A stretch of DNA of 48,893 nt from a virus (Duplodnaviria; Caudoviricetes), in the IMG/VR virus record IMGVR_UViG_3300037313_000210, positions 1-48,893 of that record. One strand, 5' to 3'. A program made the position numbers and the translations under genes. Positions 1-48,893 of the stretch are shown one piece after another; within the stretch, counting starts at the first letter, position 1; the number at the start of each line of letters is the position of its first letter. Under the pieces are notes generated by a model. The model was not told where the DNA came from, ran no database searches, and was given only the letters and a program-made list of their open reading frames with translations.

Positions 1-153
1 CCTGAACAGGTAATCAGACGTATCGCGACGTTCAACCCTAAGTTGGCTCTTGATCTTCAAGAAAGGTACGTAGACAACCAGCGTCAGCAAATGAACGTTG
101 ACAAAAGCCTCAGAGCGCAGAACCTAATTGTAGACAAGTACGTTAGGGACCGT
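1..153. repeat. Terminal overlap, copy 1 (circular assembly overlap)
   Basis: Identical to 48741-48893 except G27 vs T48767 (GCG/GCT, both Ala); lies mid-CDS. Confidence 0.95.
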
Positions 154-699
154 GCTGCCAGCATGGCTAACACACTCAGTAACTACAAAGACCCCACTAA
201 GGCTCAGCAAATTTGGCCAACGCTTCGAAAGAGAATCATCGCTTTTGGGAACAACAGCGGTGTTGACTTGAGTTCTGAACTACCTGAAAACTACAGCGAC
301 TTCGACGTTAACTCGTTTGTTGCTGGTGGGATGTCCGTGCCTCAGGCTGAGCGCATCAAGCAGGGCGAACGCAAACTTGATCAGGGCGACAGACGCCTCG
401 ATCAAGGCGAAATGAGGCTTGAGCAGACTGGTGCCGATACGGAAAGCAGGATTGACGCCCGTGTTGCCAGAACTAGTCAGGGGCAGCAGCGTCTCGATCA
501 GAGTGCAGCCAATCAGGCACAGTCAATTAAGAACAAGAACGACACCATCGCTAGGAAGTACGGTCTGCCGGTCGATCCCGCAGAGGGCTTTGCAAAGATC
601 AGCCCTGACGGAAAACGCGGACTGAAGTTCCACAACGGTCGTTGGATGCGTTTCGAGCGTGGTTCAGACGGAAACCTTCATCCGATAGGATACCTGTAA
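1..699 (+). CDS. 3' part of DNA ejection/internal virion protein (gene starts at 48282, ~385 aa across the junction)
   Basis: Frame is continuous across the overlap (…TKDPEQVIRRIATFNPKLALDLQER…); Q-rich heptad repeats (RKLDQGD/RRLDQGE); sits between two other ejection-type genes. Confidence 0.7.
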   Translation, partial: PEQVIRRIATFNPKLALDLQERYVDNQRQQMNVDKSLRAQNLIVDKYVRDRAASMANTLSNYKDPTKAQQIWPTLRKRIIAFGNNSGVDLSSELPENYSDFDVNSFVAGGMSVPQAERIKQGERKLDQGDRRLDQGEMRLEQTGADTESRIDARVARTSQGQQRLDQSAANQAQSIKNKNDTIARKYGLPVDPAEGFAKISPDGKRGLKFHNGRWMRFERGSDGNLHPIGYL

Positions 700-702
700 A
701 AC

Positions 703-3700
703 TTGGCTAGTCTTTGGGACGACCCCGACATTTGGGGTGACAACAAAAGTGGAAAGAAGACTGCTCTAGGGCGGCTGGCAGACTCCGTAACTAACACCCT
801 CGCCAACATTGGTGAAGGGGCGGTTCACGCCGTACCGGATACCCTTGGGTTCCTAGGCGACATTCTTCAGAGCGGTGCATACCTAAGGCGGGGCAATCTC
901 TCTGCCATGAGTATCCCGGGAACTGGTCCGATTTCTCAGGCAGTCCAGAAGTCGTTCAGCGAGGCTGAAGACAAGTACACCAAAGGCCAAACCCCTAAGC
1001 CTAAGAACAAAGTTGACGAGTACGCCAACAACATCAGTCGCGGTATCGCTGACGCCATGATGGGGGGTGGGCCGGAAACTGCTGTGCCCGCTTTGCTTTC
1101 CGGTGCCGCCGGTGGTGCAGCCGCCCTGGGTACGTACGACCTAACTGGAAACAACACCCTAGCTACTTTGGCCGGTTTGACAGCCGGTATTGCGGCTCCG
1201 GGTGCCCACGCGTACTTCAGCAGCCCCGCTCGGATGATCGCTCGCGGTGCGTCCTACCCTAACTTCTCGTTTCTCGTGCGTACGGTAGAAGACCTCGAAA
1301 GAGGTGGAACCCTCGACAACCCGAAGGTCAATCCGAAATCCGGGGCGATGGGAGTGATGCAGGTTACTCCGGAGACGGCTCGTCAGCCGGGATACGGTAT
1401 TCGTCCGTGGAACGGAAAGGATCAGACTGACCTAGCCCGAGTAGGTCGTCAGAAGCTGGCCGCTCTAAACGGTAAGTACGGCGGTGACACCGACAAGGTT
1501 CTCGCTGCGTACAACTGGGGTGAAGGAAATCTCGACAGGGCTATTAAGAAGTACGGAGACGACTGGTACTCCCACGCCCCCCACGAGACGCAGAACTACG
1601 TAGCCAACGGTGCTCGTCAGCCAGGCGAAGGTGGAAGTGTTGGTGGTCCGGTCCGTTCTATGGAGTCAGAGGACATTGCCTCGGCGTTGGGGAACAAGCA
1701 GGCGGAAGACCTACAAGACCTTGCGTCTGTTACGCAAATTCCGGACGACAACATTATTCAAGGGCGCTTTGGACATCCTTTTGAAACTCTTCAGGACCAA
1801 ATTGATGCTGTGGGTAGGTCAGGAGAAACACACCCTCGAACTAAATGGGATGGTGCTTTAGATCAATTAGAAGCTAATTATAAAGCGGGACGAATTTCTG
1901 AAGAAGAGTTTGATGCTCAGTTGAATCGAATCGGCCGTCAATTTTCTGACGAATCTCAGTCCCAAAATGTTCTAACCCCTGCTGAACGGCAGGACATGGA
2001 TGCCTCAGTTCCCACTCAGCCGGTAGATAACACCGGTTACGAGAAGTACACTCCGTACGTTGAAGAGCCTCCCGCTCCGGCTAATGATGTCGAAGGCAAG
2101 TCTCCAATGGATTTGGAGCTGGAGAATAGGGTTAATACGCCCGAAAACATTGCTGGAGCTAAGGACGTTTGGGATAAGGCGCATGAAGATTACATGTCGC
2201 AGTTCCAACAGCCAGACGATTACAATTCGGCTTTGATTCGCCAAAGGGGCGGAACTGGTCGCAAGTTCACAATGTCACCTGATGATTTTCAGGCAGCTCT
2301 GGATCATGCTGACGAAGCAGTTCACAAATACTGGCAAGACAAGGTAGACACAGCCAAAGCCGATTTAGATAAGGAGGGCTTCGGAAGTGGCGGACAAGAG
2401 CCTCCGAATGAACCACCTTCGGGCGGTGATGGAACAGGTCCGACTGACGGTGGTGAAGAGCCCCCTGTCTCTCGCTCTGACGAAGAGCTGACTGACAAGC
2501 TCGCCCTCACTGTAAAGAACGCCAAGCCTCTTCGTGAGCAGCAGGAAAGCCTGTACCACAAAGAACGCTCCAAGCGACTGAAGGCCATGCAAGACGCCGC
2601 GAAGATGACTTCCGGCGAGGACAGAGTTCGTGCCCGCCTCTCGGCTCTCGGTGGCGATCTTCCTAAAGTTGACTACGAAGGTGTTCGAGGACAGTTCTCC
2701 CAAGAAGAGATCAACCGCCTGAACGACATCATTGAGGAACACCCCCGTCTCGGAGACTTCGACAAAGTACACGCCGAAGCCGGGTTGAAGAAACTCCTCG
2801 AAGGTTCAGTACCGACCCACGGTGAACTCCGTCTGTTGGCCGAGGCTTTCCCCGACAAAGTAATCAAGGCGATTCTAGATAAGCGAGAGTTCGGAGAGAA
2901 GTTCAACGACTTCATCCTGAACGCCTCTTCAGCCAGCCGTGCCCTTCGAGCTTCGGGAGACCTTTCTGCACCACTTCGTCAGGGTATCAACCTAATCGGT
3001 ACTAAGGCGTTCTGGAAGAGTTTCTTCACGATGTTCAAGTCGATGGGGAAAGAAGGCTTCGAAGCCGTACAGAACGAAATCGCCAGTCGCCCTACGTTTC
3101 CGCTGATGCAGCGTTCGGGATTGGCCATTACCAAGGTCAGTCGAATTCTCGACGACCGAGAGGAAATGTTCCTTTCTACTTGGGCGGAAAAGCTTCCTCA
3201 CGTCAAGTACTCAGAACGGGCGTACATCGCCTTCCTCAACAAGCTCCGTGCCGACACTTTCGACAGCCTAGTTAAGCAGTCGTACGCAGCCGGTATCGAC
3301 TTCAGAGAGAGTCCGAAAGCTTTGAAGGACATTGCCACGTACGTTAACAACGCCACCGGAAGAGGCTCTCTCGGCCAACTGGCTGGCTCTTACAAACTCT
3401 TGAACGCCACGTTGTTCGCTCCACGCCTCATGGCTTCGAGGGCGAAGATGCTTACGTGGTTCTTTAACCCGAGCTTCTACACGACGTTGAATCCTGTAGT
3501 CCGTCGGGCTTACATCAGTAACATGATTAAGATGGGGGGAATAGTCGGAACTGCTGTGGGGCTCGCCAAGATGGGCGGCCTAGGAGTCGACGTGGACCCG
3601 AGGAGCAGTGACTTCGGTAAGGTTAAAGTGGGGAATACTCGGTTCGACCCGTGGGGCGGCTACCAGCAGTACGTTCGACTGGCTTCCGTACTGGTAGCCG

Positions 3701-4128
3701 GTGAGAAAGTCAGTCCAACCACCGGAGCCGTGACTTCACTTACAGACGGCAAGTTCGGACACGGTACTCGCTTCGATGCTGTCGTTGACTTCTTGCGCAA
3801 CAAGGAGTCGCCTATGGCCAGTATCGTAGACGATCTCCTCAGTCTTCCGAAGGACAGGTTCGGACAGAAGATCACCCCCACGAAAGAAGCAATTAATCTG
3901 TTCGTCCCGATGGTTGAAGAGGACATTCGACAGGCTTGGCAGGACAATCACGCAGCCGGAATAGCTGCCGGTCCTGCTGCGATGTTCGGTGTTGGAGTAC
4001 AGACTTATCAGCCTAAGGAGCCGAAGACTGGGACGAAAGACCCGTTCAGCGATCCTGCTTTGTGGGGGGGTGCCTCTCCGACCACTAAAGACCCGTTTAG
4101 CGATCCTAGTATTTGGAGTGGGCAGTGA
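703..4128 (+). CDS. Large DNA ejection protein with lytic transglycosylase (SLT) domain
   Basis: SLT motifs: catalytic E (LERGG), GAMGVMQV, LAAYNWGEG, ETQNYV; 1141 aa; last gene of the virion module. Confidence 0.85.
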   Translation: MASLWDDPDIWGDNKSGKKTALGRLADSVTNTLANIGEGAVHAVPDTLGFLGDILQSGAYLRRGNLSAMSIPGTGPISQAVQKSFSEAEDKYTKGQTPKPKNKVDEYANNISRGIADAMMGGGPETAVPALLSGAAGGAAALGTYDLTGNNTLATLAGLTAGIAAPGAHAYFSSPARMIARGASYPNFSFLVRTVEDLERGGTLDNPKVNPKSGAMGVMQVTPETARQPGYGIRPWNGKDQTDLARVGRQKLAALNGKYGGDTDKVLAAYNWGEGNLDRAIKKYGDDWYSHAPHETQNYVANGARQPGEGGSVGGPVRSMESEDIASALGNKQAEDLQDLASVTQIPDDNIIQGRFGHPFETLQDQIDAVGRSGETHPRTKWDGALDQLEANYKAGRISEEEFDAQLNRIGRQFSDESQSQNVLTPAERQDMDASVPTQPVDNTGYEKYTPYVEEPPAPANDVEGKSPMDLELENRVNTPENIAGAKDVWDKAHEDYMSQFQQPDDYNSALIRQRGGTGRKFTMSPDDFQAALDHADEAVHKYWQDKVDTAKADLDKEGFGSGGQEPPNEPPSGGDGTGPTDGGEEPPVSRSDEELTDKLALTVKNAKPLREQQESLYHKERSKRLKAMQDAAKMTSGEDRVRARLSALGGDLPKVDYEGVRGQFSQEEINRLNDIIEEHPRLGDFDKVHAEAGLKKLLEGSVPTHGELRLLAEAFPDKVIKAILDKREFGEKFNDFILNASSASRALRASGDLSAPLRQGINLIGTKAFWKSFFTMFKSMGKEGFEAVQNEIASRPTFPLMQRSGLAITKVSRILDDREEMFLSTWAEKLPHVKYSERAYIAFLNKLRADTFDSLVKQSYAAGIDFRESPKALKDIATYVNNATGRGSLGQLAGSYKLLNATLFAPRLMASRAKMLTWFFNPSFYTTLNPVVRRAYISNMIKMGGIVGTAVGLAKMGGLGVDVDPRSSDFGKVKVGNTRFDPWGGYQQYVRLASVLVAGEKVSPTTGAVTSLTDGKFGHGTRFDAVVDFLRNKESPMASIVDDLLSLPKDRFGQKITPTKEAINLFVPMVEEDIRQAWQDNHAAGIAAGPAAMFGVGVQTYQPKEPKTGTKDPFSDPALWGGASPTTKDPFSDPSIWSGQ

Positions 4129-4319
4129 AGTTAACAGAGTTGGAGCGTATTACAGCCGTGGAAGTCAGACTGACCACCCTCGAAGAGAAGATGGACAAGA
4201 TGGACAAGAAGCTGGACGACCTTCTGGCTCTTCGCAACAAAGGTGCGGGTGTCCTGTGGTTCTTCGGCCCCGTCGGCCTAGTAATACTAGAACTAATACA
4301 CTACTTTTGGAGTAAGTAA
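4125..4319 (+). CDS. Small coiled-coil + C-terminal TM lysis-associated protein (XhlA-like/holin-like)
   Basis: GTGA overlap with upstream stop, GGAG SD; heptad N-terminus and a single hydrophobic C-terminal helix; precedes the holin. Confidence 0.6.
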   Translation: MKLTELERITAVEVRLTTLEEKMDKMDKKLDDLLALRNKGAGVLWFFGPVGLVILELIHYFWSK

Positions 4320-4322
4320 ATC

Positions 4323-4787
4323 ATGGCAATACCGTTTCTGGACATTGCTAACATCCTCGGCCAAGTGATCGACAGGGTAGTCCCCGATCCTCAGGCTAAG
4401 ATGGACCTACAACTTCAGTTGGCTAAGCTGGCCGATCAAGACGCACAGCGAGAGCACGACGAGAACATGGGTCAAATCCAAACTAACATTGCGGAGGCCA
4501 ACAACAGGTCGGTCTTCGTTGCTGGCTGGCGTCCGTTCATCGGGTGGGGCTGCGGTGGGGCACTTCTGTACAACACCCTGTTCGCTCCGCTGTTCCACTT
4601 TCAAGTGGCTGACTTAGGCTTCCTTCAGACTATTCTCATGGCGATGCTCGGCCTCGGGGCCATGCGCTCGTACGACAAGGCCAAGGGGACGTCCAACGAC
4701 GTGCTTCCTATCCTGCCCCCTAAGTCGGCGGAGGTCCCGCAAGCCGCGCCCGGAAAAAAACGGAAGAAGTTTCTCGGCCTATTTTAG
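4323..4787 (+). CDS. 3TM holin (GTA-type)
   Basis: S-x-FVAGWRPFIGW motif, hydrophobic segments, GxRSxDK C-terminal motif; next to the lysozyme. Confidence 0.85.
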   Translation: MAIPFLDIANILGQVIDRVVPDPQAKMDLQLQLAKLADQDAQREHDENMGQIQTNIAEANNRSVFVAGWRPFIGWGCGGALLYNTLFAPLFHFQVADLGFLQTILMAMLGLGAMRSYDKAKGTSNDVLPILPPKSAEVPQAAPGKKRKKFLGLF

Positions 4788-4807
4788 CTGAGAGTAACTC
4801 CGTCAAG

Positions 4808-5236
4808 TTGATGCAGCCCTCAGAGGCTTGCTACGACTTAGTTAAACGATCAGAGGGGTGTCGTCTAAAGGCTTACAAGGATACCGGGGGCGTATGGACT
4901 ATTGGCTACGGACATACTCGTAACGTGCGTCCCGGCCAAACGATCAGTCCAAATGATGCTGTCGCCTTCCTTAAGGGCGATCTGCAAGCATCCGTTGAAG
5001 TAGTCAACAAGAACGCGTTGCCTTGCACTCAAGGACAATTCGATGCGTTGGTAGATTTCGTCTTCAATCTCGGGGCTAAGCAATTCTTGTCCTCCACTCT
5101 TTTAAATAAACACAAAAAAGGCGACTACGAAGGAGCCGCCAAGGAATTTGGACGATGGGTCCACGACAACGGGAAAGTTCTACCCGGTTTGGTGAAACGA
5201 CGTGAAGCAGAAAGGAAAATGTACGTTGGGTCTTAG
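4808..5236 (+). CDS. Endolysin, GH24 phage lysozyme
   Basis: EGCRLKAYKDTGGVWTIGYGHT (E-D-T triad), QFDALVDFVFNLG, GLVKRREAE. Confidence 0.95.
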   Translation: MMQPSEACYDLVKRSEGCRLKAYKDTGGVWTIGYGHTRNVRPGQTISPNDAVAFLKGDLQASVEVVNKNALPCTQGQFDALVDFVFNLGAKQFLSSTLLNKHKKGDYEGAAKEFGRWVHDNGKVLPGLVKRREAERKMYVGS

Positions 5237-5873
5237 TGGTGTGTTGGCGTTGATTGGGTTGGTTTTAACGCCGTCGAGTACTTTCCAGCCTAAGGACGTT
5301 GACGTCCCGCCTTCCATGAACCTCAGTAACATCCACGCGATTTATTGTACGGACGGAGGCATGTTTTACCAAGGAACGGGTTTCCTGATTGCCAAGAACG
5401 TAATCGCCACGGCTAACCACGTGGCTGAAGATCAGACGTGCATAGACAAGACAACTGGTGAGCCGTTGAAGACGTACAAGACGGACAAGCGTCACGACTT
5501 CGCTTTGATGACTGAAGCAGCCGAGTCCGTCGGTCCGTACACCCGGTATTCCTGCCAGCGTCCTGATCCCGGCCAGTACTACATTTCGTACGGATGGTCG
5601 TCTCTCGGGATGCCTGACTTCTTTACCCCGATCCTTCGGAACAACAACCTGCTTTCGACTAAACGACACAGCAAAACCGGAGACGTGTCAAGTTTCCTTG
5701 ACAGCTCCGGCATGAGAATTTACAACTTTCCGATTGCTGCTGGTACGTCAGGCGGGCCTGTGGCCGACATCTTCGGTAACGTAATCGCTATTAACAACGC
5801 AGGTAACGACGAGGAAACGTTGTTGTTTGACCTCGCCGATACCGCGCTGTGTACGGGTAAGTGGGATAAGTAG
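5202..5873 (+). CDS. Trypsin-like serine protease with N-terminal signal/anchor
   Basis: GTGF, TANHV (His), HDFAL (Asp), GTSGGPV (Ser); basic then hydrophobic N-terminus. Confidence 0.85.
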   Translation: MKQKGKCTLGLSGVLALIGLVLTPSSTFQPKDVDVPPSMNLSNIHAIYCTDGGMFYQGTGFLIAKNVIATANHVAEDQTCIDKTTGEPLKTYKTDKRHDFALMTEAAESVGPYTRYSCQRPDPGQYYISYGWSSLGMPDFFTPILRNNNLLSTKRHSKTGDVSSFLDSSGMRIYNFPIAAGTSGGPVADIFGNVIAINNAGNDEETLLFDLADTALCTGKWDK

Positions 5874-5972
5874 GGTCCGGAGCTTTCCATTAGTCGAGAT
5901 ATTTACTCCGACAGGATTGTGCTTATCTCCGGCTTACGTCTTGGTGCACAGTCTTCGACCATCAGACCCCAT

Positions 5973-6134
5973 TTAATCTTGCGGAGCATCGCTAGGTTCG
6001 AACTGACTTTCGAAGTCCTCGAAGCTTAGGAAGAAAATGTTCTGATCGTTGGGGTAACACTGTCTGACAATTACCCCGTCGTTCATCAGCTTGGCGTCGT
6101 AAAGTAGCCAAGTTTCCTTATCCCTAAACCTCAC
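5973..6134 (-). CDS. Small hypothetical protein (53 aa)
   Basis: GTG overlapping the end of nrdJ; C-terminal FESQFE; only the 3' part of the 157-aa track ORF is plausible. Confidence 0.45.
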   Translation of the reverse strand: MRFRDKETWLLYDAKLMNDGVIVRQCYPNDQNIFFLSFEDFESQFEPSDAPQD

Positions 6135-8001
6135 AAAATCCGGCGACGCAGGCGAGTTCTTGTGTTCCTGTGGTATTATCTTCTCTTTCGTATTCTGAGA
6201 GCCTCGTCCAGTCAATTTGGGCGGGGCTTTTTCGTACCCACTCTTCGTACTGTTCTTCTGTGAGAGTTTGGTACGGAGCCTGCGGATACTCGGTTGGGTC
6301 AAATGGTAGAAAGCTAACGCCAGACAACAGATCGAAATGTCTGTGACACCAAGCTGCAACGTCCAACCACTCGTCCTCTGCAACAGAGATTGTAACCGAC
6401 GGCTTGTGTTCGCACCAGTCTTGCTGAAACTTTTTCCAAACTTCAAGGAACTCTACCGCTTCCAAATCTTTCCGAACCACGGACCCACTAGGAGATTTCT
6501 GCGGGAAGTAGAAGACCATTGTAGAAGAGTTTCGTTGATCTTCTTCACACGGAACGCCGCATTCGACAAGAAATTGTGTGATTGGGTCTTTCTTGTCATT
6601 GCGAACTGAACGAAGATAATATGGAGACCAACGAGGATGAATTCCAGAGGCACTGTTAACAAGCTGACTGACAGTTCCGCTAGGCTTAACGCAAGTAACA
6701 GCAGCGCTTCGAGATATTCCAAGACGGTCCGCCCACTCTGCGTTAGTTTCGTTCGCAACTCTTTTAAGTCCATTTAGATCAATCTTTCCGTTAAAAAGAT
6801 CACGATTGTCAGCAATACCAGTAAGCGAAACACCTAGGAGTCGCTCTTCTTCGGTGTTCTTTTGCCAGATTTTCCGAAGGTATCTGAAGTTCGTGAACGT
6901 GGACTGAATTGTGCCGAGAATTGTAGCGAGGCGGACTTTCCGTTCAAGGTCGCTACTTTTATCTTCAGGTCGGACAACAACTTCCGTGAGGTTGCAGAAC
7001 TGGAAAGGTCGAAGGATGATCTCTGAGCATGGGTTTGTGCCAAAGTCATAGTTCGGATCGCGTTTTCCAAGCTTTTCAACGATCCTTCGAGAAGCGTCTC
7101 GATTGAAGATACCTCGCTCTCCCGACTTGCTGTCGTAGAGGGCTTTCCACTCTTTGAGGAATTCTCCGACTTCTGGTTTGCCATTGTACACCGCCGAGTT
7201 GTTAGCTAGCTGGCGATGAACGTGGCCTTCCCACCAAGCGCCAGACTTGGCGGTGGCCATTGCCTCGGAACCGAGGTCACTTAGACTGATCATTGCCGAC
7301 CGCCTGACACCGCCTACTACAACGACGTCGGCGACCATGCACATCAAGTCGTGTGCTTCAATGGGAGACAGACGACGACCCGCTCCTCCCTTAAAGAGTC
7401 GCACACTGAAGTCAAAAAGTCGAACAAGAGGCTCGGGTCCCGAAGCTCTTCCTCCAAACGTCTTGAGTCGTGCACCAGCAGGTCGTACTCGCGACACGTC
7501 CCACTTGGGGATTCGACCAGCAATGAGTAGGGTGAGTAGCTCACGGAAGGACTTGCACCAGCCCTCTTTACTATCCTCAACGACAATAGTTGTGTCGGTT
7601 TCTTCGAACTGCTCAGTAATGCGCGGGAGTTGTTGGACATACTTTTCTTCTACGCTAAAGCCTACGCCGGTGCCACACATGAGAATGTACATGGCTTCGT
7701 CGAAACTGCGGATACTATCTACGGGAAGGTACGCACAGTTGTATGCACCGACGTTACATCGGTCGAGTGCGGGACCGGCAGTCATCATGCACCTCATGGA
7801 GGGCATGACTTCCATGTTCAGAATGGCTGTTCTCAATTCAGCATGAATTCCTTCATATCCAAACTGATCTTTAAGTCCCACCTGCTTAACGTAATATTGA
7901 ATTAGGCGCTCTACCGTCTCTTCCCAAGTCTCTCTGCGTCCGTCTTCCTCTCGCCACCGTGCGTACCTACTTCGGTGAATGAACGTTTGATAGTCGTCTA
8001 T
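6124..8001 (-). CDS. nrdJ: Class II (B12-dependent) ribonucleoside-triphosphate reductase, probable ATA start
   Basis: YQTFIHRSRYARW…RRETWEETV N-terminal motif lies upstream of the track start; PSMR, NCAY, GGVRRSA, GTNPCSEI, CVKPSGTVSQL, C-terminal CVAGFCEV. Confidence 0.92.
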   Translation of the reverse strand: MDDYQTFIHRSRYARWREEDGRRETWEETVERLIQYYVKQVGLKDQFGYEGIHAELRTAILNMEVMPSMRCMMTAGPALDRCNVGAYNCAYLPVDSIRSFDEAMYILMCGTGVGFSVEEKYVQQLPRITEQFEETDTTIVVEDSKEGWCKSFRELLTLLIAGRIPKWDVSRVRPAGARLKTFGGRASGPEPLVRLFDFSVRLFKGGAGRRLSPIEAHDLMCMVADVVVVGGVRRSAMISLSDLGSEAMATAKSGAWWEGHVHRQLANNSAVYNGKPEVGEFLKEWKALYDSKSGERGIFNRDASRRIVEKLGKRDPNYDFGTNPCSEIILRPFQFCNLTEVVVRPEDKSSDLERKVRLATILGTIQSTFTNFRYLRKIWQKNTEEERLLGVSLTGIADNRDLFNGKIDLNGLKRVANETNAEWADRLGISRSAAVTCVKPSGTVSQLVNSASGIHPRWSPYYLRSVRNDKKDPITQFLVECGVPCEEDQRNSSTMVFYFPQKSPSGSVVRKDLEAVEFLEVWKKFQQDWCEHKPSVTISVAEDEWLDVAAWCHRHFDLLSGVSFLPFDPTEYPQAPYQTLTEEQYEEWVRKSPAQIDWTRLSEYEREDNTTGTQELACVAGFCEV

Positions 8002-8159
8002 TCGTCTTCTCCATACAGATAAATCTCTTTTAGCATATCATAATCCAGAACTCCCCGATCATTAAGAAATGCTATAACGTCGTCGGCGGTTTCTTCTGTG
8101 AGGTAAACCGTTTCTAAAAGTTCTTTTCTGAACTCGTCATAAACATCAACATCCCCCAT
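7998..8159 (-). CDS. Small acidic hypothetical protein (53 aa)
   Basis: ATG overlapping the upstream stop; MGDVDVYDEFRKELLETV…GEDE; its TAG overlaps the nrdJ ATA. Confidence 0.65.
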   Translation of the reverse strand: MGDVDVYDEFRKELLETVYLTEETADDVIAFLNDRGVLDYDMLKEIYLYGEDE

Positions 8160-8590
8160 CATAGTCCCCTCATGTCGATTGTGTCACCTGTCTGAATGGC
8201 GTTGATCAGTCTCTCGTATGCTGCGTTACCGTCGAACCGAAGAACCCACGCTACCTTACTCAGGGCTGCCTGAGCGTACGCCCACTTCTCGATCACCTCC
8301 CTGCGGGCGTAAGACATACGGGATTCGCTGTCCTCGTCCACCGGCCTGTCGAGTTCGTTGAGATACTCTTCTAGAGCTACGAACAAGTTGGCTTCGTGGG
8401 TGTCGAGAGTGTCGGAGACTTCGTTAACCCGAGTGGCGTCCTTTCCGTCGTACTGCACCCGCTCAGGGTCGGAGTGTAGGTCTGAAATGCGGTCTTCCCT
8501 GCTGTGATAGATGCGACTAACTGCTGCGTTTTTCAGCGTAATAATCCTTCCAGTAAATCCAGCCATTTGGTCTGTGAAAACCCCACTCAC
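8159..8590 (-). CDS. Degenerate MazG/dNTP-pyrophosphohydrolase-like helical protein (start uncertain)
   Basis: Helical acidic pattern and C-terminal …FDGNAAYERL…DMRGL resemble phage MazG-like proteins; nucleotide-metabolism context. Confidence 0.35.
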   Translation of the reverse strand: MSGVFTDQMAGFTGRIITLKNAAVSRIYHSREDRISDLHSDPERVQYDGKDATRVNEVSDTLDTHEANLFVALEEYLNELDRPVDEDSESRMSYARREVIEKWAYAQAALSKVAWVLRFDGNAAYERLINAIQTGDTIDMRGL

Positions 8591-8933
8591 GGGTTTTAGG
8601 ACCCATTAAGCAAAGAGTGAGTGTGTTAGGTTTGACGAAGATAATGGTGTGTTGATCTTCTTCATTAGCTCGGATGAAGTTGAACCAGCTAACTACGTGA
8701 GTCTTTCCGTTTCGCTTTTCTGAGTACCCTCCGCGAAGCACAAGGGACAAGAACGTTACAGGATGGTCGTGGTCGTAAGGCTCCGGGTCAGGCTTGTTAA
8801 TCCAGTGAAGCATGATACTGCCAAATGGTGTTTGCAACAGGTGCAGTCTAGTAATGTACTTGCTGTCAACGTCTGTCCATCTCCACACGCACCACTTGGT
8901 TCCTGACTTATACTTTCGATTTTTCCAGATCAA
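8517..8933 (-). CDS. Cupin-like phage protein
   Basis: LHWINKPD…HDHP…SLVLRGGYSE…H…TLCLMGPKTREWGF pattern. Confidence 0.55.
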   Translation of the reverse strand: MIWKNRKYKSGTKWCVWRWTDVDSKYITRLHLLQTPFGSIMLHWINKPDPEPYDHDHPVTFLSLVLRGGYSEKRNGKTHVVSWFNFIRANEEDQHTIIFVKPNTLTLCLMGPKTREWGFHRPNGWIYWKDYYAEKRSS

Positions 8934-9144
8934 TCAACAACTCCAAATAGTGAAGAGCTTTGTTCAGGTCTTCTATTCCGCCTTTATCCCTCCATCTCGT
9001 CACGTACTTTATCACGTTTCCTTCGAAGTAGCCAATACTGTTGGCGTGGATGTATTCGACGGGTTGAATGGCGTTCTTCTTGTAGTGGCGGCCACCAACT
9101 TGCATGTGGAGCGGAGAGTCCCCAGTGGTAATACTCTTCCTCAT
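8908..9144 (-). CDS. DUF3310 / T7 gp1.7-like nucleotide kinase family protein
   Basis: QVGGRHY…IQPVEYI…EGNVIKYVTRW…KGGIEDLNKALHYL. Confidence 0.85.
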   Translation of the reverse strand: MRKSITTGDSPLHMQVGGRHYKKNAIQPVEYIHANSIGYFEGNVIKYVTRWRDKGGIEDLNKALHYLELLIDLEKSKV

Positions 9145-9314
9145 TCGTCTCTTTCGTTTCGTCTGAGTCCCATGAGTTCCTCGATGTCATCTAATGCACT
9201 CTCTATCTCATCTTCAAATGCGTCGATTAGCTCGGAGACTGGGAGTTGCAAGAACTCGGCAAGCTCCCAACTTTCGAAGTAGTCTTCGATACGCAGTTTT
9301 GTCTCCCTGTCCAC
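9141..9314 (-). CDS. Small acidic hypothetical protein (57 aa; not in ORF track)
   Basis: GTG directly after the upstream TAA, TGA overlapping the next ATG; MDRETKLRIEDYFESWELAEFLQLPVSELIDAFEDEI…. Confidence 0.7.
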   Translation of the reverse strand: MDRETKLRIEDYFESWELAEFLQLPVSELIDAFEDEIESALDDIEELMGLRRNERDE

Positions 9315-10022
9315 TTAACTAATCTTAGTCCTTTTACCTGTAGTCCATCCGAAACACTTCTGACACTGAAGCCGTTCAGTCTTGTAGTGTGCCGTCAGTC
9401 TAAATCCTCTCCGGTGTACACGAGCAGAAGTACACTTAGGACAACTACGACCGCTTCCAATGTTAGGATGATTGGTGATGTAGGGTCTAACACGTTTGTA
9501 AACTCCCTCGGTCAAACGACAGTCGTGGACGCAGTACTTCTTCATCTTCGCCTGTGCCTGCTCGTCTCCTGCCATGACCTTCTTCCACAGGCCGAACCCC
9601 TCGTGCTCCATCTTGTGTCCGATGTTCAGCATCGACGCGATGTGTTCTAGCTTGTTGGAGAAGAACCTAGTCTTGTGACGAAAGAATTTATATAAATCTA
9701 CATGGCTAGGTGGAGGAGGAGGGCTGACGCCAGCAAGGATAAACTCAGTGACAAAATGCGGATAGTCAAACTTTTCTCCGTTGTAGGTTATGAGTACGTC
9801 AGCTTCTTCTAGAAGATCACGAGCCGCCTCTAGCATCCCTAGATAGCCGTGTTCCCACTCGGAGAAAAACATGATCTCTTTCTTACCGAGCCACTTGGCG
9901 GAGAAACAAAGCAGCCCCCCCGGCTCTTCAATTTGGACCGGTGCGATGTTCTCGCGCCAGCCTTTCCACACCCATGCTTTTGTAGGTCGGGTCTCTATAT
10001 CGAAAGTGAGGATTTTACTCAT
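9315..10022 (-). CDS. RNase H-fold/DnaQ-like 3'-5' exonuclease with C-terminal Zn ribbon
   Basis: FDIET, YNGEKFD, SNKLEH, YCVHD; CPKC…CQKC. Confidence 0.85.
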   Translation of the reverse strand: MSKILTFDIETRPTKAWVWKGWRENIAPVQIEEPGGLLCFSAKWLGKKEIMFFSEWEHGYLGMLEAARDLLEEADVLITYNGEKFDYPHFVTEFILAGVSPPPPPSHVDLYKFFRHKTRFFSNKLEHIASMLNIGHKMEHEGFGLWKKVMAGDEQAQAKMKKYCVHDCRLTEGVYKRVRPYITNHPNIGSGRSCPKCTSARVHRRGFRLTAHYKTERLQCQKCFGWTTGKRTKIS

Positions 10023-10423
10023 GGTTTCTTCCTTTTCTTGGGCTTCTTTTTAGGAACAAACCACCCCGTACCCTGCTCAAGGTACTCTGCCATTTTTCGC
10101 AGAAGAGTGCTATCCCGATGCCTACCTAGTAACCTGTGATTACAATAGGCGCAAAGAAGACCACGTATCTCACCAGTATAGTGGTCGTGATCTACGTGCA
10201 TGTTTCGTTTTTGTTCCGAAGTGTGCTTATCACATATGGCACACTGATGATTTTGTTTATCCAACAACTCATCATATTGTTCTAGTGTTATGCCATAGGC
10301 ATTCTTAAGATGTCTTCGCCGGTCCGCGAGCTTATCTCGTTCACGGTATCCCGTGTCCTTTCTCATTTTAGCCCGCCAGTTTCTCTGGTATTCGTTTTTG
10401 GTCTCGCGTTTCGTATAACCCAA
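10019..10423 (-). CDS. Endonuclease VII-like (resolvase/HNH)
   Basis: YGITLEQY…QNHQCAIC…HVDHDHYTGEIRGLLCAYCN. Confidence 0.9.
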   Translation of the reverse strand: MGYTKRETKNEYQRNWRAKMRKDTGYRERDKLADRRRHLKNAYGITLEQYDELLDKQNHQCAICDKHTSEQKRNMHVDHDHYTGEIRGLLCAYCNHRLLGRHRDSTLLRKMAEYLEQGTGWFVPKKKPKKRKKP

Positions 10424-11284
10424 CTACCAATCCTCTTTGGGAACCTTGGGTTCACGAACTACCTTTGTTAGAAACTTCGGTCCTGACGAATATGTGTAAA
10501 CTTGAAGTCCCTGACCACCGTTGGTGTCTCGATAGCAGTGGAATTTGTAGGAGCAGTATGAACAGCCAACATCGAGGACGCGGTTTCCTGAAACACCATC
10601 TGGCTTATCTGGATAGCATCGAGGAGGTTCAACTTCACTTTCGAGGACGGAACGAAGATGCTTAATCCTTGGTGCGGGCTTGTTGGCGGCCAACACCGCA
10701 GGGCTAACTTCACAAAAAGCCACGTCGCCGTGAACCTTATCCGCCACCAGAAATCCGGCCCTGTCAGTACCGAGGGCGGCACGATAGCCAGAGATTTGCC
10801 CGATGTAGCCGAAGGGGTCATTCTCCACGAATGCACCCGATACGAACTTGTTGAAAGAATATGAACTAGCGGACTTAACGTCCACCGTAACACCGTCGAT
10901 AACCGCGTCACAGTGTCCTTTAACGCCGTCCACTTCGACTTCAGCTTGTTCGTGAGTGACTTCATGTCCGGCTTCCTTAGCAAGAAAGAGCAGCAGCAAC
11001 TCAATCAAGTCTCCGTAAAGGAACTTGAAGTGGGTTTTAGGAAGCAATCGTTCAGCTTTGTCCGCCGCGTGTTCTGCGTACCAAAGTTGTCTGGCAGGCC
11101 TACCGAGACTCGAAAACCTCAACGTTGCTGCTGCTCGCTCCCGACTGGAAAGCCGTCGACGCAGTAGCTCTTTGACGCTACCAGCAATCCAGTCGAGATT
11201 CTCTTCCGACGGCTCGTGGTTGGTGTCTTCGTCCAGCAGGGCGTAAATGTCAGACACCAGCGAGTCGACGGTTTTACTAGGCAT
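10424..11284 (-). CDS. PD-(D/E)XK Cas4-like exonuclease
   Basis: LRFSSLG…RQLWY, GHCDAVIDGVTVDVKS, YIGQISGY, CSYCSYKFHC. Confidence 0.85.
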   Translation of the reverse strand: MPSKTVDSLVSDIYALLDEDTNHEPSEENLDWIAGSVKELLRRRLSSRERAAATLRFSSLGRPARQLWYAEHAADKAERLLPKTHFKFLYGDLIELLLLFLAKEAGHEVTHEQAEVEVDGVKGHCDAVIDGVTVDVKSASSYSFNKFVSGAFVENDPFGYIGQISGYRAALGTDRAGFLVADKVHGDVAFCEVSPAVLAANKPAPRIKHLRSVLESEVEPPRCYPDKPDGVSGNRVLDVGCSYCSYKFHCYRDTNGGQGLQVYTYSSGPKFLTKVVREPKVPKEDW

Positions 11285-11480
11285 TCGCTAGAGAGATACC
11301 CTTGCGGTCTGCCCCACGAATTGCGTCAGTCTTACGCGTGTACGTAGCGACTACACCGTCCGTAGTGTGAACGATTGCGTACTTGCCACTCGGGGTCTTC
11401 TCCAGAGTGAACGTCGGGGTTGTAGCCACGCTCGCGGGCGCTCGCAGAGTACGCTTTTCCTTGTTAAACCATCCAAACAT
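11277..11480 (-). CDS. Small hypothetical protein (67 aa)
   Basis: ATG with purine-rich SD; MFGWFNK…YTRKTDAIRGADRKG; the 5' extension in the track runs through the ribozyme. Confidence 0.65.
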   Translation of the reverse strand: MFGWFNKEKRTLRAPASVATTPTFTLEKTPSGKYAIVHTTDGVVATYTRKTDAIRGADRKGISLANA

Positions 11481-11528
11481 ATTCTTACTTCCTTTCTTAA
11501 ATAATTGTGCGGCTTGGCTCTCCGACCG

Positions 11529-11595
11529 ACCCACCTTGGGAGAGGCTATGCGACCCGAAGGTTTCTGCTTTCGCTTCATCAGGCAAATGGTGGGC
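11529..11595 (-). ncRNA. Type I hammerhead ribozyme HH1
   Basis: GCCCACC-ATTT-GC-CTGATGA-AGCGAAAGCA-GAAA-CC-TTCG-GG-TC-GCA…GGTGGGT; predicted cleavage after GUC, between 11552 and 11551. Confidence 0.8.
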
Positions 11596-11642
11596 TGCGT
11601 CCCCAACTCTACCGCACTGGGGGACCTGTGCTCTGTTAGTTC

Positions 11643-12197
11643 TTACTCAGGAACGTCGTCGTCCAACTCGTCGAGTGCATCCTGCACTGTCTTAAGCTGT
11701 TGCTTCGGCATTTCATCCGTAGTGTACGTATCGCTGCCAAAGAACTCGTCATCCGTGCTGAGCGGAGCGAAGTCCTGTGAAACGTACGGAACTAGGTCGA
11801 GGACTCGAATCGCTCGGATGTAAACACCCTTCTTCTTGCCTACGCCGTAGTCCTTGACGACGAACTTTACGTCCACCTGCGAACCGTTGCCGATCAGGCG
11901 TCCGTCCCAAGCGTCGTTGTTGGCGTCCACGATGCGAAGAGGCTCGGCCTTTTCTCCGTTCGCCTTCATCTCTCGGTGCCGAAACGAAATGAACGTGTCC
12001 TCTCTGCTGTCACCTTCCTTAGGCTGCCGGAGGCGGTCTTGAATACCGAGCTTCTTGAGAAGGGTCCGACCTTCGGCGTCTGGCGTCAAGTCAATGGACC
12101 ACTCTCGTTCGCCGGTGAAACTGTTCATCCTCGGGGCACCGATTACCTTAGCCCAGTGAGCAATTCCACGAACGATAATGTTTTCTGTACTAGCTAT
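11643..12197 (-). CDS. ssb: Single-stranded DNA-binding protein (T7 gp2.5-like), probable ATA start
   Basis: RGIAHWAKV, LIGNGSQVDV, IRVLDLVPY, acidic C-terminal tail; in-frame TAG two codons upstream of the ATA; AAAGGT SD. Confidence 0.8.
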   Translation of the reverse strand: MASTENIIVRGIAHWAKVIGAPRMNSFTGEREWSIDLTPDAEGRTLLKKLGIQDRLRQPKEGDSREDTFISFRHREMKANGEKAEPLRIVDANNDAWDGRLIGNGSQVDVKFVVKDYGVGKKKGVYIRAIRVLDLVPYVSQDFAPLSTDDEFFGSDTYTTDEMPKQQLKTVQDALDELDDDVPE

Positions 12198-12229
12198 TTT
12201 CTAAACCTTTCTTCTTTACTTACTCTCTA

Positions 12230-12258
12230 ATTATACCACGCTTTACTACAAATGTCAA
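12230..12258 (-). promoter_or_regulatory. Consensus sigma70 promoter for ssb
   Basis: TTGACA-17 nt-TATAAT with extended TG. Confidence 0.9.
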
Positions 12259-12270
12259 GAACTATTTACA

Positions 12271-14094
12271 CTAGTGGGTTTGACTCCACGTTAGTCCTGA
12301 CTTGACGCTAGCTTCAATTGGCACGTTATAGTTAAATGATCGTCCTGCCCTTTCGAATGCTCCAAGAGCCAGTTCCGAAAATCGGTCAACATCTCCGGTA
12401 GCAACGACATATTGGAACTCGTCGTGAATTGAACCGACGAGCTTTGCGTCAAGTTTGTTTCGTCTGATTTCTTCATCTAAGTAAATACTCGCTTGTTTCA
12501 TAATCCGTGATTCGTCCCCTTGGAGCAAGTACGGGATTACCATGTGGTCTGAAGATACTAGGACTTTACTTCCATCGCAGAGAGTAATTCGTCCAGTTCG
12601 TTTAAGCTCACCTTGGAGTCGAGCAATGAGTCGAGACAGTCCTGGAACCTGTTCAAAGAACTTTCGTTTAGCGTCTTTAGCTTCACGCAAAGGCACATCT
12701 GCTTCTGAAGCAATTCGGGCATCTCCCGCCCCCATAAGTGTAGCGTAGACAATTGTTTTAGTAAGCGCTCTCGAAGCCAGTCCAAGTCGCTCTTGATTAG
12801 CTGTGTGTGGGTCATTGGAAAGGATAGCCTTTGTAAATTCTTCGTCTTCTAGGTAGTGGGCAAGCACCCGCAACTGGATGCCTTTTGCGTCAACACCAAC
12901 CAGCCGATAACGGTCCACATCGCCACAGGTCCAAAGATCGCGAGCTTCGTAAGTCCACGAACCGTCTTCTCCCAAATCAGGTCGTTCATTAGTGATCCGC
13001 ACAGCAGGAATGTTAGCGGTGTTAGGATTGTCATGCCGGTAGCGAAGAGTGCTAGCCAACCACACGTTCCCATGTATTGCTCCTGTCTTTTCGTTGTAGG
13101 CGTTTAGCCAAGTGTTCACCATGTTGGCTCGGGAGTTAGTTACGACCCATTTAGCAAGTCGTCTACTTCCTTCATTGTTAGACGATTCGGCGAACTTGAT
13201 GAGACTTTCTTCGTCGACTTTTGGGTTGCCCGCTTTAGTGTACGAAGTCGCCTTCCAGCCCGCCTCAGTGAGTTTGTCAACCCTTTGGCTTGGGCTTCCA
13301 AGATTGAACTCAACCCAATCAAACGCGTCGTATCCTCCGTCGTCACGGAGTCGGAGTTCCGGATATTGCTCTCTATGTCTCTCATAGTTTGCAGTGCGAC
13401 TTCCATCTTTCTTAAAGGCTTTTGCAAACGATCCAACACACCGAAACTCAGGTGGCCACTGTTTGTAGATTTCACGCTTTAGGTCCTCTTCACGGGTTCG
13501 AAGGAGTACGTAGAGTTCTTCCGCCCGTCGTTTGTCAAACGGAAAACCGTGCCTTCGCTGTTTATTCTGTATGATGTGCCACGAACGAGTCTCCAAAGCG
13601 GCCCCCCGTTCGGTGAAGCCAACATCTCGCATCCGTCGTGTGAGACGATTGAAAAGCCGTTTCGTAAGCGCTGTGTCGTTTTCACAGTACTGTCTCATTT
13701 CCTCCGAGTAGTGTGTGAAGTCCTTGAACGGAAGTTTAGGAAACCTTAACCGCCCACCCCAAACTTCCAAACTATGACCGCCAGTAAAGCTAGGGCTGTA
13801 CAGCATAGAAAGGACAAAGGTATCAACAAGTTTGGAGACACCAATTTTGCAACCCCAAATTTTGTTGAGGACCGGGGCGTCAAAGGCGACGATGTTATGC
13901 CCAACCAAATAGGCATCTCGCGGTAGCCACTTGTTGAAATCTTCCGCACTGGTGAACGTCCTTTTCTCGTCTGTTACTGCGTTCTCAACACATACGACGA
14001 ATATCTTCGTACACTCGTCACGAAGCCCGTCCGTCTCTATGTCCAAAACCCAGTGGTTTTTTGTCGGAGTTAGATATTTTCCTTCTACGTTCAA
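12271..14094 (-). CDS. polA: Family A DNA polymerase (T7-like) with 3'-5' exonuclease
   Basis: LDIETDG, GHNIVAFD, YCENDT; motif A DAKGIQLR, motif B KTIVY, motif C IHDE. Confidence 0.95.
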   Translation of the reverse strand: MNVEGKYLTPTKNHWVLDIETDGLRDECTKIFVVCVENAVTDEKRTFTSAEDFNKWLPRDAYLVGHNIVAFDAPVLNKIWGCKIGVSKLVDTFVLSMLYSPSFTGGHSLEVWGGRLRFPKLPFKDFTHYSEEMRQYCENDTALTKRLFNRLTRRMRDVGFTERGAALETRSWHIIQNKQRRHGFPFDKRRAEELYVLLRTREEDLKREIYKQWPPEFRCVGSFAKAFKKDGSRTANYERHREQYPELRLRDDGGYDAFDWVEFNLGSPSQRVDKLTEAGWKATSYTKAGNPKVDEESLIKFAESSNNEGSRRLAKWVVTNSRANMVNTWLNAYNEKTGAIHGNVWLASTLRYRHDNPNTANIPAVRITNERPDLGEDGSWTYEARDLWTCGDVDRYRLVGVDAKGIQLRVLAHYLEDEEFTKAILSNDPHTANQERLGLASRALTKTIVYATLMGAGDARIASEADVPLREAKDAKRKFFEQVPGLSRLIARLQGELKRTGRITLCDGSKVLVSSDHMVIPYLLQGDESRIMKQASIYLDEEIRRNKLDAKLVGSIHDEFQYVVATGDVDRFSELALGAFERAGRSFNYNVPIEASVKSGLTWSQTH

Positions 14095-14176
14095 ACTCTT
14101 TCATAATCCCTTTAATTTCACGCCAGTGATCTGTGAACAACTGTTCCAGCGTTTCGTCAGAAAGCTCTTTGATCAT
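14018..14176 (-). CDS. Possible small hypothetical protein (52 aa)
   Basis: ATG fills the primase-polymerase gap but overlaps both neighbours. Confidence 0.3.
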   Translation of the reverse strand: MIKELSDETLEQLFTDHWREIKGIMKEFERRRKISNSDKKPLGFGHRDGRAS

Positions 14177-15851
14177 CTCTGACTGACTCTCCGGCTTCGT
14201 ACTGCTCGGCCTCTTCTTGACTGAGTTCCTCCAGTCTGCCCGTGATCCCATTATAGAAGAGGTAGCAGGCTGGTCCAGTCCTACCGCAGAAGCGGTTCTT
14301 TTCCACCACGACTTTAGTGACATTTCGTCTCCATTCGTTTAGGTCGGTGTTGTTCCTGTACAGCTTGATTACGATGTTAGCGAGCTGCTCGACACCGGCT
14401 GTGCCTCGGATTTGCCCTTGGCGGTTCTGGTGAATTACACAGATCAGCGCTAGATTGAGTTCCATACAAAGCGTCTTGGCTTTGGTGGCAATCTCGTCTA
14501 GCTGTTTCCTCTCGTCACCAGACTGATCACTAACCACAATGCTGAGGTGGTCCAGAACAATGTACTTACAGCCCAAAGCGTGCATGTGACGGATTTTGTC
14601 AAGGACTGCATCCACTGTGTTGGAGCCAAAGTGATCCCAAATAACCACACGACTGCTGTTGATAACGTTGTCGTAAGCAGTTCGGAGTTCTTCGACAGTA
14701 CGCTCAGTGTCAGGAAGATGATAAGGCTTATCAGCGTAAATAGACATAAGCCCGAGAGCAGTGTCGTAGTTGGGTTCTTCAAGGTGGATGAAACCCACCC
14801 CGTAACCCTTGTCCTTAAGCTCTTGATTGCTGAGAAGAGCATACTCTACTTCCTTGAGGACGCTTGTTTTTCCGATGCCAGTTTCCGCAGTGACGACAAC
14901 CATCTCGGAGAGACGAAGGCCGTAAGTGAGTCTGTTAAGACCCGCAAACGGATAGTCGACTTGGAAATGCTTAGGTCGGTTGATGATTTCGTCCCACATG
15001 TCGGAGCCGAGTTTGATCCCGTCCGGCATGTACACTGGTGCGTCCCACCACTCTTTGTGGAACTCTTTGACTTTGCCGTTTTTGAGGTAGTCATTGGGGT
15101 CTTTCTCCTCTTGGAACTTGACGATGCGGACTTTACCCGGCTTGAAGCCTAGCTCGGCTATTTGCTTGGCCGTCTTCTGCCCTACTTCGTCTCCGTCTAG
15201 CGCGAGAACAACACGCTCAAAGCTGTCAAGATACTCAAAGTTGTTACGTACGTCACGTACAGCAGTCCCGCCAGAAGCAACGCTGACAACAGGATACCGA
15301 CTCCCACAAAGTACCCAAGCCGCCGCCGCATCGTACTCGCCTTCGACGACAGTGATTTGCTTAGCGCAGCCTTGAGGGAAAAGATGCTGTCCAAACAGTT
15401 CAACTTCATTGGCTTCACCTTCCCAAAAGAACTTCTTGTCTTTCGTACGTACTTTGTTACCGACGTGCTTGCCGTCTTTGAAGTACGGATACCTAGCTTC
15501 GACACGTTCGTCGTTCTGTACTAGGTCGATGCCGTACTTCTGGATAGCTGCCTTCGGGAGTGCCCTGTGTTCGGCAGCCCGGAATACGTCAGTTACCGGC
15601 GTGACAGGGTTAGAATAAGCCCGGTTAGGCCGACCCCCACCGTCAGTCCCCAGATGAACTCCAAAATCATGTTCGCTGTTTGATAGCACATTGTTTTTAT
15701 CCTTGTTAGGTGGTTGTCTGTATCCGCAGAGATTGTTGAAGCACTTGCCCCACCCGGTCTTCGGGTCAATGCTGAAGGCATCTGACGAACTACAGTTAGG
15801 ACAAGGCAGGTGACTTACTGATGATTGTCGCGTAGAAATTGAGCTATCCAC
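14157..15851 (-). CDS. Primase-helicase (T7 gp4/Twinkle-like)
   Basis: Zn finger CPNC…CFNNLC, TOPRIM VVEGEYDA/LDGD/KDPND, Walker A AETGIGKT, LDHL, EKNRFCG. Confidence 0.95.
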   Translation of the reverse strand: MDSSISTRQSSVSHLPCPNCSSSDAFSIDPKTGWGKCFNNLCGYRQPPNKDKNNVLSNSEHDFGVHLGTDGGGRPNRAYSNPVTPVTDVFRAAEHRALPKAAIQKYGIDLVQNDERVEARYPYFKDGKHVGNKVRTKDKKFFWEGEANEVELFGQHLFPQGCAKQITVVEGEYDAAAAWVLCGSRYPVVSVASGGTAVRDVRNNFEYLDSFERVVLALDGDEVGQKTAKQIAELGFKPGKVRIVKFQEEKDPNDYLKNGKVKEFHKEWWDAPVYMPDGIKLGSDMWDEIINRPKHFQVDYPFAGLNRLTYGLRLSEMVVVTAETGIGKTSVLKEVEYALLSNQELKDKGYGVGFIHLEEPNYDTALGLMSIYADKPYHLPDTERTVEELRTAYDNVINSSRVVIWDHFGSNTVDAVLDKIRHMHALGCKYIVLDHLSIVVSDQSGDERKQLDEIATKAKTLCMELNLALICVIHQNRQGQIRGTAGVEQLANIVIKLYRNNTDLNEWRRNVTKVVVEKNRFCGRTGPACYLFYNGITGRLEELSQEEAEQYEAGESVRDDQRAF

Positions 15852-15979
15852 TTACACCTTTCTGAATTGTACACGTTCGCCCAGTACGCCCGGTCTTCTC
15901 CTCCTGTAGGGCGGTTGGAGAAATACTTAGCAGCTTCGTCTAAAAACTTAATTGCCCCGTCAACAGACATAGGCAGCAT
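15815..15979 (-). CDS. Small hypothetical protein (54 aa)
   Basis: Start overlaps the upstream TGA; MLPMSVDGAIKFLDEAAKYFSNRPTGGEDRAYWANVYNSERC…. Confidence 0.55.
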   Translation of the reverse strand: MLPMSVDGAIKFLDEAAKYFSNRPTGGEDRAYWANVYNSERCKWIAQFLRDNHQ

Positions 15980-16158
15980 CAAATTGATCCTTTCCCGTTG
16001 TACTGGGTGAGTTCAAGTCCTAGCTTTCTTTCAAGATCGTGGATTTCATTGAGGATGTACTGTTTGGTTGACTTACTGTGAAAGCCTTCAAACAGACGTC
16101 TCTTGGCGTATTCTAGCTCGGCCTCTAGTCGGGCCAGCTCTGAGGGGTTCTTAGGCAT
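15979..16158 (-). CDS. Small hypothetical protein (59 aa)
   Basis: AAGGA SD + ATG just downstream of the promoter; MPKNPSELARLEAELEYAKRRL…. Confidence 0.65.
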   Translation of the reverse strand: MPKNPSELARLEAELEYAKRRLFEGFHSKSTKQYILNEIHDLERKLGLELTQYNGKGSI

Positions 16159-16239
16159 TGAGTTCCTTTGTTGGAGGACTCGGCAAGCCTCGCCCTCTAT
16201 ATAGGAGTATAGTAGATTACCGCTCGCAACTTGTAATTA

Positions 16240-16268
16240 ATTATACCACAGTCGAACGGGTTTGTCAA
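16240..16268 (-). promoter_or_regulatory. Consensus sigma70 promoter for the replication operon
   Basis: TTGACA-17 nt-TATAAT with extended TG. Confidence 0.9.
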
Positions 16269-16462
16269 GTAAAATCGTCACCGTCTGGTGAAAAAGGGAA
16301 ATCCTGTGTTTCAAAGTCATCGTCTGTGAAGACGGCGTTATCCTTGTAGCTGTTGATAACGTCCTGAATGACTTCCGTGCATTCTTCGCACGGTTCCCAC
16401 GCTTTTAGTTCTCTGTTATATCGGGGTTGCGACAACAGGCGGTCGCAAATGTGACACCTAAT
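16265..16462 (-). CDS. Small Zn-finger protein (probable ATT start; alternative TTG at 16522)
   Basis: CHIC…CEEC with acidic tail; GAGG SD 8 nt before ATT-AGG-TGT. Confidence 0.6.
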   Translation of the reverse strand: MRCHICDRLLSQPRYNRELKAWEPCEECTEVIQDVINSYKDNAVFTDDDFETQDFPFSPDGDDFT

Positions 16463-16522
16463 GGTGAATTCCTCTCTTCCGAACAATGGCGGGCCTTCGT
16501 ACGCATCCCGCCCGAAAAACAA

Positions 16523-16675
16523 CTACTGGGCGTCGTCCCAATCAGCGGCAACGACACCGTTACGGTATTCTTGGGATATTTTCCCTTCTGCTAAAAGTTC
16601 GTTGGCCTCTTCGACTGTAATCTTTTCATTCATCCAATCATCAAAGCCGAACTCCCAATCTGTCTTTTCTCTCAC
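16523..16675 (-). CDS. Small hypothetical protein (50 aa)
   Basis: GTGA overlap with the upstream stop; open to TAG at 16523. Confidence 0.55.
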   Translation of the reverse strand: MREKTDWEFGFDDWMNEKITVEEANELLAEGKISQEYRNGVVAADWDDAQ

Positions 16676-17448
16676 ATCGGAACCTTTCCTAGATTAAACG
16701 CTTGATTCTGTAGGGCCCACGACGGCTGAGTCTTTACCGTCTTGCCTCCGTTTACGGCGTTCGATTTCACGCTTGTGCTCGTGGGGCTTGCCGGTGTGCT
16801 TGTTGATTTTTGGGTCCACGGTGACTGTGTTTCCTTTCTCTCTTCTTTTTCTTTCGTCTTGGGTTGATCGCCGCGAGTCCCCGCAAGATACACAGGAACA
16901 CCGGCCTTGCGGAGTTCTTCCTCCGTCAAGAACTTCGCCTTCGGGAGTTCGTCCCAGATTTCCTTCTGGGTTTTCTGGTTGTCGGGGAGGCCCGTCCACT
17001 CGGTAGGCGGGGCGAATGGATCGAGTCCGCGATCCTTAGCATTCCTAAAAAGAGCAAAAAGATAGTTCCTTCGAACACCAGAGTAAACAGAGTTATCCAC
17101 TGCTCTAACGAATTCAAAGCCTGTCTCCTTCAAGATTTTCAGCCACGCCAAGCCGAAGCCGTAGTTAAGCTGGTTCTCCGTAATAACTGCGAGAAACCCG
17201 TGGTTCGGCATGTCTGTGTCGTAGAACGTCCCGACACGCAGACGAGAGTAGAAAATGTCCTTGTTCGTAGGGCCGAAGTAAACCTGCTTGCCGTCGTGGG
17301 TGATTGGAAAAGCCCCGTCACCGTTAATCAGCTGGATGCTGGCCTTGGCTTTGGGGTCGCAGTCGAACCCCTGAATGATGTCAAAAGCACAGCACCCGAT
17401 GCCCGTGCCTGAAATCCTGCTACCGAACCTGAGAAATTCCACCGTCAC
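16672..17448 (-). CDS. CC-motif protein paralog 1 (possible GNAT-like fold)
   Basis: GIGCCAFDIIQGF…ITENQ…AWLKILKETGFEFV…N…YLF; same motif order as 24327-24812 and 24814-25215. Confidence 0.6.
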   Translation of the reverse strand: MTVEFLRFGSRISGTGIGCCAFDIIQGFDCDPKAKASIQLINGDGAFPITHDGKQVYFGPTNKDIFYSRLRVGTFYDTDMPNHGFLAVITENQLNYGFGLAWLKILKETGFEFVRAVDNSVYSGVRRNYLFALFRNAKDRGLDPFAPPTEWTGLPDNQKTQKEIWDELPKAKFLTEEELRKAGVPVYLAGTRGDQPKTKEKEERKETQSPWTQKSTSTPASPTSTSVKSNAVNGGKTVKTQPSWALQNQAFNLGKVPM

Positions 17449-17582
17449 AAACTCCCATTCTCGTCATAGATTGGAGGACACTTGGACAGAAATATCTGCC
17501 ACTTACCTAAACAATGGTCGAAATCACTGATACTGTCGCATCTCTTAACATACTCCAGCGAACCTTCTAAAAGAGAAATCAT
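17445..17582 (-). CDS. Small hypothetical protein (45 aa)
   Basis: ATG just after the ATP-grasp stop with AAGGA; stop overlaps the next GTG. Confidence 0.5.
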   Translation of the reverse strand: MISLLEGSLEYVKRCDSISDFDHCLGKWQIFLSKCPPIYDENGSL

Positions 17583-17583
17583 T

Positions 17584-18321
17584 TCATCCTTGCTCGGATA
17601 TGAGTTGTCGAAATCCGCTGGCGTAGTCATCAACTGTACTCCCTTCTAATCCCGGTGCGGTGTTGACTTCGAGGACGTAGGCCCGCTGTCTTTCTTCGTT
17701 CCAGATAATATCCACTGCTCCAAAATCCAATCCAAGGGCACCCGTGGCCTTGATTGCCTGTTCTTCAACTCCGACAGGGGGATTAACGTCATTCCTGACG
17801 AAGATAAAACCATTTCCATGATTCCTTACTTTCCAGTTTGGATTGTCGCAGCGTGGATCACGGGCCTTTCTTTGGACCAGCACGACTCGCTTTCCGACCA
17901 CGTGAACTCGATACTCAGCTTTCTTGGGGACGTACTGGACGTAGAGAGGAGCACTCGGCAAGTCTCCGGCGTCTCGCAGTTCGATACCTTCGCCAGAATG
18001 TCCTGAAAGCTTGTGCCGGACAACCGTAAGGCCTTTCCAGTTAACCTGAGATACGTCAGCAGCAAAACTTGGCGTAGAAACCCCCGCATCCTGAAATCTA
18101 CGGAAGGATGCAAGCTTGTTGGCAGCGGTCGCAACGTTTCCCGCGAGGTTGAGGCATGATAGATTGCCTGCATTGGAATCTCCCCAGTTGATGATGATAT
18201 CGCCGGGACGGCGTATATACGTGGAGCCCTCTTTCTTGAGGACTTTACCCCCGAGGACGTCGGCCAACGCCTTGGCTGACCGACTCCCTTGCTTATACGG
18301 ATTGATTCTGATGCGTGTCAT
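17584..18321 (-). CDS. ATP-grasp peptide ligase (RimK-like, phiEco32/PaP3-type)
   Basis: IINWG, AANKL, GHSGEGI, EYRVHV, LDFGAVDII, VLEVNTAPGL. Confidence 0.92.
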   Translation of the reverse strand: MTRIRINPYKQGSRSAKALADVLGGKVLKKEGSTYIRRPGDIIINWGDSNAGNLSCLNLAGNVATAANKLASFRRFQDAGVSTPSFAADVSQVNWKGLTVVRHKLSGHSGEGIELRDAGDLPSAPLYVQYVPKKAEYRVHVVGKRVVLVQRKARDPRCDNPNWKVRNHGNGFIFVRNDVNPPVGVEEQAIKATGALGLDFGAVDIIWNEERQRAYVLEVNTAPGLEGSTVDDYASGFRQLISEQG

Positions 18322-18323
18322 AC

Positions 18324-19427
18324 TTATCCTTGAGCAAAAGTATTGGTGTTAATCGTGAATGCGTGAGCTGCGTTTAGATTCTGTTGCAGGTTTTGCATCG
18401 CTTGCATCTCAGCTGCGTTCCACTGATTTCCGGCAAATGTGTTCCCGTCCTCAGGCAAGTCCGGCTCAACGGCAACCCCGTAACCTCCCGCCACAACACG
18501 TCGAGTCTTCTTCGCAGTCTTCCTACCGAAAGGGTCGGAGGCAACCTTAACAGGATTGAACGTCGACCAGTCTCTTGAGTACGCAATGTCCTGAGCGAAC
18601 CGCATCCCCTCGAACAGCGAAGCCGAGACGTTGACTTCGTTCTGTACTGCTTGAAGGATAGCCGGAGCTTCGTTGCCGAACAACTCCGTGAAGAACTCCA
18701 TCGGACCTTGGATGGAGAACCGTTCGATGATGGTCCGCGGGTCTGTGTACTTCTCACTTTCGTCGTACAGACGTTTGAGGATGCGAACCCACTGCTTCAC
18801 CGGAGCGGCTTCGGTCAGTCCTCGCATGGTTCGGAACTCCACGGACCCGAACTTGTACAGCGCGGAGACGTTCAAGGCCGAGTAGTGCAGCCCTTCGGTG
18901 TCCATGCCGTACTCGCCTTTGTTCTCGAACCAGTTCTTGACCTCCGTAATAATAGCCGGTCCGTCCTTGGCACGAATGCAGAACAAGTTGCCTGCCCTGT
19001 GGTCCCCGCAGAAGTGCGACAAGACTTCCTCACAGATGAACCACAGAGCCAGCAGAGACGCCAGCCGGTTCTGGTAGAACGAGAGTACGTTAAGGTGGAC
19101 GTGGACGCTGGTACGCACGCTCTCGGCGAGCACGGCCTTGTTGACGGCGAACTCAGCCCAAAGGGCGTCTACGGCTGCGTCAACCTCGGTGAAGTCCAGC
19201 GGCTTACTAAGTACAAACTCGCCGTTGTCTGCTCCACGCAGAGAACCGTCTTGGTGGTATCCCCAGTACGTAGCCACCTGAGGCAGCTTCATCTTGGCGA
19301 ACGCCCCCGGCGTCTTTGACTCGCACTCAATTTCGAGGCCGACGTGTCCTTTCTTGACCCGCAAGCCAAGTTGTCCGGCAATCGTCAGGTCTTCGCCGAT
19401 CTTACTCGTCTTTTTAACAAAAACCAC
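18324..19427 (-). CDS. Putative amidoligase (glutamine synthetase-like COOH-NH2 ligase fold)
   Basis: GLEIECE, DGSLRG…EFV, RTSVHVHLN, YSALN, GSVEFR; GTG start with GGAG SD. Confidence 0.88.
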   Translation of the reverse strand: MVFVKKTSKIGEDLTIAGQLGLRVKKGHVGLEIECESKTPGAFAKMKLPQVATYWGYHQDGSLRGADNGEFVLSKPLDFTEVDAAVDALWAEFAVNKAVLAESVRTSVHVHLNVLSFYQNRLASLLALWFICEEVLSHFCGDHRAGNLFCIRAKDGPAIITEVKNWFENKGEYGMDTEGLHYSALNVSALYKFGSVEFRTMRGLTEAAPVKQWVRILKRLYDESEKYTDPRTIIERFSIQGPMEFFTELFGNEAPAILQAVQNEVNVSASLFEGMRFAQDIAYSRDWSTFNPVKVASDPFGRKTAKKTRRVVAGGYGVAVEPDLPEDGNTFAGNQWNAAEMQAMQNLQQNLNAAHAFTINTNTFAQG

Positions 19428-19443
19428 CTTGTCGTCTCCAAAG

Positions 19444-20211
19444 TTATTGCCTGAGTTTAATGTCGTGGAACTGGCGGGTTTCTTCAACCGCCTCTTTAAG
19501 ATGAGCAAACTTCTTGCCAAGTTCAACCGTAGGACGCTTGGTCGGAGGCACAATCCCAACCACGTCAGTTTTGTACCCGAGAAAGAAAGTGTCCATCGGA
19601 CCACGGACAATCGCGAAGTTCCTGTGGCAAGCCACCGAAGTGTTCTCCACGTTCGGGTCCAACATGTTCTCCATGCACTCTTCAGCACTCGGATGATTTC
19701 CTTTCACACAGTCGTAGAACTCCGGTCCGACGAGGCTGTCGAGACTGTTGTTGCCCACTCTCGACCGATCCGTAGTGACGGGATTACATTCGACCATCTG
19801 GCGGATCAAACCCTGCTGAGTCCTGCGTTCGGGTGAACGCTCCAAGAACAGGGCCCTGCCGTTTCGGTTCATCATACCGAGGGAAAACGGACGGAACTTG
19901 TTAAACGCCGGACTGTTGGCTTGTTTACGAAGAAGCTTCGTGTCTTTGTTCTCTTCCATCCACTTGTCCAGTGCAGGACCAAGCCGCTGATCCTGTCCCG
20001 GATACTGGGACACCGCCAGTGGGAACTTTCCGTTTTTGGCTGCCTCGTTCACGCTGTCTTGCACCGGCCAAAGATACAGCCGGAAGATGCCGTCTGCCCT
20101 GTGATTGGTGATTGCGATAACTCGAACAGGTTCACCGTCGTACGTGACCACGGTGTCGTAGAGGCGACGTTGCATCTCCTCTAGGTTTTCGTAGAAGTTG
20201 GGATGGAGCAT
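19444..20211 (-). CDS. Hypothetical protein within the amidoligase cluster
   Basis: 255 aa ORF between the two ligases; PFSLGMMN…FLERSPERRTQQGL. Confidence 0.75.
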   Translation of the reverse strand: MLHPNFYENLEEMQRRLYDTVVTYDGEPVRVIAITNHRADGIFRLYLWPVQDSVNEAAKNGKFPLAVSQYPGQDQRLGPALDKWMEENKDTKLLRKQANSPAFNKFRPFSLGMMNRNGRALFLERSPERRTQQGLIRQMVECNPVTTDRSRVGNNSLDSLVGPEFYDCVKGNHPSAEECMENMLDPNVENTSVACHRNFAIVRGPMDTFFLGYKTDVVGIVPPTKRPTVELGKKFAHLKEAVEETRQFHDIKLRQ

Positions 20212-20214
20212 GGT

Positions 20215-21054
20215 TTAAATCACTGACACAAGAGGATAGTGAATCGACCGGAACAACATGCTGGACCTGTCTCCTGTGTTAATCAGGTCGACGATTGCCG
20301 AGTTGTACTTCTTGTACGTCCCCTTGGACAACTCGTTGGTGGACATCGCATCCACGGCCCGCTGAAGCCTGTTCCAAACGTCTTTGCGGAGTTGCTTCGA
20401 CGTAATCCAGAAGTTACTCAAGACCCTGTACTCAACTCCGTAAGGCTTCGGACGAAACGCCCCGGCCTTGCCATACAGTTGACGGCGGGTTACGTCTGCG
20501 TCCTTCTGAACAGACCACGCCCCGAGAAACCAGTCGAGTTGCTTCACGAGATCGCGGCAGTGGCCTACGTGGATTTCGTCCGTCACCGGCATCGGCTCGT
20601 CTGCGCACCATCCGATGTGGACGTGGCCCGCTGCGGTACGCAGGAGCGGGTCTTCCGTGGTATCTGGATACGGGTTCACTTCACCCGACCAAGCGTTGAA
20701 GTCAGGGTCACACCCCAACTCCTTCGCCTTAGGCGGTTGAGCATCCATGACCGACTCGGAGAAGCGAACAGCCGGTTCGATGCGGAACCCGTACCCCTTC
20801 GGCAGCATTCCTTTCAGCTGCTTCAGAACGGTTACGATGTTGTCGTTCCACTCGTCGAAAGAACTTGCGGGGTCGATGTTGAATTCTGCCGCCATTCCGT
20901 CCACCTGAACCGCACCTTTGTCCACTTTGTGTGGCTCTTGTTTTGTTCCGGGGATCAGATCGACGGCAGAAACTAGTTCGTTCTTCTCGTTGGTAATGAA
21001 CAACTCGGGATCACAACCGAACGTGAACCCTTCGACACAGTGTAGTGCAGTCAT
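20215..21054 (-). CDS. phiEco32-like COOH-NH2 ligase type 2
   Basis: GCDPELF, GTKQEP, QVDGMAAEFN, GCDPDFNAW, RTAAGHVHIG, RRQLYGKAG, YGVEYRVLSNFW. Confidence 0.92.
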   Translation of the reverse strand: MTALHCVEGFTFGCDPELFITNEKNELVSAVDLIPGTKQEPHKVDKGAVQVDGMAAEFNIDPASSFDEWNDNIVTVLKQLKGMLPKGYGFRIEPAVRFSESVMDAQPPKAKELGCDPDFNAWSGEVNPYPDTTEDPLLRTAAGHVHIGWCADEPMPVTDEIHVGHCRDLVKQLDWFLGAWSVQKDADVTRRQLYGKAGAFRPKPYGVEYRVLSNFWITSKQLRKDVWNRLQRAVDAMSTNELSKGTYKKYNSAIVDLINTGDRSSMLFRSIHYPLVSVI

Positions 21055-21073
21055 AGTCAGTCTTCTCCGTTAG

Positions 21074-21253
21074 TTACATAAGCCAATAAATTATTTGAGC
21101 AGGGATCGCATTCCCTAGAATTAGCGTGATGAAGTACAAAGCCCACCCCAAAGGCCCCTCTACAACTTCAACGCCTAGATACAGGGCTAGGCTGAAGACA
21201 GCCACTTCGTAGGCGGCTATAAAGCAAATCAACAACGCAATGGCGATAATCAT
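21074..21253 (-). CDS. Small two-TM membrane protein (59 aa; not in ORF track)
   Basis: GGAG SD + ATG; MIIAIALLICFIAAYEVAVFSLALYLGVEVVEGPLGWALYFITLILGNAIPAQIIYWLM; fills the gap between neighbours. Confidence 0.75.
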   Translation of the reverse strand: MIIAIALLICFIAAYEVAVFSLALYLGVEVVEGPLGWALYFITLILGNAIPAQIIYWLM

Positions 21254-21262
21254 TGATAGCTC

Positions 21263-22354
21263 CTAAGCAACTTGAGGTAGTTCTTCTACGTAAATTCTCG
21301 TCTTCTCTGAGTTGGAGAACGACGAGTGATCGGGGCAGAGAATGATTTCGTCTTTCTTATAAATCGTAATTCCTTTATCTCCGTACTCGATCTTCGCCTC
21401 GCAGAACGTACAACCGTTGGCTGCCATTCCTTCGAACTCCTCACGAGTGATGTGCCCCGCGTACGGATTCACCTTGGACCCTTCAACGGTTACGAAAGGA
21501 AGAGGATCAGTCCTTCCACGGGAGATCGTCGTCGAGGAATTCGTCTTCTTCCACGGGCTTTTGGATGGGGTGTGGACTCCAAAGTTTGGCGAGGCTTGAG
21601 AGAAAGGGGCCGGCTCCTTACCCTCCAGCTTCTTGCAGACGGGTTTCTGAGCCTTGCCTGACATGAAGTCGGAGATGCTGTACTTGAAGTGGTAGTCCTC
21701 TGCGAACGCAAAGAAGCGGCAGCCTTGCTTGTCAGTTTTGATTTCCCTGTTGGCAAGGTGCCGGATACCAGAGTGAATCGTCTGCCACTCGGAGGCGTAG
21801 TACAGGAAGCGGTTGTCCTTAGTCACCGCGTTCCACAGACTGCGCTCTTTGTTGCGGAGGAAGTTAATCGTGCCTTCTTTAAGATCAACCCACGTAATCG
21901 CCCACGCACCTTCGCACAGCTTAATCGTCTCTTCAATGCCGATGGTGGCGATTGCAGCGATCAGCGCCATGCTGTCCACGGGAAACTTCTCGCCGACGGC
22001 CTTCTCTAAGTCGTTGTGGCTGGTGCCGAACAGCGTCCCGTTGTGTGCCCCGACGATGTGTCCGATGTGATACGGATGCGCGTTGAAGTCGTTGACACCA
22101 CCGCGAGTTGCCTTCCGGTTGTGACCTAGAAAAGCACACGACTGATTGGCGTTAAGAGCCTCCTTGAACTTCGGCATTTCAAAAAGGTGCAGCGGGTGAC
22201 TGGCCATTTTCGCAATCCGGACGTCTCCGTTCGAGCGGATCGCAGCCATTCCCGTAGAGTCTTCGCCCCTCCAGAAATCGTCCAACAGCATTCTCTTCAT
22301 CGGCTCTTCGTCACAGTACTGAAGAGCACCAACCATTCCTACGAGTCCGCACAT
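21263..22354 (-). CDS. Class II (Ntn) glutamine amidotransferase with C-terminal Cys/His cluster
   Basis: MCGLVG, RGEDSTG, GHNRKAT, AHP, AHNGT, VDS; no SIS domain; CTFC…CPDH tail. Confidence 0.9.
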   Translation of the reverse strand: MCGLVGMVGALQYCDEEPMKRMLLDDFWRGEDSTGMAAIRSNGDVRIAKMASHPLHLFEMPKFKEALNANQSCAFLGHNRKATRGGVNDFNAHPYHIGHIVGAHNGTLFGTSHNDLEKAVGEKFPVDSMALIAAIATIGIEETIKLCEGAWAITWVDLKEGTINFLRNKERSLWNAVTKDNRFLYYASEWQTIHSGIRHLANREIKTDKQGCRFFAFAEDYHFKYSISDFMSGKAQKPVCKKLEGKEPAPFSQASPNFGVHTPSKSPWKKTNSSTTISRGRTDPLPFVTVEGSKVNPYAGHITREEFEGMAANGCTFCEAKIEYGDKGITIYKKDEIILCPDHSSFSNSEKTRIYVEELPQVA

Positions 22355-23211
22355 TATTCTTTCTCTCCCTTCTTGGCCGGACTCGGAAGGCCGAGAATGA
22401 CCGAACGCTTGTGTCTGTAACGCTGTTCTTCAAGATACACGTGAGGGTTGTTGAGGATGTACTTCTCAACCATTTCGAGGCACCAGACGGTGTAGCGGAT
22501 GTACCCCGCGTACTCGGGATGCCCTTGGAAGCCGAGGCAGCAAGTTTCAGGAAGGAAAAACGCCTCGACGTCCTTCGTCCTGCCCGTTTGCTTCTGAGAC
22601 GGCTCAGGACCATACCACCGCTCGTCGGAGCAGAAGATGAACCCGAGGACTTCCATCCCCTCGCCTTGGATTACGGCTTGATGGTGAGTGGATGAAATCT
22701 TGTCGAGGTATTGCCCGTTCCCCGGTGTAGGCACCATTGGATGCTCGCCGTTGTGCTTGTCGAGGTGTTGAATAAGTTTGTATCCGTTCATCGCAGCCAA
22801 GAACTGCGCCCCACGGCAAATCCCGAGCATCGGAATCCGCTTCTTCAAGCACTCGACGTACAGCTCCATGTCCCGCTTGTCTCGGGCGGGATCGACGCTG
22901 GTGAGTGCGTGTGGCTTTTCGTGATAGATGACCGGATCGACGTCCGCCCCACCGCAGAACACAACGAGGTCGGCCTCGTCCACTGTGTTGGCTTTGTAAC
23001 ACCGAGCCCTGCCGAACATCGCCCCCATTTGAGCTTCGTAAGTGTCCGGCTCGGAAATGTACACGTTCATGTACAGTTCGGGGTACTTCACCAGCGAAGA
23101 CTTCATCAGCTGAACTTCGGTCTTACCTTCGGCTTCAGACACTTCTGGCTCTTTCTTCGGTTTGTTGCTATTCGCAGCCATTGCGAGAGCCTTTCGTCTA
23201 CGCGTGGACAT
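22354..23211 (-). CDS. Class I glutamine amidotransferase / peptidase C26 (gamma-glutamyl hydrolase-like)
   Basis: GGADVDP, LGICRGAQ, STHHQAV, FQGHPE triad. Confidence 0.9.
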   Translation of the reverse strand: MSTRRRKALAMAANSNKPKKEPEVSEAEGKTEVQLMKSSLVKYPELYMNVYISEPDTYEAQMGAMFGRARCYKANTVDEADLVVFCGGADVDPVIYHEKPHALTSVDPARDKRDMELYVECLKKRIPMLGICRGAQFLAAMNGYKLIQHLDKHNGEHPMVPTPGNGQYLDKISSTHHQAVIQGEGMEVLGFIFCSDERWYGPEPSQKQTGRTKDVEAFFLPETCCLGFQGHPEYAGYIRYTVWCLEMVEKYILNNPHVYLEEQRYRHKRSVILGLPSPAKKGEKE

Positions 23212-23602
23212 AGTGGTGGTGTCCTCCTTCCCACACACCGTTCTCTACGAGCAGCGTGTCGTGAACTTCGGGGTTGTACTCGTACACCCACACCGTCCTG
23301 CCCTCTTCGGTTCGGTACTGCGACCGCCCGTAGTAGTTCGGATAGCCCTCGTAGTTGTCGAGCATCTGTGGGAGGATTTCATCCGTTATGCGGTACACTT
23401 CACCCGTGACCGTGGGTTCCTCTGGATGAAACCGAGCACCGGCTTCGGCCACAGCTTTGAACCCCGGAAAACCTCCCAACGAATACATCTTACCGTTGAC
23501 ACGATCTTCTCCTACGAATTCGCTGCGGCCTTGCATGACGGAGCTGGCACCGAACCCGTGCTTGAGGGTTCCGTACACGAGGATGTGATCACCGACCTTC
23601 AC
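23198..23602 (-). CDS. Gamma-glutamylcyclotransferase (AIG2/GGCT-like)
   Basis: VYGTLK, GGFPG, VTGEVY, LDNYEGYP, WVY; GGAGG SD + GTG. Confidence 0.9.
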   Translation of the reverse strand: MKVGDHILVYGTLKHGFGASSVMQGRSEFVGEDRVNGKMYSLGGFPGFKAVAEAGARFHPEEPTVTGEVYRITDEILPQMLDNYEGYPNYYGRSQYRTEEGRTVWVYEYNPEVHDTLLVENGVWEGGHHHYVHA

Positions 23603-23924
23603 GGAGAGCCTCCAATGCTTTAGGAAAGCAAGTGCCGTGAACATACGTACCGTATGTTCGAACCAAGGTCGCAGCGCCCCTGAATCCGAACGCGTCTAGT
23701 ATTCGAGCAAGCCGCTCGCGCTCTTCCGCCGTGGGTTCGTCGGGGTTGATGATGTTGTAGCCATCAAATCTTCGGCCGTTGGGCCCGATGTAAGTGCCGT
23801 CTGGATTGCGGTAGACAAGCTGACGAGCCTTGTCGCAAATAAGTCGACCGTCGGAATGAAACGCCACCAGAGTGACTATCGAACCATTTCTGCACTTGTA
23901 TTCCTTACCGATTTCCCACTTCAT
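23589..23924 (-). CDS. Hypothetical protein (111 aa)
   Basis: AAGGAG SD + ATG; GKEYKCRNG small-phage-protein pattern. Confidence 0.7.
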   Translation of the reverse strand: MKWEIGKEYKCRNGSIVTLVAFHSDGRLICDKARQLVYRNPDGTYIGPNGRRFDGYNIINPDEPTAEERERLARILDAFGFRGAATLVRTYGTYVHGTCFPKALEALREGR

Positions 23925-23947
23925 TTTGCCTCTCCTTAATTTTTCTC

Positions 23948-23975
23948 TTGACAAATTAAATTTACGTGGTATAAT
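23948..23975 (+). promoter_or_regulatory. Sigma70-like promoter antisense to the early/middle arm
   Basis: TTGACA-16 nt-TATAAT with the same GTGG before -10 as the promoters at 12230 and 16240. Confidence 0.7.
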
Positions 23976-23999
23976 GTATTATCTCTTGCGGTCCGTAAA

Positions 24000-24300
24000 C
24001 CATACCTATGTAAGAGTGTAGGGGCATTTAGCCTCAGCCCCTACGAAAGAGGGTCGAACAAGGCAGTCTGCCTACCCACCCACCTCTAACAATCCACGCA
24101 GTTTCTCTGTCTTGCTCGACTGTTTACCACGCTACCGTGGTTGCATCACTTAGACATTTTCCGTCTTGAGTTAGTCCTACCCCACGTACGGTTGCGTCCT
24201 TTGGTAAGGTCCGTACGCTCTAGGCTGTATGTTTTACTCTGAGGCAGCGCGGACGCTATTAAGAAATCACCACAGATACATGAGCCAGACACTAGAAGAT
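24000..24300 (-). ncRNA. Candidate structured non-coding RNA
   Basis: ORF-free; stems 24018-25/24037-44, 24053-62/24111-20 (G-U only on - strand), 24126-31/24136-41, 24185-91/24211-17. Confidence 0.45.
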
Positions 24301-24325
24301 TGAGGAGTCAGGAGTCGAACCTGAT
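24301..24325 (-). ncRNA. tRNA-like T-arm fragment (not a full tRNA)
   Basis: TCAGG-TTCGACT-CCTGA followed by CTCCTCA, right after the stop of 24327-24812. Confidence 0.45.
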
Positions 24326-24326
24326 C

Positions 24327-24812
24327 TTAAGAGGCCGCTTTGCTCCCGAGTACTTCTGTCGTAGTGATGGAGTCCTGCTTCCCGGGTGGAATAGAATCCC
24401 ATCCAGTTGGCGGGACGGTGTGGTCCCCGTTGCACCTACCCTTTTCATCGGTGCAGAGGACGAACAAGTAAAGGTATTCGGGGTCGTCGTGATTGGCGTT
24501 GGTCCACCTACGTACGCACTCGAACCCCTCGGACTTGATGATTTTCAGCCACGCGTCGTCGTAGCCGTGGGCTTGCGTCTCGTTCAAGATGAGGCAGAAC
24601 ATACGTCCGCCAGCCTTGTAAGTCCTTTTTTGATTGGCGATGCCGTCTCGAAAAGCCTGTTCATAACTTTTGGCTTTTGGGTTCGGCTCGTATCTCTTGG
24701 TCAGGGGATTGTAAATGTTAGCATTCATACCAAACGGCGTCTTCGGATCATTGGCGAAACCGTATATCACGTCAGCACCGCAGCATCCAATAAACCCGGA
24801 AATGTTGCTCAC
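24327..24812 (-). CDS. CC-motif protein paralog 2
   Basis: GFIGCCGADVIYGF…LNETQ…AWLKIIKSEGFECV…N…YLF…PPTGW. Confidence 0.7.
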   Translation of the reverse strand: MSNISGFIGCCGADVIYGFANDPKTPFGMNANIYNPLTKRYEPNPKAKSYEQAFRDGIANQKRTYKAGGRMFCLILNETQAHGYDDAWLKIIKSEGFECVRRWTNANHDDPEYLYLFVLCTDEKGRCNGDHTVPPTGWDSIPPGKQDSITTTEVLGSKAAS

Positions 24813-24813
24813 G

Positions 24814-25215
24814 TCACCTAACCCCCATAATTCTCACGGGTTCATCTCTCCACCAGTCCGGAACTTTGTCGTCCCGACAGTTTCCTGTACACTTGTGGAA
24901 TACGTTGCACCAACCGCCGGTGGAGTTGTGGAACCGAGACACGAGCCGAAAGTCCCTGTCCTTCAGTTCTTTGATCCAGCGCGGAGAAGACGTGATTTGT
25001 CCATCTGTGAGAATAACCTCAACGAGCTTGCCCCGGTTGTTTTCGGTGTTAGGTCCGACCTCAGCAAGTTTCTTTTTGAACTGTGTCAAAAACGTTGTGT
25101 ACCGTGGCTTACCCGTCCTTGAGCTGTAGCCGTTGAAAACACGTGACGTCGGTCCGCCGAATCCCCACAGGTGGCGAACGCCACAGCAGTTGCCGCCGTG
25201 TTGTGACAAGTTCAT
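24814..25215 (-). CDS. CC-motif protein paralog 3
   Basis: GGNCCGVRHLWGF…LTDGQ…WIKELKDRDFRLV…N…VF…VPDWW; GGAG SD. Confidence 0.7.
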   Translation of the reverse strand: MNLSQHGGNCCGVRHLWGFGGPTSRVFNGYSSRTGKPRYTTFLTQFKKKLAEVGPNTENNRGKLVEVILTDGQITSSPRWIKELKDRDFRLVSRFHNSTGGWCNVFHKCTGNCRDDKVPDWWRDEPVRIMGVR

Positions 25216-25265
25216 GGATGCTTCTCCGTTGCTCGTGTGTGTGAAAAATCGTGATAGATGAATGT

Positions 25266-25296
25266 GAGCAGTTGTTAACCGAGAATGCTCAGCTCG
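25266..25296 (-). ncRNA. H-type pseudoknot motif, copy A
   Basis: CGAG-CT-GAGCA-TT-CTCG-GTTAACAAC-TGCTC. Confidence 0.55.
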
Positions 25297-25299
25297 TCG

Positions 25300-25645
25300 G
25301 CGCGTGGATGGTTGAGGGGAGAGCTTAAGTCACCCTCTGTCGTGATCCAGTGGCCTAACTGAAATTGTTTTAGGGGAGATTGTCTCTCGACCCACAGGAC
25401 GTGGGGAGATTACGTTAAATCGTAAGGTTCTTCACTCGGGGCTTGGAGCCGCAGAGGAACCTCGCTTCGATCTTACTTGTACTTGTGGAAGTGACCATCG
25501 TTCCGGTCTTTCTCGTTGACGTCTCACTGTTGTCGTGAGACTTGCCCTCGTGCAGCTTGAGCCCCCGCCCTCGCTGTTTGCTTAAAGTTGGCTGGCTTAA
25601 ATGGCTCTTATCCGTCGGCCAGCCAGCGACGGAACCATTCGCACT
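25300..25645 (-). ncRNA. Candidate structured non-coding RNA with a large pseudoknot
   Basis: TCCGTCG/CGACGGA hairpin whose loop TGGCTGGC matches downstream GCCAGCCA; GTCTCAC/GTGAGAC hairpin; no ORF of 60 aa or more. Confidence 0.45.
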
Positions 25646-25695
25646 AATTACAAAACTATCTCTATCTCTCTATGTCTCTAGTTTAACTTAAACTC

Positions 25696-25707
25696 TTAAG
25701 TCTTCAT
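25696..25707 (-). other. Minigene ATG-AAG-ACT-TAA (MKT) with strong SD
   Basis: AAAGGAGG (25716-25723) 8 nt upstream of the ATG. Confidence 0.5.
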
Positions 25708-25785
25708 AGTCCGTTCCTCCTTTATTCACACGTCGGCGTGAATACTTCAAAAGAATAGGTGGTGAGCTTAGGTACTCATTTATTC

Positions 25786-25853
25786 CCCGACTGGGAGGAC
25801 TCCACGCGACGCCGTAGCGTTTCTGCTTGCGCTTCGTCAGGCGAAATGTCGGG
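25786..25853 (-). ncRNA. Type I hammerhead ribozyme HH2
   Basis: CCCGAC-ATTT-CGC-CTGACGA-AGCGCAAGCA-GAAA-CGC-TACG-GCG-TC-GCG…GTCGGG; predicted cleavage between 25808 and 25807. Confidence 0.8.
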
Positions 25854-25898
25854 CCAGATGCTCCAATGTCCTCACCTCGGGAGCCAACGCCTCTTTAA

Positions 25899-26501
25899 TT
25901 ACTTCAGCGAAACGATCCGCATCGCCGCACCAGCCCGAGGCTTGTGGCAGCGGTCGAACAGTTCTTGCCACTTGTGCGGGGCGACTTCGCGCAGCACGGC
26001 CTCAACCAGTGCCTTGTCGATCACCTTGCTTCCGGCGTTCTTCTTGACGGAGATTGAGAACTCCGCCGAGTTGTACGTCATCTGCGTTTCGCCTTCGACG
26101 TAATCGGAAGGATCACCGAACACACCTTCTTTTGCAGCTTGTTCAGCCGCTTGCTCAAGGCGCTTGTTACAACGCCGAGCTACGTGATCCCACATGGCGA
26201 ACTCGGCAGCCGCCTGTCCGTTGTTGTGACTGCGAGACACAGGGAATTGCGTCTGAGGCAGCTTCTCCGTACCGAAGGCGTTGATGAACCCGTCTAACGA
26301 GTCCTTCGCGTCCTTCGCCGTCTTGCCTTCGGGGTCGGCGTGTTCCGGTAGGTCCAGAACTACGTCCACCTTCATCTGCGGAGGCTGCTCGACACCGCCG
26401 AACATTTCCTTCACTCTGTCTTTGCTGTTAGGGGAAGGCGGCTGCGAGGTTGCCCCCGCCTCCGGGGCTTTGATGCCCAGCGTCTTTCGTTTGTTAGCCA
26501 T
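25899..26501 (-). CDS. Hypothetical early protein (200 aa)
   Basis: AAGGAG SD + ATG; phage-like codon use. Confidence 0.8.
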   Translation of the reverse strand: MANKRKTLGIKAPEAGATSQPPSPNSKDRVKEMFGGVEQPPQMKVDVVLDLPEHADPEGKTAKDAKDSLDGFINAFGTEKLPQTQFPVSRSHNNGQAAAEFAMWDHVARRCNKRLEQAAEQAAKEGVFGDPSDYVEGETQMTYNSAEFSISVKKNAGSKVIDKALVEAVLREVAPHKWQELFDRCHKPRAGAAMRIVSLK

Positions 26502-26673
26502 GTTCTTCTCCTTCGAGAATGTTCGCACAAATCAACTCAATTCGCTTGCGTTCTACAATCGACGCCGCTACGTTTAAGCCTGCGCCAACGAACGCCTTAG
26601 CGGCGAACGAGCCTTCTATTTCTTCAGCCTTAATGGCGTCGACTAGCTCGCTAAGTAACTTATCGTGATCCAT
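26494..26673 (-). CDS. Small hypothetical protein (59 aa)
   Basis: MDHDKLLSELVDAIKAEE…; stop overlaps the start region of the next gene. Confidence 0.55.
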   Translation of the reverse strand: MDHDKLLSELVDAIKAEEIEGSFAAKAFVGAGLNVAASIVERKRIELICANILEGEEHG

Positions 26674-26825
26674 AGCGCCGTTCCCAGCAACGTGATAGAT
26701 GCAATCCACGCCAGCGCCCAGTGACCGTCCACATACGTTACGCCAGAGCAACGCCGGCACTGGCACCAAGCTACGTGGTAGTCGTAAACGTCGTGGCACG
26801 TTCTAGTTCTGTGGCGTATCATCAT
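26643..26825 (-). CDS. Small Cys-rich membrane protein
   Basis: GGGGGTG SD; CQCRRC plus C-terminal hydrophobic helix. Confidence 0.5.
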   Translation of the reverse strand: MMIRHRTRTCHDVYDYHVAWCQCRRCSGVTYVDGHWALAWIASITLLGTALWITISYLAS

Positions 26826-26848
26826 CGTTCACCCCCTTTTAATGTGCC

Positions 26849-27160
26849 CTATCGCCGACCGAGTAGGACGGTGATCGTGTCGATTGCCTGTTCAACGATT
26901 TTTGCCGAGGCGAAGTCGGCATCACTTTCCAGCATGCCCCTGACGTATTTCAGGTTCTCCACCAGCTCCTCGACATTGCTGAGGTCGGGGGCGGGGCGGG
27001 CGGCTTGCATGGCGGTGTAAATCGCGGCCACATGCTGCGCCTCAACGTCTGCCCGAGTGTCGCCGCAGTAGATGCCTCCATTGAGCGCGATGCGGCCCGC
27101 TTCGAGCATTTCGCGCGTGACGGGCTCACGGGATTGGTCTGAGGTTTGCTGGTCAGGCAT
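26849..27160 (-). CDS. Hypothetical protein (103 aa)
   Basis: MPDQQ…EPVTREMLEAG…AIYTAMQAARP, a common small phage protein pattern. Confidence 0.65.
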   Translation of the reverse strand: MPDQQTSDQSREPVTREMLEAGRIALNGGIYCGDTRADVEAQHVAAIYTAMQAARPAPDLSNVEELVENLKYVRGMLESDADFASAKIVEQAIDTITVLLGRR

Positions 27161-27162
27161 GG

Positions 27163-27270
27163 TCAATGTTCCCCGTTCTTCCCGTTTCTCGTTAGATACA
27201 CAATCGCAAATACAGAGAAGATCAGCCACGCTATCGCAGCGATAACTGTTATCACGTCTCTGTATTTCAT
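27163..27270 (-). CDS. Small single-TM protein (35 aa)
   Basis: ATGA overlap; MKYRDVITVIAAIAWLIFSVFAIVYLTRNGKNGEH. Confidence 0.55.
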   Translation of the reverse strand: MKYRDVITVIAAIAWLIFSVFAIVYLTRNGKNGEH

Positions 27271-27479
27271 GTCTCTTCCTTCACCCAGTCCAAAACGTCC
27301 CGACGCATTTGATGAATACGACGAGAAACAAATATGTACTGATTCAACGCGTCTGTGTTGCAGCCGAACTTTTCAGTCAACTCGTAGAGCTTGTCCACCT
27401 GTAATCCGAGTGTTTCTAACTCGTAAGCTATGGATTGTAAGTCCATAGTGAGCATGGAAATGCGTTCGTCTTTGTCCAT
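27267..27479 (-). CDS. Small hypothetical protein (70 aa)
   Basis: GGGGGT SD + ATG (MDKDERISML…). Confidence 0.6.
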   Translation of the reverse strand: MDKDERISMLTMDLQSIAYELETLGLQVDKLYELTEKFGCNTDALNQYIFVSRRIHQMRRDVLDWVKEET

Positions 27480-27534
27480 CGTTACCCCCACACATGAGGC
27501 GCTTGCGCCGATTGGAGCGAAGCGACACAACTTA

Positions 27535-27706
27535 AACAGGCTGTCATGCGGAATCGAACCGCCCAAAATCCTAAGCGCGCATCAACTAGGAAAGAACTAA
27601 CAGCACGACCTGTACAATTCAGCCTAGTGTTTAGCCGCATAGCGAGAGCCGCCAACCCAGTTACCGACGAAGCATTTCAGCCGCGTCAGCGCGGTGACAG
27701 CCTGTT
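27535..27706 (-). ncRNA. tRNA-like structured RNA (12-bp closing stem with adjacent T-arm)
   Basis: AACAGGCTGTCA/TGACAGCCTGTT perfect inverted repeat; GCGG-TTCGATT-CCGC just 5' of the 3' strand; CCGCG-CTGA-CGCGG hairpin after the 5' strand. Confidence 0.55.
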
Positions 27707-27717
27707 GAAATTGTGTT

Positions 27718-27744
27718 GAGCCTTTTAGCCACTTGCTCAGGTGG
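27718..27744 (-). ncRNA. H-type pseudoknot motif, copy B
   Basis: CCAC-CT-GAGC-AA-GTGG-CTAAAAG-GCTC; covaries with copy A. Confidence 0.55.
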
Positions 27745-27797
27745 TCAGCCGATAGCGGGGGAACGTGCTATCGACTTAGGGGCCTCGTTCGAACGCG

Positions 27798-28523
27798 TTA
27801 GCCAGCAACCGCCTCGGCAGTCGGGACTTCCGTTTCGGCTTCACTCTCGTTCTTCGCGATCGCCTTGAGAATGTCCGTGCTGTCGGCGATGAGTGCCTCA
27901 AGCCGAGCTTGATCGCGCTTCACTTCGTCGAGGTTCTCGGTGGCGGTCATCAGTGCGCCGAGCCGACGCAATCCGATAACGACTTCATCCGCGACCTTGC
28001 GCTGCTCGTCGTTTAGATCGAAGTACGGAACTTGCATCCCGTCGCCGCGATCCTTCGTACCTTTGAGCATCTTCGAGAGGCGGTCGCCGAACCGGAGCAC
28101 GTTGTCTCCGACGTCGCCGATTGTGCCGGGCACGTAGTAGTCCCGAGGCGGACCTTGGAACCAATCGCCGTCTTCCGGACGGAACCACATGTTCGCCTTC
28201 GCACCGTCAACGTCACGCGGCCGGTAGTTCTTGCTGCGCTCGTCAACGTGCTTGGCATTGACAGCCGTGCCCTTCTGCATGTCGACACCGATTGCGCCGA
28301 AGTACCGAAGAAACTGCGTGGACCAACGCTTTTGCTCGGCGTTTGGGAGCGAGTTCACGAGATCGACTGCGAGAGTGCAATCGCCGTGCTCTGCGTCGTG
28401 TACGATGACAGCGACGAGAAGCACCTGAACGCGCTCGTGGACGTTGGCGACGATACCGCGAAGGTCCTTGATGCCCTTCTGGATTTCCGCCTTCGTCGGA
28501 GTGTTGAGATACTTTTCCTTCAT
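27798..28523 (-). CDS. Early hypothetical protein (241 aa)
   Basis: GGAG SD + ATG; H-x-x-EHGD-x-TLA-x-x-LV-x-x-LP pattern; strong codon bias. Confidence 0.85.
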   Translation of the reverse strand: MKEKYLNTPTKAEIQKGIKDLRGIVANVHERVQVLLVAVIVHDAEHGDCTLAVDLVNSLPNAEQKRWSTQFLRYFGAIGVDMQKGTAVNAKHVDERSKNYRPRDVDGAKANMWFRPEDGDWFQGPPRDYYVPGTIGDVGDNVLRFGDRLSKMLKGTKDRGDGMQVPYFDLNDEQRKVADEVVIGLRRLGALMTATENLDEVKRDQARLEALIADSTDILKAIAKNESEAETEVPTAEAVAG

Positions 28524-28642
28524 ACTCACTTCTCCTGTATCCAATCGTTTAGCACCTAGAGCTTGATTGCCCTAAGCTTGCGCGATTGGAAGGGCTAGGC
28601 GTGCCCCGAAAGTTCACCCGCACCTAGCCGTTTCAACCGTGC

Positions 28643-28759
28643 TTAGTGTCGAACCCACCAGTCGTGGAACGCTTCGACGTCCTCCTTTACCATGTCGAAC
28701 AGCACGCAGCCGAACAGCCACGCGCCGGACAAAATCATGATAGATTGAAACATGCACAT
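28643..28759 (-). CDS. Small membrane protein (38 aa)
   Basis: GGAGG SD + ATG; hydrophobic N-half. Confidence 0.5.
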   Translation of the reverse strand: MCMFQSIMILSGAWLFGCVLFDMVKEDVEAFHDWWVRH

Positions 28760-28785
28760 AATGTCGCCTCCGGCTTAATCGCCGC

Positions 28786-28989
28786 TCATGCTACCATTTC
28801 CTCTTCTTCAGCCCACACGGCCTCGTCGTTGGCGAGAAACTTACCGTACATGAAACGGGCCTTCGTGTCTGCTTGGACTTTGTTTACAGCCGAGATAATC
28901 CCGAGCCGGAACTTCTCGCCTCCGCTGCGCTTGTACACAGTGAAGCGCCTGTAGTTGCCCGACGTAGCGGGCGGAATGAAGAAAGACAT
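28786..28989 (-). CDS. Small hypothetical protein (67 aa)
   Basis: AAGGAG SD + ATG (MSFFIPP…). Confidence 0.65.
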   Translation of the reverse strand: MSFFIPPATSGNYRRFTVYKRSGGEKFRLGIISAVNKVQADTKARFMYGKFLANDEAVWAEEEEMVA

Positions 28990-29019
28990 TGTATTCCCGC
29001 TCCTTTCGTTAGTAGCGTT

Positions 29020-29562
29020 GAGTAAGAGAGTGTTTCCTGCGGCTTGCAAGTGGTAACGTATCCCCGCTTTCGGTGAGCCTACGGTAGTTAATCCCCGTAG
29101 AACGAACACTCTCTAACACAAAGCTAATGCTTTGCTGCGGGGAATTGACTGGTTCCCTATTATCCCCTCTAGCTCGCCTAATCACTTAGGTTCGCCCGCT
29201 TGCTATTTCATTCACAAGCGCGAGACGCGTTCAGCCGAATTACTGCCCACTTAAGGGCATGGCGCGGGGTTTCTACATTGCTACCCTATCTGCTAGTGAC
29301 GGCAGTTTATACAAACTCGCCGTTGCCTACTCACCGTTGCCAGCTTTCAGCATCGCAGCATTGGACAATGCTCCGAGCGCAATTCTTTCCATCCGCACTC
29401 CCAACGGGAGCCGATGCTTTCCCAACGGTTGTCAGCCGTGGTGCAAGGCTTTGGCCTCACTAACCGGATTAACGTACCGGCCTAAGACGTGGTGAGAGTT
29501 ACAGCGCCGGGGCGTTTCGCCCTCACCTTGTCGTTTCTGCTATCTAGGCGTTTCAACGCGCC
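29020..29562 (-). ncRNA. Candidate large multi-helix non-coding RNA (~540 nt)
   Basis: Nested stems 29025-34/29105-14, 29333-39/29423-29, 29350-55/29412-17 and many hairpins; no credible - strand ORF. Confidence 0.5.
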
Positions 29563-29565
29563 TTT

Positions 29566-30036
29566 TCAAGCCTTCTTTTTGAACGGCCCTTTGAAGGCCG
29601 CTCGCTGGCAGTTAGGCAACGCTGTGGCGTAGCGCTCTTTGGCATAGCTTGCGCTCACCTTTTCCCCTTGCAAAGCGTAGGGATCGTGATTGAACGCTGA
29701 GTGAGCACGCTTGCCCGGTTTCCCGTGCTTGCCTACTTCCTCTTTCGCTACGTCAAACAACGCCTTGCCGTTGGCTCCACGGCTGGAAAAGCCTTCAAGC
29801 CAACCCTTCGCGTTACTACGCAAACCCATTTGCTTGGGTTCACGCTTGCGGAAAGAAAGCAACGCCCGCTCTTGAGCCGATAGGTTGTCGCCTTTCAGCA
29901 ACTCGGCCCGCAACCTTGCGTCCTTCAAGGCTTCCTTCACTATCTGTTGCTTGCGAATAATCGCCCGCGACAGCAGCAAGTCGGCCTTGGCCTCTTTCCG
30001 CTCCAAGGCGCGCTTGCGCCGTTGATAGCGGTTCAT
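29566..30036 (-). CDS. Basic early protein, first gene of the - arm
   Basis: AAAGGTG SD + ATG; K/R-rich, 156 aa. Confidence 0.75.
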   Translation of the reverse strand: MNRYQRRKRALERKEAKADLLLSRAIIRKQQIVKEALKDARLRAELLKGDNLSAQERALLSFRKREPKQMGLRSNAKGWLEGFSSRGANGKALFDVAKEEVGKHGKPGKRAHSAFNHDPYALQGEKVSASYAKERYATALPNCQRAAFKGPFKKKA

Positions 30037-30359
30037 TGTATCACCTTTCCATTTTACAGTAATACCAATTAACGCAATCCTGCCATGCGTCTAGGACGCG
30101 CCCAAACAGCACTTCAATGATTGCCTCAATCATATCACTGTCCCTAATGGGCGGTAAGCCAGCCGAAACCGGCTCACCTAGTGAATTGTCGTTTCCCTCT
30201 AGAGAAAGCCCTAGAGGCTGTCAAGTGGTCTAGCTTCGCACTGGAACGTAGCACGCTCCGTAGCTTGGCCTTCCGAAATGACAACGCCCTTAGACCACAG
30301 ATCGTTGCGAGGGGCAATGGCACTGAATACGTATTCATTAGGATACAATGTTACATCAA

Positions 30360-30376
30360 CTGGCACGGTATTTGCT
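30360..30376 (+). promoter_or_regulatory. Sigma54 (-24/-12) consensus site
   Basis: CTGGCACG-GTAT-TTGCT matches YTGGCACGRNNNTTGCW. Confidence 0.5.
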
Positions 30377-30584
30377 ACGCGAGCGCGGGTTCCTTCTCTC
30401 CTAGAGGCATGGGCTGATAACGAGTTGCAGTAGCCGCCCACCCGTTCCCTCGCCTAGACTAGCCTGCTAATGCGAAGCACAAGCATTAGAGGATGTAACC
30501 TATAGGTGACACTGTTGTTTATCTGCAACACTGTGACCTTCCCGCAACACAGGACGCGTAGCGGTGTGTTAGTACAGCAGGACA

Positions 30585-30619
30585 GGGGGTCCCCGGGGGA
30601 GGGGTACCGGGGGGAGGGG
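30585..30619 (+). repeat. G-tract tandem repeat (G4-forming potential; candidate genome end/packaging signal)
   Basis: GGGGGTCCCCGGGGGAGGGGTACCGGGGGGAGGGG: five G-runs, ~15-bp unit twice, followed by A-tracts at ~30668-30691. Confidence 0.6.
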
Positions 30620-30933
30620 TGAAGTCGAGATGCAGTTCGGGCGGCACCAGCTGTACTCTCAGACTAGATAAAAAATCAAAATAATAAAAAAGGCCCCTTG
30701 ACGAATGCCAAGGCGGCCCCACACTAACCAAGAATGAATTAACTAATTAACAGATTGTACGTAAGCAAAGACACGGCCGAGGGATTCACCCTTCGGGTCT
30801 GGACACCGGCCCCTAGTCTCTCCGAGCAAACTCTGCCCTCGGGACTCTATATCGGTCCTATCCCTTCGGATCGGGCCCTATATAAGGGTGTATCTATTAG
30901 AGTATATAGTTTACCGCCTGCAACCAATAAGGT

Positions 30934-30962
30934 ATTATAACATATTCAGCACACTTTGTCAA
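30934..30962 (-). promoter_or_regulatory. Consensus sigma70 promoter, leftward
   Basis: TTGACA-17 nt-TATAAT with extended TG. Confidence 0.88.
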
Positions 30963-31010
30963 GCAAAATCGTACAAAATGAAAATAAAGTTACCAAAATG
31001 CATTTTTTAC

Positions 31011-31039
31011 TTGACATTCACCCTGAAATATGTTATAAT
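31011..31039 (+). promoter_or_regulatory. Consensus sigma70 promoter, rightward (packaging/structural arm)
   Basis: TTGACA-17 nt-TATAAT with extended TG; back-to-back with 30934-30962 and sharing AATATGTTATAAT. Confidence 0.88.
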
Positions 31040-31061
31040 ATGTGTATAAGGTGCAAAGAAA

Positions 31062-31313
31062 GTGGATTTAAAGAACGAAAGAGAGAGCAAGAACTTCGTA
31101 GACCACACGACGTACCTGAACCAAATGCTCAACAAACTGGACACGCGGGACAAGATGATGTTCTGGCGAATGATGCACCAGTCAGACGACGACAACTACA
31201 TCTCCCACATCACCAATCCAAACGTTGAGCCGGGTGCTCCCCAACTTGAACAGCCTCAGAGTACCACAGACTTTCTCAACAGTATCCTTCTTCACCTAAT
31301 GACTGGTAAATAG
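31062..31313 (+). CDS. Hypothetical protein (83 aa)
   Basis: First ORF after the rightward promoter; stop overlaps the next start. Confidence 0.6.
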   Translation: MDLKNERESKNFVDHTTYLNQMLNKLDTRDKMMFWRMMHQSDDDNYISHITNPNVEPGAPQLEQPQSTTDFLNSILLHLMTGK

Positions 31314-31591
31314 TGGCTAAGAACTCAGGACAGACTAAAGCAGCTAGGGCCGCTTCTCAGGCCAAGTACAACTCCAAGCCAGAACAAGTCAAGCGCAGAG
31401 AGCAGCGCAATCGAGCCAGAGCCAAGCTAATCAAAGAAGGCAAGGCGAGAAAAGGTGACGGCAAAGACGTCGATCACATTTCCGGCCTAGCGGGGGGAAA
31501 CCAAGACAGCAACCTCCGAGTTCTGAGTAAGTCAGTTAACAGACACTACAACCGAAGGTCCAAGAAGACCAAAGCCCCTAAGAAACTTTAA
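31313..31591 (+). CDS. Small HNH-type endonuclease (packaging-associated)
   Basis: GDGKDVDH…GGN…NLRVLSKSVNR. Confidence 0.75.
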   Translation: MAKNSGQTKAARAASQAKYNSKPEQVKRREQRNRARAKLIKEGKARKGDGKDVDHISGLAGGNQDSNLRVLSKSVNRHYNRRSKKTKAPKKL

Positions 31592-31592
31592 C

Positions 31593-31880
31593 GTGCCAGC
31601 CATTCTCGAACGCCTAGTTAGCCAGCTCAAGGCTAAAGGATACAATGACCGATCTGCCCACGCTATTGCGGTTGCTGCCCTCCAGCGTAGTGGAAACCTT
31701 AAGCCCGGAACAGAGGAGGCAACTCCTAAAGGCGTTGAGCGTGGGAGGATGTCTCCCGGTGATCGAGCCAAAGACAGAGCCGCTAAGCGGTCCGGTCGAT
31801 CTACAAGAGATTTTAAGTACGATCCTAGGACAAATAGAGCCACACTTAAACGACGAAAGACCCGACGAAAACGAAAATGA
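31593..31880 (+). CDS. Basic hypothetical protein
   Basis: MPAILERLVSQL…AHAIAVAALQRSG; coupled to terS by an ATGA overlap. Confidence 0.7.
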   Translation: MPAILERLVSQLKAKGYNDRSAHAIAVAALQRSGNLKPGTEEATPKGVERGRMSPGDRAKDRAAKRSGRSTRDFKYDPRTNRATLKRRKTRRKRK

Positions 31881-32383
31881 AGCCGAGTGAACAGGAAAAA
31901 GAAGCTTTCGAAAAGCTAACCGAAAAGCAAAAGGCTTTTGTAGAAGAGTACCTAATCGACTACAACGGTTCGGCTGCCGTTCTTCGTGCCGGGTTCGACA
32001 CCGCCCACCCTAAGAAAATCGCATACCAGCTCCTCCGCCACCAGAACGTAAAGGCTTATCTCGACTTCAGGGCGGACGAACGAGCTAAAAAGAGTAACCT
32101 CAAGCCGGACTACGTAATCAAGAAGGTAGTCAAGGCAATCGAAGAAGCAGACCGAGACGGTAAGCCAGCTATTGTACTGAAGGGGTGTGAACTCCTCGCT
32201 AGGCACCTCGGAATGTTCATAGACAGACAGGAAATCAGCGGTCCCAACGGCGACCCAATCAAGTATGAGCAAGTCAAAGAAGCGGCAGACGCTTTCACCA
32301 GCGCAATTTCTAGCCTCATTGAGCGAGGCGGAGAGGGACCAACACCTTTCGAAATTGAGCCTTCAGGAGAGGGCACACCTTAA
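31877..32383 (+). CDS. terS: Terminase small subunit
   Basis: LTEKQKAFVEEYLIDYNGSAAVLRAGF; ELLARHLGMF; EISGPNGDPI. Confidence 0.92.
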   Translation: MKPSEQEKEAFEKLTEKQKAFVEEYLIDYNGSAAVLRAGFDTAHPKKIAYQLLRHQNVKAYLDFRADERAKKSNLKPDYVIKKVVKAIEEADRDGKPAIVLKGCELLARHLGMFIDRQEISGPNGDPIKYEQVKEAADAFTSAISSLIERGGEGPTPFEIEPSGEGTP

Positions 32384-33692
32384 ACACCACTGGCCCTTTT
32401 GGGCTAGGCCAGATCAGCTGGAGCCAGAAGGAGACTGGAACACGTGGTTGATTCTGGCAGGACGCGGTTGGGGTAAAACCCGAGTAGGCTCCGAGTGGGT
32501 CAGGGACATAGCCAAGCGTTATCCCGGCTGTAGAATTGCTCTAGTAGGTGAAACCGCAGCCGACGCCCGAAAGGTTATGATCACGGGTGACAGCGGTATC
32601 CTGAGTATTTCCCCGCCCGACTTCATGCCGGAGTACTTCCCGACCAACAGGCAGCTCCGCTGGCCCAACGGTTCAATTGCAGAAACGTACAACGCAACTC
32701 AGCCCGACCAGCTCCGTGGTCCTCAGCATCACTTCGCGTGGTGCGACGAGATCGCCAAGTGGGAGCACATGAAAGACAGTTGGGACCAGCTTCAGTTCGG
32801 TCTCCGCTTGGGTGACAAGCCACGCTGCCTAGTGACTACGACGCCTCGTCCGCTGCCTTTGATTCGGCAAATGCTCAACGACCCCGACACGTTCGTAACT
32901 CGCGGGGCCACGCTGGACAACAAAGACAACCTAGCCGAAAGCACGGTTAAGTTCTTGTACGAGCGATACGCAGGTACGCGACTCGGTAGACAGGAACTCG
33001 ACGGAGAAGTCCTCGACGACATCCCCGGAGCGCTTTGGTCCCGCACCAAGCTAGACGAAACCAGAGTACGGAAAGCACCGGAACAGCTTGATCGAATTAT
33101 CGTGGCAGTTGATCCTGCCGCTTCCTCTGAAGAACACAGCGACGAAACAGGTATTGTTTGTGTCGGACTTGCAAAGGATGCAGACGGCTTTAACCGTGGC
33201 TACGTACTTGCGGACCGATCCATTCGAGGAACTCCTGAGGAGTGGGCTAAAGCAGCCGTTGCACTGTACAGAGAGTTTGAAGCGGATCGCATCATCGCAG
33301 AAAAGAATCAAGGAGGAGAAATGGTGGAAGCCGTCCTCCGAGCCGTGGATCGCAACGTACCAGTCACCCTCGTTACAGCAACACGAGGAAAGCTTGTTCG
33401 AGCTGAACCAGTTTCCGCTCTTTACGAGCAAGGAAGAGTACACCACGTAGGTAGTTTCAATGAACTTGAAGACCAAATGTGTACGTTTAGTCAGGATTAC
33501 GACCGAGCCAACGGCTCTCCTGATCGGATGGACGCTCTTGTTTGGGGCCTTAGTTATCTTTTTGAAAGGATGACGGCCCGCCGACGCCCTCACGAAAAGG
33601 ACGTCGAACCCAGTTACAATCTCCGGGAGTACAACCCAAACGACCACGACGTCTATCGTGGAAAAACTGACACGAGTTGGATGGTTGGCTAA
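32265..33692 (+). CDS. terL: Terminase large subunit
   Basis: ILAGRGWGKTR, LRGPQHHFAWCDE, VTTTP, VAVDPA, EKNQGG, SPDRMDA. Confidence 0.96.
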   Translation: MSKSKKRQTLSPAQFLASLSEAERDQHLSKLSLQERAHLKHHWPFWARPDQLEPEGDWNTWLILAGRGWGKTRVGSEWVRDIAKRYPGCRIALVGETAADARKVMITGDSGILSISPPDFMPEYFPTNRQLRWPNGSIAETYNATQPDQLRGPQHHFAWCDEIAKWEHMKDSWDQLQFGLRLGDKPRCLVTTTPRPLPLIRQMLNDPDTFVTRGATLDNKDNLAESTVKFLYERYAGTRLGRQELDGEVLDDIPGALWSRTKLDETRVRKAPEQLDRIIVAVDPAASSEEHSDETGIVCVGLAKDADGFNRGYVLADRSIRGTPEEWAKAAVALYREFEADRIIAEKNQGGEMVEAVLRAVDRNVPVTLVTATRGKLVRAEPVSALYEQGRVHHVGSFNELEDQMCTFSQDYDRANGSPDRMDALVWGLSYLFERMTARRRPHEKDVEPSYNLREYNPNDHDVYRGKTDTSWMVG

Positions 33693-33882
33693 GTACGTTG
33701 CACGAAGAATCCGATCAGACGAAGACGATCCAGGTGATTTCTGGTGGGAAGACATGCCAATGTCCCACGTACCCTACGTTGATGATTCGGCACTTGAGCC
33801 CACAGGTCTCGTCGACGCTGAAGGTATTCCTTTGTGGAGGCTGCCTAATCCGATTGGTTTCGGTCGAAAGCTTGAATGGTAA
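33685..33882 (+). CDS. Small hypothetical protein
   Basis: TTG overlapping the terL end; EPTGLVDAEGIPLWR…IGFGR; fills the terL-portal gap. Confidence 0.6.
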   Translation: MAKYVARRIRSDEDDPGDFWWEDMPMSHVPYVDDSALEPTGLVDAEGIPLWRLPNPIGFGRKLEW

Positions 33883-36116
33883 AGAAGACTAACAAAGAAT
33901 CCGACGTTAACATCGACGTTTCGTCCTTGAAGCTGCCCGACCCTGACGTCGCGGCAGTTCCTTCGTCGTATGCGCCTGAGGGTTTCAAAGACGCTCAGGA
34001 GTATCTGGACGATCTCCGCGAGACGTACGAACTCGATCTTCAGTACGACGACGACAACCGCAAGGCTGCGCTGGAGGACATGAAGTTCGTAGCAGGAGAG
34101 CAGTGGGAACCCCACGTTCTTCAACAGCGTCAAGGGCTGCCTTGCCTAGTAATTAACTCCATTCCCCAGTTTACGGCTCAGCTGACAGGCGACTGGCGAG
34201 AGAACCGAACAGGCATTAAGGTTCTTCCGGCTGAAGGTGGTGACAAGAACGTCGCAGACGTACGCTCCGATCTCATCCGTTCCATCGAAACTAAATCTCG
34301 CGCTGACAGAGTTTACACGTCAGCCTTCGAGTCGATGGTTCAGTGTGGAGACGGGGCGTTTCGTGTAGCAGTTCAGTACGCAAACGACGACACGTGGGAT
34401 CAAGACATCCTGCTCGGACAGATTGACGACCCTCTTTCGGTTGTTTGGGACAGACTCAGCATCGACCCGACCGGCAGGGACGCGTCTCACTGCTTCGTAG
34501 ACGACATCATTCCGCAGAAGGAATTCAAAAAGCGTTGGCCTGACACGAAGATTGCTTCGCTAGGCAACACCGAAAAGCGTTCTCTATACGCTACCGGTTG
34601 GATGGATGACAAAACCGTCCGAGTCACCGAACACTGGCGAATGGTTGAGCGCAAGCGTCTCCTCGTCATGTTTGAAGACGGGACGATTTACCCGTTCGAC
34701 GAAGGCGCAGAGTCCGAGTACGAAGGCTACATCCAAAAGCACGGCAAGCCGGTTAAGTCCCGGTTGTCCCCGTGTAGGTACGCTCAGATGCACCTCGTCA
34801 CTGGGTTCGACATTCTTGCAGGCCCGTTCGAATGGAAGCTGGACAGGCTTCCGATTGTTCGAATGTCGGGCAGAACCGTAACCGTTGGTGATCGCCGCGT
34901 CCGGTACGGCCTCGTCCGTTACATGAAAGACGCCGCAAGACTCCGTAATTTCTGGCGATCAGTCGCAGCGGAGCAACTGGGTTACGCACCCAAGGCTCAG
35001 TGGATTGGCCCTGAGAGTGCGTTCGAAGGACGTGAAGACGCGTGGAGAAAAGCCCACAAGATTCGCGATCCTCTTCTGATTTACAACGATGACGCACAGG
35101 CTCCGCCGGAACGCGTTGATCCTCCTGTGATGCAGACTGCCCTCCTCAACGAGGCGCAGATCAACACGCAGGACATGAAGGACATCACAGGAATCCACGA
35201 TGCTTCACTCGGTATTAAGAGCAATGAAACGTCTGGCAAAGCTATTATGGCCCGACAGCGAGAGGGTGACGTTGCTTCTCTGGCTTATTACGATAATGGT
35301 AATGCTGCTATCCTTGAGGCCGGAGATGTCATCAATCAGCTCATTGGTCAGATTTATGACGGCACCCGCATTGTTCGCATTATCGGTGAAGATGAGTCTG
35401 CTAAGCTCGTAACCATCAACGACGACAACAACCCTGATTCGCCCAATCTCGCAATCGGAAAGTACGACGTGGCAATCACCACGGGTGCTTCGTACACGAC
35501 CCGAAGGGTTGAGGCCGCTCAGGCCATGATGGACGCCATTCAGGTGTTCCCGGAACTGATGCAGGTTGCTGGAGACATCATAGTCAAGGCGCAGGATTGG
35601 CCGGGTGCTGACGAACTAGCCGAACGACTTCAAAAGACTGTTCCCCCGCAGCTGCTCTCCGATAAGGAGAAAGCTGAAATGGGAGAGCAAGGCCCTGACG
35701 TCAACGCAATCATGCAGCAACAGGCTCAAGTCCAAGAGCAAATGCAGCAGGCCATGCAGGAGCTACAGCAGCTTCAGCAGGAAAACCAGACCTTGAAGGT
35801 TAAGGCTGCTGCCAAGGACAAGGAGCTTGAAATTAAGGAGTACGAGGCTGAAACAGCCCGACTCGCTGCTTACGCTCAGATTCTCGCCAAGGGCGACGAA
35901 CTAGAAATCAAACGACTGGAGCAGGAAGCTCACCTTCAGATGGAGGCAGAGCAAGGCGAACACGACCGCACAATGGACGTGGCTAACGCAATCCAGACTG
36001 ACAACCATTTCCAGCAAGGTCAGCAAAATCAGCAGGCAATGCAGGACAACCAGCTACAAGCTCAGAAAGAGCAAGCAGCTTCGACCGCGAAGGCTTCAAC
36101 CCCACCTTCCGAATAA
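33876..36116 (+). CDS. Portal protein (P22-like)
   Basis: FVAGEQW, PCLVIN, YGLVRYMKDA, SNETSGKAI, GKYDV; Q-rich coiled-coil C-terminal barrel. Confidence 0.92.
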   Translation: MVKKTNKESDVNIDVSSLKLPDPDVAAVPSSYAPEGFKDAQEYLDDLRETYELDLQYDDDNRKAALEDMKFVAGEQWEPHVLQQRQGLPCLVINSIPQFTAQLTGDWRENRTGIKVLPAEGGDKNVADVRSDLIRSIETKSRADRVYTSAFESMVQCGDGAFRVAVQYANDDTWDQDILLGQIDDPLSVVWDRLSIDPTGRDASHCFVDDIIPQKEFKKRWPDTKIASLGNTEKRSLYATGWMDDKTVRVTEHWRMVERKRLLVMFEDGTIYPFDEGAESEYEGYIQKHGKPVKSRLSPCRYAQMHLVTGFDILAGPFEWKLDRLPIVRMSGRTVTVGDRRVRYGLVRYMKDAARLRNFWRSVAAEQLGYAPKAQWIGPESAFEGREDAWRKAHKIRDPLLIYNDDAQAPPERVDPPVMQTALLNEAQINTQDMKDITGIHDASLGIKSNETSGKAIMARQREGDVASLAYYDNGNAAILEAGDVINQLIGQIYDGTRIVRIIGEDESAKLVTINDDNNPDSPNLAIGKYDVAITTGASYTTRRVEAAQAMMDAIQVFPELMQVAGDIIVKAQDWPGADELAERLQKTVPPQLLSDKEKAEMGEQGPDVNAIMQQQAQVQEQMQQAMQELQQLQQENQTLKVKAAAKDKELEIKEYEAETARLAAYAQILAKGDELEIKRLEQEAHLQMEAEQGEHDRTMDVANAIQTDNHFQQGQQNQQAMQDNQLQAQKEQAASTAKASTPPSE

Positions 36117-36151
36117 GTCGCAACCGGGGACGTACCGAAAGGACGCCTTAA

Positions 36152-37180
36152 TTGACTACTGACGACAACAGTAATTCAGAAAATCTTGTCGATATGGACG
36201 ACCTCAACGCTTTTGAGGACGAGTTCTTCCAGCGGGAAAAGCCCGTTGACAAGGAGGACACGTCTGAAGAAGTTGACGAGGAAGTCTCTGAGGACGAGGA
36301 TGATCCCCTCGCAGCAGAAGAGGACACAGATGCCCCGGCAGAGACCGGGGATGAGGACGAAGTAGAGGAAGAGGACGACTCCGAAGAGGAGGAAGAGCCT
36401 CAGCCGAAACCGAAGCCAAAGTCAAAGGCTCAGCAAAGGATTGAAAAGCTCCTAGAGCGTGAGAGGCTAGCTAACGAACGGGCTAACACCCTTGAACAGC
36501 GGCTGGCTGCACTAGAGGCTCGAAACACAAAAGAGGAACCACGTGAAGAGCAGGCTCCTGCCCTCCGTGATCAGCTTCCCGCTGACGCTCCTAATCCAGA
36601 CGCCAAGGACAAAGACGGTAATCCGCTCTATCCCCTAGGCGAGTTTGATCCTCAGTTCATTCGTGACTTCACACAGTTCACGATTGACGAACAAATGAAG
36701 ATCAAACAGGAAAAGGAACAGCGAGAAGCCCAAGAACGAATGGTAGCCGAACAGCGTAGTGCGATCCAGAACAACTGGCACACGAAACTGGAGGCGGCTG
36801 AAGAGGAAATCCCCGACATTCGAGAGAGTATCTCGGACCTAGTGGACACTTTTCAGAACGTCGAACCGGCTTACGGTGAATACTTGGCATCTGTGATCAT
36901 GGCGAGCGATCTCGGCCCGCAACTCATGTACTACCTCTCTCAAAATATCGGCGAGGCCCAGAAAATCGTTGCCTCTGGACCTGCTGCTGCCACTCTTGCC
37001 CTCGGACGGTTGGAAGCCCGACTGACTCCGCAGAGTAAATCAGAGAAGCGCAACACCAAGAGAGAGTCCGAAGCTCCTCGTCCGCCCGAAGCCCGCACTC
37101 GCGGTGCCGGAGGTCGGTTCTCGATCAGCCCGGACACTGATGATCTAGATGCCTTCGAACGAGAATTCTTCAAGAAGTAA
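36152..37180 (+). CDS. Scaffolding protein
   Basis: Acidic N-terminus, AQQRIEKL coiled coil, GPQLMYYL, between portal and coat. Confidence 0.85.
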   Translation: MTTDDNSNSENLVDMDDLNAFEDEFFQREKPVDKEDTSEEVDEEVSEDEDDPLAAEEDTDAPAETGDEDEVEEEDDSEEEEEPQPKPKPKSKAQQRIEKLLERERLANERANTLEQRLAALEARNTKEEPREEQAPALRDQLPADAPNPDAKDKDGNPLYPLGEFDPQFIRDFTQFTIDEQMKIKQEKEQREAQERMVAEQRSAIQNNWHTKLEAAEEEIPDIRESISDLVDTFQNVEPAYGEYLASVIMASDLGPQLMYYLSQNIGEAQKIVASGPAAATLALGRLEARLTPQSKSEKRNTKRESEAPRPPEARTRGAGGRFSISPDTDDLDAFEREFFKK

Positions 37181-37232
37181 CTCATCGTCGCGAAGGTCAC
37201 TTTTCAAACGATAGAAAGGACTACTGTAGCTA

Positions 37233-38525
37233 ATGGCTACTATTACTGTTGACCAACAGAAGTTGGTTATGAATGCCTTCGCGGCTACTTTCCAGAATAA
37301 CCTGCTTGCCAAGGACGTTGTGACTTGGAAGCAGTACAACACTGAGATGGACGACCGCAACGGCCTTAAGGTTGCCGAGCAGGTTGGCCCCCGTTACGTT
37401 GTCACTCAGACGACCAACGGTGTTGCTGATCTTTCCTCGGGTGTTCAGGACAGCGTGTTCGGTTCCGAGCAGTTCGTCGTGAACAAGACGTTTGGTTCGT
37501 CAATGGGTTGGGCTGACTTCGTTAAGATTCGCGACATCGGCGAAGCTCGCGAGTCGGTTGCCCTCAAGAACGCTGCGACTCAGCTTGCCGAGCAGATCGA
37601 CAAGTACATCCTCGGCGTTGCTCAGCTGGCCTCCAACATGGAAGTCGGTACGGCCGGTAACTCGGTTGCCGCTTGGTCGGACGTCGCTACTGCGTACACC
37701 CGCCTAAAGAAGGAAGGTGTCGAGGACAGCGGCCTTCGTCTGGTGCTCAACTACGACGACCAGCAGGCCCTCGGCAGCTCGATCCTGAGCTACGCGGCTC
37801 CTGACGCTCTCGTCACCGGTGCGTATCGCGGCGGCTTCAAGGGTGAGGTCGCGGGTATCCCGACGATGTTCACTCAGCAGCTCGGTAACATCACCCCCGG
37901 TACTCGTACCAACGGTGCTGTGAATGGTGCGACGCAGAACGTCAACTACAAGGACGTCGCTGTTTCGGGTGCTCCGGGTCAGTACAAGACTCAGACGCTC
38001 GCCTGCGACGGCTTTGGTGCCAACGCGACCATCAAGGACGGTGAAATCTTCACCATCGCCGGTGTGTACGCGTACGACCAGCGCGCTCAGCAGAGCCTTG
38101 CTCCCCTCCTTCAGCAGTTCCGCGTCGTGGGTGACGCCACTGCCGACGGTACGGGTGCGGTTGCCGCTCTCCGCATTTATCCGGCGATCATCGTTCCGGA
38201 CGGCGGTATCACGGGCAATCAGGCTCACGCGACCGTTGCCTCGGCCCCGGCTGACAATGCGGTTATCACGTGGCGTGGTACGGCCAGCACGGCTTACAAG
38301 CCGCGTCTGATGATCGACAAGCAGGCGATTATCGTCAACACTGCCGATCTGATCATGCCCGCGACGGGTACTGCGATGCGCAAGGCGCTTACGCAGGTTC
38401 CGCTCAGCGTCCGCATGTGGCAGGACAGCACCTTTGCGACGGGCTCGCATCAGGTTCGTTTCGACGTTGCCCTTACGGCTAACGTCCACGACCGACTGCG
38501 CTCCATCCGCCTCAACGGCGCTTAA
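37233..38525 (+). CDS. Major capsid protein (P22 coat-like)
   Basis: 430 aa, strong codon bias, GAAQ/GEIFTIAGV insertion domain, IYPAI; followed by a terminator. Confidence 0.92.
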   Translation: MATITVDQQKLVMNAFAATFQNNLLAKDVVTWKQYNTEMDDRNGLKVAEQVGPRYVVTQTTNGVADLSSGVQDSVFGSEQFVVNKTFGSSMGWADFVKIRDIGEARESVALKNAATQLAEQIDKYILGVAQLASNMEVGTAGNSVAAWSDVATAYTRLKKEGVEDSGLRLVLNYDDQQALGSSILSYAAPDALVTGAYRGGFKGEVAGIPTMFTQQLGNITPGTRTNGAVNGATQNVNYKDVAVSGAPGQYKTQTLACDGFGANATIKDGEIFTIAGVYAYDQRAQQSLAPLLQQFRVVGDATADGTGAVAALRIYPAIIVPDGGITGNQAHATVASAPADNAVITWRGTASTAYKPRLMIDKQAIIVNTADLIMPATGTAMRKALTQVPLSVRMWQDSTFATGSHQVRFDVALTANVHDRLRSIRLNGA

Positions 38526-38533
38526 GTTTGACT

Positions 38534-38570
38534 GGGAGGGGTTCTGTTCCGGGGCCCCTCCCTTTCATTC
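38534..38570 (+). terminator. Probable intrinsic terminator after the coat gene
   Basis: GGGAGGGGTTCT-GTTCC-GGGGCCCCTCCC stem with a short T-rich tail. Confidence 0.65.
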
Positions 38571-38599
38571 ACTAATAGTATTTTCTTGGAGACGTTATT

Positions 38600-38857
38600 T
38601 TGAAAGTTCGTGAACTTTATCGTCCGAAGCGAATGGCCGCCTCAGGAACGCTGGTTGCAATCGGCGGTGCAGTGGGCGGCTTTCTCTGTACCACAGGCGG
38701 CACAATTCAAATCACCGCTGGTGAAGCCTCCGGCGGTTCTGACATTGTTTCGTCCATCACGGTGACTGCTGGTCAGTTCTACCCGATGGGCTTTTTCTGT
38801 GAAACCGGTGCCTACGCAGTTCTAGGCGGGGGCGCAGTTGGGACGTTCTTGGTCTAA
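38600..38857 (+). CDS. Small putative virion protein
   Basis: GGAG SD + TTG; G/T/A-rich beta-type sequence. Confidence 0.7.
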   Translation: MKVRELYRPKRMAASGTLVAIGGAVGGFLCTTGGTIQITAGEASGGSDIVSSITVTAGQFYPMGFFCETGAYAVLGGGAVGTFLV

Positions 38858-38861
38858 AAGA

Positions 38862-41800
38862 ATGAGAAAGCGCAAGGTCCAAATTCCGGTAATTGGTACA
38901 GGTGGTGGAGGAGTAACTCCTTCAACCATTCTGTACGGCCGTCAAGACGGTTACTCGTCTGGCGTACTGTTTGACTACCACGTTAATACGTCGGGCAGTG
39001 ACACCACCGGTGACGGGTCCTTGCTTAATCCTTACAGAACTCCGACTAAGGCTCACGCCGTTGCTGCCGCAGCCGGAGGAAACAAGAAAATCGCCCTGCA
39101 CGGAACAGGTCCGTACACTGATTCTGTGGTTTGCACGACTAACGGAATCGAATTCCACGGGTACGACACCGATCAACCTAAGTGGTACGGCTCTTACACC
39201 GTAACAGGTTTTACGCAGTGTGTTGCCGGGGACGCAACCGTTGTAGGTTCTAACTACGCCAGTATTTACAAAGCGACTTTTGCAACCTCTAACCTAGATT
39301 CCACGGTTTCCTTTAACAGTCTCATTCCACTTGAAAATGGAACGCCACTTAATTTAGTCCAGCTTCGTCACGACACGAGTGACCTGTACTTTCAAGACGC
39401 AATCTCAGATTTTTACTCTTCGAAGCTGTACGGCGACAGCGTAACGATTGCGGAGACGGCAACCGATCTCACCACCATTACTCACGCAGCCGTACTTGGT
39501 AACGGAACCGCTCCTTACACTGACGCTCAGTTGTCAAACTGTTCGGTAATGGTTCACGTCCAAGCTAACAAAGCACAGTTAGTCAAGGTAACGTCTTCAG
39601 GCGGTGTTCTGACTTGTGCGGCGGGCAACGGGCTGCAAAAAGAAGCCACCGACGACAACCGATACTCGCTGTTGAATCTTTTGCCCGCGCTGTCCGTGGG
39701 GCAGTACGGCGTTAAGGACAACGGCGATGGAACGTGGACGATCTACGTTTGGCCGAACAATCCGGCAAACCTTTCTTCGGGTCTTCCGATTGCGTCCAAG
39801 TCCAACATCCTGATGTTTTCGCAGTGTTCAAACAACAAAGTATCGAACATTGAGTTTGGACACTGTGCTTACTCCGGAACGACTGTTACTCTTGGGGCTT
39901 TGGTCTTAGACAGGACCACCAGCGCAGACATTCGCCAGAACACCGTTCAGTACTGCGGTTACAAAGACTTCATCGGAAACGCCGCTATTGTGGTGGTTGG
40001 TGGAACTAGTAACAACATTCAGTACAACACTACTAAAAACATTCAGAACGACTTTGGCTTCTATTTCACCAAGTCGTCTTACACGGCTACGGGCAACCGT
40101 TGCCTAAACAACTACGCCTACAGGACGTCTCTAACCGCTTTCCGCTTCTACGGTCAAACGCTCGTTGCAGTTGTAGACAACAAGGCAGAGAACTGTGGTG
40201 AAGGCGGACACGCCAACAAGATGAACTTCTATCTAGGTTCTGATCAGGTTCTCGCGTGGCGCAACGTATTCATTAACTGTGGTGGTTACATGACACCGCA
40301 GCAGTCGTCTCGAATGCTGTTCGGCATGAACTTGTGTCCGGCAGATATGACCAGTGACGACGACAGAGCCTTTGTGGATCAGACGGGTGACATCGCCCCC
40401 GCTGTTCCTACCAACCCTTCGAACAACGGCATCATCAACAACGCCTTCCCCAAACCCCAAGGAAACACGGGAACAACTAACAGCCTAGACGCAAGCAACG
40501 CCAGTACGAGTTACACCGTTAACTGGGAAATTGCCAACAACGTAGCCAACGGCATTGATTATTCCGACGTGGTTTCTACACCAGACTACAACGTTCTGAC
40601 TACCGGTGTGGCCATTGGCACACACGACACCGTTGAAACCAATTCTGACAATCTTTTCTACGACTACTCCACTGGTAACTGGAACACCGTTCCGGGGTCA
40701 ATCCTAACCACCAAGACGGGCAAAGACGAAAGCACGTTTATTTCTACGTGGGAGACGTGGTTCCCTGACATCAACCTTCGTCAGACACTAAACGGATACA
40801 CTTGGGACCCTGCCGATCCGGGCGTCGGTCCTTACGGAAAACACTGGCCGGTCCAGATTGATGTTACAGCCCCCGTTCTTTCTAGTCTGTCGGCTCCGGT
40901 CACCGGGACTTCGGCTTCCGTCACGGTTACTACTAACGAACGGGCCGGAACTATTTACTGGGTGCGGTACAACGGCGGCACGGTTCCAACAGGTGTTCAA
41001 ATCGTTGCTGGACTAGACAGCGCAGGCAATGCCGCCTTGTCTTCTGGAACCGTATCTGTAACCAATCCGGGGACTTACGGTCCTTGGTCTGTGTCTGGAA
41101 CCAGCGGTCAAACAGACACACTGGCTGTTGTTCACAAAGACAGAAGTGGAAACATCTCAACTCCGGTAACGGCAAGCCTTGCCTTTGCTTCTTTCAGTGA
41201 AGTCTGGACTAGCATGAACGGGACGAACTTCCCACGGAAGGCTTCGGCCTTGACTGGGTTCCAGACTACTACTAGAAAAGTAATCGCTGCAATTACACTC
41301 AGCCGATCTGCTTCTCAGCTAACTACGTTGAGTTCTGGAGGTTTGATCGCCGCAAACGGTTCTTCAGACAGTGTTCCCACTTGGACGTTAGGCAACACCA
41401 GTAAACTCCAAATTCTTCAAGAGAAGTCGGACAACACTGCCTTTGCAAACGTGATCGTTCCTCCTTCGACGAACATGGTTGCAGATACGCATTACCTGCT
41501 TCTAATCTGTTTCCAGTCGAACGGAACTAACGCGACTCTCAACGCTACACTGTGGAACGTAGCAACTGGAGCACAACTAGGCGGTACGGGAACCACTGGA
41601 TCGGTTGCCGGAGACATTAGCCTAGTGTTCAAAAACAACTATGACATTTTCAAAGGACCAGCAACCTACGAACGGTTCATGCTGTGGGATAATCCGAGTA
41701 TTGCTTCTCCAGACGCTACAGACGCGACGCTGCGCGGTTACTTCATGTCGGGCGGAGCCCTGCGTGATCCCGCCATTGCAGCCACTAATCTAGGAACGCC

Positions 41801-41891
41801 TCTAGTAAGCCTGAGTGGTAGCGCGCTTGCCGTTGCTTCAGGAGCTACTGTAACAAATGCCGGTTCTGGCGGCAACTTCGTGATGACCTAA
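38862..41891 (+). CDS. Large beta-helix spike/depolymerase with C-terminal Ig-like and lectin-like regions
   Basis: YHVNTSGSDTTGDGSLLNPYRT pectin-lyase-type start, Asn-rich repeats, DVTAPVLS…TTNE…GTIYW Ig-like segment. Confidence 0.75.
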   Translation: MRKRKVQIPVIGTGGGGVTPSTILYGRQDGYSSGVLFDYHVNTSGSDTTGDGSLLNPYRTPTKAHAVAAAAGGNKKIALHGTGPYTDSVVCTTNGIEFHGYDTDQPKWYGSYTVTGFTQCVAGDATVVGSNYASIYKATFATSNLDSTVSFNSLIPLENGTPLNLVQLRHDTSDLYFQDAISDFYSSKLYGDSVTIAETATDLTTITHAAVLGNGTAPYTDAQLSNCSVMVHVQANKAQLVKVTSSGGVLTCAAGNGLQKEATDDNRYSLLNLLPALSVGQYGVKDNGDGTWTIYVWPNNPANLSSGLPIASKSNILMFSQCSNNKVSNIEFGHCAYSGTTVTLGALVLDRTTSADIRQNTVQYCGYKDFIGNAAIVVVGGTSNNIQYNTTKNIQNDFGFYFTKSSYTATGNRCLNNYAYRTSLTAFRFYGQTLVAVVDNKAENCGEGGHANKMNFYLGSDQVLAWRNVFINCGGYMTPQQSSRMLFGMNLCPADMTSDDDRAFVDQTGDIAPAVPTNPSNNGIINNAFPKPQGNTGTTNSLDASNASTSYTVNWEIANNVANGIDYSDVVSTPDYNVLTTGVAIGTHDTVETNSDNLFYDYSTGNWNTVPGSILTTKTGKDESTFISTWETWFPDINLRQTLNGYTWDPADPGVGPYGKHWPVQIDVTAPVLSSLSAPVTGTSASVTVTTNERAGTIYWVRYNGGTVPTGVQIVAGLDSAGNAALSSGTVSVTNPGTYGPWSVSGTSGQTDTLAVVHKDRSGNISTPVTASLAFASFSEVWTSMNGTNFPRKASALTGFQTTTRKVIAAITLSRSASQLTTLSSGGLIAANGSSDSVPTWTLGNTSKLQILQEKSDNTAFANVIVPPSTNMVADTHYLLLICFQSNGTNATLNATLWNVATGAQLGGTGTTGSVAGDISLVFKNNYDIFKGPATYERFMLWDNPSIASPDATDATLRGYFMSGGALRDPAIAATNLGTPLVSLSGSALAVASGATVTNAGSGGNFVMT

Positions 41892-41903
41892 GGAGTTTTA
41901 CGT

Positions 41904-43784
41904 TTGAAGATTATCTACATCCCCAATCGAATTATTGACTCCGACGGCATTGCTGACGGAGCCACTGTTCACGTGTATCAAAGCGGAACGACCACGCACG
42001 TCAACATTTACTCTGATCCTACGTACGCAACTCCAATGGCGAATCCGTTTACGGTAGGGGCGGGGGCTGAATTTCCTACCGTTTACACCAGTTATTCCGG
42101 AGACGTCCGCCTTTACATTGAGAACGTTTACTCTGGAGAAATTCAGGACACCGATCCTTATAACCTAAGCGTCTTGTCTGAGACTGGTTTTGTTTTCGCT
42201 AAGGACTACGGGGTTTCTTCGTCTTCTTCTGACAACTACGCAGCCCTGACTACGGCCATTGCCGGAGCCCGCGCAGCCAAGAAGCCCTTGATGCTTCCGG
42301 CCGGAACCCTGACGATCAATCAGGCGTCTCCAAACTTCGCCCTTGAAAGTTACGACCAGATTTACGGCATCAGGGGTTTGACTCAAATCCTCTGCACCGG
42401 GCTTGGCCCAACGGGCGAGCTTTTCTCTGCAACTGGTAAAACCGGAATTCGACTAAGTGGTTTTAAAATCGCAGCTAGCGTTCTTCAAACTAACGGTCAG
42501 GTCGCAGTTTCATTAAAAGACTGCACTGACTGTGTTGTTGAGGACTGTATCTTTGACAAGTGGACTGACAGTGTAATCTTTTGGACTGCATTGGTTACGG
42601 GACCCGTTCCCCCTCAGTCAACCAACTGTCGTAACAAAGCGATTCGCTGTGTTTCTCTTTCCAGTCGGCAGTATGGGTTCTACATGAACTTCGCAACCGC
42701 CTGCGAATTCTTGAATTGTGAAGCTTATAATTCATCTGCCTACGACGGATTTAAAACCGGCGGCGGAACGATGTTCGCTAAAATCAGCGGATGCCACTCA
42801 GAAGGAAATGCAGGAGACGGTTTCGACACTTACGACGGCTTTATTGCTTCTACGATTTCTGACTGCACTTCTTACAACAACACTTCAAACGGTTTTCAAT
42901 TCAAGGGAACGTTTGATGGGACTTACACAGCTGGCGACTATGTGACTCGTGAGAGCACTTACAGCGGCCTCGTGGCAAAAGGAAATGGGCTTGCTGGATT
43001 CCTGTTTCAGGAAATGCGGTTGGGGGCGGCCTCTGGCCTGTCTGCTTCTCGAAATGGCACCAGCGGAATCGTAGTTAACAACGTTCAGGGAATGGCTTTC
43101 TCTGGCTGTTCCGCAACCCGAAACACTCAACACGGTTGGAGCATTATCGGAGGCACATCTCGTTGTGTGTTTTCTGGTTGTGTTGCACTGGACAACAGTT
43201 GGGTTGACGGGACCACTCAGAACGGAACTTACGACGGTTGGAATATCAGTTCTGCCTCGACTTGCTGGTTTAACGGTTGTATCAGTAACAACGGCACGGC
43301 AGCGGGACTGCTTGGTGGACAGGGCTACGGATTTAACCTACTGACGTCAACTGGTAACACCTTTAGTGGTGGTGGCTGTTCGACCAATGTAACTGGCGCA
43401 GTTGGTGGAACTAGCCCACTTACCGGTAACAATTTCTTCGGTTTCGATTTAGCCAGCCAACCCCTAACTACCCCGAGCGTTCAGGCTGTCGCTTCTGCTG
43501 CCACAGTTACTCCGACCTTCGGAAACGATTTGGTTAAGGTGACTGCGCAGGCGGTGGCACTCACGTTGGCCAATCCAACAGGTACGGCAGTTAGTGGAAA
43601 ACGGTTGACCATTCGTCTGAAGGACAACGGAACGGGTCAGACAATTGCGTATGGGACGCAGTACCGGGCCGTTGGTGTTACTCTGCCCACTACTACGGTG
43701 GCCAACAAAACACACTACTTGGAGATGGTTTACAACTCTGACGCTACTAAGTGGGACGTAATTCGGGTTAATCAGGAAGCCTAA
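41904..43784 (+). CDS. Tailspike with pectate-lyase-like beta-helix
   Basis: N-terminal VYQSGTT…IYSD…NPF attachment domain; AKDYGV…DNYAAL…PAGT; repeated N-x-x-x-G rungs. Confidence 0.82.
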   Translation: MKIIYIPNRIIDSDGIADGATVHVYQSGTTTHVNIYSDPTYATPMANPFTVGAGAEFPTVYTSYSGDVRLYIENVYSGEIQDTDPYNLSVLSETGFVFAKDYGVSSSSSDNYAALTTAIAGARAAKKPLMLPAGTLTINQASPNFALESYDQIYGIRGLTQILCTGLGPTGELFSATGKTGIRLSGFKIAASVLQTNGQVAVSLKDCTDCVVEDCIFDKWTDSVIFWTALVTGPVPPQSTNCRNKAIRCVSLSSRQYGFYMNFATACEFLNCEAYNSSAYDGFKTGGGTMFAKISGCHSEGNAGDGFDTYDGFIASTISDCTSYNNTSNGFQFKGTFDGTYTAGDYVTRESTYSGLVAKGNGLAGFLFQEMRLGAASGLSASRNGTSGIVVNNVQGMAFSGCSATRNTQHGWSIIGGTSRCVFSGCVALDNSWVDGTTQNGTYDGWNISSASTCWFNGCISNNGTAAGLLGGQGYGFNLLTSTGNTFSGGGCSTNVTGAVGGTSPLTGNNFFGFDLASQPLTTPSVQAVASAATVTPTFGNDLVKVTAQAVALTLANPTGTAVSGKRLTIRLKDNGTGQTIAYGTQYRAVGVTLPTTTVANKTHYLEMVYNSDATKWDVIRVNQEA

Positions 43785-43787
43785 CAA

Positions 43788-44540
43788 TTGAGCACAATTC
43801 GTAAACTTGTAACCAAAGGCTTTCGTGAGGCCGGTATCATTGAAGTCGGAGGAGAGCCTGACGCCGATGAACTCGACGAGGGCCTTGACCTTCTTCAGGG
43901 GCTTTACTCCAGCTTCTTCGGTAACGAACTCGGTGAACCTCTCGTCAGTGTTAACTACGGCTCGGGAGGGCTAACCAACACGTATGCGATAGCCGAAGAT
44001 CAGTCTCCGGTAATTAACTCTGTGTACGTACCGGAGAACGTCCGGCTGGTTCTAAATCTAGAGGCAGCCGTTACTCTGTACCTTCACCCTAATCCAAAGG
44101 ACGGGGCAAGACTAGGAATCCTCGACAGCCGAGGAAACCTCAACACGTACAACGTCACTGTTAATCCCAACGGCAGACTGTTTGGTGGTGCTGCATCTTC
44201 TGTGCTAAACACGGCTTCACTTAACAAAGAGTATTTCTACCGAGCTGATCTCGGCGACTGGAAACCTGTAGTTGATCTCGCCCTCGGAGACGACAGCCCA
44301 CTTCCCCGTGAGTTTGACGACTTCCTGACCACGGCTCTGGCCATTCGCCTTAACCCGAGATACGGGGCGCAGACGTCGCAAGAAGTGTCAGACGTTCTAA
44401 CTCGCATGAAGCGACAGTTCCGGGCTCGGTACAGACAAGAACAAGAGGTTTCGTCCGAAGACGGAATCACCAGACTGCCGAGTAATCCCTACTGGGCTTT
44501 CAACTCCAACGATCTAAGTAACTTCGCAAAAGGTCGATAA
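43788..44540 (+). CDS. Head-tail adaptor (P22 gp4-like) with internal insertion
   Basis: GFREAGII…GGEPDADELDEGL N-terminus, LAIRLNPRYG C-terminus; precedes the tail hub. Confidence 0.7.
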   Translation: MSTIRKLVTKGFREAGIIEVGGEPDADELDEGLDLLQGLYSSFFGNELGEPLVSVNYGSGGLTNTYAIAEDQSPVINSVYVPENVRLVLNLEAAVTLYLHPNPKDGARLGILDSRGNLNTYNVTVNPNGRLFGGAASSVLNTASLNKEYFYRADLGDWKPVVDLALGDDSPLPREFDDFLTTALAIRLNPRYGAQTSQEVSDVLTRMKRQFRARYRQEQEVSSEDGITRLPSNPYWAFNSNDLSNFAKGR

Positions 44541-44546
44541 CTAACC

Positions 44547-45899
44547 TTGCCTGATCTTCAATACGGACTTTCGAACTACGACAGGGATAGGGGCAATTTC
44601 CCTAAAATCCCTCTCGTTAACATGTTCGCTGAACAAGTCCCTGTTGAACCAAACCCCGCCCTTCAGTCCCGCCCCGGACTAGAGGAGACAGGAACCGTAC
44701 TAGGAAACGGCCCTGTTCGAGGGCTGTTCCAGATTGACGGTGTTCTGTCTGGGCAAATGTTTGCTGTTTCAGATGGACAGGTTTACTCCAGTTCTACCAG
44801 CCTAGGCAGCATCACCGGAACCGGTCCTGTTGCCATTGCAGGGTTTGAGAACAGAGTTTTCTTCACTGCCGGTTTAACTGCTGTGCAGTACGACGGAACC
44901 ACTCTTACAGACGTGACTACGCCAGATGGCTTTGACGTTCTCAGTTTGTGCGTGGGCACCAGCAGATTAATTGTAATCGACAGCGGGACCGGACACTTCT
45001 ACTGGAGCAACGTCCTCGATCCCACGGTTGGTGCGTTGAGCTTCGCCACGGCCGAGAACTCTCCGGATAAACTCAAGGAGTGTCTGTTTCTCGGTGACAC
45101 CTTGATGCTGTTCGGTACGGAAACTGTTGAGTTCTGGCCCGCGTCTTCCAGTAATCCCGATCTTCCGTACACACCTCTCGTAGGTCGTACGTTTCAGGTT
45201 GGCATCCGCGACACAGGCTGTGCGTCGCTGTTCAAAGGCACGTTCGCTTGGATTACCAACCACAATCAGATTTGTGTAGGTGACGCCAACAACGTCATCT
45301 CTAATCCCTCGCTAGAGGAGAAGATTACTGACAGTGTAACTGCTAAGCTGTGGTCTTTTCATCTAGAAGGAACAGAGTTCTTGGCTGTCACTCTTGACGA
45401 CAGCACTTGGGTGTTCGCTTCTACGGCGAGCCAGTGGAGTGTGTTCGAGAGTTACGGGGAGGGTAATTGGATTCCTCGATGCTACGCCAACGGGGTATTC
45501 GGTTCGGGAGTTGACGGACGGTTGATCCAGTGGAGTAACGATCACGCAGACTTCGGGGAAATCTTAGAGCGTCGATTCCGAGCTGGAATGCCGCTGACGG
45601 CTGAAAGCACTCCGCTCAGCAGCGTACTACTTCGTACCAATCCCGGCCACACAAGTTATCTAACTGGCGACTACTCCAATCCGACGGTAGAACTCCGTAC
45701 GTCTAAAGACGGTGGGTACACGTGGAGTGATTGGAAGCAAAGGTCTCTCGGAGCTGTAGGAAAGTACAGGACGTCCGTGATGTGGCGTTCTTTGGGCTTC
45801 TTTTCGTTTCCTGCGATGATGGTTGAAATTCGCGTTACCGATCCGGTTCCGTTCAGAGTTTCCGGAGTTGTGGCTAACGAAGGCTACGGCAGAGTATGA
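44547..45899 (+). CDS. Tail hub / packaged DNA stabilization protein (P22 gp10-like)
   Basis: GPVRG, FATAENSPD, FGTETVEFW, SKDGGYTWS, WRSLG, VTDPV. Confidence 0.9.
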   Translation: MPDLQYGLSNYDRDRGNFPKIPLVNMFAEQVPVEPNPALQSRPGLEETGTVLGNGPVRGLFQIDGVLSGQMFAVSDGQVYSSSTSLGSITGTGPVAIAGFENRVFFTAGLTAVQYDGTTLTDVTTPDGFDVLSLCVGTSRLIVIDSGTGHFYWSNVLDPTVGALSFATAENSPDKLKECLFLGDTLMLFGTETVEFWPASSSNPDLPYTPLVGRTFQVGIRDTGCASLFKGTFAWITNHNQICVGDANNVISNPSLEEKITDSVTAKLWSFHLEGTEFLAVTLDDSTWVFASTASQWSVFESYGEGNWIPRCYANGVFGSGVDGRLIQWSNDHADFGEILERRFRAGMPLTAESTPLSSVLLRTNPGHTSYLTGDYSNPTVELRTSKDGGYTWSDWKQRSLGAVGKYRTSVMWRSLGFFSFPAMMVEIRVTDPVPFRVSGVVANEGYGRV

Positions 45900-46564
45900 G
45901 TTTAACTCTTCCGCGCTTTCAGGAAATGGCTGAACTAGTAGATCAGTACGGTCGCCCGACTATGGCTTTCCACATCTGGTGGGACAACTTCGCTTCTGCT
46001 ATTGAAAGCAGTTTCAACAATCTCGCTGACATCGTTACTGACATTCAGACTTTGCAGACTCAGCAAACTGCAATCCTAAGTGACTTGGCCGATCAGCTGG
46101 CTCAAATCGAAGCGGCTCAGGCAGCTGCCGACGCAGCTCAAACTACGGCAGATACAGCTCAGAGTACCGCGAATACGGTTAACCGCAACGACTCCATCTC
46201 GACCTCGTGGACCTCGCCGGGAACGATTCTTTCGGCCTCTGACACGGGTTCGGCCGCTAGGATTACAGTCTCCGGTCACACACGGAAGTACACCGACGTT
46301 TCGTCCAAGTCCGTCACAGGCGGTAACATCAACGGCCTGAACTACTCGACAACCTATTACGTTTACTACGACGACACGAACCGTTCAGGTGGTTCTCAGG
46401 TTTATCACGCCACGACCAACCCGAACACGGCTCTTCCGGGGGCTGCTGCGGGACGACACTACTGTGGTGTGATCACCACTCCGGCTGCCGGTGGCGGCTC
46501 GACCAGCGGTGGTGTTGACGCCCCGTCTGGCGGTGGAGGCGTTCAGGGAGGACAAATCCCATAA
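45896..46564 (+). CDS. Tail needle-like protein (coiled coil + C-terminal knob)
   Basis: AQAAADAAQTTADTAQSTAN heptads; YYVYYDD domain; gp26 position. Confidence 0.7.
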   Translation: MSLTLPRFQEMAELVDQYGRPTMAFHIWWDNFASAIESSFNNLADIVTDIQTLQTQQTAILSDLADQLAQIEAAQAAADAAQTTADTAQSTANTVNRNDSISTSWTSPGTILSASDTGSAARITVSGHTRKYTDVSSKSVTGGNINGLNYSTTYYVYYDDTNRSGGSQVYHATTNPNTALPGAAAGRHYCGVITTPAAGGGSTSGGVDAPSGGGGVQGGQIP

Positions 46565-46590
46565 AGGTTGAAACCAGAAAAGACTGGGAC

Positions 46591-47007
46591 TTGTTGATTG
46601 AAGCCACCGAATGCAACAGGGACTTCGTTCCAGTCAGTGATTTAGAGATTTGGTGGAATCTCCCGCACAACATAATGTTCATCTCGGGAGACAACGTAGG
46701 ACTGGCTACGCACGAGTATCCCGGAATGTACAGCGTACACTGGTACTACCAGTCAGCGAGGAGCCGAAAGGCTATCGACCTCGGTAAGGAAATGTGCCGC
46801 CTGCTGTTCGAGGAACACGGGGCACAGTGTTTGAGAGGGTTGATTAAAGATCACCTCAAAGCCTCTCGGTGGGCGTGTAGACAACTTGGTTTCAAATCAC
46901 AAGGGTTAGTAGAGTTTCCCAACAACGACGTGAACGAGCTTTTCATAGCTACAAAGAAAGAATTCTTAGAAGGACTGAAGAAGAACAAAAATGGGTACTG
47001 TAGGTAA
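46591..47007 (+). CDS. GNAT-like virion assembly protein (P22 gp14-like position)
   Basis: YSVH…LRGLI…ASRW…QLGFKSQG pattern between needle and ejection genes. Confidence 0.65.
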   Translation: MLIEATECNRDFVPVSDLEIWWNLPHNIMFISGDNVGLATHEYPGMYSVHWYYQSARSRKAIDLGKEMCRLLFEEHGAQCLRGLIKDHLKASRWACRQLGFKSQGLVEFPNNDVNELFIATKKEFLEGLKKNKNGYCR

Positions 47008-48277
47008 TTTCCTTTTCGGAGGAAGTCAGCAAAAGCAGAAGAGTACGAACACCAGTTCGTCTACGTCTTCCAATCAGTCGTCTAACAGCAACGTTCAGGC
47101 GTCACAGAGTTCTAGTAATCAAAACTCAGCTAGTGGCAGTGCCAATCGGTCTTACGATGCGCTGGCTTCGGCTTTAACTCCGTCACTGGGGTACGTCTCC
47201 AGTGCGGGCAACATGCTCGGGGCTCTTCTCGGCTTGCCTCAGTCCACCTTCAACTACACCCCTCCTGCACCGTCTGTTCTTCCGGCTAATGCGGGCGGCT
47301 CAAGTGGTGGTGGCGGAGCCAACCGAAATATAATCAACACTCTTCTCAAGAGGTACATGGCGGGCACACCAGCCGCTCCTGCTCCGGCCCCTAATCCCTA
47401 TCCGGTTCCTCTTCCCTCCGGAGGCAGTTACGTACCTGTTTCTTACGGCCCTAACGACACAGGTGAACTCGGGAGCAAGGGAGAGCGACTGCCTGTTCCA
47501 ATCAACACCGGAGAGCACGTTCAGTACAGGGCTGCCGGTGGTCCCGTTCAGGCAGGACAGCCTTACGTCGTAGGTGAAAAGCGGCCTGAGTTGTTCGTTC
47601 CTCACACTGACGGCACGATAATTCCTTCAGTACCGCAGACTATGGCTGCTCCGGCAACTCCACAAGTTACGACTACAGCCCCGCTTAGTTTACGTGATTT
47701 GACTAAACACCAGCCTCGCGGAGTTCGAGGCGGGCCGATTACTGTGCCTCCGGTGACGACTCCCCCTGTCACGACTCCCCCTGTCACGACTCCTCCGGCA
47801 CCCACGACACCGCCGCCTCAGCCGGTATACAACCCTGCGGCCCCTAATCCCACAGACGCACTCAACACGTTCGCCAACTCGGCGGGAATGAACTTCATTC
47901 TTGACCAAGGACAGAAGGCTCTTTCGGGGGCGTCTGCGGCTAACGGCGTGTTTAACTCCGGAGCAACCGGCAAAGCGTTAACCCAGTACGGGCAGCAACT
48001 CGGCAGTCAATATCTCGGGAACTACATGGACAAACTTCTTGACTACGCCAAACTCGGTCTTGGTTCGGCCGGTGCCCTTAGTGGTGCTGGTGGAATTAGC
48101 CAGAGCACAGGTAGCGGAGGCTCGAACAGCACCTCGTTCGGTTACGGCTCAGGTCTGTCAACTGGTACGTCCAGCAGCAACAGCACAGGGACTTCTTCTG
48201 GTTCTGGTAACTCTAAGAACGGATTGGTTCCGGCACTGACTAGGGCTGCGGCTACCGCCGTTGCGGCAGGAGCTTAA
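46991..48277 (+). CDS. DNA ejection protein (P22 gp7-like) with inserted tape-measure-type motif
   Basis: S/G-rich ends; SAGMNFILDQGQKAL…AANG…SGATGKALTQYGQQL; internal RAAGGPV…YVVGEKRPELFVP. Confidence 0.75.
   Translation: MGTVGNFLFGGSQQKQKSTNTSSSTSSNQSSNSNVQASQSSSNQNSASGSANRSYDALASALTPSLGYVSSAGNMLGALLGLPQSTFNYTPPAPSVLPANAGGSSGGGGANRNIINTLLKRYMAGTPAAPAPAPNPYPVPLPSGGSYVPVSYGPNDTGELGSKGERLPVPINTGEHVQYRAAGGPVQAGQPYVVGEKRPELFVPHTDGTIIPSVPQTMAAPATPQVTTTAPLSLRDLTKHQPRGVRGGPITVPPVTTPPVTTPPVTTPPAPTTPPPQPVYNPAAPNPTDALNTFANSAGMNFILDQGQKALSGASAANGVFNSGATGKALTQYGQQLGSQYLGNYMDKLLDYAKLGLGSAGALSGAGGISQSTGSGGSNSTSFGYGSGLSTGTSSSNSTGTSSGSGNSKNGLVPALTRAAATAVAAGA
47747..47799 (+). repeat. 15-bp coding tandem repeat (PPVTT x3)
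   Basis: Repeated CCCCCTGTCACGACT-type unit within 46991-48277. Confidence 0.8.
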
Positions 48278-48281
48278 CTAA

Positions 48282-48893
48282 ATGGGTAATCCTAACAAAG
48301 ACGCCCTGCTTCAAATCGCGATGGGTGACGACACCACCCCGATGGTTCAGCTAATGAGCGATCCGTTGGCTGGAATGATAGCCAACAACGGAGCTGTCGC
48401 TAGTCAAATTGGTTTGAGTCAGGCTACTCCTGACGCATCTCAAGCTGGTGCTCCCGTACCTCAGCCAGACCAAGGTGGTGGTTTAATGCCGACCATGCTA
48501 GGCCAGTCTGCTCCTCAGCCCGCTGACAATCAGTACACGGACTTCGATCCTTCGGACGTGGCTAAGTCTGTTCCTCAAATCGGCAGCGAAGACGACGACT
48601 CTCTTTCGATTTCTCCTGCGTTCAAACCGCACCAGCTAAGCACTCTCGGACACATCGCAGACATTTTCCTGTCTGGTTTGCTGAGTAAGCACAACAACGA
48701 CCGCAACATGCGCGAGGCGGTACAGGGGTTCACCAAAGACCCTGAACAGGTAATCAGACGTATCGCTACGTTCAACCCTAAGTTGGCTCTTGATCTTCAA
48801 GAAAGGTACGTAGACAACCAGCGTCAGCAAATGAACGTTGACAAAAGCCTCAGAGCGCAGAACCTAATTGTAGACAAGTACGTTAGGGACCGT
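48282..48893 (+). CDS. 5' part of ejection protein continuing into 1-699 (absent from ORF track)
   Basis: ATG at 48282, open to the window end (MGNPNKDALLQIAMG…), in frame with 43-699. Confidence 0.8.
   Translation, partial: MGNPNKDALLQIAMGDDTTPMVQLMSDPLAGMIANNGAVASQIGLSQATPDASQAGAPVPQPDQGGGLMPTMLGQSAPQPADNQYTDFDPSDVAKSVPQIGSEDDDSLSISPAFKPHQLSTLGHIADIFLSGLLSKHNNDRNMREAVQGFTKDPEQVIRRIATFNPKLALDLQERYVDNQRQQMNVDKSLRAQNLIVDKYVRDR
48741..48893. repeat. Terminal overlap, copy 2
   Basis: Matches 1-153 with one mismatch. Confidence 0.95.

Follow-up and report, generated by a model that had tools for sequence, protein, structure and literature searches.

We found that HH2, a hammerhead at 25786-25853 on the minus strand of the window (the whole stretch of DNA analysed, 48,893 nucleotides), lies inside a larger conserved RNA of about 130 nt (25761-25889), which is built of four covarying helices and whose scaffold occurs in many unrelated phages. 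As read from the sequences, this host RNA exists without an insert, with an internal hammerhead, or in permuted order and preceded by the hammerhead. No catalogued family matches it, and it is new relative to Rfam and to the literature searched; the hammerhead itself is of a known kind, with a new, doubly expanded base of stem II that current Rfam models miss. The original prediction of a hammerhead variant is partly supported, having missed the pseudoknots and the larger host RNA.

HH1 and HH2 in a soil phage genome

The window is the genome of an uncultured soil tailed phage, with genes for terminase, portal, coat, DNA polymerase, primase-helicase, ribonucleotide reductase and lysis, and also with an amidoligase/glutamine amidotransferase cluster (17584-23644, minus strand: ATP-grasp ligase, amidoligase, COOH-NH2 ligase, two glutamine amidotransferases and gamma-glutamyl cyclotransferase). 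Matching DNA was found in 11 soil and rhizosphere metagenome runs, 9 of them possible sources of the window, and no RNA sequencing runs were among the runs matching the window. The HH1 and HH2 stretches agree letter for letter with contigs of one run, possibly the source of this DNA. No close cultured relative was found (megablast of 20-32 kb of the window against phages, 0 matches), the coat protein matches known phages at only 23-32%, and no tRNA was found in the window. A relative of the window phage has a 69-aa ORF at the position of HH1.

A hammerhead had been predicted here, with its strand left unstated, and HH2 is a genuine hammerhead-type motif of type I, predicted to be self-cleaving: its CUGANGA, GAAA and NUH core surrounds three helices, with an open stem I. 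Read 5' to 3', it consists of CCCGAC, AUUU, CGC, CUGACGA, stem II (A-GC-GCAA-GC-A), GAAA, stem III (CGC-UACG-GCG) and UC, followed across the predicted cut by GCG, UGGA, GUCCUC, CCA and GUCGGG. The same architecture, proposed for a site some 14 kb away, is indeed present in HH1 (core 11576-11582, minus strand, 14,258 nt from HH2), with the stems as then quoted. In both motifs the core is complete and follows the type I order, proximal stem I has 3 bp, the triplet is GUC, and stem II has 2 bp with an A on either side. The compensatory changes claimed between them are found in two pairs of the outer stem, one pair of proximal stem I and one of stem III. The letters AUUU also occur in both as predicted, but in HH1 the last U pairs within stem I. 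The supposed CUCCCA loop is not free, as it base-pairs with the 3' tail beyond the predicted element and forms half of a pseudoknot; AUUU and CUCCCA do not define one subtype either, HH1 and HH2 belonging to different junction subfamilies of the larger RNA.

25805..25843, minus strand: type I hammerhead HH2, from a reading of the sequence, with the cut placed by the hammerhead consensus
25841-25843 with 25805-25807, minus strand: stem I of HH2, 3 bp
25834-25840, minus strand: CUGACGA core of HH2
25824-25833, minus strand: stem II of HH2, A-GC-GCAA-GC-A
25820-25823, minus strand: GAAA of HH2
25810-25819, minus strand: stem III of HH2
between 25808 and 25807, minus strand: predicted cut of HH2 after GUC, placed by the hammerhead consensus
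11549..11585, minus strand: HH1, a type I hammerhead predicted to be cut between 11552 and 11551
25899..26528, minus strand: 209-aa ORF of no known family, on the same strand as the HH2 host RNA and ending 10 nt upstream of it
11643..12128, minus strand: 161-aa ORF with an acidic tail, directly upstream of HH1

A loose scan of the window for hammerhead cores gave four candidates, with stems of 3-4 bp in HH1 and HH2 and of only 2 bp in the other two. Folding energy did not single out HH1 and HH2 (z -0.83 and -0.01), and the lowest-energy folds of their regions are not the hammerhead. With pseudoknots left out of the model, the best fold of HH2 constrained to the hammerhead lies 6.5 kcal/mol above the lowest fold, this gap having a median of 3.1 and an upper quartile of 6.3 kcal/mol in the family (n=88). 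HH2 is also alone among 106 copies in having a C·U mismatch at its position in helix d. Given this mismatch and the larger than usual misfolding gap, HH2 may be in decay or may cleave slowly.

No promoter-like or terminator-like site was found around HH2 (25150-26100), and no relatives of the 209-aa ORF upstream of it were found. The 161-aa ORF could be single-strand-binding-like, judging by its position and acidic tail, with no profile match. The roughly 540 nt downstream of HH2 (25215-25757, minus strand) contain no ORF of 80 aa; they hold hairpins, an AG-rich tract and a very short ORF preceded by a run that resembles a ribosome-binding site.

A double pseudoknot in three arrangements

The helices of the host RNA follow the order a-b-a'-c-(insert)-d-c'-d'-b', and the RNA consists of two look-alike halves, each of the form lead-X-CCA-Y-loop-X'-junction-Z, with Y of one half pairing with Z of the other. 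The junctions CGUKG, UGACA, AUCURG, GYGGAG, GAAUAAMU and CUAG are near invariant.

25761..25889, minus strand: whole HH2 host RNA, a double pseudoknot with the hammerhead between its two halves, from covariation and a model of hammerhead-less copies
25860..25889, minus strand: half 1, with CGUUG lead and helix a (25880-25884 with 25860-25864)
25871-25876, minus strand: 5' strand of helix b, in the loop of helix a
25848..25859, minus strand: conserved AUCUGG junction and 5' strand of helix c (the outer stem I of the original prediction)
25761..25807, minus strand: half 2, with GCGUGGA lead, GAAUAAAU loop and CUAAG junction
25795-25800 with 25772-25777, minus strand: helix d, with one C·U mismatch
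25786-25791, minus strand: 3' strand of helix c
25761-25766, minus strand: 3' strand of helix b
11507..11634, minus strand: HH1 host RNA, with the same four helices and other junctions
11620-11625 with 11599-11604 and 11612-11617 with 11507-11512, minus strand: helices a and b of the HH1 host RNA
11589-11594 with 11530-11535 and 11539-11544 with 11518-11523, minus strand: helices c and d of the HH1 host RNA

The fold into helices a, b, c and d is shown at the level of covariation. Across 106 distinct copies, pairing reaches 99.4-99.5% in helices a, c and d, compared with 72-74% in shuffled ones, and all 6 bp of helix b are formed in 105 of the 106, compared with about 20 in shuffles; this set (107 found, 1 unparsed) mixes core-selected and scaffold-selected loci. 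Anchors fixed c and d, and best matches were taken for the 5' strand of a and for b on both of its strands. Among 17 hammerhead-less copies, both partners vary in 21 of 25 pairs, a number reached in 0/500 shuffles, and pairing drops to 36-56% in slid controls; helix b is only 65% paired in this alignment owing to an alignment slip. A covariance model built from these 17 copies matches HH2 at 25769-25884 (E 3.5e-8) and weakly the first hairpin of HH1 (E 1.2). HH1 and 13 hand-picked relatives keep the four helices, and for any helix the observed pairing is reached in 0/300 derangements. Junction sequences differ strongly between HH1-type and HH2-type copies; inside the HH2 subfamily they hardly change from phage to phage, even where the hosts are very different. 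The scaffold copies are mutually related, so these counts are not counts of independent events.

A scaffold-only pattern matched 120 viral loci (38/64 parts of the viral set scanned); with 9 dropped for lack of helix d, the remainder gave 98 distinct copies, 74 with a hammerhead, 21 with a short linker and no hammerhead, and 3 unparsed. The 3-bp stem I is intact in all 74 hammerheads, and two scaffold copies have a compensatory U3-A8 core, a sign that catalysis is under selection. The linker of insert-less copies is 3-4 nt long, and these copies are unclustered, the nearest neighbour having a hammerhead in 15/18, as expected by chance. A permuted-order pattern matched 51 viral loci, with 36 distinct matches (the EhYP and Pappous records included), of which 25 are real and 11 chance. 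All 25 have a hammerhead directly 5', though it was absent from the search pattern, with helix a 100% paired and helix b perfect in 25/25. In SDFMU_EhYP (an Enterobacter phage) and Pappous (a Pectobacterium phage), the halves are reversed and joined by a hairpin, with the hammerhead in front. The predicted cut falls one base before the CGYGG of half 2 in every parsed hammerhead-bearing copy, and the first bases of this NCGYGG also form stem I of the hammerhead; no hammerhead was seen by eye upstream of standard-order copies. Cultured examples include Gaia (U3-A8 core, A·A), Constance (G-C) and phiGD24-3, and Mwe-JY26 without a hammerhead. A scan of genome contigs (11/64 parts) gave 120 loci, 10 of which passed the helix d filter and 3 of which looked real by eye. 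The search for hammerhead-less HH1-type copies found 0, with a pattern so strict that the result carries no weight, and a looser pattern was dropped for its estimated 8400 or so matches, mostly chance.

Some copies have further features. A UGACA-NNN-CGGAAAG repeat follows the scaffold in eight loci (L623, L102, L062, L117, L036, L011, L027 and L206), on both sides of it in L623. Another eight (L352, L354, L378, L390, L402, L434, L462 and L515) form a subfamily with a long stem III extension, in which UGAC of loop II is complementary to GUCA in the extension, possibly an extra pseudoknot. L732 and L758 have a normal half 1, with an altered cut triplet or no half 2 past the hammerhead.

The copies share no neighbour gene among 313 ORFs of 60 loci, and Pfam assignments on 70 of the 107 nearest ORFs fall into unrelated families. 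Downstream of them come unrelated ORFs at distances of about 10 to more than 800 nt, and many copies precede tRNAs: a tRNA lies within 300 nt of 6/18 insert-less and 19/88 hammerhead copies (25/106; raw counts with no background rate), and the copy starts within 50 nt of a detected tRNA 3' end in 4/18 and 4/88. No partner protein such as an RNA ligase was seen among flanking ORFs (about 1.5 kb). The permuted cassette of EhYP lies after the capsid-gene terminator, inside a long closing stem which may be an RNase III site, and its sister phages phiKDA1 and Entb_48 have the same closing stem with different contents. This permuted cassette is shared, at 96-99% identity, by a T7-like phage and 15/5426 E. 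coli genomes, lying between the Q antiterminator and holin in the one genome inspected, and a distant permuted copy occurs in 10 Acinetobacter plasmid records. With such varied contexts and exchange with other cargo, the element behaves as a self-contained accessory cassette.

In phiKDA1 and Entb_48 (L639:702-790 and L640) the closing stem has a z of -5.6 and encloses a two-hairpin cargo of about 40 nt, with a possible second structured element just 3'; this region has no Rfam match and as a query matched 124 phage records, including the late leader of HK629. The Acinetobacter plasmid copy (L643, about 2460-2510) comes right after a tRNA-like 3' end and is probably inactive, an A replacing the catalytic G12. 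In Mwe-JY26, tRNA-like genes unannotated in the record flank the hammerhead-less copy (L119:1355-1440 and 1557-1644).

The base of stem II

A 21-nt core pattern of the HH1/HH2 type matched 117 viral loci, and a script sorted the 86 distinct matches into 71 hammerheads of type I or III and 15 that are neither. The 71 comprise 35 of type I with helix c (all four helices being present in 31), 33 of type III and 3 other type I; the sorting is approximate and missed at least L041. In metagenomes the same pattern matched at least 119 loci; the 111 matches among those listed comprise 40 type I with helix c (33 with all four helices), 53 type III, 6 other type I and 12 neither. When both odd positions of stem II were left free, A·A was found in 96 of 104 loci, followed by C·A (5), G-C (2) and U-A (1), which corroborates the claim that these oddities are under selection and not decay. 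The A·A is tied neither to a 2-bp stem II (12/18 A·A copies have 3-5 bp) nor to the HH1/HH2 architecture, type III hammerheads making up 33/86 viral matches, both contrary to what had been suggested. A large group of type III hammerheads (L021, L088, L043, L001, L084 and others) has the same A-GC-GAAA-GC-A stem II and a hairpin stem I with a UGUGU-like loop; a ribosome-binding site and start codon come next, and the scaffold was not seen.

Of the 74 scaffold-selected hammerheads, 35 begin stem II with G-C, 18 with A·A, 13 with U·U, 4 with C·A and 4 with another combination. The pair after A·A or C·A is G-C in 22/22 copies, compared with 8/35 in the G-C group, and the cut-site base is A in 0/22 of the former and 22/35 of the latter, comparisons whose Fisher values are overstated by the relatedness of the copies. 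So constant a G-C favours an intact G10.1-C11.1 pair flanked by a single extra base on either side. The A·A flanking the 2-bp stem II is present in both motifs as described, but as a mismatch replacing a pair it is less well explained: it more likely represents two extra bases around the intact pair. For this reason an A·A-to-G-C repair, proposed with the original prediction, would be inadequate as the sole control.

The search for a published variant, also proposed there, gave no exact match for the two-sided A·A in the accessible literature; an extra A is known in the viroid CChMVd, where it is on the A9 side. The CChMVd (+) hammerhead is active with this extra unpaired A at the base of stem II (PMC2632901, accessible parts; see also De la Pena and Flores 2001). 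It resembles HH2 in tolerating an extra base beside the first stem II pair, but has one such base, whereas the HH2 family has one per side, fixed as A·A or C·A. A cut-site A is never seen in these copies (0/22), unlike in their own G-C relatives. A two-sided extension, A·A or C·A, was not found in print as far as the accessible texts go, and those of PMC13481778, PMC8865084, PMC3376415 and PMC4604425 hold nothing on the A·A variant.

Maturation, possible roles and known systems

These observations are best explained by HH2 being a type I hammerhead inserted between the two halves of a conserved double-pseudoknot phage RNA. We consider the following course of maturation rather likely from the sequences: the ribozyme would cleave after GUC, so that half 1 ends in a 2',3'-cyclic phosphate and half 2 begins with a 5'-OH; stem I, only 3 bp long and partly made of the NCG of the scaffold, would melt and be released; and the halves, held together by b and c, would fold into a mature RNA like the insert-less form. 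Since the cut site always lies just before NCGYGG, the hammerhead likely matures its host RNA. Against maturation count the standard-order copies, upstream of which no hammerhead was seen by eye, so that half 1 would not need a free 5' end; the insert-less copies, which do without any cut; and, for HH2 itself, the C·U mismatch and the misfolding gap.

The mature product is likely a stand-alone small RNA that would act in trans. We hypothesise, as the least certain step, that this stable product titrates a host protein or signal during infection, as a decoy or sponge; by analogy with other phage RNAs such an activity is conceivable and perhaps somewhat less probable than its absence. Among roles for the mature RNA we rank a trans decoy or sponge first, protection of ends in cis next, and catalysis last. 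The difference between HH1-type and HH2-type junctions argues against one fixed binding pocket for all. The reading as a whole, a new pseudo-twofold and permutable phage RNA of about 100 nt with a built-in hammerhead, moving between unrelated phages as a cassette and acting in trans as an anti-defence sponge or decoy (or as a new ribozyme), is tentative and comes near to an even chance without reaching it.

Both HH1 and HH2 are found on the coding strand, either between ORFs or directly past one, and the hammerhead could instead act in cis by cutting an operon transcript, with the knotted halves shielding the new ends from exonucleases. Such mRNA processing was proposed for phage hammerheads (Perreault 2011, PMC3088659, accessible parts), copies are often found among tRNAs (the 6/18 and 19/88 within 300 nt, with no background rate), and a shared topology with differing junctions suits a purely mechanical role. 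We nevertheless regard it as unlikely: the pieces of an internally cut mRNA would remain tethered via b and c, the permuted copies lie entirely 3' of the cut and within a closing stem, and junction bases hardly vary in the HH2 subfamily across very different hosts. Conserved unpaired junctions and varied gene context are typical of small ribozymes, so the scaffold itself might be a ligase or nuclease acting at the linker before NCGYGG, with removal of the hammerhead and joining giving the insert-less form or a circle. The 3-4 nt linker does resemble the product of joining near helix c to the 3' product of the hammerhead, and the insert-less copies are unclustered at chance level (15/18); but no Rfam ribozyme family is matched, the A after helix c is not retained in all permuted copies, and simple gain or loss of the insert at the DNA level also explains the linker, which makes a catalytic scaffold improbable.

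Pseudoknots speed hammerheads with a stem II of 1-2 bp (Perreault 2011, PMC3088659, accessible parts) and stem I in the HH1/HH2 family has only 3 bp, so that the pseudoknots could be mere tertiary supports rescuing a weak-stemmed hammerhead, close to the original prediction. This is largely refuted and very improbable, because the scaffold is kept without a hammerhead in 21/98 copies, helix c is not an extension of stem I in permuted copies, and the same stem II occurs in type III hammerheads. Lowest of all we place a ligand-sensing riboswitch or allosteric ribozyme controlling a downstream gene, for which the pseudo-twofold pseudoknot architecture and conserved junctions would speak: the downstream ORFs are unrelated and at variable distance (about 10 to more than 800 nt), many copies precede tRNAs, and no terminator-like site was found near HH2. 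A riboswitch class was rejected likewise, the 313 ORFs of 60 loci being unrelated and giving no fixed place 5' of one gene class.

For maturation of the host RNA by its hammerhead, the wider interest is that the purpose of many hammerheads in phage genomes is an open question (accessible parts of PMC6155905 and PMC6765202), and here one set has a visible target, with the predicted cut at the same base in two gene orders. The ribozyme-free versions are a natural control, the halves can be joined in either order, and presence in Gaia, Constance, SDFMU_EhYP, Pappous, Mwe-JY26 and E. coli prophages gives direct experimental access.

Rfam gave nothing in the window at gathering score, and at E<=10 neither HH2, HH1, the permuted scaffold nor any of six insert-less copies had a relevant match; the best overlap of the scaffold in Rfam 15 is an 18-nt hairpin to RAGATH-25 (E 3), and RF00163 (Hammerhead_1) gives 28.7 bits to a relative whose stem II is ordinary, against a threshold of 34. 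Pistol, twister, hatchet, glmS and SAM were set apart by helix order and by absent Rfam matches. Membership in the pseudoknot hammerhead (RAGATH-1, RF03152) was rejected, loop II being GNAA or freely varying in the HH2 family and no Rfam match being found. That hammerhead resembles HH2 in its short stem II and pseudoknot, but its loop II itself pseudoknots and G10.1-C11.1 stacks directly on A9·G12 (PMC11300833, accessible parts), whereas HH2 has a GNAA tetraloop and pseudoknots outside the ribozyme. The RF00163 and phage hammerheads of Perreault 2011 (PMC3088659, accessible parts) share with HH2 the CUGANGA/GAAA/NUH core and open stem I; a 2-bp stem II is common there, several lie between phage genes, and the U·U closure and U3-A8 covariation described are also seen in the HH2 family. 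Their pseudoknots link stems I and II, whereas those of HH2 belong to a separate RNA, and in the PaP3 and LUZ24 hammerheads stem II is ordinary and the scaffold absent. Neither the A·A or C·A base nor the scaffold was found in the accessible main text and supplements, and the motif is absent from the alignments, a weak null as the alignment is incomplete and possibly gapped. The permutations of Eckert 2023 are, in its accessible part, inside the hammerhead itself. No description of the host RNA was found in the accessible literature; an earlier unnamed entry in candidate-RNA catalogues is conceivable.

A type III antitoxin RNA was rejected, as the copies are single, with neither a repeat array and cognate toxin nor a conserved neighbour. 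HDV-like and theta ribozymes were also rejected for the scaffold: the HDV layout is a P1-P2-P3-P1.1-P4 nested double pseudoknot, and the scaffold has the order a-b-a'-c-d-c'-d'-b', no P3 or P1.1 and only 3 nt between d and c', with no Rfam match for six insert-less copies. The theta ribozymes of gut phages are like the scaffold in being double pseudoknots near phage tRNAs, and like the hammerhead here in making the end of a neighbouring RNA (bioRxiv 10.1101/2023.06.13.544163, accessible parts). Unlike in the theta setting, a tRNA 3' end lies within 50 nt of only 4/18 and 4/88 scaffold copies. GOLLD and ROOL are far larger than the scaffold RNA, which differs from them and from pseudo-ToxI in that no Rfam match, tandem array or fixed partner gene was found. 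With GOLLD and ROOL, orphan structured phage RNAs near tRNAs, it shares a stand-alone nature (PMC5737381, accessible parts), and the pseudo-ToxI decoy RNAs (PMC3475682), themselves pseudoknot RNAs, provide a precedent for the function proposed here.
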